A stretch of DNA of 64,000 bases from Spirochaetia bacterium (lineage in GTDB: Bacteria > Spirochaetota > Spirochaetia > CAKZLE01): positions 1,312,001 to 1,376,000 of the forward strand of contig OY782041.1 in assembly GCA_963677595.1 (NCBI GenBank), read 5' to 3'. Shown one piece after another: positions 1-64,000 of this stretch. The notes beneath the pieces were generated by a model. It made no database searches. It had not been told where the DNA came from and saw only the letters and a program-made list of their open reading frames with translations. Every line of letters starts with the position of its first letter. Positions within the stretch are counted from its first letter, which is position 1. A program made the translations under genes and the position numbers.

Positions 1-3000
1 GTTGTTAGAATACCGGAGCCCGAGCTCGATACTCTCGCGGTCAGCCATCGGAAGTACGTCGATGGTGTAGCCCTGGTTCCGGTAGGCTGCGATGATGAAG
101 TCCGTGTAGAAGGGTGAGAACTGCGGGGCAATGACCGTACGCTGCTTGTCCTTCTTCGTGAAGATCCTCGTCTGGATCCTCTCGATCGCGGAGGCGCGGT
201 AGTCATCCCGCCGGCCCTTGAGGGACTCGACGAGCGAACGTACCCTGAGCTTCACCGAGCCGGGACTGGTCATCTCATCGATCTTGATCAGCGTCGGGTT
301 CTTCCCGTACTGGTTGAGGATCGACTTGACCTCATCGACGGTGATGGCATCAGGACCGCACCCGAAGGAGTTGAGCTGGATCACCTCGACATGCTGCTGG
401 TGGGCTGCCCAGGTCGCGGCATGGTAGAGCCGGTTCGGGTAGGTCCACTGTGTGAGCACGTGGATATCCTGCAGTTTCTGCTTCGGTGAAGTCGGTACGG
501 AATCCTCTGTGATAACATCAAATCCCAGCGCACTGATGATCTCCGGGATCTTCATGTTTACGAAGGGGTCGATGTGGTAGGGCCTTCCGAGGAGGAGGAT
601 CACCTTGCGCCCTTCCCGTTCTGCATCCTTCACGATCTCGTTCGAGATGCGCCGCAGTTCGGCCTTCACGGAATCACTCTCCTTCATGGCCTTGTTGACG
701 GCACGGGTGACGACCGACTTCGGGACCCCGAGTTCACTGAAATAATCGATGCTCCGCTTCATGAGCAGGTTCTTCCGCTCGAAGCTGAAGGAGGGGTTGT
801 CCAGCGGCACGCTGTACCGGGTTCCCGGGTCTATCGATGACTCGATGACTTGTGGATAACCTGTGACTACCGGGCAGTTATAGCTGTTGAGGACGTTCGC
901 GTATTCGCCCTTGGTATACCTGATCTTGGGGTAGAAGATACGGTCTACCCCCTTCTCGACGAGGTTAATGATATGCCCGTTGGTGATCTTCGCCGGGAAG
1001 CAGATGTTCTCCGACATGACGGAACTGTACCCCTTGGTGACCAGCTCCTGGGTCGAGGGGTCAGAGAGGACGACCTCGAAACCGCATGAGGTGAAGAGGG
1101 TGTTCCAGAAGGGGAAGTCATCCCAGATATTCAGGACCCTCGGGATGCCGATCCTTCCCCGTTTCTTCCCCACAGGTTCACCCGATCGGTTCAGGAGCAA
1201 CTCCCGCTTCCGCTCGGGAAGGTTCTCACCCGTACGGGTCCCCTTGGCCTGGTTGGTGAAGATCTTCTCGCACTTGTTGCCGGTATAGAACTGGGCCTTG
1301 GACCCGTCCGGCCTCGTCCTCTCCGGGTAGGAGAGTCTCACGATCTCGCACTGGTTCTCGCAGCCGTGACAGGTCAGGTTCCGCTTCTCGTAGGCTGCCG
1401 CTTGCGGCAGCTGCTCCCAGCCGATGAAGCTTGAAGCTGCCCGCTCCTGCTGCTTGAAGTACTTGTCGCGTGAGAGGAGCGCCGCACCCCAGGCCCCCAT
1501 CAGCTCGGACCGGTCGGGACGGATAACCGACCGCTCGGTCACCAGTTCCATCGCCCGCAGGACCGCGGGGTTCCGGAAGGTTCCCCCCTGCACCACGATA
1601 TGGTCCCCGAGCACCCGGGAGTCCGAGATCTTCAGCACCTTGTTCAGGCAGTTCCTGATCACGGAGTAGGCAAGGCCTGCGGAGATATCGCCGAGGGCTC
1701 CGCCCTCCCTGAGCACCTGCTTCACCTTCGAGTTCATGAACACCGTACAGCGGGATCCCAGGTCATAGGGATGGTCAGCAAGGCATGCGGACTGGGCGAA
1801 CTCCTGTACACTCTTGTTCATCGACTTCGCGAAGGTCTCTATGAATGAACCGGACCCTGAGGAACAGGATTCGTTCAACTCGATATTCTGGATCACCTGG
1901 TCCTTCACTGATATGGCCTTCATGTCCTGTCCGCCGATATCCATGATGAAGGAGACGTCCGGCTCGAAGAACCGTGCCCCGCGGTAGTGGGCGATCGTCT
2001 CGACATAGCCGTCATCGAGGCTGAAGGCGAACTGGATGAGGTCCTCCCCGTAGCCGGTCGAGGCACCCCGTGCTACCGTGATGTCAACGCCTGCTTCGTC
2101 TATCTGACGGGAGAGCTCGGTGAGCCCGGTGAGCACCGCATCGACCGGGTTCCCCTTGTTCGAGGAGTAGAAGGTGAAACCGAGGCGCCCGTCCTCATCT
2201 ATGAGCACGACCTTGGTGGTCGTGGAACCTGAGTCGATCCCGAGGAAGACGGGTTTCCCGTCCAGTTCCTTCAGGTCTACCTGCTTGATCCGGTAGTTCT
2301 CGAACCGCTTCTCCCAGGCTGCGAGCTCCGCCTCATCGGCGAAGAGCCTCGGCAGGGAGGCTGCTGATGCCAGCTTGATGTTCTGTGAAGCTTCCAGTTT
2401 ATCGATGAGCCCCCTGATCGTGTATTCCTCGCCCCGGGTCTTCGCCCTGAGGGCCGCACCGGCTGCCGGTATATACTCCGTGGTAAGCCGTTCATCGATG
2501 AGCTGTGTGTCCACGACATCCGCTTCGGTGAGACCGAGCACCTCGAGGAAGGTCTCCTTCAGTACCGGCTGGAAGGTGAAGGGACCGCCTGCGAACATCA
2601 GCTTCGGCGTGATGTCCATTCCCCGTGCAAGGGCACTGATGATCTGGAACGAGACAGCCCGGTAGATCGATGCCGCGATATCCTGGGGCGGCACATCCCT
2701 GCTGATGAGGTTCTGGATGTCGGTCTTGGCGAACACCCCGCATCGGGATGCGATCGGGTGGCAGGTCGTGTGGGTACGGGCCACGTCGCTGAGCTCGCTG
2801 ACCGGTATATGGAGGAGTTCTGCCATCTGGTCTATGAACGCCCCAGTTCCCCCGGCGCAGTTCCCGTTCATCCTGATGTCAGGGTGAAGGTTGTCATCGA
2901 AGAAGATGATCTTCGCATCCTCGCCGCCGAGGTCGACGAACGTCCTCACCTCAGGCAGGTACTGCTTGACCACCTCACTGGACGCGACGACCTCCTGCAC

Positions 3001-3237
3001 GAAGGGAAGCTCAGCCTTCTCTGCCACACCCATCCCCGCGGTCCCCGTGAAGAGCACCGAGACATGTGCATCGGGCTCGATGAGCCCGACGACCTCATCG
3101 AGGATCTGCAGGAGGACGGTGAAGACCTCCGCATTATGACGCCTGTAGGAAGTGAAGAGGATCTTCCCCTCTGTATCGGTCAGGACTATCTTCGCAGTAG
3201 TCGAACCTATATCTATACCTAAATAGTAAGTTTTCAT
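1..3237 (-). CDS. 2-hydroxyacyl-CoA dehydratase activator-like multidomain protein (tandem BcrAD/BadFG ATPase domains plus DUF2229-like region), truncated by the window edge
   Basis: Manual translation from ATG at 3237 (MKTYYLGIDIGSTTAKIV), SD GAGGTGA. Motifs DLGGEDAK, CAGGTG, GIDSGSTTTK, DIGGQDMK, CSSGSGSF. Absent from the ORF track because there is no stop inside the window. Confidence 0.9.
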   Translation of the reverse strand, partial: MKTYYLGIDIGSTTAKIVLTDTEGKILFTSYRRHNAEVFTVLLQILDEVVGLIEPDAHVSVLFTGTAGMGVAEKAELPFVQEVVASSEVVKQYLPEVRTFVDLGGEDAKIIFFDDNLHPDIRMNGNCAGGTGAFIDQMAELLHIPVSELSDVARTHTTCHPIASRCGVFAKTDIQNLISRDVPPQDIAASIYRAVSFQIISALARGMDITPKLMFAGGPFTFQPVLKETFLEVLGLTEADVVDTQLIDERLTTEYIPAAGAALRAKTRGEEYTIRGLIDKLEASQNIKLASAASLPRLFADEAELAAWEKRFENYRIKQVDLKELDGKPVFLGIDSGSTTTKVVLIDEDGRLGFTFYSSNKGNPVDAVLTGLTELSRQIDEAGVDITVARGASTGYGEDLIQFAFSLDDGYVETIAHYRGARFFEPDVSFIMDIGGQDMKAISVKDQVIQNIELNESCSSGSGSFIETFAKSMNKSVQEFAQSACLADHPYDLGSRCTVFMNSKVKQVLREGGALGDISAGLAYSVIRNCLNKVLKISDSRVLGDHIVVQGGTFRNPAVLRAMELVTERSVIRPDRSELMGAWGAALLSRDKYFKQQERAASSFIGWEQLPQAAAYEKRNLTCHGCENQCEIVRLSYPERTRPDGSKAQFYTGNKCEKIFTNQAKGTRTGENLPERKRELLLNRSGEPVGKKRGRIGIPRVLNIWDDFPFWNTLFTSCGFEVVLSDPSTQELVTKGYSSVMSENICFPAKITNGHIINLVEKGVDRIFYPKIRYTKGEYANVLNSYNCPVVTGYPQVIESSIDPGTRYSVPLDNPSFSFERKNLLMKRSIDYFSELGVPKSVVTRAVNKAMKESDSVKAELRRISNEIVKDAEREGRKVILLLGRPYHIDPFVNMKIPEIISALGFDVITEDSVPTSPKQKLQDIHVLTQWTYPNRLYHAATWAAHQQHVEVIQLNSFGCGPDAITVDEVKSILNQYGKNPTLIKIDEMTSPGSVKLRVRSLVESLKGRRDDYRASAIERIQTRIFTKKDKQRTVIAPQFSPFYTDFIIAAYRNQGYTIDVLPMADRESIELGLRYSNN

Positions 3238-3350
3238 AATTCACCTCTGTAACGAGTCTGAATATAGTACAGAAAATACCGAACTCTCTCAATAGATACA
3301 CATATGATGAACCGCGCAATTCACCATTCTGTGCTATAATCCAAACTATC

Positions 3351-3872
3351 ATGAAAGAAGCACCCTATACCATCATGGTAGGTTCCACCCTCAAACATCT
3401 CGGGAAGACGGCCCTGATCTGCAGGATGATCTCACTGCTGAAAGACGCATACCGCATCGCGGTGGTCAAAGTCACCCCCGGCAGGCAGGCGGGGTTCTCC
3501 CTCACTGAGGAGACCTCCACAGACCCACTCACCGACACTGCCCGCATCCTGGCGGCAGGGGCTGACCATGTCTACCACCTGACGGCAGACAGGGAATCGA
3601 TGTGCCCGGCGATAGAATCCCTCAGGGAGGAAGAAGCAGTGAGCAGTGCTGATGTACTGGTGCTGGAGACGACATCGGGGCGGGCTTGTCTGGAGCCGGA
3701 CCTCTTCGTCATCCTTGACGGGGAAAGTGAAAAGAAGAAGGCGTCAGCTGCGGCATACCTGCCGCTGGCTGACTATGTGATCACGATGGACGACTCGATT
3801 CGCTTCTCTGAGGTCATCACCTGTGAATCAGGAAGGATCCGCATCCTGCAGGGACTATCGTCCGAGGAATAG
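3351..3872 (+). CDS. MobB-like P-loop hypothetical protein
   Basis: 173-aa ORF with N-terminal GSTLKHLGKT and a DTARILAAGA segment typical of MobB-like small NTPases. Confidence 0.55.
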   Translation: MKEAPYTIMVGSTLKHLGKTALICRMISLLKDAYRIAVVKVTPGRQAGFSLTEETSTDPLTDTARILAAGADHVYHLTADRESMCPAIESLREEEAVSSADVLVLETTSGRACLEPDLFVILDGESEKKKASAAAYLPLADYVITMDDSIRFSEVITCESGRIRILQGLSSEE

Positions 3873-4064
3873 GTCGAAGAGGTTCTCGATACCACTGGTC
3901 TCGGCCCGGTAGAACTCGGTGAATCCGCAGTTCGTACATGAGATGGTATTGAACTTCTTGCTCTGCACATCGAGGAACTTGCTGATTCCCCCTCCTGTCG
4001 CAGCCATCTGGTCGGTCTGGTATCCTGTGTTCCCGCATTTCGGGCATGTCCAGCTTGGATTCAT
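3855..4064 (-). CDS. Zinc-ribbon protein (DUF2082-like)
   Basis: CPKC...CTNC pairs, GFTEFY, FDLFLG end; SD GGAGGAG before the ATG at 4064. Confidence 0.8.
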   Translation of the reverse strand: MNPSWTCPKCGNTGYQTDQMAATGGGISKFLDVQSKKFNTISCTNCGFTEFYRAETSGIENLFDLFLGR

Positions 4065-4147
4065 GCACTCCTCCAATTATCTAGGTTGTATCTCAGAGAA
4101 GAGTATACCATAGCTGGAGAGGGTTGTTACAGCTGGTCCGGCAGATG

Positions 4148-5272
4148 TCATAGGATGAAATCGAGGTAGGTCTCCCGTGAGATCACGGAATAGGAGGCTT
4201 CGGCATATGCTTTCCTGAACGCTTGCGGCAGTCTCGGTTCCTTCTTACCCCATTTAAATTCGAAGGAAGCTATTGCTGAGTCCACTGTCTCTATATAATC
4301 TATCTCCTGCCGGTCATAGGTTCTCCAGAAATACCTGTTCCCATAGAATGAGTCATACGATTGCTTTTTCAACCGTTCAGTGATCAGGAAGTTCTCGAAC
4401 AGTGCCCCGATGTCATTCCTGCCATCCAGTGCCCCGAACTGGTTGATGACCCCATTCCTGATGCCGTTATCAAGGAAATAGTATTTAGACTTTGTTGTCA
4501 CCTCTTTCCTCAGGTTCCTGCCGAACCCCGGCAATGCAGTGATCACGAACGTCTTCTCGAGAAGGTCGATGTACCTGGAGACCGTCTTCACATCAACATG
4601 CAGCTTCCTGGACAACTCCTGGAGGGAGACTTCACTTCCAACCTGGAACGCCAGCAGCTTGAGCAGCTGCAGTAAGGTATTCGGAGAACGCAGCCGCTCA
4701 TATGAGGGGATATCCTTCAGGAGGTATGATTGCACAAGTTCCTGCAGGATCTCGAGCTTCTCTATCCGCCCTCCTGCAGAGACCACCTCGGGGTATGACC
4801 CGAATACCAGGAAATCTTCAAGCTGCTGCTGCAGTTCATAGGGGGTGAAATGGTCACGCAGCTCCAGCTGTGCCAATGGGTAGAGGGTTATCGTCCTCTT
4901 CCTTCCGGTCAAGGGCTCACCAGCCTGCTGTGATAACGTGAAGGAAGAAGATCCAGTGGCTATGACCTCGCATTGAGGGATATGGTCCACGATCAGCTTG
5001 AGGGCCTGTCCTACCCCATGGATCTCCTGGGCCTCATCGATGGCAAGGAGTTCATACCCTTCGAGGGCTCGCCTGATCTGGTCAAGGTCGCGGGAGGCCA
5101 GCAATGCGGCAAACTGTATATGCTCTCCCGTTTCGAGGAGATACCGCTTCCCGCAGCCTTCAAGGTACTGCTTCAGCAGGGTCGTCTTCCCGGTCCTCCG
5201 CGGACCATACATGATGAGAACACGATGTTCACGCATCTGCTTGGCAAGGTCATCATAATACCGGGTAAACAT
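4148..5272 (-). CDS. AAA_14 ATPase with C-terminal DUF4143
   Basis: Walker A GPRRTGKTT, IDEAQ, TGSSS, KYYFLDNG, FWRT..QEIDY, FEFK. Confidence 0.9.
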   Translation of the reverse strand: MFTRYYDDLAKQMREHRVLIMYGPRRTGKTTLLKQYLEGCGKRYLLETGEHIQFAALLASRDLDQIRRALEGYELLAIDEAQEIHGVGQALKLIVDHIPQCEVIATGSSSFTLSQQAGEPLTGRKRTITLYPLAQLELRDHFTPYELQQQLEDFLVFGSYPEVVSAGGRIEKLEILQELVQSYLLKDIPSYERLRSPNTLLQLLKLLAFQVGSEVSLQELSRKLHVDVKTVSRYIDLLEKTFVITALPGFGRNLRKEVTTKSKYYFLDNGIRNGVINQFGALDGRNDIGALFENFLITERLKKQSYDSFYGNRYFWRTYDRQEIDYIETVDSAIASFEFKWGKKEPRLPQAFRKAYAEASYSVISRETYLDFIL

Positions 5273-5324
5273 AGCTCCTCCTTCTTAGGATTATACGTCA
5301 CAATACGACAATAATCAAATTTTG

Positions 5325-5372
5325 TGGAGGACAACTCCATGAATTAACGTAAATTTGTGGAGTTGTCATCCA
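5325..5372. promoter_or_regulatory. Twin palindromic boxes upstream of the AAA_14 gene
   Basis: TGGAGGACAACTCCA (5325-5339) and TGGAGTTGTCATCCA (5358-5372), which are near-inverted copies of each other. Confidence 0.5.
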
Positions 5373-5523
5373 CAAATTACCATATATTACTCCTAACAGG
5401 TTCAGTTCCGGGAAATACGGTGTCCTGGAAGCCCAATCCCGTCACGTATCACATTCCAGTCAACATTCCACACCATCTATGGTATGGTGAGGGGCAGAGA
5501 TCCCAACGAATTGGAGATATGGT

Positions 5524-5931
5524 ATGAACTTCGATCAATTACGGAATGCAATCAAGCGGTTCGAGGAGATGCTGGCTGCCTTCAAGGCAATGCCAGCAGA
5601 CAGCACAACGTTGGAACATGATGCGTTCCAGGATTCATTGGTCAAGCGATTTGAGTATACCCTGGATGCTTCCTGGAAAAGCTGCATGCGATACCTCTTT
5701 GAAGAAGGGTTCCTTGAAGCTGCAGCAGGTAGTCCTAAATCGATCATGAGGCTTGCAGCTGAAGCCGGGATGATCAGTAATGCAGAGAACTGGATCCGAT
5801 ACATCAATGCGCGGCAAAGCACTTCCCATGATCATTTCGCAGAGAATACAGATGTGGTGCTCTCGGTCGCAGATGGTTTCTACCGTGACGTGATCGGACT
5901 CTATGAGAGGATGAGCGGGACAGGATACTGA
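5524..5931 (+). CDS. HI0074-family nucleotidyltransferase substrate-binding (HEPN) protein
   Basis: DSLVKRFEYT..SWK, SPKSIMR and R-X4-H motif RQSTSH. Confidence 0.85.
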   Translation: MNFDQLRNAIKRFEEMLAAFKAMPADSTTLEHDAFQDSLVKRFEYTLDASWKSCMRYLFEEGFLEAAAGSPKSIMRLAAEAGMISNAENWIRYINARQSTSHDHFAENTDVVLSVADGFYRDVIGLYERMSGTGY

Positions 5932-6014
5932 TGCAATCCCATGAACAGATCCTCACGTCAAACGTCATACTCCAGCCCAGGCAGACAAGGTGAATGCTAT
6001 CCCCTGTTCACAGG

Positions 6015-7850
6015 CTACAGGTACCGCTGTCTCCTGCTGAGCAGCATGGCGTCCTTCAGCTCGGTGGCTGACCCTGCTGCCATCCATTTCTCAGGGAAAT
6101 CCTCCTCCCCTACCAGGGAGGCGATCGCGGCGATCGTCTTGAGGTGGAGGACCCTCGCATCCTTGCTGCCCCCGAGGAAGAAGACGGCCTTGACCGACGG
6201 ATTGTCAGGGTGGAAATCCACCCCTTCGGAACACCTCACCACATGCATGAACGCATCCTCATCCCCGTCGGTGATGATGTGCGGGATGGCCAGGAAGTCG
6301 GAGATCGCCGTGTTCATGGACTCATGACGCTCGGTATACCGCCTGATGACTTCACCCTCCTCCATCCCGATCTCTTTTGCGATGTCAGGCGCGACAGTCC
6401 TCAGCAGGCTGGAGAAGTCACTCTTCCCCTGTATATCATAGACCTTCGCGTCCCGGACGAGGCAGTCGAATCGGTCCTGCTGGATCTCGTCCCTCGTGAT
6501 GATGATGTCCCTGAGCTCGGTCTCGAGCAGGTCCTCGGTCAGCCGGGTGTCGGTGATCCGCTTGAGCAGGTGCAGCAGGGCGAAATCGCCGGTTCCCCGC
6601 TTCCTCCCATAGAAGAGGTAGAGACAGAGGCAGGCGAATATGAAGAGGAGGCTGATCTCGATCGCCTGTGCACCGAGGTCGATGATGAAGTAGCCGAAGA
6701 GGATGATGCTCGCTATCTGCAGCCAGGGGTAGAGCGGGGCTTTGAAGCTCGGCCGGTAGTTGGACAGGTTGCTCTCCCGCAGGATGATGATCGCCAGGTT
6801 CGTAAGGACATAGCTCGTCAGGATCACCGTCGAGGCTGCCTTGACCAGGACATCGAGCGGGAGCAGCAGAGCAAGGAAGATCATGACCGAGGTTATGGAG
6901 AGCGCGATGACCGGGGACTCCTTCTTCCGGCTCACGCGTGAGAAGAAGGGCGGCAGCAGGTGGTCCCTGCTGAGGGCGAGCGGATACCTGCTGGAGGACA
7001 TGAGCCCTGCATTAGCAGTCGTGATGAAGGCCAGCATCGAGGCGGCGATGATGACGCCGTACCCGATGTTTCCCATGAGGATCCTGGCTGAATCGGCTAC
7101 CGGGGTAAGGGAGCCTGCGAACTCCCCGGGAGGGAGGACCCCGGTCAGGACGATGACGATCAGCCCGTAGAAGAGGGTCACGATCCCGATGGAGAGGATC
7201 ATCCCGAGCGGAATGTTCCTCTTGGGGTTGATCACCTCCTCCGAGATGTTCGCGACCTTCAGCAGCCCCCCGAAGGAGATGAAGATGAACCCTGAGGTGA
7301 TGATGATCGAGTTCACCCCCTTCCCGAGGAAGTCATCGAAGTGGGAGGGTTCGATCCGCGGGATGCCGATAATGATATAGAGCAGGAGCAGCAGCAGAAG
7401 GCCTGCCACCATGATGATCTGGAAGGTCGTCGCCTCCTTCACACCCGCCACATTGATGACGAGGAAGAGGAGGCAGAGGATACCGGCCGAGAGGATCGGC
7501 GATATGCCGAAGAGCACGTAGATGATCTCCGAGATACCGAAGATGGCGAACGCGCTCTTCAGGGCCAGCGCGAACCAGCCGAGGAACCCTGAGATGGTCC
7601 CGAAGAGGGACCCGAATGTACGGTTAATGAAGTAGTAGTCGCCCCCGGCTTTCGGCATGGCAGTCGAGAGCTCGATGACGCTGAAGATCCCCATCAGGGC
7701 CAGCAGCCCGCCGAGGATGTAGGATATGAAGACTGCAGGCCCGGCTTTTGAGAATGCCAGGCCGGGCAGGACGAAGATACCGGAGCTGATCATAGCCCCG
7801 GTCGCGATACTGAATACTCCAGCAAGGTTTATGTTCTTCTTCAGACTCAC
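6015..7850 (-). CDS. APC-family amino acid permease fused to a C-terminal PTS EIIA domain
   Basis: About 12 TM segments with GAMISSGIFVLPG and ELSTAMPKAGGDY; soluble tail with AIPH. Confidence 0.85.
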   Translation of the reverse strand: MSLKKNINLAGVFSIATGAMISSGIFVLPGLAFSKAGPAVFISYILGGLLALMGIFSVIELSTAMPKAGGDYYFINRTFGSLFGTISGFLGWFALALKSAFAIFGISEIIYVLFGISPILSAGILCLLFLVINVAGVKEATTFQIIMVAGLLLLLLLYIIIGIPRIEPSHFDDFLGKGVNSIIITSGFIFISFGGLLKVANISEEVINPKRNIPLGMILSIGIVTLFYGLIVIVLTGVLPPGEFAGSLTPVADSARILMGNIGYGVIIAASMLAFITTANAGLMSSSRYPLALSRDHLLPPFFSRVSRKKESPVIALSITSVMIFLALLLPLDVLVKAASTVILTSYVLTNLAIIILRESNLSNYRPSFKAPLYPWLQIASIILFGYFIIDLGAQAIEISLLFIFACLCLYLFYGRKRGTGDFALLHLLKRITDTRLTEDLLETELRDIIITRDEIQQDRFDCLVRDAKVYDIQGKSDFSSLLRTVAPDIAKEIGMEEGEVIRRYTERHESMNTAISDFLAIPHIITDGDEDAFMHVVRCSEGVDFHPDNPSVKAVFFLGGSKDARVLHLKTIAAIASLVGEEDFPEKWMAAGSATELKDAMLLSRRQRYL

Positions 7851-7921
7851 AGGCCCTCCTTCGTTTCCGGTACTCTACTATACCATTGTTTCCGGTTCAG
7901 GTAACTATGAATCGTAAAGAA

Positions 7922-8494
7922 TCATGTATCGAGAACAGCATGTGCCTGGTCTATCCCCGACACCGGAGCATGGGCATGCACCCTATCCTTCACCACGAGG
8001 TTCGTGACGTCCCCGGTGAAGTTCCGGTGGAAGAGGATGTCATGGCCGAGGCAGAGACCGATAGTCACGGCCAGGTCGACACCCTCGGCCTTCAGCTGGG
8101 CAGCCTGGTTGACCGGGTTGCAGGAGACGCCGGGCAGTTCGCTCTCCTTGTTGATATCTTTCTGGGCGACCCCACCGACCGTGCAGGATACCCCCGTGAC
8201 CGGGACTCCTGCAGCCTTGAAGAGCTTCAGGACCTTCCCGGCAAGAGGCTCCATGCCGTAGCAGTAGGCAAGCCCGACCTTCTTGTAGCCCATCGTCTTC
8301 GAGAACTCGATGAGCTCCTCGATCCGGGAGAGCTCGCCAGCCCTCCCGCCGTCGACGAGCTTCGCCGCATGCTGCACGACCTGCTGGTGCCCCTCCTCAT
8401 GGTAGATACCGGTATGGGTATCTATGTCGAAGGATTCGGCCCCGCAGGAGAGGGCACTCCTGCAGGATTTCCTCTTGCAGCTTATGCAGTTCAT
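7922..8494 (-). CDS. DUF1847 family Cys-rich metal-binding protein
   Basis: CxxC..C..C N-terminus, RIEELIEF, GLAYCYG, CNPVNQA, GLCLGHD, VVKDRV. Confidence 0.85.
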   Translation of the reverse strand: MNCISCKRKSCRSALSCGAESFDIDTHTGIYHEEGHQQVVQHAAKLVDGGRAGELSRIEELIEFSKTMGYKKVGLAYCYGMEPLAGKVLKLFKAAGVPVTGVSCTVGGVAQKDINKESELPGVSCNPVNQAAQLKAEGVDLAVTIGLCLGHDILFHRNFTGDVTNLVVKDRVHAHAPVSGIDQAHAVLDT

Positions 8495-9774
8495 TAGAGC
8501 TGCTTCGAGATGGTGATCGCAGCGATGGTACCGTCAGCGACTGCAGTCGTGATCTGCCGGTAGGCCTTCGACTTCACATCGCCGACCGCATAGACGCCGT
8601 CAAGGTTGGTCTTCATCTGGTCGTCAGCCGCGAGGTAGCCCCACTGGTCCAGCTCGAGGTTGTCGCCGAGGTCGTCGATGTTCGGGAGGAACCCGACGAA
8701 GACGAAGATACCAGTGGTCCGCAGTTCCTTGAGCTCGCCGCTCTTCAGGTCCTCGACCACGACGCCCATGTCCATGGTGCCGTACTTCTTGAACTCCCTC
8801 GGTTCATGCTCGAACATGATCTCGATCTTCGGGTTATCGAAGGCCTCCTTCTGGGCAGCCTTGTTGGCCTGGAGCTCGGCGAACTGGTGTACGATAGTCA
8901 CCTTCTTGGCGAACCTGGTGATGAACAGGGACTCCTCGATAGCGGAGTTACCGCCGCCGATCACGACGACTTCTTTGTCCTCGAAGTATTTCGCGTCACA
9001 GGTCGCACAGTAGGAGATACCGTTCCCCCGGTATTCCAACTCCCCGGGGATGCCGAGCGGTCTCGGCCGTGAACCGGTAGCGATGACGATGTGCTTTGCC
9101 TTGATGGTCTCGACCCCGTCGATGACGACCTGCTTCTTCTCAAGGTCGATATCGGTCACGTCGACTGCGACACGGTATTCCACCCCGTTCGCCTTTGCCT
9201 GCTCGCTCATGTAATGGGAGAGCATGAATCCCGGCTGGGGATCCACGAAGCCAGGGTAGTTCGATACCTGGTGGGTCGTCGATACATAGCCTCCCGGGAG
9301 TGCCGGGTCGACCAGGATGACCTTCGCATGTGCCTGGGCAAGGTAGATCCCTGCGGTAAGCCCTGCAGGTCCGCCGCCGAGGACGATGACGTCACGCTCG
9401 GTCTCGACCGGCTCGATCTTTGCCTTCACCTCTTCGACCTCTTCACTGGTAAGCAGTGCATCGAGGTTCTCCATGAGGGCACCACGCTTGATCCCGCCAG
9501 AGAGCTTGTCACCCACCTGCTTCCCCTTCTCATAGAAGAGGACGGTCGGTGAACCGGTCACGTCCAGTTCGGCGGCCAGTTCCCGGTTACCCTGCCGGAA
9601 GATCTTCACGAAGGAGATCTTCTCCCCGTAGAGGTAGCTCAATGCCTCGTATTTCGAAGCCAGTGCCTCACAGGGAGGGCACTCGGTCGAATAGAAATCC
9701 ACTACAACCCGTTCTTTCTGCAGCACCTCTGAATCGAATTCTGCTGCGGTTATCTCTTTGATCTTACCAGCCAT
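8494..9774 (-). CDS. Thioredoxin-thioredoxin reductase fusion
   Basis: N-terminal Trx domain (VVDFYSTECPPC), then TrxR with GGGPAG, CATCD, GGGNSA, GVYAVGD. Confidence 0.9.
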   Translation of the reverse strand: MAGKIKEITAAEFDSEVLQKERVVVDFYSTECPPCEALASKYEALSYLYGEKISFVKIFRQGNRELAAELDVTGSPTVLFYEKGKQVGDKLSGGIKRGALMENLDALLTSEEVEEVKAKIEPVETERDVIVLGGGPAGLTAGIYLAQAHAKVILVDPALPGGYVSTTHQVSNYPGFVDPQPGFMLSHYMSEQAKANGVEYRVAVDVTDIDLEKKQVVIDGVETIKAKHIVIATGSRPRPLGIPGELEYRGNGISYCATCDAKYFEDKEVVVIGGGNSAIEESLFITRFAKKVTIVHQFAELQANKAAQKEAFDNPKIEIMFEHEPREFKKYGTMDMGVVVEDLKSGELKELRTTGIFVFVGFLPNIDDLGDNLELDQWGYLAADDQMKTNLDGVYAVGDVKSKAYRQITTAVADGTIAAITISKQL

Positions 9775-9809
9775 GTTCTTTCTCCTACTAGCTTATAAAA
9801 TTAATTTCG

Positions 9810-11126
9810 TTATTCCTGTCCCAGCTGCTGGAAGTAGAGGGACAGCCCCATACCGATCAGCTGGTTCACCGGCCTGCAGTCTGCAGACTGGATACGTCCT
9901 GTACTGTTCTTCGCCACCGAACCGCAGCCGCCCCCGCAGGCTAACTGCATCGAGCAGTCCTTACATTCCGGGATCGTGGTGACATCACGCTCCTCCCACT
10001 GCTCGATTATCTCGTCCTTCCTCGTCACGGTCGGGTAGAATGTCCCGAGAACCTCATCATCCTTCCCGACGGTCGCCGTGCAGGAGTAGATCCTCCCGCT
10101 GTAGTCGAAGGCCCACTCCGTCTTGCAGGCAGGGCAGGAATCGAACAGCGGGTCAGGCATCTCGCCATGCTCGAAGAGGAACTTCGAGATCGAGTATGCA
10201 GGGGTATGGAATTCGAGGAATTCCGGGTTCTCCCTGATCATCGCATAGAGGTCCTCGTAGAGGCTGACCCGGTCATAGAGCTTGGACTGGTCGGACTGGC
10301 AGCTGTGAAGCTCATAGTTCCGCCCGAGCTGGGTCTTGAAGAGCGGGCTTGCGGCCCATCCCTTATCTATGGCAAGGTGTGCAAGTTCGATGAGGTGGGG
10401 GAAGTTCTCCCGGTCGACGACTGCCCGCAGGTTGACCGGCAGGCCGGCTGCCAGGGCTGCGTCGATCCCCTCGACGATCTCTGCGAAGGTACCTGACCCG
10501 CCGCGGAGCATCCTCCGCTTGTCATGGGCAGCTTCCGGCCCGTCGAGGGTCACCTGGAGTTCCTTGATGATCGCCGTCTTCAGGAGCGGTACATAACTCG
10601 TGAGGGTGTATCCGTTCGTGACGATCGCGATCCCGAGCTTCCTCTCCGTCGCCTTCTCCAAGAGGTACGCGATATTCTTCTTCGTCGCGTCATTGGGCAG
10701 GAGCGGCTCCCCGCCGAAGATCGTGATATACTTGTCCCTGCCGGCGAACTCCCGGTCGATGTAGTCGAAGAAGGCATCGATGACTTCCGGCTGGTAGTTC
10801 AGGTCCTGGTGGGTGTATTCCGCCTGGTAGCAGTAGGAGCAGGCGAAGTTGCAGGCATAGGTCGGTACATAGAAGATCTGCACCTCATCGGTATCGCGGT
10901 TGTCGATGAAATCGAGGTATTCGCTCCGGTAGAGCCTCTGCTCCTCTAAAGGGTCCACGAGATACCCCTTCTCGATGAGCTCCTCCTCGTTGAGGTACTC
11001 GCCCCTCTTGAAGGCCTCGGCATGCGCCGCCTCCATGATGTCCGCCTGCTTCGTCAGGGGATTTATGATGTAATACTCTTCAGAGTCCTTGAGCTGCCCG
11101 AAGAGCAGGTACTTAGATTTCTCCAT
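9810..11126 (-). CDS. Radical SAM/SPASM domain protein, putative peptide maturase
   Basis: CNFACSYC, FGGEPLL, C-terminal SPASM cysteines (CPAC..YSC..CKDCSMQLACGGGC..C) and an N-terminal extension of about 80 aa. Confidence 0.9.
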   Translation of the reverse strand: MEKSKYLLFGQLKDSEEYYIINPLTKQADIMEAAHAEAFKRGEYLNEEELIEKGYLVDPLEEQRLYRSEYLDFIDNRDTDEVQIFYVPTYACNFACSYCYQAEYTHQDLNYQPEVIDAFFDYIDREFAGRDKYITIFGGEPLLPNDATKKNIAYLLEKATERKLGIAIVTNGYTLTSYVPLLKTAIIKELQVTLDGPEAAHDKRRMLRGGSGTFAEIVEGIDAALAAGLPVNLRAVVDRENFPHLIELAHLAIDKGWAASPLFKTQLGRNYELHSCQSDQSKLYDRVSLYEDLYAMIRENPEFLEFHTPAYSISKFLFEHGEMPDPLFDSCPACKTEWAFDYSGRIYSCTATVGKDDEVLGTFYPTVTRKDEIIEQWEERDVTTIPECKDCSMQLACGGGCGSVAKNSTGRIQSADCRPVNQLIGMGLSLYFQQLGQE

Positions 11127-11153
11127 GAATGTCTGTCCTTATTCTATAGGAAT

Positions 11154-11183
11154 GCAGGCAGCCTGCAGCTGCAGGCTGCCTGC
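11154..11183. repeat. Perfect 30-bp palindrome between the peptide gene and the rSAM gene
   Basis: GCAGGCAGCCTGCAGCTGCAGGCTGCCTGC equals its own reverse complement. Confidence 0.9.
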
Positions 11184-11190
11184 CGGATAA

Positions 11191-11286
11191 CTAGTCGTGG
11201 CAGCCTGCGACGACTTTCGAGTTCTTAGCACAGCACTGTGCAACAGCTTTCTGTTCAGCAGGCCGTTTCTTGAGAAGTGATTTCAT
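11191..11286 (-). CDS. 31-aa Cys-containing peptide, putative RiPP precursor (MKSLLKKRPAEQKAVAQCCAKNSKVVAGCHD)
   Basis: Manual translation, ATG at 11286 to TAG at 11191; strong SD AGGAGG just upstream; directly upstream of the rSAM/SPASM gene on the same strand. Confidence 0.8.
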   Translation of the reverse strand: MKSLLKKRPAEQKAVAQCCAKNSKVVAGCHD

Positions 11287-11332
11287 TGCTTTCCTCCTGT
11301 CCACTAAGATTTCTCTTTATACTCATCCGGGG

Positions 11333-11968
11333 TCATTTGACCCCGAGGATGGTCCAACTCGCTACCTCGATCGCGCCCTTCGGATAGGGATCGCTCTCCT
11401 CGAGGATCTGTACTTCAGAGAACCCTGCCTTCAGCAGCTGCTCACTGTATACGTCCCTGGTCACCGACCCGGCCCAGCATTCCGCGACAGCCGCGGGATC
11501 GTTCCGGTACTCATCGGGCACCGGCTGCAGGGAGTAGATGTCGCTAACGGTGAACCGCCCGCCGGGTTTGAGTACCCGGTAGACCTCGTTCCAGACGTTC
11601 TGCTTGTCTGATGCATGGTTGATCGTGCAGTTCGAGATGAGCAAGTCAACGGTATCGGACTCGAGCGGGAGCTTCTCCAGGTCGGATTTGAGGAAGTCAA
11701 CATTCCCGACCCCAAGCCGTTCAGCCTGCCGTGCAGCCTTTGCCAGCATGCCGTCCGAGATATCGATCCCGTAGACGAACCCGTCTGTACCCACCTCGTC
11801 GGCAAGTCGCAGGACATCGGTCCCCCGACCGCTGCCGAGGTCGACGCAGGTCTCGCCTGTCTGTGCATTGCTGTGGTTGATCGCCCCGCCGCATGAGAGG
11901 CAGCAGCTCGTCTCCGCAAGTTCTGAATACCGGATGTTTATTGCAGTATTCGCCTGTGTGTTCACCAT
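11333..11968 (-). CDS. ArsM-like SAM-dependent methyltransferase
   Basis: SCCLSCGG, DLGSGRGTD, SNCTINH, VLKPGG, AECWAG; the Cys pattern resembles arsenite methyltransferases. Confidence 0.8.
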   Translation of the reverse strand: MVNTQANTAINIRYSELAETSCCLSCGGAINHSNAQTGETCVDLGSGRGTDVLRLADEVGTDGFVYGIDISDGMLAKAARQAERLGVGNVDFLKSDLEKLPLESDTVDLLISNCTINHASDKQNVWNEVYRVLKPGGRFTVSDIYSLQPVPDEYRNDPAAVAECWAGSVTRDVYSEQLLKAGFSEVQILEESDPYPKGAIEVASWTILGVK

Positions 11969-11980
11969 ACTATACGTCTC

Positions 11981-12382
11981 CTACATGACTCTCAGGAGAA
12001 GGGACAGCCCCTCCCTGATCTTGTTCTGTTCTTCAGGGGTAAGCCCCTCGCTCAGCCTCCGGTCGCAGGCATCCTTCTCGTTCTGCAGGTCGGTAAAGCA
12101 CTGCTGCCCGGCACCGGTCAGGGAGAGCTTGACCGCCCTGCGGTCATTCCTGTTCGGCACGACGGTAAGCAGACCCCGTTCCCGCAGGCTGTTGACGACC
12201 CTGCTGCCCCTCGAGATCGAGAGACTCATGGCTTCAGCGATCTCCTTGAGGGAGGCCCCGCCATGGGAGGCGATCATCCAGATGCAGCTCACCTCACCGG
12301 GGGTGAGGTTGTGGATCCTGCCGATCTCCTCCACGAAGGTACATTTGTTCTTCAATTCTAAAATCGTATCTATCATCACCAT
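11981..12382 (-). CDS. MarR family transcriptional regulator
   Basis: wHTH with SRVVNSLRERGLL and DRRAVKLSLT; four Cys. Confidence 0.9.
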   Translation of the reverse strand: MVMIDTILELKNKCTFVEEIGRIHNLTPGEVSCIWMIASHGGASLKEIAEAMSLSISRGSRVVNSLRERGLLTVVPNRNDRRAVKLSLTGAGQQCFTDLQNEKDACDRRLSEGLTPEEQNKIREGLSLLLRVM

Positions 12383-12392
12383 TTCTCTTTAA

Positions 12393-12448
12393 TTGCTATT
12401 AGCAACTATTGCTTATGGCAATATACTATTTCCTTATCGATATGTCAA
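12393..12448 (-). promoter_or_regulatory. Sigma70 promoter and probable MarR operator of the marR operon
   Basis: Minus-strand TTGACA (12448-12443), 17 bp, TATATT (12425-12420). Palindromes TTGCTATTAGCAA (12393-12405) and TATTGC-N5-GCAATA (12407-12423) overlap the -10/TSS region. Confidence 0.7.
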
Positions 12449-12522
12449 GTGCGAATAGATAATGATTAAATTCACACAGGATTCATGAAAACCTAACAAT
12501 CGTAGGTCTTAAATAGGGAGGT

Positions 12523-13587
12523 ATGAATCGTTCACCGGTGCTCAAGAACCTCTATCGATCAGCAGAAGTCATCCCATTCGACACGGAAGCGAAGTATGTC
12601 ATCTTCAGCGACCTCCATATGGGTAACGGCAGCCGGACTGACGACTTCAGGAAGAACAGTGAGCTGTGCCGGAAGGTGCTGGAGGATTTCTACCTTCCCG
12701 CAGGCTATACCCTCATCCTCAATGGCGATATAGAGGAACTGCAGAAGTTCCGTTACCTGAGCATCAGGTCCTGCTGGGAGGATATCTTCAGGGTCTTCGA
12801 CAGCTTCCACTCACGGGGGAAGCTGATCAAGATCGCGGGCAACCATGATGCCCTGCTCCGGGAGAACCCTCCAGAGGGCTATCCCTACCCGGTGTATGAG
12901 GCGATACGGCTGGAGGCTGAGGGGCATCTCCCGATCTTCATCACCCACGGACACCATGCGTCTCCGGTATTCAGGTGGTGCAACGGGCTCATCAAGTACG
13001 GTCTCCGGTATATCTCGAACCCGATCGGGATCAAGAACTACTCCGTCTCCCAGAGGAATGCGAGGAAACGCAGGATAGAGTCGAGGATCTACTCGTTCGC
13101 AAAACGCCAGAAGATCCTGGCGATCATCGGCCATACACACCGGCCGCTCTTCGAGTCGGTGACCAGGACTGACTCGATCAAGTGGGTCATCGAGCGATCC
13201 CTCCGGTCGATCCGCTACTCCGATTCCGGGGAGCGAGAGAAGATCTCCAGGCAGATCACCAAACTCATCGGGGACTACAAACTCGCACGCGGTTCACGGG
13301 CTGTCGAGCCGCTGAGCAGCATCTACAGCTCGGAGATACCCGTGCCCTGCCTCTTCAACTCGGGATGCGCCATCGGGAAGCGGGGCATCACCGGGATCGA
13401 GATCGTCAGGGACACCATCTCCCTGATCCACTGGTCCGATCACCGGATCAACGAGACCTACCTGACCGGCGGGTATGAGGGGAGGACACTCTCCTCGATA
13501 GCCCCACACCTCCACAAGGTGGTGCTCAGGAAGGATGATCTCCCTTATATCATGAACTCGATCAGGGTTCTCGGGGAGATCATCTGA
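12523..13587 (+). CDS. Metallophosphoesterase (calcineurin-like)
   Basis: SDLHMG, NGD, GNHD, HGH, GHTH motifs. Confidence 0.85.
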   Translation: MNRSPVLKNLYRSAEVIPFDTEAKYVIFSDLHMGNGSRTDDFRKNSELCRKVLEDFYLPAGYTLILNGDIEELQKFRYLSIRSCWEDIFRVFDSFHSRGKLIKIAGNHDALLRENPPEGYPYPVYEAIRLEAEGHLPIFITHGHHASPVFRWCNGLIKYGLRYISNPIGIKNYSVSQRNARKRRIESRIYSFAKRQKILAIIGHTHRPLFESVTRTDSIKWVIERSLRSIRYSDSGEREKISRQITKLIGDYKLARGSRAVEPLSSIYSSEIPVPCLFNSGCAIGKRGITGIEIVRDTISLIHWSDHRINETYLTGGYEGRTLSSIAPHLHKVVLRKDDLPYIMNSIRVLGEII

Positions 13588-14514
13588 CTACAGCCCGAAT
13601 ACCTCATCGAGAAAGCCGAACACCCGTTCCATGTTCTCCGGCATGGAGAAGTGGACATCTCCATGGCCTGCCCCCTCGATGATATCGAGGGCAGCCCTTC
13701 CCGGGCCGAGTCTCTCGAGGACAGCCTGGTAGAAGAGCTCGGACTGGAGCACGCAGACTATATGGTCAAGCTCCCCGTGCTGGATCAGGGTCGGGGGGAG
13801 CGTCTCATCGATATAGCTGATGGGGTTAGCTTCCTGTACCCGTGCAGGGTCGAGCTTCGTGATCTGCCCTCCCAGGTACAACGATTCCGGAGAGTCCTCA
13901 TCAGCATGGCCGAGATGGCCGAGACCCAACTGGTAAAGCTGTGCATCCATCCTGAGGAAGTCAGTCGGCCCGAACCAGTCCACACAAGCCTGGACACAGG
14001 TGGGGACTCCCGGGTCCCCCGGGGTACGGTCCTCCAGTTCCCGGGCAGCGGAACTGGCTGCGACCATGGCTGCCAGGTTCCCGCCTGCCGATCCCCCGAC
14101 GACTGCGAACCGGTCACCGTCGAGCAGGTACCGTCCAGCATTGGCGCGAAGCCACCTGACGGCACCCTTGCAGTCCAGGATCGCAGCAGGGAACGTCTTC
14201 TCCCCGCTCATCCGGTAATTGATGGAGGCTACTGCATACCCCCGGTCAACCGCAGGAAGGAAGGGCTCCACCTGGGGATCCCGTTTGTCACCCATACAGA
14301 AAGCACCCCCGTGGATATGGATGATCACCGGGAAGGGGCCTGCCCCTTCTCCCGGAAGGTACAGGTCAAGCTCTTGGGCACGGCTCTGCCCGCCATATGG
14401 GATATCGAGGAACTTCCTCTCTATATGGTCTGTCCCGACCTCTCGCATGAACGCCTCAGGATCCTGCTCGATCCCCCGTGTATCTATCCTGACCTTCTCG
14501 ATCCCGCTGTGCAT
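13588..14514 (-). CDS. Alpha/beta hydrolase (esterase/lipase)
   Basis: HGGAF, INYR, GGSAGG, catalytic Asp and His (HGELD..GAGH). Confidence 0.9.
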   Translation of the reverse strand: MHSGIEKVRIDTRGIEQDPEAFMREVGTDHIERKFLDIPYGGQSRAQELDLYLPGEGAGPFPVIIHIHGGAFCMGDKRDPQVEPFLPAVDRGYAVASINYRMSGEKTFPAAILDCKGAVRWLRANAGRYLLDGDRFAVVGGSAGGNLAAMVAASSAARELEDRTPGDPGVPTCVQACVDWFGPTDFLRMDAQLYQLGLGHLGHADEDSPESLYLGGQITKLDPARVQEANPISYIDETLPPTLIQHGELDHIVCVLQSELFYQAVLERLGPGRAALDIIEGAGHGDVHFSMPENMERVFGFLDEVFGL

Positions 14515-14682
14515 CCGGCTTACCCCCCCCCGAAGACTCTACCTATAGCCTACCTGAGTATACCACAGATCTTAGACACATACACCCTGGCAAGCAGGGC
14601 AGCCTGGGACGGTTTGACCCAAGGGAATCGTTCTGCATGCTCCAGTCTGGCAGGATATGCCGTTCGGTTGTATACTGTAGCT

Positions 14683-15021
14683 ATGTTGGTGCTGAAGATA
14701 CTCAGGTGGACAGCCAGGATAACCGGCACGGTCATCCTCCTCATGATCGCCGCCATCGCCCTGGGAGAGGGGTTCCCGGACCCGCGGACCCTTGCCCTGG
14801 TCGACAGGCTCACCTTCCTAGCCATGGCAGGTATCTGCATCGGCTGCCTGCTGGGCTGGAGATGGGAGGCTGCTGCCGGCTTCACCATCCTCGGTTCGGT
14901 CCTGGCCTTCTTCCTGCTGCAGCAGGTCCTGCTCCTCAACCTGGTCTTCATCCCCCTGATCGTCATCGGCATCATCTACCTCGTCCTCTGGAGGTATGAC
15001 GCATCCCGTAAAGAGCGGTAA
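14683..15021 (+). CDS. Small four-TM hypothetical membrane protein
   Basis: Hydrophobic 112-aa tail of the 13651..15021 ORF starting MLVLKILRWTAR; the upstream part of that ORF is antisense shadow. Confidence 0.7.
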   Translation: MLVLKILRWTARITGTVILLMIAAIALGEGFPDPRTLALVDRLTFLAMAGICIGCLLGWRWEAAAGFTILGSVLAFFLLQQVLLLNLVFIPLIVIGIIYLVLWRYDASRKER

Positions 15022-15114
15022 GCAAAGGATTCTTCCCCGTATCATCCCTGCCTCTATAGCCAATACACCGCTTATATGGTACTAATGCTGTACTAAACGA
15101 GGTGTGAGGTATAC

Positions 15115-16017
15115 ATGATCCTGCAGATTCTCCCGGTATTCCTGATCATAGTCTTCGGCTATCTTCTCAGCGTGATCAAGGTCGCCCATGACTCATGGGT
15201 CCCGATCCTGAACAAGTTCGGGCTCTACATCGGGTTCCCCGTCCTCATCCTCTCCAACCTGATCAGGGTGGACCGTGAAGTGCTCACTACCCAGATCCCG
15301 GTCTTCATCGCGACCATGGCCATCATCCTCGGCTTCATGGTCCTCTCGTATTACGCGATCAAGCTCTTCAGGATCCCGAAGGAGATCGGCCTCGTCCTCA
15401 TGACAGGAGGGTACTTCGGGAACATCGGGTATCTCGGGTTCCCGCTCATCACGGCCATCTTCCCAGAGGCGGGGGCTACGGTGAGCATCATCGTCGCGAC
15501 CTACAGCATCAGCCTCTTCACGGCGGGGATGTTCCTGCTCGAAAGTCTCAGCGGCGAGGAGAAACATGTCTCGGATATCCTCAAGGGAATGGTTACCAGC
15601 CCCTTCATCATCGCCATCACGGCAGGACTCCTCATCGTCATCCTGGACATCAGGCTGCCGAAAGTCATTCTCGATACCATCACCATGATCGAGGGCTCCG
15701 CATCACCGGTCGTCCTCATCGGGCTGGGCATCTTCATGCATCGCAAGATCGCATTCCATACGCTCTGGAAACCCATCACCGTCATCTCGGGGATCAAGAT
15801 GATCCTCTTCCCGGCGATCTTCTTCCTCGCCTCCCGGCTGTTCGGTCTCGGGAAGCCCTTCGATGCCGCGATCCTCGAGGCATCAATGCCGACTGCCATC
15901 ACGGTATTCGCCTTGAGCGACCGCTTCCCGATGAACAAGGAGCTGGCAGTCTCGATCATCATCCTGACGACTCTCGTCACCCCGATCCTCTACCCGCTTA
16001 TCGTCTCGTTTCTCTAG
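15115..16017 (+). CDS. AEC family transporter
   Basis: About 10 TM segments, FGNIGYLGFP, EASMPTA. Confidence 0.9.
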   Translation: MILQILPVFLIIVFGYLLSVIKVAHDSWVPILNKFGLYIGFPVLILSNLIRVDREVLTTQIPVFIATMAIILGFMVLSYYAIKLFRIPKEIGLVLMTGGYFGNIGYLGFPLITAIFPEAGATVSIIVATYSISLFTAGMFLLESLSGEEKHVSDILKGMVTSPFIIAITAGLLIVILDIRLPKVILDTITMIEGSASPVVLIGLGIFMHRKIAFHTLWKPITVISGIKMILFPAIFFLASRLFGLGKPFDAAILEASMPTAITVFALSDRFPMNKELAVSIIILTTLVTPILYPLIVSFL

Positions 16018-16573
16018 CGGCCAAGAAGTCGATCACGAACCTGCGGACTGAGGCAAGCCCGACCTCTTTCGGGTCGAGCTCATCGAGCGAAACCAGTAAC
16101 GGCTCCCCCTCATCAGGGTCATTGGTCTTCAGGTCATCCCAATTCTCCACGCTGCAGATATAGATGATGTCGAGGGTGTCATAAAGAACACCACCGAAGA
16201 GGTACTCGTTGCAGTAGGTCCTCGGGTGGACGGTATAGGAAGACACCTTCAGGTTCGTCTCCTCGAAGACCTCCCGGATCATGGCATCCTCAGAACGCTC
16301 CCCCGGGTCCACGAACCCGCCCGGCAGGTCCAGCATCCCCTTCCCCGGGTCTCTCGCCCTCCGGATCATGAGGACGGTATCCTCGTCCTTCAGGATCAGG
16401 GCAATGGTCGCTGCCGCAGCGTTCCGGTAGAACCGGAACCCGCAGGTGGTGCAGCCGAGCTGTTTCGTGACGGCACGGCCGTCCGGTCTTCTCCCGATCC
16501 TGCTTGGCTTGAAGGTCGGGGCCCCGCATACCGGGCAATAGGTCAGTTTCTTGTAAGGTTTATCCAGATTCAT
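15998..16573 (-). CDS. NUDIX hydrolase with N-terminal zinc ribbon
   Basis: CPVC..CTTC and Nudix box GGFVDPGERSEDAMIREVFEET. Confidence 0.9.
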   Translation of the reverse strand: MNLDKPYKKLTYCPVCGAPTFKPSRIGRRPDGRAVTKQLGCTTCGFRFYRNAAAATIALILKDEDTVLMIRRARDPGKGMLDLPGGFVDPGERSEDAMIREVFEETNLKVSSYTVHPRTYCNEYLFGGVLYDTLDIIYICSVENWDDLKTNDPDEGEPLLVSLDELDPKEVGLASVRRFVIDFLAARETRR

Positions 16574-16694
16574 CTTAACCACCGATAGTTCATAAAGATA
16601 CTTCTCCTATTATTACCGATTCCGTGAGATACGCAAGAAGAATCTTCACCCTCCCCTGATTGTAAGGTCTTCCCAACTGCGATACTATGTGATT

Positions 16695-17645
16695 ATGGGT
16701 GCTACAGACATCACGAGCCGTATACAGGATATGATCAGCTCTTTTGACCCGTCCATCGAGGCGGAAGCGGCAGTCTCGTCGTTCAGGGGAACGATACAGA
16801 GACTCGAGACTGACTACCGGGACCTGATCATCCTGAGCCAGCAGCGGGAACGGTACAACCCCTCCTGGGCCTTCTCCCATGCCCATGCGAAGCTCAAGCA
16901 CGAACTCTCCCACATCTTCACCCGCCGGGTGAAGGACCAGATCCTCAAACAGGCCGGGACCCACCGGAACCGCGACCGCCAGGATGTCATCCTGAAGAAG
17001 TTCTCCGTCATCGAGGAGAACCTCACGGTGAAGATCCAGAAGGCAGGCACCTACTCGAAGGCGTTCAGGACGACCGCCTTCCTGATCTCGTCGGCGGAGC
17101 TCCTGCTCTCCCTGTCCATTGTCATCCTCGTCACACAGCTCTCACAGCTCTTCAGCAGTGCCGTGACGATCTCCCTGCCCCAGCTCAGTATCATCTTCAT
17201 CGGCGTATTCGGCCTCATGCGGCTGCTGCTCGAGAAGGGGAAGAGCCGGTTCCTCAACAGCTGGCGATGGAACATGTATGTCGATACCATCGATACGGCC
17301 TACCACGGGCTGGTCATCATGATGGCCACGACCTGCCTGCTCGCTTATTACATGAAGCGGGGCACCTTCCTCGAGGATATCGACGACCTGCTGGAGAAGA
17401 GCCTGGACGAGCTCTCCAGAAAGGTGACCCGTGAAGAAAGAAAGAGACGGAAGGCCGCCCACCTTGTCGCACGGAAGCGGATGGAGACCACCGAGCGGAT
17501 CAGCCTCCTGACCCAGCGGCTCGATACCGAGACGGTACACTCGATCATGGGGCTCGATGTCCAGGAGGAACCTGTTGAGAAGAAGCCCCTGCCCTCCTAC
17601 CGTGAACTCTTCGGCAGGCTGCGGAAACAGTTCTCCCGCAAGTAA
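16695..17645 (+). CDS. Hypothetical membrane protein
   Basis: ORF of about 316 aa with three hydrophobic segments and charged helical flanks. Confidence 0.6.
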   Translation: MGATDITSRIQDMISSFDPSIEAEAAVSSFRGTIQRLETDYRDLIILSQQRERYNPSWAFSHAHAKLKHELSHIFTRRVKDQILKQAGTHRNRDRQDVILKKFSVIEENLTVKIQKAGTYSKAFRTTAFLISSAELLLSLSIVILVTQLSQLFSSAVTISLPQLSIIFIGVFGLMRLLLEKGKSRFLNSWRWNMYVDTIDTAYHGLVIMMATTCLLAYYMKRGTFLEDIDDLLEKSLDELSRKVTREERKRRKAAHLVARKRMETTERISLLTQRLDTETVHSIMGLDVQEEPVEKKPLPSYRELFGRLRKQFSRK

Positions 17646-17742
17646 CTATTTGGGGTTTCTCTTGTCTTTAGTGGTGACAATCTACCCGAAAAGGGGTATA
17701 TTGGATATGCGATTGTAATGATTACAACCGCAAGAGGGCTAT

Positions 17743-19212
17743 ATGTGTAAAAAAAGTATGACGAATCCGCTGCTGCTGGTCATCGCAGTCATGATGATCC
17801 TCCTGATAACCTCCTGTACCTTCCAGGAAGTGGACTTCGAGGATCAGGACCTGTCGTTCCTCCTTGCCGTGAACAAGGGCCTGACGATGGTCGCGACGAA
17901 CATCGCAGTAGACGCTGACATTACGACAGATAGGAGTTCCAGGACGATAAATCTTTCCGATAATGACTATGAGAGCGATTCTGATACGTATGACGTTTTA
18001 GGAACTATGACTCCAGCTGAAGCTTATGATGAATATCTGAACAGCCAAACGGGCTATGCAGAGGTCCCGGACAAAGAGAGCGACAACAACCGTAAATATA
18101 TTGAATACTTCTATGATGATGAGGCCCTGGAAGGGTACTTCCGCCTCAAGGAGAATGTGACCTATCCCGATTACTACACGGTTGAACTCTACATCTATGA
18201 CCGTTCCAACCTCTACCTTGACTACGAGTATGAGGAGTACCTTGTCGGGAAGGATGATGCCACCTGGGCGTATCTCAGCGCCCCCGCGACTTCCGGCCTG
18301 ATCACGCTGGAGACCCACAACTATGACGGGTCAGTCGTAGAACGGGATATCATCGAGTCCGGCGGTGCAGGGAACGTCTATGACATCGCAGTACCTGCGA
18401 TCACGAGTGCGAACTATACGTTCGACTACGCTGACGACTGGGCGAGTGCACCAGACCCGACCCTTGATGCAGCTGACATCAGCCCCTCACGCGACCTTGC
18501 TGGTGACTTCTATGTGAAGACCTACGGGACCGGCTCTGGGTTCGAGGTCATTTCCTACTATGCGGAGACCAATGACAAGGACAACCGGGGTGCGGTCACC
18601 TACATCATTCAGCCGGAAGATGGCAATGGGAACTACGTGAATACGGTCACCCGCTCAGCCTCGGTCTACGATGCTGACGGCCTGAGTTCACGGACCATCA
18701 AGTCCCTGCAGGCCACGACCTGGGGGAACAGTGATCCCGATACCCTCGACACCCAGGAGATCACGATCGAACCGCAGGATACCGATGACAAGCTGCTCCA
18801 CTACTACCAGGTCGACAAGACCTACTCGGGCTCCCTCGATACTGAGCCGACCTACTATACCATCATGGATATCTCCGAGCAGAACGAGAAGAAGTACTCC
18901 GGTACCTACCAGGTGCTCTGGCCTGATGTGATAGACAACTATACGGTCAAGTATGAAGCGGGTGAGTTCACGATGAAGAAAAAGAAGAGCACGAGCCGCT
19001 CGATCTATGATGAACTGACTGTGAACCTCCAGGGCCTGGAAGGAGACGGCGCGATCACGATCGCCCTCCCGGGAGGCGGGTGGTTCGACGGTACCTTCGT
19101 AGGCGGTGTGATGTCAGGCAGCTATACTTCTGGAGCCGGTGTTGAACAAGCCATCATCGTCAGGTCCGGGTACATCCTGCTCGGTGAAGACCGGACGGTC
19201 TGGTATTACTGA
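17743..19212 (+). CDS. Hypothetical acidic lipoprotein
   Basis: Signal peptide with lipobox LLITS-C; body rich in Asp, Tyr and Thr. Confidence 0.65.
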   Translation: MCKKSMTNPLLLVIAVMMILLITSCTFQEVDFEDQDLSFLLAVNKGLTMVATNIAVDADITTDRSSRTINLSDNDYESDSDTYDVLGTMTPAEAYDEYLNSQTGYAEVPDKESDNNRKYIEYFYDDEALEGYFRLKENVTYPDYYTVELYIYDRSNLYLDYEYEEYLVGKDDATWAYLSAPATSGLITLETHNYDGSVVERDIIESGGAGNVYDIAVPAITSANYTFDYADDWASAPDPTLDAADISPSRDLAGDFYVKTYGTGSGFEVISYYAETNDKDNRGAVTYIIQPEDGNGNYVNTVTRSASVYDADGLSSRTIKSLQATTWGNSDPDTLDTQEITIEPQDTDDKLLHYYQVDKTYSGSLDTEPTYYTIMDISEQNEKKYSGTYQVLWPDVIDNYTVKYEAGEFTMKKKKSTSRSIYDELTVNLQGLEGDGAITIALPGGGWFDGTFVGGVMSGSYTSGAGVEQAIIVRSGYILLGEDRTVWYY

Positions 19213-19775
19213 CCTGTCCCCGACAGGTACTGCATGATACGGTCCTGAGTCTTCAGGAACTGTATGGAGAGCTGCAGGGAGAGGTCCCTGCGCTCATCTG
19301 CTTCCTTCCCATCCCAGGCTGGCAGGGCCTCCCCTGCAGTCTCATGCCCGCCCCTTCCCGGAACGGCATAGAGCGAGATGTTCCCACTGAGCTGTTTCAT
19401 CCTGATGAGTTCCTCTACTGCAGCAGCCTGTTCCTCATACCCGAGTTCTATGAGCCCGGTAGAGAACCCGATCTCCTGCAGGAGGTGCAGTATCTGCCCC
19501 AGGGACGAGATGACCCGCTTGCGCTGCTTCAGCTGGGATGCATCAGCCATCTTCAGCAGCAGTTCCTGCAGGGAGAGGGAGATGAGTTCCCTGCTCTCGG
19601 GCTCCTCTGCATAGGGCAGCTTCAGGGCGAAGAGTTCCGGGTTCCTCCCCTGTCGACCGAATCCCCCCGAGAATGAGGAGGATCGTTCGATGCGCTTCAC
19701 CACAGGGTCAGGAAGGTCGGGATAGACCTGCTGTAATGCTATTCTCGTGATCGAGCGATGGTCTTGACGCTGCAT
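19206..19775 (-). CDS. Hypothetical protein
   Basis: 189-aa ORF directly downstream of the DtxR gene, SD GAGG. Confidence 0.55.
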   Translation of the reverse strand: MQRQDHRSITRIALQQVYPDLPDPVVKRIERSSSFSGGFGRQGRNPELFALKLPYAEEPESRELISLSLQELLLKMADASQLKQRKRVISSLGQILHLLQEIGFSTGLIELGYEEQAAAVEELIRMKQLSGNISLYAVPGRGGHETAGEALPAWDGKEADERRDLSLQLSIQFLKTQDRIMQYLSGTGQ

Positions 19776-19783
19776 ACCTCTAC

Positions 19784-20596
19784 CTACTGCCCATCCTTCC
19801 TGAACCGCCAGCCCCGGTGCTTCCTGGGAAAACGACGGCCTTCCCTGCCGATCTCCGGTCCGCAGTCGTAGTGGTCCCTCCCATGGCGCGGCCCGCGTGG
19901 ATGCCCATGTCTATGGGATATCTCATGGTACCGGTCTGCCGTCAGCCGCCAGACATAGATGGAGGAGGCAACCTCCTCATCGATGGCTATCGTGGAGCCG
20001 TCGCACTCGATGACGATCGACGGGGAGACCTGGTGCACCTTCAGGACCGTACCCGGCCTGATCTGCAGATTGTCAAGGAGATGCAGCTGGTGGTCGTTGT
20101 CCGCATTAACGGCGACCACCCTGCCCGACTCCTCGGGCTGGAGTTCCAGCAGCGAGACAGAGGGGCTCCTGATCGTCTTCTGCTCTGCCCTGCAGCAGGC
20201 TCCCTCCGGGATGGGCAGCCCGTCAGGGCATCTCCGGGGATGCCCGAGGAGTGTGCAGATCCCGTCGATGAGGTCCGTATCGAGGATGTGCTCGAACTCG
20301 CAGGCAGCGATCTCGTAATCCTCGATCCGCAGGACATCATAGAGCAGCCGTTCGGCGAGGCGATGGGCACGGATCAGGAGCCTCCCCCGTTCGTTCCCCT
20401 TCTCCGTGTAGGTGATCTCCTGGGTATCGGCATCGATGACAGCCAGATCCTGGGAGATAAGCTGGTCAGCAACCGACTGGTCATACTCCTCGTTGAAGTA
20501 CTCCTTCAGCAGCGGGACGGTACAGGTCCCCTTCTCCGTGAGGATCCAGACTGCCTCGATATACTCATCAACGATCTTAGTCTCTTTCGTAGCCAT
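19784..20596 (-). CDS. DtxR/MntR family metal-dependent regulator with FeoA domain
   Basis: DEYIEAV, RAHRLAERLL, ACEFEH, LGHPRRCPDGLPIP and C-terminal FeoA-like domain. Confidence 0.9.
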   Translation of the reverse strand: MATKETKIVDEYIEAVWILTEKGTCTVPLLKEYFNEEYDQSVADQLISQDLAVIDADTQEITYTEKGNERGRLLIRAHRLAERLLYDVLRIEDYEIAACEFEHILDTDLIDGICTLLGHPRRCPDGLPIPEGACCRAEQKTIRSPSVSLLELQPEESGRVVAVNADNDHQLHLLDNLQIRPGTVLKVHQVSPSIVIECDGSTIAIDEEVASSIYVWRLTADRYHEISHRHGHPRGPRHGRDHYDCGPEIGREGRRFPRKHRGWRFRKDGQ

Positions 20597-20611
20597 AGAT
20601 GATCACCCCTC

Positions 20612-22570
20612 CTAGAATATTCCCTCTATCTGTGTCAACAGCAGGTTCAGCACCCCTGCCAATGCGATGGTCGATATATTGATCCCGATGAGCATCAGGA
20701 TGCCTGCCTTGGCACCGGCTTCCTTGAACATCGCCACGATGTTGGCGAAACAGGGGACGAACATCGTCGTGACGACGACTGCGATGATGCTCTGGACCGG
20801 GGAGAGCATCCCGGAATCGGACAGCCGCAGGATCAGGCCTGCCGCTGCCTCCTCCCGTGCGATCAGGAGGATCAGCGCCTCCACCATCTGGATCGGCAGC
20901 CCGAGCCAACCGACGACCAGGGGCTCCAGGAAGGTCTTCAAGATATCGAGGAGGCCGATGAGGTCGATGAAGAAGATGATCGCCGAGGCGAGGATGAATA
21001 CCGGGATCGCCTCCTTCAGGAACCACAGCAGGCGGTAGCCGGTCTTCTTGAGGACGGCATCAACCATCGGGATCCTGAACGGGGGGAGCTCCTGGATGAA
21101 GAACTGGTTCCCGTCACTGGTGATGACCCGATTGAGGATCTTGCCGGCAAGCACCTCCACGAGGACGAGGAAGACCAGGGCGATGATGAAGGGCAGGACC
21201 CCTGCCCTCCCGAGGATCGCGATGTTCAGCGCGAGCTGGGCCGAACAGGGGATCGCGAAGGCGATCAGGTAGATCGCTATCAGCCGCTCCTTGCGCGACT
21301 TCAGGCTCCGCGTCGTCAGGGTAGCCATCGTCTTGCAGCCGAACCCCAGGATGATCGGCATGACTGCCCTCCCTGAGAGCCCCACCTTGGTGAACGACCG
21401 TCTCAGCAGGACCGAGAGGTTGGGGAGGTACCCGATGTCCTCGAGGAACCCGAAGAGGAAGAAGAAGACCGACAGGATGGGGAGGATCGTGCAGATCGCG
21501 TTGAAGAGCCCGAGGGTGAGGATACCGAAATCCCCGATGAGGAAGTCATGGAGGATCGGTATCGTGATGACCGAGTCCAGGGCATGGACGATCGGTTCGG
21601 TGATGTAGGTCTCCATGAGGCCGGCAAGCCAGCCGGCGAACACCACGACACCGAGATAGGAGAGTGCTATGAACACCAGCAGGAAGCCGAACCCGATCAC
21701 CGGGTGGCGGCTGTAGTAGCCCAGTCTCGAAGCAAGGCCGGTATCCTTCTGTGCGCTCCTGCTGGTGACCACCTTGTCATAGAGGTCATCGGTCCACTTG
21801 CCGAGCTGGCGGTTCATGATGGTGTTCACATCACCCTTGAAGGTGGCGAGCATGGCTGATACGGAGGAAGACACCTCCTTCGCGGTACCCTCAGGGACCT
21901 CGAGGCCGTCTTTCTCACCGAACTCGATCCTCTCGAGTTCCACATCCCCCGACAACGCCATCGAGACGACATGCTCCTTGTACGGCATCGTCTCAGGGAG
22001 TACGGCAGAGAGTCTCTTGGAGAGCCTTGTGATCTCATCGGTGAAGGGGCTCCCCGAACGGGAGACACGTGCCAGGGTGACCGCCTCGCGGAGGTCATAC
22101 ATCCCCGAACCCACATGGGCTGCCGTTTCGATGACCGGGATACCAAGCAGGTTTGACAGCCGGTTCGTATCGATCCTTACCCCCCGCTTCGCCGTCTCGT
22201 CGATGACGTTCAGGCTGAGCACCATGGGGAGTCCGTAGCCAAGCAGCTCTGCCGTCAGCTTCAGCGACTGTCTCAGCCGGTTGGCGTCGATGCACTGCAG
22301 GATGAGGTCCGGCTGCTCATCGACCATCGCCCGACGGAAGATCAGGGCTTCGGAGGAGTCGGCATGCAGGGTATTGATCCCGGGCGTGTCGATCAGCTCC
22401 CAGGTGGTGTTCCTGAAGCTGAAGGTCGCCGCCTCTTCCTTCAGGGTGGTCATGGGATAGTTCGCCACGACCCCGTAGGAGCCGGTCAGGTTGTTGAATA
22501 TCTGGGTCTTGCCTGAATTGGCAAGCCCTGCAAGCATGATCTTCTTCGTCTCATGAGTCTGCTTCGTCAT
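20612..22570 (-). CDS. feoB: Ferrous iron transporter FeoB
   Basis: GTPase GLANSGKT, VANYPMTT, DTPG, then membrane domain with LEDIGYL, GFGC, IPCSAQ, PCFA; start set at MTKQTH. Confidence 0.92.
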   Translation of the reverse strand: MTKQTHETKKIMLAGLANSGKTQIFNNLTGSYGVVANYPMTTLKEEAATFSFRNTTWELIDTPGINTLHADSSEALIFRRAMVDEQPDLILQCIDANRLRQSLKLTAELLGYGLPMVLSLNVIDETAKRGVRIDTNRLSNLLGIPVIETAAHVGSGMYDLREAVTLARVSRSGSPFTDEITRLSKRLSAVLPETMPYKEHVVSMALSGDVELERIEFGEKDGLEVPEGTAKEVSSSVSAMLATFKGDVNTIMNRQLGKWTDDLYDKVVTSRSAQKDTGLASRLGYYSRHPVIGFGFLLVFIALSYLGVVVFAGWLAGLMETYITEPIVHALDSVITIPILHDFLIGDFGILTLGLFNAICTILPILSVFFFLFGFLEDIGYLPNLSVLLRRSFTKVGLSGRAVMPIILGFGCKTMATLTTRSLKSRKERLIAIYLIAFAIPCSAQLALNIAILGRAGVLPFIIALVFLVLVEVLAGKILNRVITSDGNQFFIQELPPFRIPMVDAVLKKTGYRLLWFLKEAIPVFILASAIIFFIDLIGLLDILKTFLEPLVVGWLGLPIQMVEALILLIAREEAAAGLILRLSDSGMLSPVQSIIAVVVTTMFVPCFANIVAMFKEAGAKAGILMLIGINISTIALAGVLNLLLTQIEGIF

Positions 22571-22833
22571 ACTTGAACAGTAATTGTTCTTGCCCCGATA
22601 GTCAACGTTTCGCGACCCGTTGGTGATAAATAAATTAGAAATACCTAACAATCTGAAGCTGTATGAACATCTTGCCGTGATTTTATCGATTAAAGTAAAA
22701 TCATACACCTTGAAAGGTTGCAGTATAATCGATATAGTTAGCCTGAGCGATTTTGCGTCCAAGACCGATCCCCGGGCAACCCCGAAACTGCCTCCGGTAT
22801 GAGGACGCTATTATATGTCGTAAGGAGCACACA

Positions 22834-23064
22834 GTGTCGTTATTAGAGCAAGGCTTAGTCCTTATGGTAATAGGTATGTCTGTAGTATTCAGCTTCCTTG
22901 TTATCCTGGTCTTCGTTACGAAGCTACTATCCGCAATTGTCAAACGGTTCTTCCCGGAAAAGGAAGCACCTGTCAAGGCAAAGGCCCCCCGTATCATTGG
23001 CGGTTCAGCTGATGCTGAAATAGCCCTCGCAATTGCTGCAGCTGCAGCACAATCAGAACGTTAA
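22834..23064 (+). CDS. oadG: Sodium-translocating decarboxylase gamma subunit (OadG)
   Basis: GTG start after AAGGAG; GM.VVF.FLVILV transmembrane segment; AIAAA tail. Confidence 0.85.
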   Translation: MSLLEQGLVLMVIGMSVVFSFLVILVFVTKLLSAIVKRFFPEKEAPVKAKAPRIIGGSADAEIALAIAAAAAQSER

Positions 23065-23085
23065 GTTCAAGATCAAGGAGTTCTC

Positions 23086-24894
23086 ATGAAAAAACGTGTA
23101 AACTTTATGTGCACAGCTTTCCGGGACGGGTTCCAGTCCGTCTATGGAGCAAGAGTCTTTACCAAAGACTTCATGCCGGCTGTAGAAGCAGCTGCTGCTG
23201 CAGGTATCGACCATTTCGAGGCTGGCGGCGGCGCCCGATTCCAGTCCCTCTATTTCTATTCGAATGAAGATGCATTCGAGATGATGGATGAGTTCAGGAA
23301 GACCGCTGGTCCTGATGCCAACCTCCAGACCCTCGCACGAGGCGTCAATGTCGTAGGTCTCGACTCACAGCCGAGAGACGTCATCAATCTCCATGCGAAG
23401 ATGTTCAAGAAACACGGGATCACGACCATCCGAAACTTCGACGCACTCAACGATGTCAACAACCTGATCTACTCAGGGCAGTGCATCCATGATGCAGGCC
23501 TCAAGCACGAAGTCGTCGTCACCATGATGGCACTTCCCCCAGGGGCTAAAGGGGCACATGATCCTGACTTCTACGAGGGAGTCCTCAAGAAGATCCTCGA
23601 TGCCGGTATCCCCTATGACTCAGTATGTTTCAAGGATGCGTCAGGTACCACCACCCCGAGGATCGTCTACGAGACGATCAAGAGGGCTCGCAAGCTCCTC
23701 GGAAAGGACATGAACCTCGTATTCCATTCACATGAGACTGCCGGTGTATCGATCCAACAGTATATGTCAGCGATCGAGGCCGGTGCGAACCAGGTGGACC
23801 TCTCCATGTCCCCCGCTTCAGGCGGAACCTGCCAGCCCGACATCATCACCATGTGGCATGCCCTGCGAAACACTGATTACGACCTCGGCATCGATATCGA
23901 CAAGATCATGGAAGCAGAGGAAGTCTTCAAGGACTGCATGAAGGACTACTTCCTGCCGCCAGAGGCGACCATGGTCAACCCGCTGATCCCCTTCTCACCG
24001 CTCCCGGGTGGTGCGCTTACCGCGAACACCCAGATGCTCAGGGACAACGACCTGATGGACCGGTACCATGAGATCACCATGGCAATGGGAGAGGTCGTGG
24101 ACCGAGGAGGGTTCGCTACTTCCGTGACCCCTGTCTCACAGTTCTACTTCCAGCAGGCATTCAACAACGTCATGTTCGGGCCCTGGAAGAAGATCGCTGA
24201 AGGCTACGGCAAGATGGTCCTCGGCTACTTCGGGAAGACCCCGGTCGAGCCGGACCCGGAGATTGTCAAGATCGCTGCTGAACAGCTGAAGCTCGAAGCT
24301 ACCGACAAGCTCGTCGTCGACATCAACGATGCTGACCCCACCAAGGGTATCGGGCCTGCTACCGAACTGCTCAAGAAGGAGAACCTCCCGACAACAGACG
24401 AGAACATCTTCATCGCCGCAGCATGTAAGGAGAAGGGTATCCAGTTCCTCAAGGGCGAGGCACGGATCGGTGTCAGGAAGATCGACCCCAATGCGAAGGC
24501 AGAGGCTCCCGCAGCGGCTGCACCTTCAGCTGACGGCTACACGGTCACCATCAACAACAAGAACTACTCCGTGAAATTCGACGGTGGTAAGGCTGTCGTG
24601 AACGGCACATCCTATGACTATGCGGTCAAGGCTGGTATGGAAGAAGGTGCTTCAGCAGCACCTGCAGCAGCTGCCGGCCCCGGGACCGAGGTCAAGGCAC
24701 CGATGCCAGGCCTCATCCTCAGGATCGAGAGCCAGGTCGGTGAAGAGGTCGCTGACGGTGATCTGCTCCTCGTCATGGAAGCCATGAAGATGGAGACTGA
24801 GATCTTTGCACCCTGTGCAGGTACGATCCGGGAAATCAAGGTCACCCAGGGTGACCAGAAGAAAGCCGGGGATGTACTGGTAGTCATCGGCTAA
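23086..24894 (+). CDS. oadA: Oxaloacetate decarboxylase alpha subunit with biotin carrier
   Basis: RDGFQS, FKD, HSH, PGG motifs and EAMKM biotinylation site. Confidence 0.9.
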
Positions 24895-24904
24895 AGGAGA
24901 ATTT

Positions 24905-26062
24905 ATGAATCTAGGATATGCACTTCAACAATTCTGGATGTCTACCGGTGTCATGAACATGACGTGGGGCCAGATCGTTATGATCTTAGTCGGCTTCGTT
25001 CTCCTCTATCTTGCTATCAAGAAGGGGTTCGAGCCGCTGCTCCTCATCCCAATCGGGTTCGGTGCCATCCTCTCAAATATTCCGTTAGCCGAGATTGCCA
25101 ATGCAGAGGTTGACGGGTTCATCGGGATCCTCTACCACATGGGTGTCGAGACGGGACTCTTCCCGCTGCTCATCTTCATGGGTGTAGGGGCCATGACTGA
25201 CTTCGGTCCGCTGATCGCTAACCCGAAGACGCTGCTCCTCGGGGCTGCCGCACAGTTCGGCATCTTCTGCGCCCTGCTCGGCGCACTGGCACTCAGCGGC
25301 CTCCCGTTCATCAACTTCGACCTCTTCGATGCCGGTTCTATCGGTATCATCGGAGGTGCGGACGGACCGACGGCCATCTATGTGACCAGCCGGCTGTCGC
25401 CGGACCTGCTCGGCCCGATCGCGGTAGCGGCCTATTCGTACATGGCACTCGTACCGATCATCCAGCCGCCCATCATGCGTGCCCTCACCTCCAAGGAGGA
25501 GCGGGTCATCAAGATGGAACAGCTCAGGCACGTGACCCAGCTCGAGAAGATCCTCTTCCCGATCTCAGTACTCACCGTCTGTATCATCCTGCTGCCTTCA
25601 GCCACCCCGCTCATCGGAGCCCTGATGTTCGGTAACCTGGCGAAGGAATGCGGCGTTGTGGCAAGACTCTCAGACACCATGCAGAACGCCCTGATGAACA
25701 TCGTCACCATCTTCCTCGGCCTCTCGGTCGGCTCGAAGATGCAGGCTGACAAGTTCCTCAAGGCAGAGACCCTCGGGATCCTCGCCCTCGGCCTGGTCGC
25801 ATTCTCGATCGGGACCGCAACTGGGGTCCTGCTCGCGAAACTGATGAACAAGCTCTCCAAACATCCGATCAACCCCCTCATCGGGGCAGCGGGTGTATCT
25901 GCCGTACCGATGGCCGCACGAGTGGCCAACAAGGTCGGGCAGGAGGAGAATCCGCACAACTTCCTGCTCATGCATGCGATGGGACCCAACGTTGCTGGTG
26001 TCCTTGGTTCTGCAGTAGCAGCCGGTGTACTGCTCGCTATCGTTCCCGTCATCGGCGGGTAA
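24905..26062 (+). CDS. oadB: Sodium-translocating decarboxylase beta subunit
   Basis: [42 protein letters not shown]. Confidence 0.95.
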
Positions 26063-26120
26063 GAGGAGCCGCACGCACCTCTCTGCCTTGGATCTGATCC
26101 TCGGCAGATTCATATAGACG

Positions 26121-26158
26121 AAGGCTGTCGTGGCATACGTGCCATGACAGCCTTTTTT
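26121..26158 (+). terminator. Rho-independent terminator after oadB
   Basis: AAGGCTGTCGTGGCA-TACG-TGCCATGACAGCCTT followed by a T run. Confidence 0.85.
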
Positions 26159-26234
26159 GCGCCCAACCCTATCAGCCGGGTTTGTATTGTTTTCATCAGT
26201 CCCACGTGCTATGCTTCAGGGAGACTGGAGGACC

Positions 26235-26768
26235 ATGATGGGAATAGAGAAACGGACTGACTACATCGGCTGGGATGAGTACTTCATGGGAGTAGCGATC
26301 CTTTCGGCAAAGAGGAGCAAGGACCCATCTACCCAGGTAGGGGCCTGCATCGTGAATGCCCAGAAGAAGATCGTGGGGACCGGCTATAACGGGTTCCCCA
26401 TCGGCTGCGATGACGACGAGCTCCCCTGGGACCGGGAAGGCGAATTCCTGGAGACGAAGTACCCCTACGTATGCCATGCAGAGCTCAACGCCATCCTCAA
26501 CAGCATCTCACGCGACCTGCACGGCTGCTCGATCTATGTCGCCCTCTTCCCCTGCAACGAATGTGCCAAGGCCATCATCCAGTCAGGTATCAGGGAGGTC
26601 GTATACCTCTCTGACAAGTATGCCGACACCGATATCGTGAAAGCATCGAAGCGGATGTTCTCCCAGGCCGGGGTCTCCCTGCGGCAGCTGGACCTCGGAG
26701 GGCGGCAGCTCATCCTGAACCTCACAGCTGAAGAAGATAAGGAGAACCACACATGCCAGACGTGTTAG
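26235..26768 (+). CDS. dCMP deaminase family protein
   Basis: [25 protein letters not shown]. Confidence 0.92.
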
Positions 26769-27670
26769 CTGTATGCCTGAACCCGACATTCCAGAGGACC
26801 TTCGTCGTACCCCGCCTGTGGGAGAACGAGGTGAACAGGTCGAACGAGTATTACTACGACGTGGCTGGGAAAGGGCTGAATACCGCCCGGATCCTGACGC
26901 AGTTAGGGGTATCGGCGATACACCTGACCCATATTGGCGGCGAGTACGGTCAGCAGTACCTCGATTTCAACATGCGCGAGCATATACCCATCGCTGCCGT
27001 GGAGACCGACACGCAGGTCCGTACCTGCTACACGATCATCAACAACGAACAGCATACCACGACCGAGATCGTGGAGGAGGCCCTTGCGGTACCAGCGGAT
27101 ACGGAAGAACGCGTCCTGAAGAAGTTCCGGGAACTGCTCAAGTACGTGAAGATCGTCACCATCTCCGGGACCAGGTCCCCGGGGTATTCCGATGAGCTCT
27201 ACCCCACCATGGTGAAGGAGGCAAAGGAGCTTGGGAAGACGGTCATCCTCGACATCAAGGGGAAGAGCCTGCTCGACTGCATGCCCTACCATCCTGACTA
27301 TATCAATCCGAACTTCCAGGAGTTCGCATCGACCTTCCTTCCCGACCTTGAAGTGAAAGAGCATGAGGAGAATGAGAAGATCACCGGGATCATCAGGGAG
27401 CAGATGCTCACGATATTCCAGGAGTCAGGGTCGACCTGCGTGCTCACGCACGGGGCACTGCCCACACTCTTCGTCGAGGATGGGGAGATCCGCCAGTCCC
27501 CGGTGAAGCGCATCGTACCGGTCAACACGATCGGTTCCGGGGATGCCTTCACGGCAGGCTTCGCCTCGATCATCCTCCAGGGAGGAACGGTGGGGGAAGC
27601 CGTCCACAAGGGCCAGGAGTGCGGGGCACTGAACGCCCTCAGGATCCGTCCGGGAACTATCAAGGGATAG
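26753..27670 (+). CDS. 1-phosphofructokinase-family (PfkB) sugar kinase
   Basis: [18 protein letters not shown]. Confidence 0.88.
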
Positions 27671-27675
27671 GAATA

Positions 27676-27724
27676 TGGAGTTCATAACTCCAGATTTATC
27701 ATGAAATCGGAGTTGACAACTCCA
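27676..27724. promoter_or_regulatory. Twin palindromic boxes upstream of the second AAA_14 gene
   Basis: TGGAGTTCATAACTCCA (27676-27692) and CGGAGTTGACAACTCCA (27708-27724). Confidence 0.55.
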
Positions 27725-27747
27725 ATTTTCTAATTTACCCTAGACCT

Positions 27748-28881
27748 ATGATCACACGACTGTTCTCACTCATACCACAAAAAAGCTCGTTCATCTTCGG
27801 GCCGAGGGGCACCGGGAAGACGACATGGCTGAAGACCCAGCTTGAGGCCCCGGTCTATCTTGATCTCCTGCATTCACCGACCTTCCTGCGATACTCAGCA
27901 GATCCAGCTGCTCTGGAATTCCTGATCCCGAAAGGCAGCACCGGCCCCGTGGTGATTGATGAGATCCAGAGAATACCTGCTCTGCTCAATGAGGTCCACC
28001 GCCTGATCGAATCACGGGGGATCACGTTCATCCTGACTGGTTCGAGTGCACGCTCCCTGCGGAAGGCAGGGGTCAACCTGCTTGCAGGCAGGGCCCTCAC
28101 CCGGCATATGTACCCGCTGACCGCCATCGAGCTGGGGGACCGGTTCAACCTGGAGGACTCAATCAGGTACGGCCACCTGCCCTCCCTGCTCACCGAGCCT
28201 GACAAACAGGCATACCTCTCCAGCTATGTCAGTACATACATCAAAGAGGAGGTCCTGCAGGAGGGGCTGACGAGGGATATCGGGGCATTCGCCCGCTTCC
28301 TCGAGATCGCGAGCTTCTCCCATGCTGCGGTCATCAACTATTCAGCGATCGCCAGGGAGGCAGCTACACATCGGAAGGTCGTGGAGAACTACTTCAGCAT
28401 CCTCGAGGACCTGCTCATCGGGTCGCAGCTGCCGGTCTTCACCAGGCGGGCGAAGCGGAAGATGACAGCCACCCCGAAGTTCTTCTTCTTCGATACCGGG
28501 ATCTACCAGACTCTTCGCCCGAAGGGACCGCTTGATTCCTATTCAGAAGTCTCAGGCCCGGCCCTGGAAGGGCTCTTCCTCCAGGACCTGCGAGCGATCA
28601 ATGAGTATCGTGGGCTGGAGTATCAGGTCTATTTCTGGCGGTCCCAGGCAGGGACCGAAGTCGATTTCGTGATCTATGGGGAACGGGGACTCAAAGCCTT
28701 CGAGGTCAAGCACAGCAAGACTCTCCGGCAGAAGGATCTCGCAGGATTGCAGGCATTCGCCCATGACTACCCGGAGGCAGAGCTGTATCTCCTGAACCTC
28801 GGTGATACCATCGAGTACCATGGGGAAGTCACCGTCATGCCCTTAGCACATGCACTGACCAGTCTCGACAGCCTCCTGTGA
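27748..28881 (+). CDS. AAA_14 ATPase with DUF4143
   Basis: GPRGTGKTT, IDEIQ, TGSSAR, KFFFFDTG, FWRSQAGTEVDF, FEVK. Confidence 0.9.
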   Translation: MITRLFSLIPQKSSFIFGPRGTGKTTWLKTQLEAPVYLDLLHSPTFLRYSADPAALEFLIPKGSTGPVVIDEIQRIPALLNEVHRLIESRGITFILTGSSARSLRKAGVNLLAGRALTRHMYPLTAIELGDRFNLEDSIRYGHLPSLLTEPDKQAYLSSYVSTYIKEEVLQEGLTRDIGAFARFLEIASFSHAAVINYSAIAREAATHRKVVENYFSILEDLLIGSQLPVFTRRAKRKMTATPKFFFFDTGIYQTLRPKGPLDSYSEVSGPALEGLFLQDLRAINEYRGLEYQVYFWRSQAGTEVDFVIYGERGLKAFEVKHSKTLRQKDLAGLQAFAHDYPEAELYLLNLGDTIEYHGEVTVMPLAHALTSLDSLL

Positions 28882-28907
28882 ACCAGCACACCTGCCCCCA
28901 GGACAGT

Positions 28908-28934
28908 CCAGGCTGCCGCAACGCGGCAGCCTGG
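28908..28934. terminator. Hairpin between convergent genes
   Basis: CCAGGCTGCCGC-AAC-GCGGCAGCCTGG. Confidence 0.6.
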
Positions 28935-28965
28935 TTGAATTCAACTGTATAGCAAAGGGGTCTGA

Positions 28966-30390
28966 TCAGACATCTTCCTGTCCCATCATATCCTTTTCAG
29001 GATCCTTGGTCACACTTCGCTCCTTCAGGTTCCTCGGCAGGATGATATTCAGGAATATCGCGGCAAGACCACCGGTGGTGATCGGGGAACCGAACATGCT
29101 GGCGAAGAATGAGTTGAAGCTGCTGAGTACCTGCGGTACCAGCACGACGCCGAAACCGAGCCCGAGGCTGATCGCGATGATCAGGACACCCCGTCGGTTG
29201 ATCGTGCTCGTGGCGATGATCCTGATGCCGCTGGCAGCGATGGTACCGGCCATGACGATCATGGCTCCGCCAATGACGGAACTCGGGATGATGCTGAACA
29301 CGCCGCCGACGATCGGGAAGAGCCCGAAGATAGCGAGGAGGGCAGCGATGAACATACCCACGTAGCGTGAAGCGACACCGGTCATCTGGATGACCCCGTT
29401 GTTCTGGCTGAAGGTGGTGTTGGGGAAGCTGTTGAAGATACCTGCGATCGCGGAGTTGATACCGTCACCGAGGATACCGCCGGAGATCCGCTTCATGTAG
29501 ACCTCGCCTTCCACAGGCTCACCAGAGATCATGCTGGTAGCGGTCAGGTCGCCCATACTCTCCACGGTCGTGATCAGATAGAGCAGGCCCATCGGGATCA
29601 CGTACGGCCAGGAGATGGCGAACCCGTAGCGGAACGGGATAGGTGCCGTGATGATGCCGAGATCGCCCATGGCACCGAAGTTCACCTTCCCGAGGATGGC
29701 TGCCACGATATAGCCGACCATCATACCGAGGAAGATGGAGCCCATTCGCAGCCACTTGTTATTTGAGCGGTTGAAGATGACGATAGAGATCAATACGATA
29801 GCGGCAAGCATCAGGTTGTCCCATGCCCCGTAGAGCTCGGGTTTGTTTGACAGCAGCCATGACCCGCCGCCGACATCGGTGATCCCGACCTTGATCAGGT
29901 TGAACCCGATCAACAGGACGACGATACCGCTCACGAGCGGGGTGATGATCCTCTTCAGGAAATGGACGAACCGGCTAAAGATGATCTCAACGACCGAACA
30001 TACGATGACCGTACCGAAGATCGACGCCATCATCTGCTCCTGGGAACCCCCTGAAGCTTTCACGTGGAACCCGATGGCCAGGATGGTAGCCAGGAAGGTG
30101 AAACTGGTCCCCTGGATGGAGAGCAGCCCGGAACCTACCGGCCCGATCTTCTTGACCTGGATGAATGTCGCGATACCTGAAACCAGCAGCGACATGGAGA
30201 TCAGGTAGCTCTTCATACTCGCATCTACACCGAGTGCACCTGATATGACGATCGCTGGGGTAACGATCCCAAGAAAGATTGCAGCCATATGCTGCAGGGC
30301 AGCGACCAGCGCCTGCCCGAACGGCGGTCGATCCTCAAGCCCGAAGATCAATTCGGCCCGAGCCTCCTCCATAGAAGCATGTTTGCTCAT
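28966..30390 (-). CDS. NCS2 xanthine/uracil permease
   Basis: LQH in TM1, ESMGD, NAT signature TTFSQNNGVIQMTG. Confidence 0.93.
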   Translation of the reverse strand: MSKHASMEEARAELIFGLEDRPPFGQALVAALQHMAAIFLGIVTPAIVISGALGVDASMKSYLISMSLLVSGIATFIQVKKIGPVGSGLLSIQGTSFTFLATILAIGFHVKASGGSQEQMMASIFGTVIVCSVVEIIFSRFVHFLKRIITPLVSGIVVLLIGFNLIKVGITDVGGGSWLLSNKPELYGAWDNLMLAAIVLISIVIFNRSNNKWLRMGSIFLGMMVGYIVAAILGKVNFGAMGDLGIITAPIPFRYGFAISWPYVIPMGLLYLITTVESMGDLTATSMISGEPVEGEVYMKRISGGILGDGINSAIAGIFNSFPNTTFSQNNGVIQMTGVASRYVGMFIAALLAIFGLFPIVGGVFSIIPSSVIGGAMIVMAGTIAASGIRIIATSTINRRGVLIIAISLGLGFGVVLVPQVLSSFNSFFASMFGSPITTGGLAAIFLNIILPRNLKERSVTKDPEKDMMGQEDV

Positions 30391-30584
30391 AGAAGCCTCC
30401 AGAATGTGATTGTATTAAACCTTAGTGTAGCACAAGATACCGATATCGAAAAGGAAATTGTTTCATTATGTTGCATTAGATATAATATTATCGTATAAAG
30501 CCTGGCCTTAGCCCTCCCCCGAACCCAACCCCATCTATAGGGTACTCCGGCGATAATAGAAATCCTCATAGAGTTCGACAACAA

Positions 30585-30606
30585 ATCCTGTACAGGATCC
30601 TGCACA
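30585..30606 (+). promoter_or_regulatory. Probable YefM operator
   Basis: Palindrome ATCCTGTACAGGAT followed by TGCACA; the TGTACA-like cores are 12 bp apart. Confidence 0.65.
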
Positions 30607-30634
30607 TACAGTATAGTATACAGAGGAGGAAGTC

Positions 30635-30889
30635 ATGCGAATCATGTCGTATACCAACGCCAGGAACAATCTCAGGCAGCTGATCGATGATGTGGTAGAC
30701 ACTTCGTCAGAGACGGTCATCACGTCCAAGGAAGGCAGGGACGTTGTAGTCATGTCCCTTGCGGACTACAACGGCTGGACTACCACCAACCACCTGCTGA
30801 GCACACCGATGAATGCAAGTCGCCTGCTGCAGGCCGTCCAGGATGTTAAAGAAGGTAAGATCATACAGCGGGATCCCATAGATGAGTAG
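30635..30889 (+). CDS. yefM: YefM/Phd antitoxin
   Basis: SYTNARNNL, VVMSLADYN, HLLSTPMNASRL. Confidence 0.9.
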   Translation: MRIMSYTNARNNLRQLIDDVVDTSSETVITSKEGRDVVVMSLADYNGWTTTNHLLSTPMNASRLLQAVQDVKEGKIIQRDPIDE

Positions 30890-31142
30890 AGGGGTCTACT
30901 GGCATGAGTCCGCATGGGAAGATTACGAGTACTGGCAAAGCCAGGACCGAAAGACCCTGAAGAAGATCAATACACTCATCAAGGCAGCCCGGCGGGCACC
31001 GGAGGAAGGGGCAGAACGGTTGAAGGGCGACCTCTCAGGATTCTTCTCCCGGCATATAAACAAGAAGGATGTGCTGGTCTATACCTACGATGATGACTCG
31101 ATCACCATCATACAGTGCCGTTTCCATTATTCCGATACGTGA
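30882..31142 (+). CDS. yoeB: YoeB/Txe toxin
   Basis: AWEDYEYWQSQDRKTLKKIN, LKGDLSGFFSR, CRFHY; overlaps yefM. Confidence 0.9.
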   Translation: MSRGVYWHESAWEDYEYWQSQDRKTLKKINTLIKAARRAPEEGAERLKGDLSGFFSRHINKKDVLVYTYDDDSITIIQCRFHYSDT

Positions 31143-31307
31143 AATGCCGGTACAAGAATGATGAGCAAGCTGGTGCAGCCCCGACAGAAACCAGTAACAT
31201 ACCACCGACACCTTGCTTCTACTTAGTGAATCATGGCAATCACGCAATCCGGCAATTGTGTTTTACCCGATTCTGTTGTAAAATGTTGCAAAATACAGAG
31301 GGAGTCT

Positions 31308-33566
31308 ATGACAGAAGGAAAGACGTTTCGAAATGACGGTTACGCAAAAGTAACAGGAAGGGCTGCATACGCGGATGACATCGCATTCGCGGGGACACTC
31401 CATATGGTCCCGGTCTACTCGGACTACATCGCAGCGAAGCATGTCCGTATCGATACTTCGAAGGCAGAGGCCCTGCCCGGCTGCGTACGGGTACTCACCG
31501 CAGAGGACGTTCCCGGTTCACCGAGCTTCGGGCAGATCGAACGGGACTACCCCATCCTCATCACCGATACCATCCGGTCCTGGGGTGATGTAGTCGCCCT
31601 GGCTGTCGCGGAGACCCGGGAGATCGCCCTACAGGCCGCAGGGCTGGTCGAGATCACGGCAGACCCGGTCAAGCCGGTCCTGTCGGTGGAGGAGGCATTG
31701 TCGCCCTATGCACGGACGGTCCCGGGCTATGGGGACTCCAACATCGTCGTCCACCACAAGATGCGCCACGGGGACCCGGACCCCCTCTTCGATACATGCG
31801 AGCTGGTCCTTGAGGAGGACTTCTCCACCCAGACGATAGAACAGGGTTACATGGAGCCGGAATCGGCTATCTGCGTCCCCCGTTCTGACGGGGTCATCGA
31901 GATCTACGGCTCCATGCAGCATCCCTTCAGCACGAGACGGTTCACCGGGGCCCTTCTCGGAGAACCCCTCTCGAACATTGAGGTCTATACCATCGCCGTC
32001 GGCGGCGGGTTCGGCGGGAAGGACGACACAGCAGCCTGCGTCTGTGCACGGGCAGCCCTCGGCGCCCGCCTCCTGCGCAGGCCGGTAAAGATGACCTATG
32101 CCAGGGAGTGGTCCATACGGGAATCCTACAAGCGCCACCCCTATAAGCTCCATTACAAGGTCGGTGTGAGCAGCGAAGGACGCATCGAGGCAGTGAAGAC
32201 CGAGATGTATGCCGATTCAGGCGCCTACCTCTCAGTCACCCCCTGGGTCACCTGGAGATCCACTGCACAGTGCTGCGGCCCCTACTCCGTCGACCATGTC
32301 CATGCCGACGTCTACGGTGTCGCGACCAACAACCTCTTCACCGGGGCTATGAGGGGATTCGGCTCCCCGCAGGTCAACTTCGCCATGGAGCAGATCATCG
32401 ACATGATCGCCGAGAAGCTGAGCATCCACCCGCTCGGCCTCAGGCGGATCAACATGGTGAAGCAGGGCTCTGCCACCGTCACCGGCCAGGTGCTGGACGA
32501 CCATACGGTCAGCATGGAAGAGGTCATGAACAAGACGGTGGAGACCATCGGCTACCGGAAGAAATACGAGAAATGCTCACGGGGCAAGAGTGAGTCAGAT
32601 GAGCTCTACGGCATCGGGCTCGCGATCAGCTACCGAGGTTCCAGCCTCGGTGCCGAAGGCATGGACTTCTGCTCGGCCATCATCAACGGGCAGTATGACG
32701 GCTCCATCCTGGTAGAGACCGGCATCCACGAGAACGGGCAGGGTTCCGAGTCGGTCATGATGCTGGTCCTCGCAGAGGAGCTGGGTGTGAACCTGAAGCG
32801 TATCAGGTACCGACGCTCATCGACGAGCAACATCCCGGACAGCGGCACCACGGTGGCCACGAGGGGCACGATCATGGGATCGAGCTCGGTCGTCATCGCC
32901 GCAAAACAGTTCAAGGAACTGCTCTCCACCCATCTTGCCGAACGTCTGAAGTGTACACCTGAAGAGGTGACCTTCCACAGTGACAAGATCTGGGGCAAGA
33001 CCTTCGACCAGAGCCTTACCTGGGAAGAGGCCATGAAGGAGCTCTTCCTCCAACGGGTCACCCCCTATGCCTTCGGGACCTTCCAGGCCCCGGATGTGAG
33101 CTGGGATGACACTACCGGCCAGGGGAATGCCTACTTCACCTATGTATACAGCTGCCAGGCAGCAGAGGTCTCGGTGAACCGGAAGACCGGCAAGATCACC
33201 CTCCTCAATATCGTGGCATCCCATGATATCGGGAAGGCGATCAACAAGTCGATGCTCCTCGGCCAGATCTACGGCGGGATCACCCAGGGTGTCGGGATGG
33301 CGCTCATGGAAGAGGTGACCTCGGAAGAAGGGAGGACCACGAGCCTCAACTTCGATAAATACAAGATCCCAAGGACCACCGACCTGCCGGAGATGACCGG
33401 GGTCATCGTGGAGAACTACGACGAGCATTCACTGACCGGTGCCAAGGGTATCGGGGAGCCTGCACTCGAGCTGATCGCCCCGGCGATCGCCAATGCTGTC
33501 TACAACGCGACCGGTATCCGCTGCAAGTCGATGCCGTTGACAATCAACCCGGAGGACCTTGCATGA
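31308..33566 (+). CDS. Xanthine dehydrogenase family molybdopterin-binding subunit
   Basis: KVTGRAAYADD, VGGGFGGK, AMRGFGSPQ, GQG, AKGIGE; start at the ATG after GGGAG. Confidence 0.92.
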   Translation: MTEGKTFRNDGYAKVTGRAAYADDIAFAGTLHMVPVYSDYIAAKHVRIDTSKAEALPGCVRVLTAEDVPGSPSFGQIERDYPILITDTIRSWGDVVALAVAETREIALQAAGLVEITADPVKPVLSVEEALSPYARTVPGYGDSNIVVHHKMRHGDPDPLFDTCELVLEEDFSTQTIEQGYMEPESAICVPRSDGVIEIYGSMQHPFSTRRFTGALLGEPLSNIEVYTIAVGGGFGGKDDTAACVCARAALGARLLRRPVKMTYAREWSIRESYKRHPYKLHYKVGVSSEGRIEAVKTEMYADSGAYLSVTPWVTWRSTAQCCGPYSVDHVHADVYGVATNNLFTGAMRGFGSPQVNFAMEQIIDMIAEKLSIHPLGLRRINMVKQGSATVTGQVLDDHTVSMEEVMNKTVETIGYRKKYEKCSRGKSESDELYGIGLAISYRGSSLGAEGMDFCSAIINGQYDGSILVETGIHENGQGSESVMMLVLAEELGVNLKRIRYRRSSTSNIPDSGTTVATRGTIMGSSSVVIAAKQFKELLSTHLAERLKCTPEEVTFHSDKIWGKTFDQSLTWEEAMKELFLQRVTPYAFGTFQAPDVSWDDTTGQGNAYFTYVYSCQAAEVSVNRKTGKITLLNIVASHDIGKAINKSMLLGQIYGGITQGVGMALMEEVTSEEGRTTSLNFDKYKIPRTTDLPEMTGVIVENYDEHSLTGAKGIGEPALELIAPAIANAVYNATGIRCKSMPLTINPEDLA

Positions 33567-34066
33567 GCAATACCATCACCATAAACAATAAGGCGGTCAC
33601 GATCACCGATGACCAGCTGGGCATGTCATTACTCCACTTCCTGCGCGAGCAGCAGTTCCTCAACGGCGTGAAGAATGGCTGTGAGAAGGGGCTGTGCGGA
33701 AGCTGCACCATCTCCCTTGACGACAGGGCGGTCCGTTCCTGCAAGCTGAAGGTAGAGAAGGCGGTCGGGAAGTCAATCATCACGGTGGAGGGGATGGAGT
33801 TCGCTGACGGGTCTCTCCACCCGATCCAGCAGGCATTCATCGATGCGGGAGCCGTGCAGTGCGGGTTCTGTACCCCGGGCATGATCATGTCATCCTATAC
33901 CCTGCTGCTGAAGAACAGCCACCCTACCAGGGAGGAGATCAGGAAGGCCCTGAGGGGAAACCTCTGCAGGTGCACGGGCTACCAACAGATCATCGATGCG
34001 GTGCAGATCGCCGCGAAGTATATCGATGAGCAGGGGCTCTCCCCGCTGGCAGGCTGCCTGCAGTAG
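33563..34066 (+). CDS. Xanthine dehydrogenase family 2Fe-2S subunit
   Basis: GCEKGLCGSC, QCGFCTPG, NLCRCTGY. Confidence 0.93.
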   Translation: MSNTITINNKAVTITDDQLGMSLLHFLREQQFLNGVKNGCEKGLCGSCTISLDDRAVRSCKLKVEKAVGKSIITVEGMEFADGSLHPIQQAFIDAGAVQCGFCTPGMIMSSYTLLLKNSHPTREEIRKALRGNLCRCTGYQQIIDAVQIAAKYIDEQGLSPLAGCLQ

Positions 34067-34088
34067 AGCCAAGAGAGCTGGACAAAAC

Positions 34089-34129
34089 ACAACGAGGGGT
34101 ATCATCATGATGGTGATACCCCTCGTTGT
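34089..34129. terminator. Long hairpin downstream of the XDH genes
   Basis: ACAACGAGGGGTATCA-N9-TGATACCCCTCGTTGT, a 16-bp perfect stem. Confidence 0.65.
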
Positions 34130-34138
34130 ATAAGGATG

Positions 34139-34220
34139 AAAAAAAATAGAGGCTGCCGATCCCTGACGACAGCCCCTGAAGAAAGTATGGCAGCAGATAA
34201 CCCTTAACAATCTTGCTACA
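34139..34220 (-). ncRNA. Candidate small RNA of about 80 nt
   Basis: Minus-strand promoter TTTACA-17bp-TATATT with extended TG (34254-34226), then about 80 nt ending in a GC stem and T8; no SD or credible ORF. Confidence 0.45.
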
Positions 34221-34401
34221 CTTGTAATATAACATAGTTCACTAGTTTTGTAAACATTAAAAGAGAAGAATCTCCCCCAATTGTTGACCCTGCTCCTTCC
34301 TGGACCGAAGCTGCCTCCAAGGTTTCTCGGAAAGCAGATTCTGATACCGCTTTTGTTGAAAACCGTGGTATCATATTCTATCTTTTTCACACATAGGGAA
34401 G

Positions 34402-35337
34402 ATGTATATGATCCGACACCTCACCGTGATCCTGAACCCCGTTGCCGCCAACGGGTTCGCAGAACAGAAGATACCCGAGATACGAACACGCCTGGATGCC
34501 CATACTGTACCCTACACGATGCTCTTGACCGAGTATCCCGGGCATGCGAAGGAACTTGCCATACAGGTCTCGGAGCAAGGAGAGACGGCAGTCGTCGCTG
34601 CCGGCGGGGACGGGACGATCAACGAGGTCATCAACGGGCTCATGGAGCAGACCGCGGTGAAGCAGCCATTCCTGGGGATCATCCCAATCGGCCGGGGGAA
34701 TGACTTCGCCTTCGGGGTATCGATCCCGAAGGACCTGGATGCCGCCCTCGATATCATCTGTGACGGGTTCACGAAGCATATCGACATCGGGCAGGTCAAG
34801 GGCGGGGACTATCCCGACGGCAGGTGGTTCGGCAACGGGATCGGTATCGGCTTCGATACCATCGTAGGGCTTGAAGCCGCGAAGATGAAGCACCTGCACG
34901 GCGCTGCCGGCTATATCTTCGGGGCACTAAAGACCCTCATCCTCTACCCGAAGGCCCCTACGCTCACGATAACCCATGACAACGGCATCGAATCCCTCAC
35001 CCCGGCACTCGTCTCGATCATGAACGGGCAGAGGATGGGAGGTTCGTTCCTCATGGCCCCCGAGGGGGACCCGACCGATGGACTCTTCAACCTCTGCATG
35101 ACAGATCAAGGCAGACGCGGGCGGCTCCTCAAGGACATGCTGCACTACTTCAAGGGCACACAGGCCTCACTTGATGATACCTATACCCTCAAGTCGACAG
35201 CCTACCGGATCACTGCCGAGGAAGGGACCATGGCAGTCCATGCCGACGGCGAGACCATCTGCATAGCTGGGACCTCCCTCGAGGTGACCTGCCATCACCA
35301 TGCGGTGCAGCTGTTATCAGGGAAGGATGATGCATGA
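34402..35337 (+). CDS. Diacylglycerol kinase family lipid kinase
   Basis: NPVA, GGDGTINEV, GRGNDFA, ADGE. Confidence 0.92.
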   Translation: MYMIRHLTVILNPVAANGFAEQKIPEIRTRLDAHTVPYTMLLTEYPGHAKELAIQVSEQGETAVVAAGGDGTINEVINGLMEQTAVKQPFLGIIPIGRGNDFAFGVSIPKDLDAALDIICDGFTKHIDIGQVKGGDYPDGRWFGNGIGIGFDTIVGLEAAKMKHLHGAAGYIFGALKTLILYPKAPTLTITHDNGIESLTPALVSIMNGQRMGGSFLMAPEGDPTDGLFNLCMTDQGRRGRLLKDMLHYFKGTQASLDDTYTLKSTAYRITAEEGTMAVHADGETICIAGTSLEVTCHHHAVQLLSGKDDA

Positions 35338-36008
35338 CGCTCCAGGGAAGACTGGTCACCGAGTGTATCAGGGGGATCCTGAAAGTCATCTGCTCGATCG
35401 ACAGCCGGGAGATGGCAGGCGTGCCTGCAGAGGGGCCCCTCATCGTCATGGTCAACCATATCAACTTCCTCGAGGTACCGATCTTGAGCACGAAGATGCT
35501 CCCAAGAGATTTCCGCGCTCTGACCAAGCAGGAGACCTGGGACCACCCCTTCTTCCGGATCCTTGCCGAGAACTGGGGAGGCATCCCGCTCGACCGGGAG
35601 AACCCCGGGGTCGAGTCCTTCAGGAGGTCCCTGGAGAGCCTCAAGGAGAACAAGATCCTCCTGATCGCCCCGGAAGGGACCCGGACGGGGGACGGGATCC
35701 TGCGAGAGGGACACCCGGGCATCGCAAGCCTCGCCCTGAAGAGCGGGGCCCCCGTGCTTCCCGTAGCCCATTACGGGGGCGAGCAGTTCTGGACGAACAT
35801 CAAGCGGCTCCGTAGGACAAGGGTCACCATCAGGATCGGAGAACCAATCATGATCGAGAAACCCGACACACTCAACCGGCAGGCGAAACGGGAGATCACC
35901 GACCAGCTCATGTACGAGCTTGCCTCCCTCATGCCGGAACCCTATCGCGGGCACTACCGGGAGCCGAAACCATTCAACCAGTCATATCTCAGGAAAGCAG
36001 CGGAATAA
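35334..36008 (+). CDS. Lysophospholipid acyltransferase (PlsC-like)
   Basis: NHINFLE, PEGTR. Confidence 0.88.
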   Translation: MTLQGRLVTECIRGILKVICSIDSREMAGVPAEGPLIVMVNHINFLEVPILSTKMLPRDFRALTKQETWDHPFFRILAENWGGIPLDRENPGVESFRRSLESLKENKILLIAPEGTRTGDGILREGHPGIASLALKSGAPVLPVAHYGGEQFWTNIKRLRRTRVTIRIGEPIMIEKPDTLNRQAKREITDQLMYELASLMPEPYRGHYREPKPFNQSYLRKAAE

Positions 36009-36010
36009 AC

Positions 36011-36053
36011 AAAAAGGGACTGCCTCACAATCTTACTTGTGCAGCAGTCCCTG
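36011..36053. terminator. Hairpin terminator between the convergent plsC-like and pck genes
   Basis: AAAAAGGGACTGC...GCAGTCCCT. Confidence 0.55.
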
Positions 36054-36084
36054 TCTTGTTATGTGCTAGAAACTCAGGTACAAA

Positions 36085-38004
36085 TTAGCAGCAGCAGTTA
36101 CCACCGCAGCTGTATGCTCCCGGGAGGATCTCAGCGCCGAAGTCAGCCTTAGCCTTAGTGATCTTGGCAATAGCCTCATCCCACTTGGTGATGATGTACT
36201 CGGGGCAGTTGACATCCATCTTGGTGTAGAATGCCTTTGACCTCTCGAGCTTGGCGATCCACTTGTCACATCGGAATGTGAACTGGTAGGTGTACTCCTC
36301 GAGGGTGTAGTCGAGGTCGAGGTACTTCTTGAAGAGTACCTTGAGGTCCTCGAACAGCGGGATCTTACCGGTAGGAGTCGATACAGCATCGTACTCGCCG
36401 TGTACTCGACCCTCTGCCCAGTGCAGCCATACTTTCTTTGCAAGTTTGTCTGTGCAGAACTTGCCTTCAGTAGTCCTGAGGAAGTAGTTGGTTGAGAATA
36501 CCTTCGGAACTTCAGTCATGTTCTCCACGAACTTGATGTTGTTCAGGGTATACTCACCGAGGGGATAGGAGACGAAGTCCATGTTGGCCATCGGGCTCGG
36601 GGTCCGGACACCCTCAGCACCCAGGGTAGCTGAAGTGGTCTCTGACTCGAGGGTAGCAGCCTTGAGGAGGATACCGTCTTCCCATGATGATGATTCCTCT
36701 ACTGGAACGGTAGTGTCGCTGTCACGACCGCCGTACAGGATACCTTCGAGCTTGACGCCTTCTTTTGCCTCGAACCCTTCCTTGTCGAAGTTGTCGAGGT
36801 AGTCGAGCCTCATGGTGTATCGTGCGTTACCGTGGGCCACGCCGATCTCATTGCCCTTCGCATCCTTCTTGCCGACAGACCAGTCAGAACCTGAGTGGTT
36901 GTCACCGGTGTCGGGGGTCTCGAGGCCGGAACCGAGCCAGTAGGGCTCATTGTCCGGTCCACGGAGAACGTTGGAGAAGATGACTTCCTGTCCCTTCATG
37001 AGGTTCTCGAAGATTACCGGGTCGTCCTTCTCGTTCACATCCTTGATGATACCGAAGATACCCTGCTCGACGTTGACGCCACGGAACTCACCGTTGATGT
37101 TCCTGAAGTACGCGATATCGTCACCGACGATCTGCTCGCCGGGGATCATTGCAGTAGAGGTCTTCCCGCATGCTGAAGGGTAAGCACCAGCGAAGTAGGT
37201 CTTCCGTCCTGCTTCCTCGTTGAGACAAGCCATGACGAACATGTGCTCGCAGAGCCATCCCTCTTCACCAGCCTTGTTGATAGCAAGACGCATCGAGTGC
37301 TTCTTGAGGCCGACTGAGTTACCAGCATACTGTGCGTTCATCGAGTAGACGATGTTATTCTGGGTGTCCATGTAGATCCTTCTCTTGTCGAGATTGACTG
37401 AACATCCCCTCTCATCCTGCGGGCCTGCTGAGTGGATGAACTGGAAGAAGTCGTCCTTCTCCTCATCCTTCATGCCCTTGAAGTGCTCGTAAGCGGGTCG
37501 GTAGAGAATAGCCTCTGAGTGAGCGACGTACCATGAGTCTGTGAACTGTACACAGGGGATGGTGAACTCTGAGAACGCAGGTCCCTCGCAGAAGAACTTC
37601 ACGACGGTGTCTTTACCAGCCATGTTGTCCTTAGCGATCCCCATGATCTCTGCAAGTCCGTCTTCATAAGCTACGGAGTTGAGAGAAGCCATCTTCTTGA
37701 GGTTCTCTTTGTAAACCATGTATTTCGTGTTGACCTTGTCACGTGCCTGGTCACCGTAACCGTCCCAGTGGATGGTCTGCTCATCTTTAGCAAGATTGAA
37801 CTCCTCGCCCTTCTCGATTGCCATCTTCCTGATGTACATCTCGTCTTCCTTGCTGTCGTCACAGACATAGATAGAAGCAGGGTTGCAGTGCTCGGCGAAC
37901 TTTCCGACAAAGTCCATCACTTTCTGGTTCTCGAGAACAGCGAGTTTCTGGAATGACTCCTCGCTCATTTTGCCTTTCAGCAGATCCGTATACTTTGAAT
38001 CCAT
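36085..38004 (-). CDS. pckG: GTP-dependent phosphoenolpyruvate carboxykinase
   Basis: YAGNSVGLKK, WLCEHM, PSACGKTS, VGDDIA, GGRD. Confidence 0.92.
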   Translation of the reverse strand: MDSKYTDLLKGKMSEESFQKLAVLENQKVMDFVGKFAEHCNPASIYVCDDSKEDEMYIRKMAIEKGEEFNLAKDEQTIHWDGYGDQARDKVNTKYMVYKENLKKMASLNSVAYEDGLAEIMGIAKDNMAGKDTVVKFFCEGPAFSEFTIPCVQFTDSWYVAHSEAILYRPAYEHFKGMKDEEKDDFFQFIHSAGPQDERGCSVNLDKRRIYMDTQNNIVYSMNAQYAGNSVGLKKHSMRLAINKAGEEGWLCEHMFVMACLNEEAGRKTYFAGAYPSACGKTSTAMIPGEQIVGDDIAYFRNINGEFRGVNVEQGIFGIIKDVNEKDDPVIFENLMKGQEVIFSNVLRGPDNEPYWLGSGLETPDTGDNHSGSDWSVGKKDAKGNEIGVAHGNARYTMRLDYLDNFDKEGFEAKEGVKLEGILYGGRDSDTTVPVEESSSWEDGILLKAATLESETTSATLGAEGVRTPSPMANMDFVSYPLGEYTLNNIKFVENMTEVPKVFSTNYFLRTTEGKFCTDKLAKKVWLHWAEGRVHGEYDAVSTPTGKIPLFEDLKVLFKKYLDLDYTLEEYTYQFTFRCDKWIAKLERSKAFYTKMDVNCPEYIITKWDEAIAKITKAKADFGAEILPGAYSCGGNCCC

Positions 38005-38126
38005 TTATATTACTCCTGTGATAAAAGTTATCCACAATGATATTACCTGTTTCTTTACAACAAGTTCAAGACGTTTTCCATGCGGAGCGCGATATTTTTC
38101 TAGATGAGAATGATTTGCAAGAAGGA

Positions 38127-38915
38127 TCAGCCCTGGAAGGTGAGCCAATCGGCTAAAGATTCAAGCTTTTCTTGCGTGACTCCTGCCATCTGTGTCACAT
38201 ACCCGGCAAACCCGTTGAATCTTGATGAGATCGTGTGCAGCAGCGCAGCCATGGCCTCTTCTGAGACGGTGAGGAACGGCATCGCCACCTCCGGGGGAAT
38301 ATCGAGGCCGTACTCTGAGTTGAACCTCCGCAGGTACCGTGAGAGGAGCGCCGCATCCTCCTCGGGCGTCTTCCTGCTCTTCAGGAAGTCGCGAAGTATC
38401 CCCTCCTCGGTCACCCCGACCGAACCGAGCAGGACGGCAGTGAGGAAGCCGGTGCGGTCCTTCCCCCCCGCACAGTGCACGAGGAAGCTTCCCTCAGGCT
38501 TGGAGGCTATGAGTTCGACCACCTTCCGCACCTCTCCGGTGCACTGGGCCGGCAGCTCCCGGTAGCTCTCCGTGATATAGCCGGGGACATCGACCGAACC
38601 CGGGTCAGCGGAAGCCTGTTCATAGACCGCAATGACCTGCTCGAGCCCGAGGCGCCCTGCGCTCATGTCGATATGGTGGTTCTCGATCCCCGCGATCTCC
38701 GGGTCTGGCTGGACCAGCCGTTCCCGGGCAGACCGGAGGTCTATGATGTCGGTGATGCCAAGATCCCTGATCGTTACCAATTCTTCATCTTCGAGGCCAT
38801 GGATCTTACCCATCCGGTAGAGCCGTCCCGGGCGAAGTCGTGCCCCGTACCCGTCAGCGAGATCTGATGCATCCCGGAAGTTATGTCGTTTGCGTAGCGT
38901 CTCCAATGGTCCCAT
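38127..38915 (-). CDS. Tyrosine-protein phosphatase (Y_phosphatase3 type)
   Basis: NFRD, IDLRS, HCAGGKDRTG. Confidence 0.9.
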   Translation of the reverse strand: MGPLETLRKRHNFRDASDLADGYGARLRPGRLYRMGKIHGLEDEELVTIRDLGITDIIDLRSARERLVQPDPEIAGIENHHIDMSAGRLGLEQVIAVYEQASADPGSVDVPGYITESYRELPAQCTGEVRKVVELIASKPEGSFLVHCAGGKDRTGFLTAVLLGSVGVTEEGILRDFLKSRKTPEEDAALLSRYLRRFNSEYGLDIPPEVAMPFLTVSEEAMAALLHTISSRFNGFAGYVTQMAGVTQEKLESLADWLTFQG

Positions 38916-40121
38916 CTACTTCAACAGCTCCCGCTCCAGGTCCCTCAGGAAGAGCCCCACATCACTGACGATGCCGATCGCCTGCCCGGATCCCCGGTCA
39001 GAGAGCTTGGTCACCACCGCCGGGTTGATGTCGACGCAGATCGTCTTCACCCAGGAGGGGGTCATGTTTCCCGTCCCGATGGAGTGGAGCATGGAGGAGA
39101 GCATGATGATCATATCGGCATCCCTGATGATCTCGGCATACTGCCGCTGTGCCTCGATCATGTCGTTGACTGTCTCAGGGAGCGGCCCGTCATCCCTGAT
39201 AGACCCCGCGAGGCAGTAGGGGATCCCTGAACGTTCGACCTCGTACATGAGCCCATCGGTGAGGACCCCGTCAGCGATCGCCTGGCGTATCGACCCGCAG
39301 CCGTAGATCCGGTTGATAGCCTTCATATGGTGGTTGTGGCCGTGCTCGGCCACTGCCCCCGATCTCAGGTCGACCCCGAGAGAGGTCCCAAAGAAACGGT
39401 ATTCCAGGTCATGTACCGCTACGGCGTTCCCCCCAAGGAACCCGTGGATATACCCCTCCCTGATGATCGCCGCAAGAGCATCGGCACCGCCGGTATGGAC
39501 GACCACCGGGCCGCAGACGACCACGACCTTCCCGCCCCGCCTGTGTACCTGCCTGAGCTCCGCGGCGACCTTCTCGACGGCGACCCTGCCGCTCCGCTCG
39601 GAGGAGACCTCGTTGGCCATGAAGGCGAACTCGGAGCGCTGCTCGATGAAGGGGGGATAGACCCTGACCGAGTCGCTCCCGCAGACCACGTAGTCCCCGG
39701 CTTGTATATCCCGGAGCTTCACGCAGCTGAAGCACTTCCCGTCGAAGACGACCGCTGCATCCATCCGCTGTGACGAGACCTCGAACCAGGTCCCCCGGTA
39801 GTAGACCTCGGTACGGTGGTTCGTGGTGGAGTAGAACTCCTCGGGCACATGCCGGTCCTTGTCGGTGGGCACCAGCACGGCAGAGGGGACCTCCTTCTCG
39901 AAGGCCCCGTACCCGGTGAGCCGCCTGCCGATCTGTTGAAGCTGCTCTTCATCCCCGGCGATGACTGCCAACTCAAGGGAGGAGGCTTCCCCGGGATGCT
40001 TCCCGACATCGAACCGGGTGATCTGGTAGTCACCCTGCTCGTTGAGGATCGTGTTGAGGATCTGCGAGAAGACCCCTGAATCGATCAGGTGACCCTCTGT
40101 CTGGTAGATGCGTTTCTTCAT
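38916..40121 (-). CDS. TIGR00300 family (LOR/SDH-domain) ornithine cyclodeaminase-like protein
   Basis: GHLIDSG, FYSTTNH, RMD, VSSE, GNAVAVHD, GSIRDDGPLP, KLSDRGS. Confidence 0.88.
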   Translation of the reverse strand: MKKRIYQTEGHLIDSGVFSQILNTILNEQGDYQITRFDVGKHPGEASSLELAVIAGDEEQLQQIGRRLTGYGAFEKEVPSAVLVPTDKDRHVPEEFYSTTNHRTEVYYRGTWFEVSSQRMDAAVVFDGKCFSCVKLRDIQAGDYVVCGSDSVRVYPPFIEQRSEFAFMANEVSSERSGRVAVEKVAAELRQVHRRGGKVVVVCGPVVVHTGGADALAAIIREGYIHGFLGGNAVAVHDLEYRFFGTSLGVDLRSGAVAEHGHNHHMKAINRIYGCGSIRQAIADGVLTDGLMYEVERSGIPYCLAGSIRDDGPLPETVNDMIEAQRQYAEIIRDADMIIMLSSMLHSIGTGNMTPSWVKTICVDINPAVVTKLSDRGSGQAIGIVSDVGLFLRDLERELLK

Positions 40122-40196
40122 ATCTTCTGTGATACCACCATTACCGCAGAATGTAAAGCAAGAGTTCCTGCAGCCCTGAATCCGGACTCCCGGCTA

Positions 40197-40224
40197 TTGA
40201 CAATTTTTCAATTTGCCTTATATT
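40197..40224 (+). promoter_or_regulatory. Sigma70-like promoter of the speA operon
   Basis: TTGACA-16bp-TATATT, about 180 nt upstream of speA. Confidence 0.55.
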
Positions 40225-40407
40225 GGACATAGTCTTTTAACCAAAGCCGGCAAACGGGACCTCATGCTGAGGAGTTGCTGATTATATCTTACTGGAAAAG
40301 GATATGGATGATTCTGGATAGGGTATAGTATTCTCCAAGAGGGGTCGACTGACTCACTCCCCTTCCATGCGTCACCTGACCTCTTCCGACAGGAGCGTGC
40401 ATCTGAC

Positions 40408-42330
40408 ATGAAACAGGAACATACCATCGAGCGCTGGAAAGTGAACGATTCAGACAGTCTCTACCGTATCAGTGACTGGGGGGCCGGTCTGTTCGGCATC
40501 TCACCGGACGGCTGCGTGACCGTCAACCCGAAGTTCAACGGCAGGCAGGCTGCCTCCATCAAGCTCATCGACGTGATCTCAGGCATCATCGACCGGGGGC
40601 TGGAGATGCCGGTCCTGCTGCGCATCGAGAACCTGCTCGATACCCAGATCACCCTGCTCAATGAGAGCTTCCGCAAGGCGATGAAGAACCTCAAGTACAA
40701 GGGGACCTTCCAGGGAGTCTACCCCATCAAGGTCAACCAGCAGCAGCAGGTCGTCGAAGAGGTAGCCAAGTTCGGCTCCCGCTACCACCACGGGCTCGAG
40801 GCCGGTTCCAAGGCTGAGCTCATCGCGGCCCTCTCGATCATCGAGGATATGGATTCCTGCCTCATCTGCAACGGCTACAAGGATGCCGAGTTCGTCGACC
40901 TCGGCCTCGATGCCGTCAGGATGGGCTATAAATGCTTCTTCGTCATCGAGATGCCGCAGGAGCTGGACCTGGTCCTCGAACGTTCGAAAGCCCTGGGCGT
41001 CGAGCCGCTGCTCGGCGTGCGGATCAAGCTCTCCGCGAAGGCGGGGGGTAATTGGAGCGAGTCCGGCGGGGACCGGAGCATCTTCGGGCTCTCGCCCACG
41101 CAGCTCATCGATGCGGTCGACACCCTGAAGGCAGCGGACATGCTCCATACCCTGAAGCTCCTCCACTACCACCAGGGGTCCCAGATCCCGAACATCCGGG
41201 ATATCAGGCACGCGGTGCTGGAGGCAGGCAGGTTCTATGCCGACCTGGTCGCCGAGGGTGCCCCCATGGGCTACCTCGACATCGGGGGCGGACTCGCCAT
41301 CGATTACGACGGGTCCCAGACCAACTACCAGTACAGCAAGAACTATCACCTCGACGAGTACACCGCAGACGTCGTGGAGGTGGTCATGGACGTCCTCGAC
41401 CGCCAGGAGATCCCGCACCCGACGATCATCACCGAGTCGGGACGTGCCACGGTCGCCTACTACTCGATCCTGCTCATGAACGTCCTCGATATCGCATACA
41501 CCAAGCCAAAACCCCTGGCAGGGGAGATACCTGCCGAGACTCCCGAGGTCATCCTCAACCTCCACGAGGTCCTCTCGACCATCAACCAGAAGAACGTGCA
41601 GGAGAGCCTCAACGATGCCCTCTACTACCGGGACGAGGTACGCCAGCAGTTCAAGGCTGACCAGCTCTCGCTGCGCCAGAGAGGCTATGCAGAGAACCTC
41701 TTCCAGCATGTCATCTACAAGATATCGACTGAGGCACAGAAGCGTAAGCGCATACCGCCGGGGCTCGAGCACCTGGACGACATCCTCGCGGACATCTACT
41801 ACACGAACCTCAGCGTCTTCCAGTCGCTGCCCGACGCCTGGGCGATCAACCAGGTCTTCCCGATCATCCCGATCCACCGCCTCGACGAACGTCCTGAGCG
41901 GAGGGGCATCCTGGCAGACATCACCTGCGACAGCGACGGGAAGATCGACCAGTTCATCGGGCGTTACGACCTCGAGAGGACCCTGCCGCTCCACGACATC
42001 CATGAGGGAGAGGAGTACTACCTCGGGGCTTTCTTAGTGGGGGCCTACCAGGAGACGCTCGGGGACCTCCACAACCTCTTCGGGGACACCAACGTGGTCA
42101 GTATCAGGATCCAGCCGGAGGGGACCTTCGACTTCATCCGGGAGATCGAGGGCGACACCATAGCCGATGTGCTCGAGTATGTGGAATACGACCCGAGGCA
42201 GGTGCTCGAACGGTTCCGCCAGAAGGCCGAGAAGGCTGTACGGGACGGCTACGTCTCCCCGAAAGAACGGAAGACGATCATCCAGCGATTCGAAGAGAGC
42301 CTCAGGGGCTACACCTATTACGAACGATAA
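40408..42330 (+). CDS. speA: Biosynthetic arginine decarboxylase
   Basis: YPIKVNQ (PLP Lys), EAGSKAEL, TESGRA, TCDSDG, GAYQETLGDLHNLFG. Confidence 0.95.
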   Translation: MKQEHTIERWKVNDSDSLYRISDWGAGLFGISPDGCVTVNPKFNGRQAASIKLIDVISGIIDRGLEMPVLLRIENLLDTQITLLNESFRKAMKNLKYKGTFQGVYPIKVNQQQQVVEEVAKFGSRYHHGLEAGSKAELIAALSIIEDMDSCLICNGYKDAEFVDLGLDAVRMGYKCFFVIEMPQELDLVLERSKALGVEPLLGVRIKLSAKAGGNWSESGGDRSIFGLSPTQLIDAVDTLKAADMLHTLKLLHYHQGSQIPNIRDIRHAVLEAGRFYADLVAEGAPMGYLDIGGGLAIDYDGSQTNYQYSKNYHLDEYTADVVEVVMDVLDRQEIPHPTIITESGRATVAYYSILLMNVLDIAYTKPKPLAGEIPAETPEVILNLHEVLSTINQKNVQESLNDALYYRDEVRQQFKADQLSLRQRGYAENLFQHVIYKISTEAQKRKRIPPGLEHLDDILADIYYTNLSVFQSLPDAWAINQVFPIIPIHRLDERPERRGILADITCDSDGKIDQFIGRYDLERTLPLHDIHEGEEYYLGAFLVGAYQETLGDLHNLFGDTNVVSIRIQPEGTFDFIREIEGDTIADVLEYVEYDPRQVLERFRQKAEKAVRDGYVSPKERKTIIQRFEESLRGYTYYER

Positions 42331-42344
42331 GGAGGACTCAAGGT

Positions 42345-43520
42345 ATGGGAAGAGTCTTGATCATAGGAGCGGGCGGTGTCGGCCAGGTCGTGGTCCACAA
42401 ATGTGCCCAGCTCCCGGAAACATTCGAGTATATCGCGCTGGCAAGCAGGACGAAGTCGAAATGTGATGCGATCGCAGCACAGCTTGATCGACAGATCGAC
42501 ACCTTCGAGGTCGATGCCGACCATGTCGATGAACTGGTCGCGCTCATCGAGTCGGTCAACCCGGAGCTGGTGATCAACGTCGCACTGCCTTACCAGGACC
42601 TGACCATCATGGATGCCTGCCTGGCAACCGGCGTGAACTACCTCGACACGGCGAACTACGAGCCGAAGAATACCGCCCACTTCGAGTACTCCTGGCAGTG
42701 GGCCTACCAGGAGAGGTTCAGGGAGGCGGGCTTGACCGCGCTGCTCGGCAGCGGGTTCGACCCCGGCGTCACCAATGTCTTCACCGCCTACCTTGCCAAG
42801 CACGAGTTCGACGAGATCCGCAGCCTCAACATCATCGATGTCAACGGGGGTGACCACGGCCAGCACTTCGCGACCAACTTCAACCCCGAGATCAACATCA
42901 GGGAAGTGACCGCTCCCTGCAGGCACTGGGAGGACGGGGCATTCATCGAGACGGATGCCTTGAGCACCTCGCAGTCCTTCACCTGCCCGGAGGAGGTCGG
43001 CACCTACTCGATCTACCGGATGTACCATGAGGAACTCGAGTCACTGGTGAAGCACTTCCCGACACTGAAGGAAGCGAAGTTCTGGATGAGTTTCTCCCAG
43101 AACTACCTCACCCATCTCTCGGTCCTCGAGCATGTCGGCATGACGAGGATCGACCCCGTCATGTACCAGGGCCATGAGATCATCCCCCTGCAGTTCCTCA
43201 AGGCCGTGCTTCCTGAACCTTCGTCGCTCGGACCCACCACCCATGGGAGGACCTGTATCGGCTGCCGGGTCGAGGGAGTGAAGGACGGGAAGAAGATCTC
43301 GAAGTACATCTACAATATCTGCGACCATGAGGAGGCCTACCGTGAGGTCGGATCCCAGGCAGTAAGCTATACCACCGGGGTACCGGCAATGATCGGCGCG
43401 AAGATGCTGCTTGAGAAGAAGTGGACCGGGGCAGGTGTCTTCAACATGGAGCAGTTCGATCCCGACCCATTCATGGAAGACCTCAATGCATACGGGCTTC
43501 CCTGGAAGATCATCGACTAG
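42345..43520 (+). CDS. Carboxy(nor)spermidine dehydrogenase (saccharopine dehydrogenase family)
   Basis: GAGGVG, NVALPYQDL, GFDPGVT, FATNFNPEINIRE; lies directly upstream of nspC. Confidence 0.92.
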   Translation: MGRVLIIGAGGVGQVVVHKCAQLPETFEYIALASRTKSKCDAIAAQLDRQIDTFEVDADHVDELVALIESVNPELVINVALPYQDLTIMDACLATGVNYLDTANYEPKNTAHFEYSWQWAYQERFREAGLTALLGSGFDPGVTNVFTAYLAKHEFDEIRSLNIIDVNGGDHGQHFATNFNPEINIREVTAPCRHWEDGAFIETDALSTSQSFTCPEEVGTYSIYRMYHEELESLVKHFPTLKEAKFWMSFSQNYLTHLSVLEHVGMTRIDPVMYQGHEIIPLQFLKAVLPEPSSLGPTTHGRTCIGCRVEGVKDGKKISKYIYNICDHEEAYREVGSQAVSYTTGVPAMIGAKMLLEKKWTGAGVFNMEQFDPDPFMEDLNAYGLPWKIID

Positions 43521-43531
43521 GAGGAAAGCGC

Positions 43532-44665
43532 ATGAGCTTCTTCGACCCCTCGAAGGTACCGAGTCCCTCGTACGTCGTCGACCTGCAGCTGCTGGAGCGG
43601 AACCTCGGGATCCTCGAGCAGGTGAAGGTACGCAGCGGGGCCCATGTCCTGCTCGCGCTGAAGGCCTTCAGCATGTTCAGCGTCTTCCCGCAGATCGCCG
43701 CCCGGCTTGACGGGATCTGCGCAAGCTCCCCCGACGAGGCACGCCTCGGCAGGGAGGAGTTCGGGAAGGAGGTCCACAGCTACTGCCCGGCCTATACGGA
43801 AGCCTCGTTACAGGAATTCCTCACGCACAGCGACCACCTTGTCTTCAATAACCAGCGGCAGCTGCAGCGGCTGCTGCCGTTCATCCCTGAGCATGTGAGC
43901 ATCGGGCTGCGGCTCAACCCGCAGCAGCAGGAAGCGGAAGTCGAGATCTACGACCCCTCAGCTCCCTGCTCCCGGCTCGGGACCATCCGCGACGAGTTCG
44001 ACCCCGACCTCCTTGAGCGGATCGACGGCTTCCATGTCCACAACCTCTGTGAACAGGACTCGGACTCCCTCGTCAGGACCTGGGAGGCGATAGAGCGTAA
44101 GTTCGGTCCCTGGTTACCGCAGATGAAGTGGATCAACCTCGGGGGCGGCCACCATATCACGAGGGCCGATTACCATGTCGAGCCCCTCATCGAGCTGGTA
44201 CAGCGTATCAGGGAGGACTACGATGTCGAGGTCTATCTCGAACCGGGAGAGGCAGTCGCCCTGAATACCGGCTACTTCGTCTCGACGGTCATCGACACGC
44301 TGCACAACCATATGGACCTGGCGATCCTGGACTCATCGGCCTCCTGCCACCTCCCTGACGTCCTCGAGATGCCCTACCGGCCTGGTATCATCGGGGCCGG
44401 GAAGCCTGGGGACTACCCGCACACCTACCGGCTCGGGGGACTCTCCTGCCTGGCAGGGGACGTGATCGGGGACTACAGCTTCCCGGAACCGCTGCAGCTC
44501 GGACAGCGCCTCGTCTTCACCGACATGGCGCACTACACCATGGTGAAGACCAACACCTTCAACGGGGTGCGGCTCCCGTCGATCTGTACCTTCGATCCTA
44601 AGAAAGATCAGTATGAGGTCATACGGACCTTTGGCTACGAAGATTTCAAGGGGAGGCTCTCATGA
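43532..44665 (+). CDS. nspC: Carboxy(nor)spermidine decarboxylase
   Basis: LLALKAF, SRLG, GGGHHIT, EPGEAV, CLAGD, YTMVK.NTFNG; start after SD GGAGG. Confidence 0.93.
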   Translation: MSFFDPSKVPSPSYVVDLQLLERNLGILEQVKVRSGAHVLLALKAFSMFSVFPQIAARLDGICASSPDEARLGREEFGKEVHSYCPAYTEASLQEFLTHSDHLVFNNQRQLQRLLPFIPEHVSIGLRLNPQQQEAEVEIYDPSAPCSRLGTIRDEFDPDLLERIDGFHVHNLCEQDSDSLVRTWEAIERKFGPWLPQMKWINLGGGHHITRADYHVEPLIELVQRIREDYDVEVYLEPGEAVALNTGYFVSTVIDTLHNHMDLAILDSSASCHLPDVLEMPYRPGIIGAGKPGDYPHTYRLGGLSCLAGDVIGDYSFPEPLQLGQRLVFTDMAHYTMVKTNTFNGVRLPSICTFDPKKDQYEVIRTFGYEDFKGRLS

Positions 44666-45540
44666 ACTGGTTCCTCTCATCAGAGATAGAGAACGGGATC
44701 CCGGAAGATTCCCTCTTCCACATCATCCCCGTACCGTTCGAGGAGAGCGTCTCCTACGGCACCGGGACTGCCCGCGGCCCCCAGGCGATCATAGACGCCT
44801 CCTCCCAGCTCGAACTCTCCCAGCGTAGCATCGATCCCGCCGGACGCGGGATCCATACCCTTGACCCAGTGGTCAAGCGGCATGAGGAGTCCATCCCCGA
44901 GTACCTCAAGCGGCTCGAGGGGGTCCATCATCGGATACTTACCCAGGGAAACATCCCCATCCAGGTAGGCGGGGAGCATACGGTAACCTTCGCCGCAGTC
45001 GAGGCCTGCAGCAGGGTCTTCGGGGAGATCGGGGTCATCCAGTTCGATGCCCATGCTGACCTGCGGAAAGTGTATGAGGGGAGCCGGTTCTCCCATGCCT
45101 GCGTCATGCGGCGCATCTGCGACGAACTCCGCCTCCCGATCCTGGAGGTCGGGATCCGGGCCTATTCAGTAGAGGAGTCCCGGTTCATCGACGAGCATAA
45201 CATCCCGGTCATCACCGGCAGCGAGGCCGATGCCCAGGGACTGCGTGAGCTCATCCTTCCCGACGACTTCCCCGAACATGTCTTCATCACCTTCGATGTC
45301 GACGGGCTTGACCCGTCGATCATGCCCGCGACAGGGACCCCGGTCCCGGGTGGGCTCCAATGGTACCAGACGTTGGACATGATCGAGTCGGTCGCCCAGC
45401 AGCGGAGGATCGTGAGCTTCGATATCGTAGAGCTCGCACCGATCCACGGGCTACACCACTGCGATTTCACTGCTGCCCAGCTCATGTACCACATCATGTC
45501 GCTCATCACGCTCCAGCAGAGACCCAGGACAAACGCATGA
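44662..45540 (+). CDS. speB: Agmatinase (last four residues encoded by the IS end)
   Basis: GGEH, DAHADLR, DVDGLDP, TGTPVPGG. Confidence 0.92.
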   Translation: MNWFLSSEIENGIPEDSLFHIIPVPFEESVSYGTGTARGPQAIIDASSQLELSQRSIDPAGRGIHTLDPVVKRHEESIPEYLKRLEGVHHRILTQGNIPIQVGGEHTVTFAAVEACSRVFGEIGVIQFDAHADLRKVYEGSRFSHACVMRRICDELRLPILEVGIRAYSVEESRFIDEHNIPVITGSEADAQGLRELILPDDFPEHVFITFDVDGLDPSIMPATGTPVPGGLQWYQTLDMIESVAQQRRIVSFDIVELAPIHGLHHCDFTAAQLMYHIMSLITLQQRPRTNA

Positions 45541-45669
45541 AACAAAACTAATTGATTAACAGCAAAGAACTAACCATCGGAAAAACTGAAGAAAATGAGA
45601 AATTTTCTGGTAATTCTGATGGTTTTCTTGTATAATGTATTACATAGTATGTAATACTTCGGAGGTTGT

Positions 45670-46287
45670 ATGCCCTATCCACCGTGGGTCATGAAACATA
45701 AACAGAAAGGCATGTATGTCAACAAGGTCAATGATTCAACCTATCGTATCTATCGCGGTCATTCAGAACGGGTGAAAGGCACCAAGAAAGTCAAACGTAT
45801 CGTTGATGAATACATCGGTACCATCACCGAGAAAGATGGTCTGATCCCCACAAAACCCAAGATCAAGGGCGAGGTGCGTACCCTTCGTAGTGGAGGATAT
45901 GCGATCCTCTGGCGATTCTGTCGAGCCAACCTGCAGCGCATACCTCAGCTCATGGGAGATGATGCGGGTGCTGCCGTACTTGCTTCTGCGATACTTCAGG
46001 TGATCTATGGGGAGGCTTCTTCTTTTCTGTATAGCTGTGATTGGGTGAGTATGGCCTATCCTGATGTCACCTTCCCCCTGACACCTCTGCTGGAGGCAGA
46101 AGCGAGGCGAGTGGCAACGGCCTTGCGATCCACACTCACGGCGGTTTTCGGGGAACAGGCTTCACTGGTGATGCATGCTGCTGCCTTCATCACCAGGGTC
46201 TGGGTAAATGGGCAATGGGTCAATGCCGTCGTGCCGCAAGCATGTAGGGAGCTGGCAAAGACCTATGATTTTCGTTGGGAGGTGTAA
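45670..46287 (+). CDS. IS-borne hypothetical protein (ORF1)
   Basis: 205-aa ORF with SD GGAGG inside the IS; basic N-terminus PPWVMKHKQKG...YIGTIT. Confidence 0.75.
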   Translation: MPYPPWVMKHKQKGMYVNKVNDSTYRIYRGHSERVKGTKKVKRIVDEYIGTITEKDGLIPTKPKIKGEVRTLRSGGYAILWRFCRANLQRIPQLMGDDAGAAVLASAILQVIYGEASSFLYSCDWVSMAYPDVTFPLTPLLEAEARRVATALRSTLTAVFGEQASLVMHAAAFITRVWVNGQWVNAVVPQACRELAKTYDFRWEV

Positions 46288-46288
46288 C

Positions 46289-47623
46289 ATGGCACAAGAG
46301 ACTACAAGAGGAATGGATCTCTTCATGGAGATACAGGATGCGATGGGGACGATCGGCCCTTGGCAGGCTGAGCGGAAGGCTACTCGCAAGGTCATCAAGC
46401 GATTAGTGAGTATCCTTGATACGAACGTTGATGATCCGAGGATGCAAGGGAAGGTCGCCTATCCTCTTTCGGAGATCATCGTATTGTCATTCTTCGCTGT
46501 CTTGGGGGGCGCAGTCACCTTTCAGGACATGGAAGCCATGTGCACATACAAAGAGAAGTATTTTCGTCAGTTCCTTCCCCTGAAGTCAGGGATTCCGTCA
46601 CATGATACCTTCTGCAGGGTCTTCTCCCTCATCGATATGGGACAACTCAATGATGCCTTGGTGCTGTTCGTCATGCAGGCCATGGAAGACCTGCGAAAGG
46701 CTTTGAAGATACCGGAACCTCTGCTGAAGCAGATATGTGTGGATGGGAAGGAGGCTCGAGGATCTGGTCGGATGACGAATGCAGAAGGAACAACGATCCG
46801 GAATATTCAGACGTTGCATGTCTACTCCTCCTATAACGGAATCTGTCTGAAGTCGGTGCAGATAGATCAGAAATCCAATGAGATCCCCAAAGCACAGGAG
46901 GTCTTGTCCACGATGGACTTACGAGGGACTCTGGTCTCATTCGATGCCTTGAATACGCAGAAAGGGACGATCGATGTCATCATCGAAGGGAAAGGGCACT
47001 ATCTTGGTGGATTGAAAGGGAATCAGAAGACACTCCTGGAGGAGAGCGCTGCCTATTTCACCCCTGAATACCTCCAACAGGCGGAGAATGATCCTGATAG
47101 ATATTACCGGACGATGGAGAAAGCTCATGGGCAGATGGAAGAGTGCGTCTATACGGTAGCAAACGTGAAAGCGAAAGATCGCTGTTTCTTCTCTGACTGG
47201 GCAGGGATCAAAGCGGTGATACGGTTTGATAAGCGTACCGAAAAGATCAATACCGGGAAGAAGACTCAGGAGACTCGGTATTACATCACCAGTCTCGATG
47301 GCGATGCTCAGATCTGCGGAAAAGCGATCCGGGAACATTGGCAGGTCGAGAATTCCCTGCATGGGTTCCTGGATGTGATGTTCTATGATGATGAGAATAC
47401 TACGGTCAATCGTACGGCTAGCGGCAATCTGTCGCTGGTAAAGAAGATGACCCTTTCTCTGTATAAGATGATGAAGCCCCTTGAGAATTCGAAGACGCTC
47501 AGTCAGATCAAGAGAGGCTTCCATTGGGCCTATGAGGACGTTCTTGAGAGGATGTTGAGTATGTGTGATAACCGGACTATTCGCACCGCATTAGATGAGT
47601 CCTTGCAGAAACAGAAGAAATAA
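46289..47623 (+). CDS. ISAs1 family DDE transposase
   Basis: DPR..GKV.YPL, GIPSHDTF, DGKE.RGS, KSNEIP, DALNTQ, LKGNQ, REHWQVENSLH. Confidence 0.93.
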   Translation: MAQETTRGMDLFMEIQDAMGTIGPWQAERKATRKVIKRLVSILDTNVDDPRMQGKVAYPLSEIIVLSFFAVLGGAVTFQDMEAMCTYKEKYFRQFLPLKSGIPSHDTFCRVFSLIDMGQLNDALVLFVMQAMEDLRKALKIPEPLLKQICVDGKEARGSGRMTNAEGTTIRNIQTLHVYSSYNGICLKSVQIDQKSNEIPKAQEVLSTMDLRGTLVSFDALNTQKGTIDVIIEGKGHYLGGLKGNQKTLLEESAAYFTPEYLQQAENDPDRYYRTMEKAHGQMEECVYTVANVKAKDRCFFSDWAGIKAVIRFDKRTEKINTGKKTQETRYYITSLDGDAQICGKAIREHWQVENSLHGFLDVMFYDDENTTVNRTASGNLSLVKKMTLSLYKMMKPLENSKTLSQIKRGFHWAYEDVLERMLSMCDNRTIRTALDESLQKQKK

Positions 47624-47887
47624 GAGTTCTCATAAGAAATTCACAGCCCCTTCCTCAATCTCCCCTCCCGATAGGTACTGCTTCAGGCATCGGGAGGGGG
47701 CTCTTTGTCAGAGGATGATCATTTTCCTGATTTGAACCATTCATTCCCTGCGATTATTCAGATTCGTGATCCTGCCCTCAGAGTGTACGCGATTTCATGC
47801 GTTTGTCCTGGCAGAGACCATAATTTTCTTCCACTGCACCAGATAAGCTGGTACACTTATACAAACAGTATATGAGTGAGGTGCCTG

Positions 47888-49252
47888 ATGAGTGCTGCTG
47901 AAGGGAAAGTCCCAAGACGGGAGAAGTTCGCTTACGGGATCGGATGTCTCGGCCAGAACATGATCTACACGTTCTTCGGCAACTTCCTGCTCTATTTCTA
48001 CACCGAGATCTTCGGGCTGCTGCCCGCGGCAGCAGGGCTCCTGCTCCTGATAGCCAGGATCTGGGACGCGGTGAATGACCCCATGATGGGAGTCATCGTG
48101 GACCGTACCCGCTCCCGGTGGGGCAAGTTCCGCCCCTACCTCCTCTTCTCCCCGATCTTCTTCGCCGTCATCGCTGTCCTCTGCTTTGCCGTCCCACCCT
48201 TCGATGCGGCCGGGAAGCTCGTCTATGCCTACATCACCTATATCCTCTTCGGCATGATCTACACCGCTTCCGATGTCCCCTACTGGGCCATGTCGGGAGC
48301 GATCACGGTGGATGCCGGTGAACGCAACTCCATCGTCATGATCCCGAGGTTCGTCGGGACCGTCGGGGCGGCGGCAGCCACGATCGGCACCCTGCCGCTG
48401 ATCTACCTCTTCCGTGACATGCGGGGCGGGAACATCGCCGCCGGCTACCGGTTCACCGCGGCCTTCTACGGCATCATCACCGTCGGGTGCTTCCTCATCA
48501 CCTTCCTCAAGGTCAGGGAGCGGGTCACCACGACGAACAGGGAGAAAGCATCGGCGAAGACCATCTTCCAGGCGATCTTCCAGAACAAGCCCCTGCTGAT
48601 CGTCATCCTCTCCGGGTTCTTCTCCGGGATGGCCCAGACGGCGAAGCTCCAGGCACTCATCTATTATGCAGCCTATAACCTCAACAACGAGGGGCTCTAT
48701 ACGCTCTTGGTCGGGATCAACATCCCCTTCCTCTTAGTCGGGATCCTGCTCGTCCCCTTCTTCACGAAGCGGCTTGGCAAGAAGGGCACCTACATCGCGT
48801 CGAACATCGTGTACGCGGTCTCTTCCATAGGCTTCTTCTTCTCCGGCTGGGACAACTTCGCCCTCATCGTCATCTGGAACTGCCTCGGCTCCTTCGCCAT
48901 GGGGATCCCGCTCGTGATCCAGACCTCGATGATCGCAGACACCATTGAGTATGCTGAGCTGAGGACCGGCGATCGCTCAGAGGGGACCATCTTCTCCACC
49001 CAGACCTTCCTTGCCAAGCTCACTGCGGCAGCCACGTCCGGGACCATCGGCGTCCTGCTCGCTATCCTCGGATTCACCTCCGGGGAGACCCAGAGCCAGT
49101 CGGTCCTCCAGGGGATCCACGGGCTCACCTCCCTCCTGCCCTTCTTCGCGAGCATCCTCGCCTTCATCAGCATGATCTTCTACCCACTCACCGAGAAGGA
49201 GCATGCGAAGATCGTCGAGGAGCTCGAGAAGCGCAACATGATCAAGGACTGA
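47888..49252 (+). CDS. Glycoside-pentoside-hexuronide (MelB-like) MFS transporter
   Basis: WDAVNDPMMG..DRTRSRWGKFRP, ADTIEY. Confidence 0.92.
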   Translation: MSAAEGKVPRREKFAYGIGCLGQNMIYTFFGNFLLYFYTEIFGLLPAAAGLLLLIARIWDAVNDPMMGVIVDRTRSRWGKFRPYLLFSPIFFAVIAVLCFAVPPFDAAGKLVYAYITYILFGMIYTASDVPYWAMSGAITVDAGERNSIVMIPRFVGTVGAAAATIGTLPLIYLFRDMRGGNIAAGYRFTAAFYGIITVGCFLITFLKVRERVTTTNREKASAKTIFQAIFQNKPLLIVILSGFFSGMAQTAKLQALIYYAAYNLNNEGLYTLLVGINIPFLLVGILLVPFFTKRLGKKGTYIASNIVYAVSSIGFFFSGWDNFALIVIWNCLGSFAMGIPLVIQTSMIADTIEYAELRTGDRSEGTIFSTQTFLAKLTAAATSGTIGVLLAILGFTSGETQSQSVLQGIHGLTSLLPFFASILAFISMIFYPLTEKEHAKIVEELEKRNMIKD

Positions 49253-49319
49253 GGGTCTTATAGCAGATCGGGCTGTCTCCCTGCTTGAGTCAGCTGCAGT
49301 TTCCCACTACAATAGCGCC

Positions 49320-51476
49320 ATGGAACTCATGGCACCGGCAGGTGACTTTCAATCTGCATACCAGGCACTGACTCACGGTGCGGATGCGGTCTATCTCGGG
49401 CTGCAGGAATTCTCCGCACGGAAGGCAGCAAAGAACTTCTCCCTCGATGAAGTACGCAGGATCGTGCAGTTCGCCCATGAACGCGGTCAGGCTGTCTACC
49501 TGGCCATGAACACCCTCGTGAAGGAGGCCGAACTCACACCTCTCATCGAACTGCTCCATCATGTCTCCCTGCTCGGGACCGACGGCATCATCGTCCAGGA
49601 CCTCGGCCTGGCCAGGGTCATCAAAGACCATTTCCCTTCCCTGAAGCTCCATGGGTCAACCCAGATCGCGGTCCATAACGCAAGCGGGGTGCGCTTTCTC
49701 CAGGGGATCGGGTTCACCCGCGTCGTCCTGGCACGGGAACTCACCATGCAGGAGATCTCTTCCATACGGGAGGAGTGCCCCGATGTCGAGCTGAAGATCT
49801 TCATCCACGGGGCCCTCTGCTACAGCATCTCCGGCATGTGCCTTGCCTCTGGCATGATCCTCGGAAGATCCGGAAACCGGGGAGCCTGCGGACAGATCTG
49901 CAGGACCTTCTCAGAAGTATCCTCTCTTGACGGTGCAGGCCCGTACGGGTACTTCTTCTCGATGAAGGACCTCTCCCTGAACGAGCGGGTACGTGAACTG
50001 CAGGAGATCGGGATCGACTCCCTCAAGATCGAGGGGAGGATGAAGTCCCCGAGCTATACAGCAGAGGTCTCTGAGATGTACCGGGCCATCCTGGATGGGA
50101 AGAAGTATGATCCCGACCGGGCAGACCTGGCTTTCTCACGGGTCTCAGCCGCAGGCTGGGCCGGGGAGTACCACCGCCCCGACCGGGCAGACCTCGACAC
50201 ATCCCTGGTCAACCCCACCTTCAGCGGCCATACGGGAATCGAGGCGGGAGTCATCACCGGACGGGATCGTGGTGCTGCCGTGATTCGGACCTCATGCCCC
50301 CTGGCAGTCCGAGACGGGGTACAGCTCCTCAAGGATGATACGAACCTGCCCGGGATCCAGAAGGCTATCCCATTCAGCATCTCGTCCATGAAAGACAGGA
50401 AGGGGAGACCAATCACCTCCTGCAGGAAGGGTGATATCATCTCCATCCCGGTCAGTGAACCTGTTACGATAGGAGAGACCCTCTATAAGATATCGGGGCA
50501 TGATTCAGATATGAAGCTGGTCAATCCCCTCTCTGTCAGTCCCTATTCCTACCCGGTCACCACGGAGATCACGATAGGCACCGATCGCTTGAGCCTCAGG
50601 ACCGGGATTCCTGCGATCGAGTTCGAATGCAGCCATGAAGTGAGCCTCCTCATCGATGAGGCTAAGGCCCCCAGGCCGGTAGGCGGGATCCTGGACCAGG
50701 CCTTCTGCGTGTCAGACCCGCAGCTGCCGTTCCATACCGAATCTATCACGGTAGTGAACGATTCGACCTATCCTGATGACGGGATCTTCATCCCCCCGAA
50801 ACAGCTCAAGCAGGCACGAAGGGAATGGCATGTCCGCCTGAAGGAGCAGTTCGATATCCACGTGAGAGAACGGTCAGCTGTCCTGGCAGCAGAATGCAGG
50901 CAAGACGGTAGGTTTGTATCGGAACTGCCGAAACGGTCTCTGGTCACTGCTGAAGGGTATGTCACCGATGATTCGGTCTACCTCCCGCTCTCACCGGTCC
51001 AGTTCAGCGAACTGGACTTCACCAGGATTGACCGGAAGCTCGAGAGGCTTCGCACTACATACCCGGGAAAGAGTGTCATCGTCGGCATCAGCAACATCGG
51101 GCAGGTAGAGTGGTACACCAGACAGGATTCCATCTCCTGCTTCATCGACTACCACCTCTACTGTGCGAACTCACAGACAGCAGTTCTCTTCTCGGGGCAG
51201 CTGCATGACTGCATCGGGGCCTACTACTGGATCGAGGACAGAGACCGGCCAGTTCAGCCAGGCTATGACAGCTGGGGGATACCACTCTCCTATATCGATA
51301 CGAACTTCAACCCGCCGATCTTCATCACCCGTACCTGCTTCCGCAAGGACAGTCTCGACCAGTCCTGCAGCACGTGCAGGGGGAGATCCTATGACTATGA
51401 GCTGGAACAGAAGGGGCGGGACTTCCATGTCGAAGTTCGGGACTGCATGAGCTATGTCTATGTGAAGAAGCCGTAG
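49320..51476 (+). CDS. U32 family protein (RlhA/TrhP-like Fe-S hydroxylation factor)
   Basis: ELMAPAG, GADAVY, HGSTQ, HGALC..SG.C, NRGACGQICR, KIEGRMK. Confidence 0.88.
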   Translation: MELMAPAGDFQSAYQALTHGADAVYLGLQEFSARKAAKNFSLDEVRRIVQFAHERGQAVYLAMNTLVKEAELTPLIELLHHVSLLGTDGIIVQDLGLARVIKDHFPSLKLHGSTQIAVHNASGVRFLQGIGFTRVVLARELTMQEISSIREECPDVELKIFIHGALCYSISGMCLASGMILGRSGNRGACGQICRTFSEVSSLDGAGPYGYFFSMKDLSLNERVRELQEIGIDSLKIEGRMKSPSYTAEVSEMYRAILDGKKYDPDRADLAFSRVSAAGWAGEYHRPDRADLDTSLVNPTFSGHTGIEAGVITGRDRGAAVIRTSCPLAVRDGVQLLKDDTNLPGIQKAIPFSISSMKDRKGRPITSCRKGDIISIPVSEPVTIGETLYKISGHDSDMKLVNPLSVSPYSYPVTTEITIGTDRLSLRTGIPAIEFECSHEVSLLIDEAKAPRPVGGILDQAFCVSDPQLPFHTESITVVNDSTYPDDGIFIPPKQLKQARREWHVRLKEQFDIHVRERSAVLAAECRQDGRFVSELPKRSLVTAEGYVTDDSVYLPLSPVQFSELDFTRIDRKLERLRTTYPGKSVIVGISNIGQVEWYTRQDSISCFIDYHLYCANSQTAVLFSGQLHDCIGAYYWIEDRDRPVQPGYDSWGIPLSYIDTNFNPPIFITRTCFRKDSLDQSCSTCRGRSYDYELEQKGRDFHVEVRDCMSYVYVKKP

Positions 51477-52465
51477 ATCTCCTGCCCGCACTGGCTGCAC
51501 CTGCCCTCGGGTATCGTACGTTCCGCATCACTGGCGGCCTCCCCTGCATAGCTATGGCTTCGGATGAGCACGGTCCCGCATGAGGGGCAGACGGTCCTCT
51601 CATACCTGCGGTTACCGCTATTTCCCGCATAGATGAAGGGGATCCCCGATTCCTCGGCTATGCCCAGCATCCTCTCCAGGCAGGCTTCGGAGGTGGGCGG
51701 CCTATCAGCCATGCGGTAGTGTGGGAAGAACCTGGAAAGGTGCCAGATCTTCACCCCCGCATCATGGAGCTGCTTCCCAAGTGTCCTGACCATCGCCTCA
51801 GTGTGGATCCCCTCGATGATGAGCGTCGTCACCTCCACCACGGAGGCTGGATCGGCACTGATGCGCTCGACGGCATCCAGTACCGGAGTAAGGGAACCGC
51901 TGCAGTACTCCCGGTAGAATGGTTGGTCCCCCTTCACGTCTATATTGAACCCGTCGACCAGGGGCAGCACCCGCTCAAGAGAACTCTTCGAGAATGAACC
52001 GTTGGTCACCATGAGATTGTACCCGCCTGAAGCCTTGACCAACCTAGCGGTATCGAGCAGGTAGTCCTGCCAGACGACGGGGTCCGAGTAGGTGTAGCAC
52101 ATGAGATTCAGTCCCTTCTCCAGCATGAGGCTGTTCAGGCGCTCCGGTGAGACATAGGGGATCAACCCATCCTCCTGCACCCTGGAGGCATAGGGACTCT
52201 CAGGCTGGGAGATCTCGGAGTTCTGGCAGAAGTCGCAGCGGAAGTTGCAGCCGAACAGGGCTGCCGAAAGGGTCTTCTTTCCCGGGAACACATGGTAGAA
52301 GGGTTTCTTCTCGACCGGGTCGACCGAAGCGGAGATGACCCTGCCGTAGCCGACTGTGCGTAATTCATTGTCCCTCTGCTCCCGGACCCCGCAGAAACCA
52401 CGCCTGCCGGGAGCGATCCTGCACATACGGTAACAGAAGTCACATTGGAGCAGGGTCCCCTCCAT
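51458..52465 (-). CDS. amrS: AmmeMemoRadiSam system radical SAM enzyme
   Basis: N-terminal CxxC..C, DPVEKKP, GCNFRCDFCQN.EISQ; adjacent to amrA and amrB. Confidence 0.9.
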   Translation of the reverse strand: MEGTLLQCDFCYRMCRIAPGRRGFCGVREQRDNELRTVGYGRVISASVDPVEKKPFYHVFPGKKTLSAALFGCNFRCDFCQNSEISQPESPYASRVQEDGLIPYVSPERLNSLMLEKGLNLMCYTYSDPVVWQDYLLDTARLVKASGGYNLMVTNGSFSKSSLERVLPLVDGFNIDVKGDQPFYREYCSGSLTPVLDAVERISADPASVVEVTTLIIEGIHTEAMVRTLGKQLHDAGVKIWHLSRFFPHYRMADRPPTSEACLERMLGIAEESGIPFIYAGNSGNRRYERTVCPSCGTVLIRSHSYAGEAASDAERTIPEGRCSQCGQEIYGFFT

Positions 52466-52468
52466 GGG

Positions 52469-53050
52469 TCACTCGCTCTCCCCGAAGACCTCTGCCTGGA
52501 AGGTCTGGAACCGGCAGTCGGCCTCACGCCATGCGTCGGCGGACAGGCCTGCCTTCATCGAGAGGTGGGAGAGCATGGTCTCCAGATCCCAGCCCTGCTC
52601 AGTGGCGACCTGGGGAAGGAAGACGGCAACGCGGCCGTGGTAATCGAGGATGACCCCGTCGGTACCTAGGGAGATCTCCTCGATAGACGGTATATACTCT
52701 GGAGGGGTCAGGACTGAGATCTCCACGGAAAGCCAGGGGATCTCCTCCTCGGTGACCGGGGAGAACCTCGGATCATGGAAGGCGGACTCCACAGAGAGCC
52801 GTCTGACCCCCTCATAGAGGGGCTCCCTGCCGATGATCGAGCCGATGCACCCACGGAGACGCTCCCCGACGATCGGGTCGGTGAGCTTCAGGGTGACGAA
52901 GACCCCGCAGGACGTCGAAAGCTCAGGGTGCCTCTGGTAGATACGCTCGATGAGTTCCGGGCGATTGTCACAGTCTATGATCCCGAGCCTGCACTCGATC
53001 CTCTCCCGAGCTGTCTTCAGCAGCAGCTCCCGTACTTCTTCTTTCAGCAT
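52469..53050 (-). CDS. amrA: AmmeMemoRadiSam system protein A (AMMECR1)
   Basis: GVFVTL, LRGCIG, DPRF, EISVLT, FLPQV. Confidence 0.92.
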   Translation of the reverse strand: MLKEEVRELLLKTARERIECRLGIIDCDNRPELIERIYQRHPELSTSCGVFVTLKLTDPIVGERLRGCIGSIIGREPLYEGVRRLSVESAFHDPRFSPVTEEEIPWLSVEISVLTPPEYIPSIEEISLGTDGVILDYHGRVAVFLPQVATEQGWDLETMLSHLSMKAGLSADAWREADCRFQTFQAEVFGESE

Positions 53051-53075
53051 GTGTATAAACCTTCCTGTTCTTGTG

Positions 53076-53972
53076 CTATTCCCAGAATACCGTGCAGTAT
53101 GAGACGAAATCAGGCAGCGGTACCTTCGCCAGATCGTTCGAGCTGTAGTAATCGACTACGACTCCCGTCAGTCCAAGTACCCGTGCGACCTCCGAGAGCA
53201 GGAGCGCCGGGGCGAACCCGCAGATCGTGGGATGTTCATCATAATAGCGCTGCAGCAGCTCATCTATCTTGCCGGCAGCGAAGCCGTCGGCAAAGGATCG
53301 GTCATGCTCCTCGACGGAGGAGAGGATGGATCCGATGTCATCGGATCCATAGGGGGTATGGCCGAAGCGTGCCCCGTAGTGGGTGAAGTCAGAGCTGGCG
53401 ATCAGCACGGTCTTCCCGCTTAGGATCGACTCCTTCCCCACCCCCTCGAGCAGGTGGGAGGCGATCTCGCGTACGACATCCCCGGAACTGAAGGAAGAGA
53501 CGAGCATGAGGGAGACCGAGATAGGCTTCCCGCGCAGCTCGACGATCCGTGCAATGAACGGCAGTGCCATCTCCACGGCATGCTCCTCACCAACGGCACG
53601 AGGGCTGCAGCTCTTCATGGAGTCGGGGAATGCATCGCACATCGGGACGCAGGGCAGTTCTGCCAGCGGTGTCTCGAGTGCGGTGTAGTCAGCTGAGGTA
53701 ATCGTGTCAGATTCAAGATAGGCATAATGGGACGGGGCGATGATGCAGATCCGTTCTGTCTCTTCGGGCAGGTTGTTGAAGAACCGTGCGATCCCCTTCC
53801 CGGAATAGTAGAGCCCCGCATGGGGGAGGACCCCCATCCTGACCTGGTAGGAGTCGATATCGGAAGCAGAAGCGGCAAGGTACCCGTCGATCTCCCGTCT
53901 GAGACTCTCCGCATCTCCTGCATACCAGGAGCCGGCATAACGGGCTTTCCTGCAAGGATTGTCAGTACTCAT
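53076..53972 (-). CDS. amrB: AmmeMemoRadiSam system protein B (MEMO)
   Basis: AGSWY, PHAG..YSG, EHAVE, SSDFTHYG, TICG. Confidence 0.92.
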   Translation of the reverse strand: MSTDNPCRKARYAGSWYAGDAESLRREIDGYLAASASDIDSYQVRMGVLPHAGLYYSGKGIARFFNNLPEETERICIIAPSHYAYLESDTITSADYTALETPLAELPCVPMCDAFPDSMKSCSPRAVGEEHAVEMALPFIARIVELRGKPISVSLMLVSSFSSGDVVREIASHLLEGVGKESILSGKTVLIASSDFTHYGARFGHTPYGSDDIGSILSSVEEHDRSFADGFAAGKIDELLQRYYDEHPTICGFAPALLLSEVARVLGLTGVVVDYYSSNDLAKVPLPDFVSYCTVFWE

Positions 53973-54045
53973 CTCGCACCTCCTGTGAACCTACTACCAG
54001 TATACAGTACCAAGCCATAATTCGTAAGAGATGGTGAAAAGAATT

Positions 54046-54957
54046 CTAATCGGTGATTGCCCCTTCCCGTGCCGAGAGCGCCTCATAGACCTTCCGGTTC
54101 ACGGGGACGTCAATCCCTGCCTGTGCTGCCTTCTCCAGGACGGTACCCGCGAAGAGTTCGAGCTCACTTCTCCTGCGGGCATCGAAGTCCTGGAGCATGG
54201 AGGTCCTCCCCTGCGGGTCGAGGGTCATCAGGAGTTCGATCCAGCGTGACAGGTCCTCTTCTTTCAGGGGATGCGCGGTGGATTCTGAGAGCCTCATGAC
54301 CTCGCGGCAGAGTTCGATCATGAGGTCCAGGGCCTCACCCCCGGCCTGGAACACCCCGAAGGGTGCATTCAGGTAGGCAGAGGCTTGGTTCACCCCGACA
54401 TTGACCATGAACTTCCACCACAGCTCATAGGCCATGTCTTCCGGCACAACTACCTCGACACCGGCAACCTGCAGATACGTCCTGATCTCAGCAACTCGCT
54501 GTGTCGGATGCGCAAGGGTATTGACCCTCTCCCCGAAGACGATGCGCCCCATGAGCGTATAGATGATGGAATTCCCTTCACGCCTGGCATCCTGCCCGAC
54601 GGTGAAGCCGTAGAGGACATGTTCATCCCCGTAGCGTTCGATCAGGATCTCCTCAGTGGCAAGACCGTTGAGGAGGGAGAGTATCTGTGTATGTTCCCCC
54701 ACCATCCTGTCAACGACTGGCAGGATCTCATGGAACTGATTGAACTTCACCGCGATGATGACCAGGTCATAGGGGGATGTTCCTTCATCGGTCGGGGGGA
54801 TCCATAACGTGTCATTGATCCGGATCCCGTCCCGTGCATACCGCCCGGCACGTTCGCCGTCAGCGATGATGCGGACGGTATCGTAGCTCCTGCACAGCAG
54901 TTCTCCCAGGGAGGCCCCGATAGCCCCCGCACCGATGATCGCGCAATTCCCTATCAT
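54046..54957 (-). CDS. panE: Ketopantoate reductase family protein
   Basis: GAGAIG, AVK, LNGL, WKF.VN, SMLQD. Confidence 0.85.
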   Translation of the reverse strand: MIGNCAIIGAGAIGASLGELLCRSYDTVRIIADGERAGRYARDGIRINDTLWIPPTDEGTSPYDLVIIAVKFNQFHEILPVVDRMVGEHTQILSLLNGLATEEILIERYGDEHVLYGFTVGQDARREGNSIIYTLMGRIVFGERVNTLAHPTQRVAEIRTYLQVAGVEVVVPEDMAYELWWKFMVNVGVNQASAYLNAPFGVFQAGGEALDLMIELCREVMRLSESTAHPLKEEDLSRWIELLMTLDPQGRTSMLQDFDARRRSELELFAGTVLEKAAQAGIDVPVNRKVYEALSAREGAITD

Positions 54958-54960
54958 GTA

Positions 54961-56322
54961 TTACACCCTCTTGGTAGTCCACTTCCCCCTGCGGAAAGCG
55001 ATGTAGATTACTATCAGCTCGATGATCTCACTGATCCAGAATGAGATCCAGACATAGATGAGCGGGGCTTTCACGATATAGACCATCACGGCCACGAACG
55101 GTAAGGTCACCAGCCACTTCGCTATGACGCAGCTGTAGAGGAACGGTATATTATGCCCGGCCCCGCTCATCGGCGATGCGATGCCGAACGCCGCGGCGGC
55201 TATGATCAATGACGGAGTAACGATCCTCAGCATGAGGATCCCCTCTGTCGTATCCTTCAGGTCAGTGATGAAGAGCCCCAGGATCGGCCGTGCGAAGATG
55301 CAAATGGCAAGTGTTATGAAGGCGGTGACAGCCATCCCGATCAATGATGCATGATACCCCGTATGCTTCGCCCTGTCCACCTGCTCAGCCCCGAGGTTCT
55401 GGCCGGCGATCGTGCCTGCCCCCATGCTGATGCCGAAGATGGGCATGAGCAGGAAGGAGTAGATCCTCGTCCCCACCCCGACCAGGGCCAATGCAGCGGT
55501 CCCATAGGCCCCGACGAACTTGATCAGGAGACTGTTCGCCGCATTGCGGAAGAGGATCTCAAGACCTGAGGGCAGGCCGATGAGGATGAGCTTCCGGTCG
55601 ATCTCGCCATCGAGGGTGAAGAGCCCACGGAGGGTGATCCTGATGGTCTTTGTTCCCCTGAACAGGATGATGAGCCCGACGATGAGGGCAAGGGAGAAGG
55701 AGATGTTGGTCGCCATCGCAGCCCCATAGAGGCCGAGACCCAGCCCTGGGATCGAGGTACCGGGTATGGTCTCGAACATGAGCAGGGGATCGAGCATGAT
55801 GTTCAGGAGGGCCGAGCCGATGAGCAGGTACATCGGGGTCTTCGCATCCCCGGTACAGCGGAAGATCGTGTTCACGCTGAAGGAAGAGAAGAAGATCGGC
55901 ATGAAGATGATCCGCGACCACCCGTAGTCGAGAGCGAGGGTAACGACCTCCCCGTCTGATGAGAAGAGGCCCAGCAGCGGCTTGACGGTCAGCCAGAGCA
56001 GGCCCGCAGCAAGCAGGCCGACGAGGAACTTGAAGGTGAGCGTCTGCTCCGAGGCCTTCCTCGTCCGTTCGGTGTTCCCCGCCCCGTATGCCTGTGAGAT
56101 CAAGGAGACCGAGCTCATACCGATGATGGAGTTGACGACCTCGAAGATCCAGAATAGCGAGACGAAGATGGTTACCGCAGCTACGGCACTGTATGAGATC
56201 CGGCCGATCCAGATCATGTCGACGATGTCATACAGCCCCTGGAACATCAGGCCGGACATCGTGGGCAGCGACATCCGCATGATATGCTTCGGGATGCTGC
56301 CCGTTCTCAGGTCCTTTTCCAT
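54961..56322 (-). CDS. MATE family efflux transporter
   Basis: 12 TM segments, YDIVDMIWIG, GDAKTPM, NIMLDPL. Confidence 0.92.
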   Translation of the reverse strand: MEKDLRTGSIPKHIMRMSLPTMSGLMFQGLYDIVDMIWIGRISYSAVAAVTIFVSLFWIFEVVNSIIGMSSVSLISQAYGAGNTERTRKASEQTLTFKFLVGLLAAGLLWLTVKPLLGLFSSDGEVVTLALDYGWSRIIFMPIFFSSFSVNTIFRCTGDAKTPMYLLIGSALLNIMLDPLLMFETIPGTSIPGLGLGLYGAAMATNISFSLALIVGLIILFRGTKTIRITLRGLFTLDGEIDRKLILIGLPSGLEILFRNAANSLLIKFVGAYGTAALALVGVGTRIYSFLLMPIFGISMGAGTIAGQNLGAEQVDRAKHTGYHASLIGMAVTAFITLAICIFARPILGLFITDLKDTTEGILMLRIVTPSLIIAAAAFGIASPMSGAGHNIPFLYSCVIAKWLVTLPFVAVMVYIVKAPLIYVWISFWISEIIELIVIYIAFRRGKWTTKRV

Positions 56323-56364
56323 ACACACTCCTGTTCACAAGATGACCAACTTCCAGTTATACAG

Positions 56365-56406
56365 AAAAAGCAGCCACATGTCACTACAAAATGACACATG
56401 ACTGCT
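56365..56406 (-). terminator. Rho-independent terminator after asd
   Basis: Minus-strand stem GCAGTCATGTGTCA / TGACATGTGGCTGC (with G-U pairs) followed by a T run. Confidence 0.65.
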
Positions 56407-56440
56407 TATAGATATATCTTGCGATAAGGAACGGTAAACG

Positions 56441-57460
56441 TTATTTCAGGCCATGGAGCTTAATAAACGCCTCAGCATTCTGGATGGAACCGCCTGCAGC
56501 TCCCTTCACAACGTTGTTGACCATGAGGGAGAACCCGATTCTTCCATTCTTCTTCTTCAGCCGGCCGGTATAGACGACCATCCCCTTCGGAGTACCCCAG
56601 AACGCGTACTTCGGCTGGGGGAAGGTGTTGTCAGCGTCGAAGATAACTGGTTTCACCGGTGATGACGGCAGGCCTGACTCCTCGACCACGAACTCGTCCC
56701 AAGCCTGGATGATGTCCTCCATCTCCACCTCGTTCTCGAAGGTGACCCAGACGGTCTCGAGGTGACCGAACATCACGGGGACTCGTACGCAGTATGCGTA
56801 GACATCGGGGTCGATCTCGAGGATCTTCTTGATCTCCTTCTCCATCTTCTCCTCTTCACCGCCGATGAAGGGGATCACGTTATCGGTGATGTCGAAAGAC
56901 GAAAGACCAGGGTATCCTGCACCGCTGACCGACTGGTAGGTCGACACGGAGATCTCCTTGATCCCGAACTGCTTGAGCGGTGCGAGCGCGATCGCGATAC
57001 CGGTTGTGGAGCAGTTCGCGTTGGTCACGATGAACCCTCCTTCCGGGTACCCCTGCTCCTTGATCAGGTCAAGGGAGCTCATATTAGCTTCAGGGATCAT
57101 GATCGGGACGTTCTTCTCATACCTCATGGCACCTGCATTGGAGAATACGTAGAAGCCGTTCTCCCGCAGTTCCGGTTCCGCTGTCTTCGCGACATCGGCA
57201 GGCATGGCTGAGAACACGATCTGCACCCCAGCTTCCTTCATCGCATCCATGTCATAGGCTTTGATCTCGATCGGCTTGATAGTCTCAGGGATCTCGAAGG
57301 GGATGACCCAGTGTACTGAGCTCCCATACCGCTGTCCGATCCTCGCAGCAGAAGCCGTGATATATTCGATATCGAACCAGGGATGCTTAGAGAGCATCCA
57401 CATGAACACCTGTCCTACTGCGCCAGTGGCACCAATAACCGCAACTTTGATCTTATCCAT
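56441..57460 (-). CDS. asd: Aspartate-semialdehyde dehydrogenase
   Basis: [37 protein letters not shown]. Confidence 0.93.
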
Positions 57461-57661
57461 GGTGTCCTCCTCAAAAATTAGTCCTTACCATATTTCTTGT
57501 ATATTTATACGGTTTTATACTGCATTCAAACATAAAATGCAAGTAACGTTCTTAATGTGTTGCTATAATAACAGTATGTTATTTTTATTACAATATGTTA
57601 TTTCTGATTATTATACAAAGTTACCCTTTTCAGCAGAAATAGCATCTGTTATACTTAACGC

Positions 57662-58861
57662 ATGATAAGCAGTGGAAGGGCACATCTCCCGTTACATTCC
57701 GGTCACGTCCCCAAATGGCTCTATACCCGCATGGAACAGATCGGGCTTGCGATCACGGAGCTGATCATAGCGGAGTTCGGGACTTCAGGGTTCATCTCCC
57801 GTATGAGCGATCCCTTCTGGTTCCAGGCACTCGGCTGCGTCATGGGGATGGACTGGCACTCCTCCGGGATCACCACCTCGGTGATCGGTTCCCTGAAGCA
57901 TGCAGTCAACCCCCGCAGCAGCTCCCTCGGCCTCTATATCTGCGGAGGGAGGGGGACCTATGCACGGAAGACCCCCTCGGAACTGCAGCAGCTCAGTAAC
58001 CGCTTCTCCTTCGACCCTGCCCCCATGGTCACGGCCTCGAAGCTGACTGCGAAGGTCGACAACAACTGCCTCGGTGACGGCTACCAGATCTACCTCCACA
58101 GCTTCATCATCGACCGGGACCACCACTGGGCTGTCGTCCAGCAGGGCATGAACACTGATGAGAAGATGGCAAGGCGCTACCACTGGCATGGGGAGACGGT
58201 AGCCTCCTTCGTGGATGAACCCCATAACGGTATCGTGGGGCATCATGAGGGGGAGATCATGAATCTGACGGACCACCGGTCCGAAGACTCGCGAGATGCG
58301 GTCGTCGATTTCCTCAACCAGCACCCTGACCGGCAGGTGAAGGAACTCATCGCCTTGGGGTTTCCCGTGAAGCGCAACCTCCAGCGGGAGCTCTTCATGC
58401 CGGAACACCATGACGTGAGGCCTGCCGACGTCGATGCGGGGAGGCTCGGGGCGGTGCTTGCCGCGGCATATGAACGACAGCCAAAAAACCTCCAGGAGTC
58501 CTTACTCATCCCGGGTGTCGGACCACGCACGGTCCAGTCACTCGCCCTGGTGAGCGAGGTCGTCTATGGGAAGCCGAACCGCTTCTCTGACCCTGCACGC
58601 TTCTCCTTCGCCCATGGGGGCAAGGACGGCCACCCCTTCCCCGTCCCCCTGAAGACCTACGATGAATCGATCAGTATCCTGCAGAAGGCGGTGAACCAGT
58701 CGAAACTCGGGAACAGCGAGAAGGCTGAATCCCTGAGACGGCTCCATGCATTCACGTCCGAAGTCGAGAAGCGGCTCGACCCGATTGCCGATGTGGAGGC
58801 GGTGATCCGCCATGAACGGGCGATCTCATCGAGTCTCGGGGGAAGGACCTGTTTTGACTGA
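57662..58861 (+). CDS. DUF763 domain-containing protein
   Basis: LPLHSGHVP.WL, DPFWFQA.G..MGMDWHSSG, QQGMN, FAHGGKDGHPFPV. Confidence 0.9.
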   Translation: MISSGRAHLPLHSGHVPKWLYTRMEQIGLAITELIIAEFGTSGFISRMSDPFWFQALGCVMGMDWHSSGITTSVIGSLKHAVNPRSSSLGLYICGGRGTYARKTPSELQQLSNRFSFDPAPMVTASKLTAKVDNNCLGDGYQIYLHSFIIDRDHHWAVVQQGMNTDEKMARRYHWHGETVASFVDEPHNGIVGHHEGEIMNLTDHRSEDSRDAVVDFLNQHPDRQVKELIALGFPVKRNLQRELFMPEHHDVRPADVDAGRLGAVLAAAYERQPKNLQESLLIPGVGPRTVQSLALVSEVVYGKPNRFSDPARFSFAHGGKDGHPFPVPLKTYDESISILQKAVNQSKLGNSEKAESLRRLHAFTSEVEKRLDPIADVEAVIRHERAISSSLGGRTCFD

Positions 58862-58876
58862 GGTACAGGAGGATTC

Positions 58877-59149
58877 ATGAGATTCGTAACGGTTCGTGAG
58901 CTGAAATCACCAAAGGTATGGGAGGAGCTCCAATCGGGACAGGAACTGGTCCTGACGCGTAACGGCAAACCGATTGCCCTCATCACTCCAGTACATGCGA
59001 GCAATCTCAAAGAGACACTCTCAGCGGTACGAAGAGTAAGGGCTCAATCTGCGGTCTAGCAGCTGCAGGCAGGTTCGAGGATCCATGGACTTTCCCAGAT
59101 GTCTATTGATGAGATAGAGGCAGAGATTGCTGATGCCAGGAAAAATTAG
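58877..59149 (+). pseudogene. Phd/YefM-type antitoxin with internal TAG
   Basis: MRFVTVRELK...LTRNGKPIA; in-frame TAG at 59057-59059, after which the frame continues QLQAGSRIHGLSQMSIDEIEAEIADARKN to TAG at 59149. Confidence 0.75.
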
Positions 59150-59174
59150 CCAGCCGACTCGGCCATTCCTGACC

Positions 59175-59738
59175 TTATGAGAACAAGGTTCTTATTCCTT
59201 TTACCAATGTATTGGAACTCCTGGAAGTGTTTTCCCCTCCAAGGCGCAGGTGTTGAGATATCCTCCTAGAGCCATCAAGTTTCTGATACGTATGTGCGGT
59301 TACCTTTTGAAGTTCCTGGACAGGGTTAGCCAATCGGTCGGGATCCCGGAATTTCTTCGATTGCTGCTTTCTTGCCAGATTTCGCATACCCATACCTGAC
59401 TCTACGGCCTCAAGATCCCCAAGATAGAAACTTTCCAATTCATGACAGGCAATCCGGACAATTACCGTCTCCTTTGTTCTGCCGCTTCTCATGACCATCT
59501 GCTGAAGATTGGATTTTATGTCTCTGCAGTCTCCGGAGTCCTGATCCCGCATGATCAGGAAATAGCTGTCTGGGACTCTCCACCCCCGTAGACGTCTCTC
59601 CAGGTGTTTATCAAGGTCCTGTTTCCCCTCGAACACCTGATATCTGCAATCCACATCTTCAGGGAGGATCTGGGGAAGGATGGTTCGAAGCATGATTTTA
59701 GCAGACGGTTCCTCAAGCATACAAACAAGCGTTCTCAT
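59175..59738 (-). CDS. DUF4276 family protein
   Basis: MLEEPS, FEGKQDL, RDQD, ELESFYLGD; overlaps the ATPase stop. Confidence 0.82.
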   Translation of the reverse strand: MRTLVCMLEEPSAKIMLRTILPQILPEDVDCRYQVFEGKQDLDKHLERRLRGWRVPDSYFLIMRDQDSGDCRDIKSNLQQMVMRSGRTKETVIVRIACHELESFYLGDLEAVESGMGMRNLARKQQSKKFRDPDRLANPVQELQKVTAHTYQKLDGSRRISQHLRLGGENTSRSSNTLVKGIRTLFS

Positions 59739-60925
59739 TCGGGGTCAGCCCCGCCAAACATACCATGCTTCCACAGGTACCCCATCTGGTCCCCATCTTC
59801 CATATAGGCTCGTATCTGAGGGTCATCGGCAGCACGCTGGACGTGAGAATAACCATTCTTCTTCGCCAACCAGAATACCTCAGACAAGTTCGCAGCATTC
59901 AGGAAATCCGGCGAATGGGTCGATATGAACACCTGCCCTCCGCGATCAGCATAGCTCCTGAACTCTTCGGCCAGTTCCCAGAGAAGCCTTGGGTAGAGCT
60001 GGTTTTCAGGTTCCTCTACACATAATAATGGATGCGGGGCAGGATCATACAGAAGAATCAGATATGCGAACATCTTCAATGTACCATCCGATACCCAACG
60101 GTCAATGAAAGGATCCTTGAAAGCCCCATCTGAGAATTTCAATAGCAGCCGTCCATCCGATGTCAATTCAGGGAGAATATCACCTACGCCGGGAACCCGG
60201 TGCTTCATAGCGGTTATAACACGTTGAAAGACCTCAGGTTCATTCTCATACATCCCGCGTGCGACCAGTTGAAGGTTATCGCCATGTACCGTAAGATGTT
60301 CAGCATACCCTGCTGCATCCTTACTCCCTCGTGCAAGATTGATATGAAAATCAGATATATGCCAATTCTCAATGAGTTGGCGGAATGCATTCGCTGCCTT
60401 GAACCGCTGAAACTGCCCCAACCCTTTGATCGCAATCATTCCGGGAGAGTCAAGTGTCTGGAATTCCCGGTCGAGATCTTCATTCTGTTTGTCAAAATCT
60501 TCTTCATTGGTAATAGCATACCCATACCCATTCCTGAAATCCAGGAAATGATAGGGAGACCCATAAGAACCCCGTTTATATCGCAGGATCTCTCTTCTGA
60601 CAACAGGCTTTGCGTTCTCCTCTTCTATCTCAAGGATATACGTCACAAGCCTGTTCTTCCCCGTGATCTTCATCCTGAACTTGATCTCGATATAGATGGA
60701 TTCCCCCACTGCACCTCTGGAGACAACTTCTTTGAATCCGCCTCGGCTCTGGAGGGCTCTATTGACATCGTACGTCAAACAATCCTTGAGAAACCCAAAA
60801 ACATCAAAGAACGTGGTTTTCCCGGAACCATTTGCACCTACCAAAACACATAATGCAGGGAGGTCTTTCATTTCCAGTTCTTTGAATACTTTAAAATTCC
60901 GTAAGGTTATTGATTCGATTCGCAT
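59735..60925 (-). CDS. ABC-type (AAA_21-like) ATPase
   Basis: NFK, GANGSGKT, SDGT, CVEEPEN, STHS; start set at MRIESI. Confidence 0.88.
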   Translation of the reverse strand: MRIESITLRNFKVFKELEMKDLPALCVLVGANGSGKTTFFDVFGFLKDCLTYDVNRALQSRGGFKEVVSRGAVGESIYIEIKFRMKITGKNRLVTYILEIEEENAKPVVRREILRYKRGSYGSPYHFLDFRNGYGYAITNEEDFDKQNEDLDREFQTLDSPGMIAIKGLGQFQRFKAANAFRQLIENWHISDFHINLARGSKDAAGYAEHLTVHGDNLQLVARGMYENEPEVFQRVITAMKHRVPGVGDILPELTSDGRLLLKFSDGAFKDPFIDRWVSDGTLKMFAYLILLYDPAPHPLLCVEEPENQLYPRLLWELAEEFRSYADRGGQVFISTHSPDFLNAANLSEVFWLAKKNGYSHVQRAADDPQIRAYMEDGDQMGYLWKHGMFGGADPE

Positions 60926-61093
60926 ATCATGTCTCCATCTATACAGATATATCATACCGTTTTTTCAGAAAATGTACATGTGATTCCCTAGAAATCCATA
61001 ATCTATATGATATTACCTCATGTGGACACACCGCTGGTCGGGATACATCACTGCCCTATTGATTCTGTTATGGTATTGCCGTAGGATAACCAT

Positions 61094-62062
61094 ATGACCG
61101 AGTACCGGCTCTCTCCCTATATGAAGAGGATCCTCAAGCTCCAGAACACACTTCAGCCGAAGCGTGTCTGCGACATGACGAGGGAGGAGATCGACAAGCT
61201 CAGTTCCGCCCATATCCCGAACAACAGGCTCACCAGGAGGCTGCTGGGGAAACCGGCTGAGAACATCCTGAAGAAGACCCTGCAGATCCCCGTAGGGGAT
61301 GAATACATCAGGGGATACCTCTTTACCAGGATGGAGCACCCGAACCAGAAGCCTGAGACGGTCAGGTTCGACCGTCCCCTGATCATCTACTTCCACGGCG
61401 GTGGATGGGTCATCGGTCACAACGTCCTCAACGACTTCTTCTGCCAGCGGATCGCGAGCATCACCGACTCGGTCGTACTCTCGATCGATTACCGGCTTGC
61501 TCCTGAACACAAATTCCCCACACCCGTCAGGGATGCAGAAGCGGCTCTCAGCTGGGCAGTAGACCATGCACAAGCCTGGGGTGCCTCACCTTCGCGGGTC
61601 TTCACCATGGGCAGCAGCGCTGGCGGGAACCTTGCTGCCGTCCTCGGACTTAGGAGGAATAACGGCCTGTCCGGCCAGATCCTCATCTACCCGGTGACCG
61701 ACGGCAGGATGAACACCCCGTCCTACGAACGGCATGCCCATGCCCCTGAGCTGGACCGTGAACTCATGGAGTTCTTCATTGGGAGCTACAAGAGAAACGA
61801 TGATGATATCCTGGACCCGGACTTCTCCCCGATGCTGGCGGAGGATGTAGCCATGGCTCCCCCGACCCTGCTGGTCTCAGCGGAGTATGACCCGCTCCAT
61901 GACGAGGGGGTCTTCTACGGTAGGAAACTGGAGGAGGCCGGCGTACCGGTCACCTACCTTGAGTGCAGCAGGATGATACACGGGTTCATCAACTTCCCCG
62001 GTGCAGCCGGTACGGCTGAGACGGAAGCGGCACTCTCCGATTTCATCATGAGCTCCGTATAA
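61094..62062 (+). CDS. HSL-family alpha/beta hydrolase
   Basis: HGGGW, YRLAPEH, GSSAGG, YDPLHD, HGF. Confidence 0.92.
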   Translation: MTEYRLSPYMKRILKLQNTLQPKRVCDMTREEIDKLSSAHIPNNRLTRRLLGKPAENILKKTLQIPVGDEYIRGYLFTRMEHPNQKPETVRFDRPLIIYFHGGGWVIGHNVLNDFFCQRIASITDSVVLSIDYRLAPEHKFPTPVRDAEAALSWAVDHAQAWGASPSRVFTMGSSAGGNLAAVLGLRRNNGLSGQILIYPVTDGRMNTPSYERHAHAPELDRELMEFFIGSYKRNDDDILDPDFSPMLAEDVAMAPPTLLVSAEYDPLHDEGVFYGRKLEEAGVPVTYLECSRMIHGFINFPGAAGTAETEAALSDFIMSSV

Positions 62063-62068
62063 TTTTGG

Positions 62069-62347
62069 CTATTTCCTTCTTCTCGGCTTGAAGATCGGGT
62101 GGAAGTACTTCTCCATATCGATCCTGTTGGAGATGAGCCTGATCACCAGGGTATAGATCCCGAAGGAAGCCGCGATCGATGCCAGGAAGGCGAAGAGCAG
62201 GATGAACTGCCCGGCAGTGGCTGATGTATCCTCAGGGAGCAGTGCCCCGAGGATCGCGAGCAGCAGGATGAATACCCCGATCATCAGGATGATGTTCAGG
62301 ACGGAAGCCCCCAGTATAAAGAGTGCGGTATTAACTTTCTTGTTCAT
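62069..62347 (-). CDS. Small two-TM membrane protein downstream of lspA
   Basis: 92-aa hydrophobic ORF overlapping the lspA end; ends YFHPIFKPRRRK. Confidence 0.75.
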   Translation of the reverse strand: MNKKVNTALFILGASVLNIILMIGVFILLLAILGALLPEDTSATAGQFILLFAFLASIAASFGIYTLVIRLISNRIDMEKYFHPIFKPRRRK

Positions 62348-62870
62348 GTTCTCTCCTCATCATGATGATCAATGAGAGTATCAGGAGGATCCCCCCTACC
62401 ACGATACCCGAATCGGCCACATTGAAAGTCGGCCAGCGTTCCAGCCCGAAGATGCCGTAGAACTTGACGTCGATGAAATCGACGACCCCGTTCGGGCGGA
62501 AGATCCTGTCGATCAGGTTCCCGATCCCGCCGCCGATGATCGACGCGATCGCCCACCGCTGGAAGAGCGTGAAATCCTTAGACTTCAGGATATAGAAGAT
62601 CATGCCGGCGATGATGATCACCGGGATCACGATGAACAGCACCATCCTCACCTGGTCGGGAAGTGAATGGCCGAGGCTGAAAGCCACGGCCTTGTTCTGC
62701 ACATGAATGATCCGCAGGAACTCTCCCTCCCCTGACGAGAAGCCGATCCCGTACATCGGGATCTTTGCCACGATCAGGTTCTTGGTGATCTGGTCGGCGA
62801 TGACGATGAACAGCGTCAGGATGAAGGGGATGAGCTTCGTTCGCAAGGGGTATCGGTATTCTGTCATCAC
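62331..62870 (-). CDS. lspA: Lipoprotein signal peptidase II
   Basis: DQITK, GGIGNLIDR, VVDFI, FNVAD. Confidence 0.95.
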   Translation of the reverse strand: MMTEYRYPLRTKLIPFILTLFIVIADQITKNLIVAKIPMYGIGFSSGEGEFLRIIHVQNKAVAFSLGHSLPDQVRMVLFIVIPVIIIAGMIFYILKSKDFTLFQRWAIASIIGGGIGNLIDRIFRPNGVVDFIDVKFYGIFGLERWPTFNVADSGIVVGGILLILSLIIMMRREHEQES

Positions 62871-63625
62871 AGCCCTGTCGGGATGTCGACGAAGACTGTC
62901 TCAATCCCGAGCTCCTTGTTCATGTAGGATGCCAGCGCCTTCGGTCCGAACACCTCGGTGTCATAATGGCCGCCGGCGAGGAAGTTGATCCTGCTCTCCT
63001 GGCACTGGTGGTATACCTGGTGCAGCGCCTCCCCCGTGATGAAGAGATCGATCGATTTCTCGATCGCCTCCTCCACGCTGGAGGATGCCCCGCCTGATAC
63101 GATCGCCACGGAGGAGATCGAGGAAGCATCCCCGAAGGGGAGCATCGTCGAGTCGACCGACAGGCCGAGCTTGTCCCGTACCGCCTCAAGGCTCATGGTT
63201 TCAGGAAGCCGTCCCATATAACCGATGTTAGCCCCATGGTAGGCGCCGAAGGGCTCGATATCGAGGAGCCCGAGCTTCTTGGCCATGGCTGCATTGTTCC
63301 CGAACACCGGATGGGCATCGAGGGGGAGGTGTGCCGCATAGAGCGCGATGTTGGTACTCACGGCGAACGCCACGCGTTGGTAGTGGGTGTCAGTGATCGC
63401 TATCGGCTTCCCCCAGAAGAGGCCGTGATGCACGAAGAGCATGTCGGCACCGAGGGCTTCCGCCCTCCTCAGGGCTTCATAACAGGCATCCACGGCGAAC
63501 GCGACCCTCTTGACTGTTGGAAGGTCCGCCTCGATCTGCAGGCCGTTCAGGGAGATGTCGGACTTCAGGAACGAGACGATATCGAGCTCGGTATCGAGCC
63601 ACTTGGTTACTTCTTTCAAGTTCAT
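62867..63625 (-). CDS. Nif3-like dinuclear metal center protein
   Basis: NGLQ, VHHGLFW, HLPLD, GHYDTE. Confidence 0.92.
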   Translation of the reverse strand: MNLKEVTKWLDTELDIVSFLKSDISLNGLQIEADLPTVKRVAFAVDACYEALRRAEALGADMLFVHHGLFWGKPIAITDTHYQRVAFAVSTNIALYAAHLPLDAHPVFGNNAAMAKKLGLLDIEPFGAYHGANIGYMGRLPETMSLEAVRDKLGLSVDSTMLPFGDASSISSVAIVSGGASSSVEEAIEKSIDLFITGEALHQVYHQCQESRINFLAGGHYDTEVFGPKALASYMNKELGIETVFVDIPTGL

Positions 63626-63836
63626 GCTAGCATTATCTGCTACTCACCTGGTTTTTGCAAGTAGGAGGGATGATGAAGAGTATCCTTGATCGGCAGTCCT
63701 TGGCATGGTGCAGAAGAGATAAGGATGATTGGATATAATTCGATCATACTGGAATTTAATCCATCTATTTCTATATTTTACGATTATATTAGTATTTTTT
63801 GTATAAATTAAGAAATCTTTCGATTATACTAGAATC

Positions 63837-64000
63837 ATGAAAGATCGTAAATCATATATAGACCATGTCAGCCTGTATAAGAACACTCCGGAATTGATCA
63901 AGGTGATCACTGGTGTAAGGAGGTCAGGGAAATCGACCATCATGAGACTCTATCGTGAGCATCTGCTCTCCCTGGGAATCCCTGCTTCATCGATCATCTC
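63837..64000 (+). CDS. AAA_14 ATP-binding protein, 5' part only
   Basis: Manual translation MKDRKSYIDHVSLYKNTPELIKVITGVRRSGKSTIM; runs off the window. Confidence 0.8.
   Translation, partial: MKDRKSYIDHVSLYKNTPELIKVITGVRRSGKSTIMRLYREHLLSLGIPASSII

Follow-up and report, generated by a model that had tools for sequence, protein, structure and literature searches.

The locus lies on the minus strand of a 64,000-nucleotide window (the whole stretch of Spirochaetia DNA that was analysed) and consists of six co-oriented open reading frames (7922-12448). In transcription order, these encode a MarR-family repressor (133 aa; 11981..12382), a short ArsM-like SAM methyltransferase (211 aa; 11333..11968), a 31-aa precursor-like peptide (11191..11286), a radical SAM (rSAM)/SPASM enzyme (438 aa; 9810..11126), a thioredoxin fused to a thioredoxin reductase (Trx-TrxR; 426 aa; 8494..9774) and a DUF1847 Cys-rich putative metal-binding protein (190 aa; 7922..8494), with intergenic gaps of 12, 46, 64, 35 and -1 nt. 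The six-gene operon and the domain labels of a preliminary description of this DNA were confirmed, as was its consensus promoter with palindromic operators. The sigma-70-type promoter (TTGACA-17-TATATT; 12420..12448, minus strand) matches the consensus at 11 of 12 positions; on match alone this is near chance (3 such matches found versus 2.0 expected), but the arrangement of promoter and operators recurs upstream of related marR genes. The predicted MarR operators are two tandem 13-bp palindromic boxes, TTGC-N5-GCAA (12393..12421, minus strand), located at 12393-12405 and 12409-12421 with starts 16 nt apart, the first of which shares bases with the end of the -10 hexamer. They form the only tandem pair among the matches in the genome, and a perfect box was found upstream in 23 of 35 marR-cluster rows (the window included, several being near-duplicates, and L046 not counted as a match). 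The statement that every product is rich in Cys held for five of them (2.7-9.7% Cys) and failed for Trx-TrxR, with 4 Cys in 426 aa (0.9% versus a genome background of 1.12%). The region had no match in Rfam.

Comparison of related loci showed that the expected conservation of the neighbourhood applies to a core of four genes, those for the methyltransferase, the peptide, the rSAM enzyme and Trx-TrxR, found all together in 64 of the 68 non-redundant loci with enough flanking sequence, while marR (directly upstream in 25/89 loci) and the DUF1847 gene (10/58 loci) are accessory. In a survey of 401 Spirochaetota genomes, the short methyltransferase was present in 43 of the 44 that bear the rSAM gene; in the single exception, the locus stops at a contig edge. 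Cultured carriers to which homologues are assigned include Marispirochaeta aestuarii and Spirochaeta isovalerica. What makes the locus worth attention is this compact four-gene system, which many anaerobic bacteria keep together, nearly unchanged, and which has no family name. As had been suspected, it matches no named family, with the peptide, the rSAM enzyme and the methyltransferase all scoring below NCBIfam cut-offs. No description of the cassette was found in the open literature; subscription journals lay outside this coverage, and an earlier publication is possible. A report of an arsenic-containing RiPP may exist; among the 20 of 55 open-literature matches listed for names connected with it, only the genus name Roseimarinus appeared, in unrelated papers.

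The ArsM-like label of the methyltransferase was borne out. Alignment to 4kw7/4fr0 identified its Cys26, Cys114 and Cys164 as the equivalents of CmArsM Cys72, Cys174 and Cys224, which are kept in 93/93, 93/93 and 92/93 methyltransferases, respectively, and are retained even at 33-40% identity. The structural model (pLDDT 94.6) adopts a class I SAM methyltransferase fold, with 4fr0 as its best match (Z 24.4, rmsd 2.3, 192 residues aligned), and ArsM structures were the top matches by sequence as well as by fold. The enzyme has the fold and these Cys in common with ArsM/AS3MT (CmArsM 4fr0, CrArsM 5evj; NF008823), but is shorter (211 versus 260-380 aa), lacking some 35 residues ahead of the Cys72 motif and the C-terminal domain of CmArsM, and, unlike them, is tied to a peptide and an rSAM enzyme. 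Its family-specific motif, SNCxxNH (SNCVINL in ArsM), contains an invariant His absent from canonical ArsM; with 194.6 bits it did not reach the cut-off of 263 of the ArsM model NF008823, and it clusters separately from canonical ArsM in a tree whose root is unreliable. An optional Cys22-Cys23 pair, a possible counterpart of ArsM Cys44 although only 3-4 residues before Cys26, occurs in 80 of 93 methyltransferases and is missing in some lineages. Where this pair is missing, the peptide carries an extra Cys pair in its leader in 8/10 cases versus 5/77 otherwise (counts that omit L157), a swap that comprises about five independent losses, three with the leader pair and two without. L139 and L133 are examples of loci whose methyltransferase lacks the pair and whose peptide has four or five Cys.

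The peptide, MKSLLKKRPAEQKAVAQCCAKNSKVVAGCHD, is preceded by a strong ribosome-binding site (AGGAGG). It is laid out as leader, spacer and core, with a conserved leader motif, MKSL(I/V), and the core AQCCxKx(S/T)xxxxGCHD, whose C, C, K, G, C, H and D are invariant in 110/110 distinct sequences. Synonymous change is free in its codons while the core is under purifying selection, and the tiny Cys peptide noticed earlier can be regarded as a real gene with the anatomy of a RiPP precursor. Its position directly upstream of the rSAM gene also held, at a distance of at most 400 nt in 104 of 109 loci; it is located away from the rSAM gene in L051 and L144, and was not seen in L050, L063 and L113. The peptide is present in a single copy in the genome, has no match in Pfam, and every match in the Atlas was under 0.9. 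Selenocysteine read-through was rejected because the stop codons are mixed (TAA 62, TGA 33, TAG 15). A perfect stem-loop (11154..11183, minus strand; z -4.1) comes right after the stop codon; stem-loops with z <= -2 were found in 56/83 loci with a gap of at least 40 nt versus 1/27 with a shorter gap, and it is likely that the structure raises peptide mRNA relative to the downstream genes.

The rSAM enzyme carries the CxxxCxxC motif (Cys92/96/99) and seven SPASM Cys (331, 349, 388, 391, 397, 401 and 417), all present in 118/118 sequences, together with an RRE-like N-terminal domain (residues 1-80; three strands and three helices) and the motif FKTQ(L/I)GRNYEL. The SPASM label holds through the Cys pattern and a fold match to CteB, despite the lack of a match to the Pfam SPASM model. 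CteB is the closest solved relative by profile and by fold (whole-chain TM 0.66), and the assignment of the seven Cys to clusters, made from the CteB alignment, is to be read as putative. Of two extra Cys, Cys276 occurs in 112/118 sequences and Cys334 in 101/118. According to passages of PMC8172795, the SPASM domain of CteB has an open site for a substrate Cys, on AuxI, and seven invariant SPASM Cys with a variable eighth would fit such a site. The cassette resembles SCIFF/CteA-CteB (5wgg, 5why; TIGR03974) and the related ranthipeptide maturases PapB (NF047865) and CefB (NF038107) in the RRE-like N-terminal domain, the radical SAM core, the seven-Cys SPASM domain and the adjacent, highly conserved Cys peptide. 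It differs in that the rSAM enzyme shares only 17-18% identity with CteB in the fold alignment and scores 88/425 bits against the SCIFF model TIGR03974, in that the three-Cys peptide is unrelated to SCIFF/CteA, and in the near-obligate methyltransferase and Trx-TrxR partners. Against NCBIfam maturase families the best score was 131/600 bits, below cut-off, and three homologues were also far below. No longer forms or fusions were seen among proteins of 843-2405 aa (weak evidence), and plasmids gave no close copy (5 matches at 28%). An rSAM-ArsM fusion, P0170, was set aside as a family member because it falls outside the rSAM clade (midpoint root).

Trx-TrxR, assigned by domain matches, combines a CPPC thioredoxin with a CATC reductase and was present in 79/82 loci; the four Cys of the fusion are kept in 89-90 of 90 sequences. 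The genome has two further TrxR-like genes, so that this one is an additional copy, in agreement with the dedicated reductase proposed previously. DUF1847 (PF08901, 112 bits) has 8 Cys in 17-18 of 18 sequences, and a sequence search of the PDB gave no relative. The MarR protein (PF12802/PF01047 above cut-off) conserves Cys14 in 30/30 and Cys106 in 29/30 sequences, and we take it to be nearer two-Cys oxidant sensors such as OhrR. Like MarRars, it is a Cys-bearing MarR-family repressor heading a thiol/metalloid-type operon. MarRars requires three Cys, Cys36, Cys37 and Cys157, according to a portion of its report (bioRxiv 10.1101/2021.08.12.456183), whereas in this MarR only the two are conserved and both the Cys-Cys pair and the C-terminal Cys of that triad are lacking.

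This, and the presence of Acr3, ArsC or canonical ArsM inside the locus in only 1/128 cases, about chance level, did not bear out the arsenic link that had been suggested as possible for the operon. The scarcity of ars neighbours is weakened as a counter-argument because canonical arsM itself had such neighbours in only 1/20 control loci. In one genome, L165, a rearranged cassette adjoins a full arsR-arsP-arsM-acr3-arsC island. An arsenic link is plausible as a prediction. In the present genome, acr3, arsC and a canonical arsM lie elsewhere, about 90 kb to 1.3 Mb from the operon, and neither GshA nor GshB was found. Recurrent neighbours point equally towards sulfur and redox handling (YgaP in 20 loci, DUF302 in 12, OsmC in 10 and YeeE/YedE in 3), and are mostly from related metagenomic loci and not independent; among the neighbour clusters found at several loci, none that recurs is an exporter/transporter, protease or immunity gene. 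Arsinothricin (ArsL-ArsM-ArsQ) and arsenosugar (ArsS-ArsM) clusters likewise pair an rSAM with an ArsM-type enzyme, without the precursor peptide that the cassette has; in the portions of PMC8552651 considered, ArsL has only three conserved Cys, probably for one cluster, and sits in an ars operon, while the cassette enzyme is a SPASM protein with seven further invariant Cys beyond CxxxCxxC and rarely has ars genes nearby.

As the best explanation, held tentatively and with less than even confidence, we propose that a thiol peptide, kept inside the cell and bearing a thioether, acts as partner to a metalloid methyltransferase, with Trx-TrxR recycling it. The set of genes and its synteny, the conservation of residues and operators and the matches in fold are observed; the steps built on them are predictions. 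The leader motif would bind the N-terminal domain of the rSAM enzyme, which would cross-link the peptide through one Cys as a thioether, Cys18 to Ser23 being one candidate because its i to i+5 spacing is that of SCIFF Cys32-Thr37. The matured peptide would then serve the short ArsM-like enzyme as thiol partner in the predicted methylation of a thiophilic metalloid, trivalent arsenic being the likeliest. The remaining peptide Cys would carry the metalloid or donate electrons, much as glutathione and Cys44 serve ArsM. Disulfides would be reduced again by the fused thioredoxin/reductase, and the two-Cys MarR may leave its operators on thiol oxidation or metalloid binding. In favour of this proposal are the core synteny and Spirochaetota co-occurrence, the invariant peptide core, the CteB relation with the seven SPASM Cys, the ArsM Cys, the missing GshA and GshB, the Cys-pair swap and the L165 island, together with the ArsM cycle, which, in the part of PMC6138428 considered, uses As(GS)3 with thioredoxin as suggested reductant. 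Against it stand the rare ars neighbours, the MarR without the triad, the sub-cut-off score, separate lineage and invariant His of the methyltransferase, the canonical ArsM elsewhere in the genome, the sulfur/redox neighbours and the few independent Cys-pair losses.

Several of these points suit a pathway with no metalloid, which we regard as possible though doubtful, where the rSAM enzyme would modify the peptide, the methyltransferase would methylate sulfur or selenium (peptide Cys, sulfide/persulfide or selenide) and Trx-TrxR would recycle a peptide-derived redox or sulfur cofactor. The sulfur-trafficking and redox neighbours, the two-Cys MarR, the seldom-seen ars genes and the separate methyltransferase lineage with its own His would all be consistent with it, and an invariant core suits a cofactor; the retention of all three ArsM catalytic Cys at such low identity and the first rank of ArsM structures by sequence and fold argue against it, and the neighbours lose weight through their lack of independence. 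An arsenic-containing RiPP, in which the three peptide Cys would bind As(III), the methyltransferase would methylate it and the rSAM enzyme would make a C-As bond to the peptide, by analogy with ArsL and ArsS on small molecules, appears improbable. The three invariant Cys, the two Cys that the rSAM enzyme has in addition to the CteB-type set (Cys276 and Cys334), the C-As bonds formed by rSAM and ArsM pairs (in excerpts of PMC8552651 and PMC12159101) and the fusion of a related SPASM rSAM to full ArsM in P0170 point towards it, but P0170 lies outside the clade, ArsL with its few Cys is a poor parallel, ars context is weak and no conserved exporter or protease was seen among the recurrent neighbours examined.

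A role of the unmodified peptide as a metalloid chaperone, with the rSAM enzyme acting elsewhere, for example on the methyltransferase or a small molecule, would account for the loci where the peptide gene is apart from the rSAM gene or unseen; its otherwise regular place directly upstream, the conserved leader motif and the CteB-like N-terminal domain make this quite unlikely. Least credible, and to our minds very improbable, is a conventional ranthipeptide, secreted as an antimicrobial or a signal and tailored by the methyltransferase. Most characterised thioether-forming rSAM/SPASM enzymes do yield such peptides, according to excerpts of PMC8172795, and precursor-rich operons typically have a stem-loop 3' of the peptide gene, but the core does not diversify and is invariant, the peptide is single-copy, Trx-TrxR, a core member, is cytoplasmic, and multi-locus clusters lack a recurrent transporter, protease or immunity gene.

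It is conceivable, though we would not count on it, that a widespread anaerobe pathway joins RiPP and metalloid chemistry, the rSAM/SPASM enzyme and the short ArsM jointly making either a C-As arsenic peptide or a peptide-derived metalloid carrier replacing glutathione. If so, methylarsenic in anoxic sediments would have in this methyltransferase a source that has been overlooked; should the metalloid link hold, this would be the first tie, in the literature that could be searched, of ribosomal-peptide maturation to arsenic methylation, and would provide a glutathione substitute for anaerobic methylators. Environmental arsM surveys are affected whichever reading holds: of 120 homologues listed for the short methyltransferase, about 23 carry the automatic name 'arsenite methyltransferase', and 34 of the 44 cassette genomes have no second ArsM-like match with this query, so that arsM counts in anoxic metagenomes may include this putative arsenite methyltransferase.

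On the minus strand of the window, six open reading frames follow a TTGACA-17-TATATT promoter and two palindromic boxes located directly after it, whose starts are 16 nt apart. Domain searches identified them, in operon order, as MarR (11981-12382), an ArsM-like methyltransferase (11333-11968), a 31-aa peptide (11191-11286), a radical SAM/SPASM enzyme (rSAM; 9810-11126), a thioredoxin-thioredoxin reductase fusion (Trx-TrxR; 8494-9774) and DUF1847 (7922-8494), with successive gaps of 12, 46, 64, 35 and -1 nt. The preliminary description of six co-oriented genes with a promoter and palindromes was accurate; its statement that every product is rich in Cys fails for Trx-TrxR (0.9% Cys versus a background of 1.12%). 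An APC permease gene fused to a PTS EIIA domain (6015-7850, minus strand) starts 71 nt past DUF1847; no terminator was found between the two in the window, and this fusion is not a conserved neighbour of the cassette. A divergent metallophosphoesterase-family gene (12523-13587, plus strand) shares its intergenic region with the marR promoter.

Around rSAM homologues, we collected 127 loci, or 120 once duplicates were removed. These are the best-scoring matches, kin included, and hence not independent; counts were restricted to those with enough flank. Among them, (i) the methyltransferase lies upstream of the rSAM in 85 of 89, (ii) the peptide is found within 400 nt upstream of it in 104 of 109, (iii) the Trx-TrxR fusion is present in 79 of 82, and (iv) all four core genes occur in 64 of 68. 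Since MarR is directly upstream in only 25 of 89 loci and DUF1847 occurs in 10 of 58, we regard both as accessories, so that the conserved neighbourhood proposed initially holds for the four core genes and not for these two. The window comes from a spirochaete, as the loci closest to its cassette are labelled Spirochaetota, and an even draw of 401 genomes of this phylum yielded the rSAM in 44, the short methyltransferase accompanying it in 43; in the remaining genome the locus runs out at a contig edge. Where the short methyltransferase was seen without the rSAM, the contig ended there (L162), the gene was a broken remnant (L164) or it was a second copy (L163). L164 is a decayed cassette, in which marR is followed by a broken methyltransferase fragment (4749-5506), the peptide and rSAM being absent from 11 kb. 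The second copy (3082-4341, minus strand), in genome G115, sits on a 5.6-kb contig devoid of the peptide; the genes after it are presumably thioredoxin-like and GroES-like, with what we take to be cas1/cas2-like genes nearby. Outside the spirochaetes the evidence is thin, consisting of one Bacteroidales-named methyltransferase, 76% identical to that of cassette L052, and one distant Firestonebacteria-named rSAM known without genomic context.

The peptide is a real gene. Across 110 distinct DNA sequences the A, C, C, K, G, C, H and D of its core are unchanged and 13-60% variation is seen at the third codon positions of these residues; Ser23 occurs in 107 of the 110, and all three stop codons are in use. 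A short MKSL(I/V)-type leader and a spacer of variable length precede an invariant C-terminal 16-mer, and such a leader, spacer and core are what a RiPP precursor should show. The stop codon is followed by a strong stem-loop in the window (z -4.1), as in 56 of 83 loci with a gap of at least 40 nt versus 1 of 27 with a shorter one.

In the rSAM, CxxxCxxC and seven SPASM Cys are kept in all 118 sequences, with Cys276 retained in 112 and Cys334 in 101. No NCBIfam model came near its cut-off (best, 131/600). The closest solved relative, by profile (E 4e-19) and by fold (TM 0.66 for a predicted model of pLDDT 82), is CteB, maturase of the SCIFF peptide CteA. According to an excerpt of PMC8172795, CteB carries an RRE domain, one of its auxiliary clusters has an open site to which a substrate Cys binds, and the SCIFF link joins Cys32 and Thr37. 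The rSAM would be a maturase that forms thioethers; on spacing alone, one candidate link in the peptide runs from Cys18 to Ser23. The cassette rSAMs form one clade (support 0.988) in a 91-sequence tree built from 22 cassette enzymes and the best-scoring representatives of near-full length; this clade contains, on two branches, two separate rSAM-DUF5714 fusions (P0141 and P0145). DUF5714, which is Cys-rich, also stands as a separate neighbouring gene in 4 of 128 loci; because it is fused in two branches and free in a divergent one (L139-L142), it could be an older cassette member. P0170 (792 aa) falls outside this clade; in it, a related rSAM/SPASM enzyme is joined to an ArsM of full length that retains every catalytic Cys.

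ArsM structures were the top sequence matches of the methyltransferase, and the best fold match was CmArsM (4fr0; Z 24.4, rmsd 2.3, 192 aligned; next non-ArsM, Z 21.4). Its Cys26, Cys114 and Cys164, which align with CmArsM Cys72, Cys174 and Cys224, are conserved in 93, 93 and 92 of 93 sequences, respectively. As described in part of PMC6138428, ArsM binds the metalloid through its last two Cys (Cys174, Cys224), has a disulfide between the N-terminal pair, prefers As(GS)3 as substrate and is suggested to use thioredoxin as reductant. With about 50 residues fewer than bacterial ArsM, the cassette enzyme is short; an invariant His follows its Cys114 motif, its score is under the cut-off of the ArsM family model, and a tree whose root is unreliable separates it from 22 canonical ArsMs. 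Its Cys22-Cys23 pair is optional, and an extra Cys pair in the peptide leader accompanies 8 of 10 distinct pairs without it versus 5 of 77 otherwise. On the tree the losses number about five, of which three have the leader pair and two lack it, so the idea that peptide Cys can replace enzyme Cys is no more than a hint. At locus L166 (4860-5636, minus strand), and also in genomes G042, G065, G085 and G215, an ArsM-like gene has TGA in frame where the codon of the third catalytic Cys would stand; ArsM selenoproteins are already known (PMC13188914, partial text).

Nearly all Trx-TrxR fusions (89-90 of 90) retain CPPC and CATC, and the window's genome has two other TrxR-like genes, so that the cassette copy looks dedicated. 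Neither GshA nor GshB turned up in this genome, which is a single contig and 95% complete. Of 35 marR-cluster rows, 23 have a perfect TTGC-N5-GCAA box upstream, and no other operator-like match in the window's genome forms a tandem pair. A single such box (G000:C1:1522434), about 170 nt upstream of a metal transporter gene that is presumably ZupT-like, is possibly a second target of MarR. Only Cys14 and Cys106 of MarR are conserved; it lacks the Cys triad with which MarRars senses arsenic, according to part of a preprint (bioRxiv 10.1101/2021.08.12.456183).

The cassette is real and apparently undescribed. It resembles a CteB-type maturase system and ArsM in working but falls outside the family definitions of both; our search of the open literature, with subscription journals outside its scope, found no description of it, and the available portions of PMC10352776, PMC13728944, PMC10114670 and PMC12608789 hold nothing on it.

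That the peptide is the substrate of the rSAM appears very probable. An unmodified chaperone peptide is improbable, and a secreted ranthipeptide is more improbable still. Tentatively, we favour a peptide that would be thioether-modified and kept inside the cell as a thiol peptide, where it would partner a metalloid methyltransferase and be recycled by Trx-TrxR, with the two-Cys MarR as the on-switch. Arsenic is a plausible substrate; in its favour are the ArsM-type Cys residues, the thioredoxin system dedicated to the cassette and locus L165 (174-13729 of G057:C75). Here the four core genes are rearranged, with a divergently oriented peptide gene behind an ArsR/SmtB-type gene, and adjoin a full arsR-arsP-trx-ccdA-arsR-arsM-acr3-arsC island (Acr3, 437 bits versus a cut-off of 283). 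This is the only one of 128 loci with ars neighbours, about chance level, and the acr3, arsC and canonical arsM of the window's genome sit away from the cassette. Such rarity is a weak negative, since in a control canonical arsM had acr3 or arsC nearby in only 1 of 20 loci of the same phylum. An arsenic-containing RiPP, in which the metalloid would be part of the peptide product, is unlikely.

Methylation of sulfur or selenium, with no metalloid involved, is the strongest alternative, somewhat less probable than the favoured reading and more probable than the arsenic-containing RiPP. Redox and sulfur genes recur next to the cassette (in a scan covering 47 of 107 cluster representatives), which speaks against arsenic. 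In marR-less metagenomic loci (e.g. L051, L063, L077 and L098), the cassette is accompanied by an additional thioredoxin (42 loci), a small membrane protein (33), YgaP-like (20), NifX-like (16), DUF302 (12), DUF134 (11) and OsmC (10) genes, and sometimes YeeE/YedE and rhodanese.
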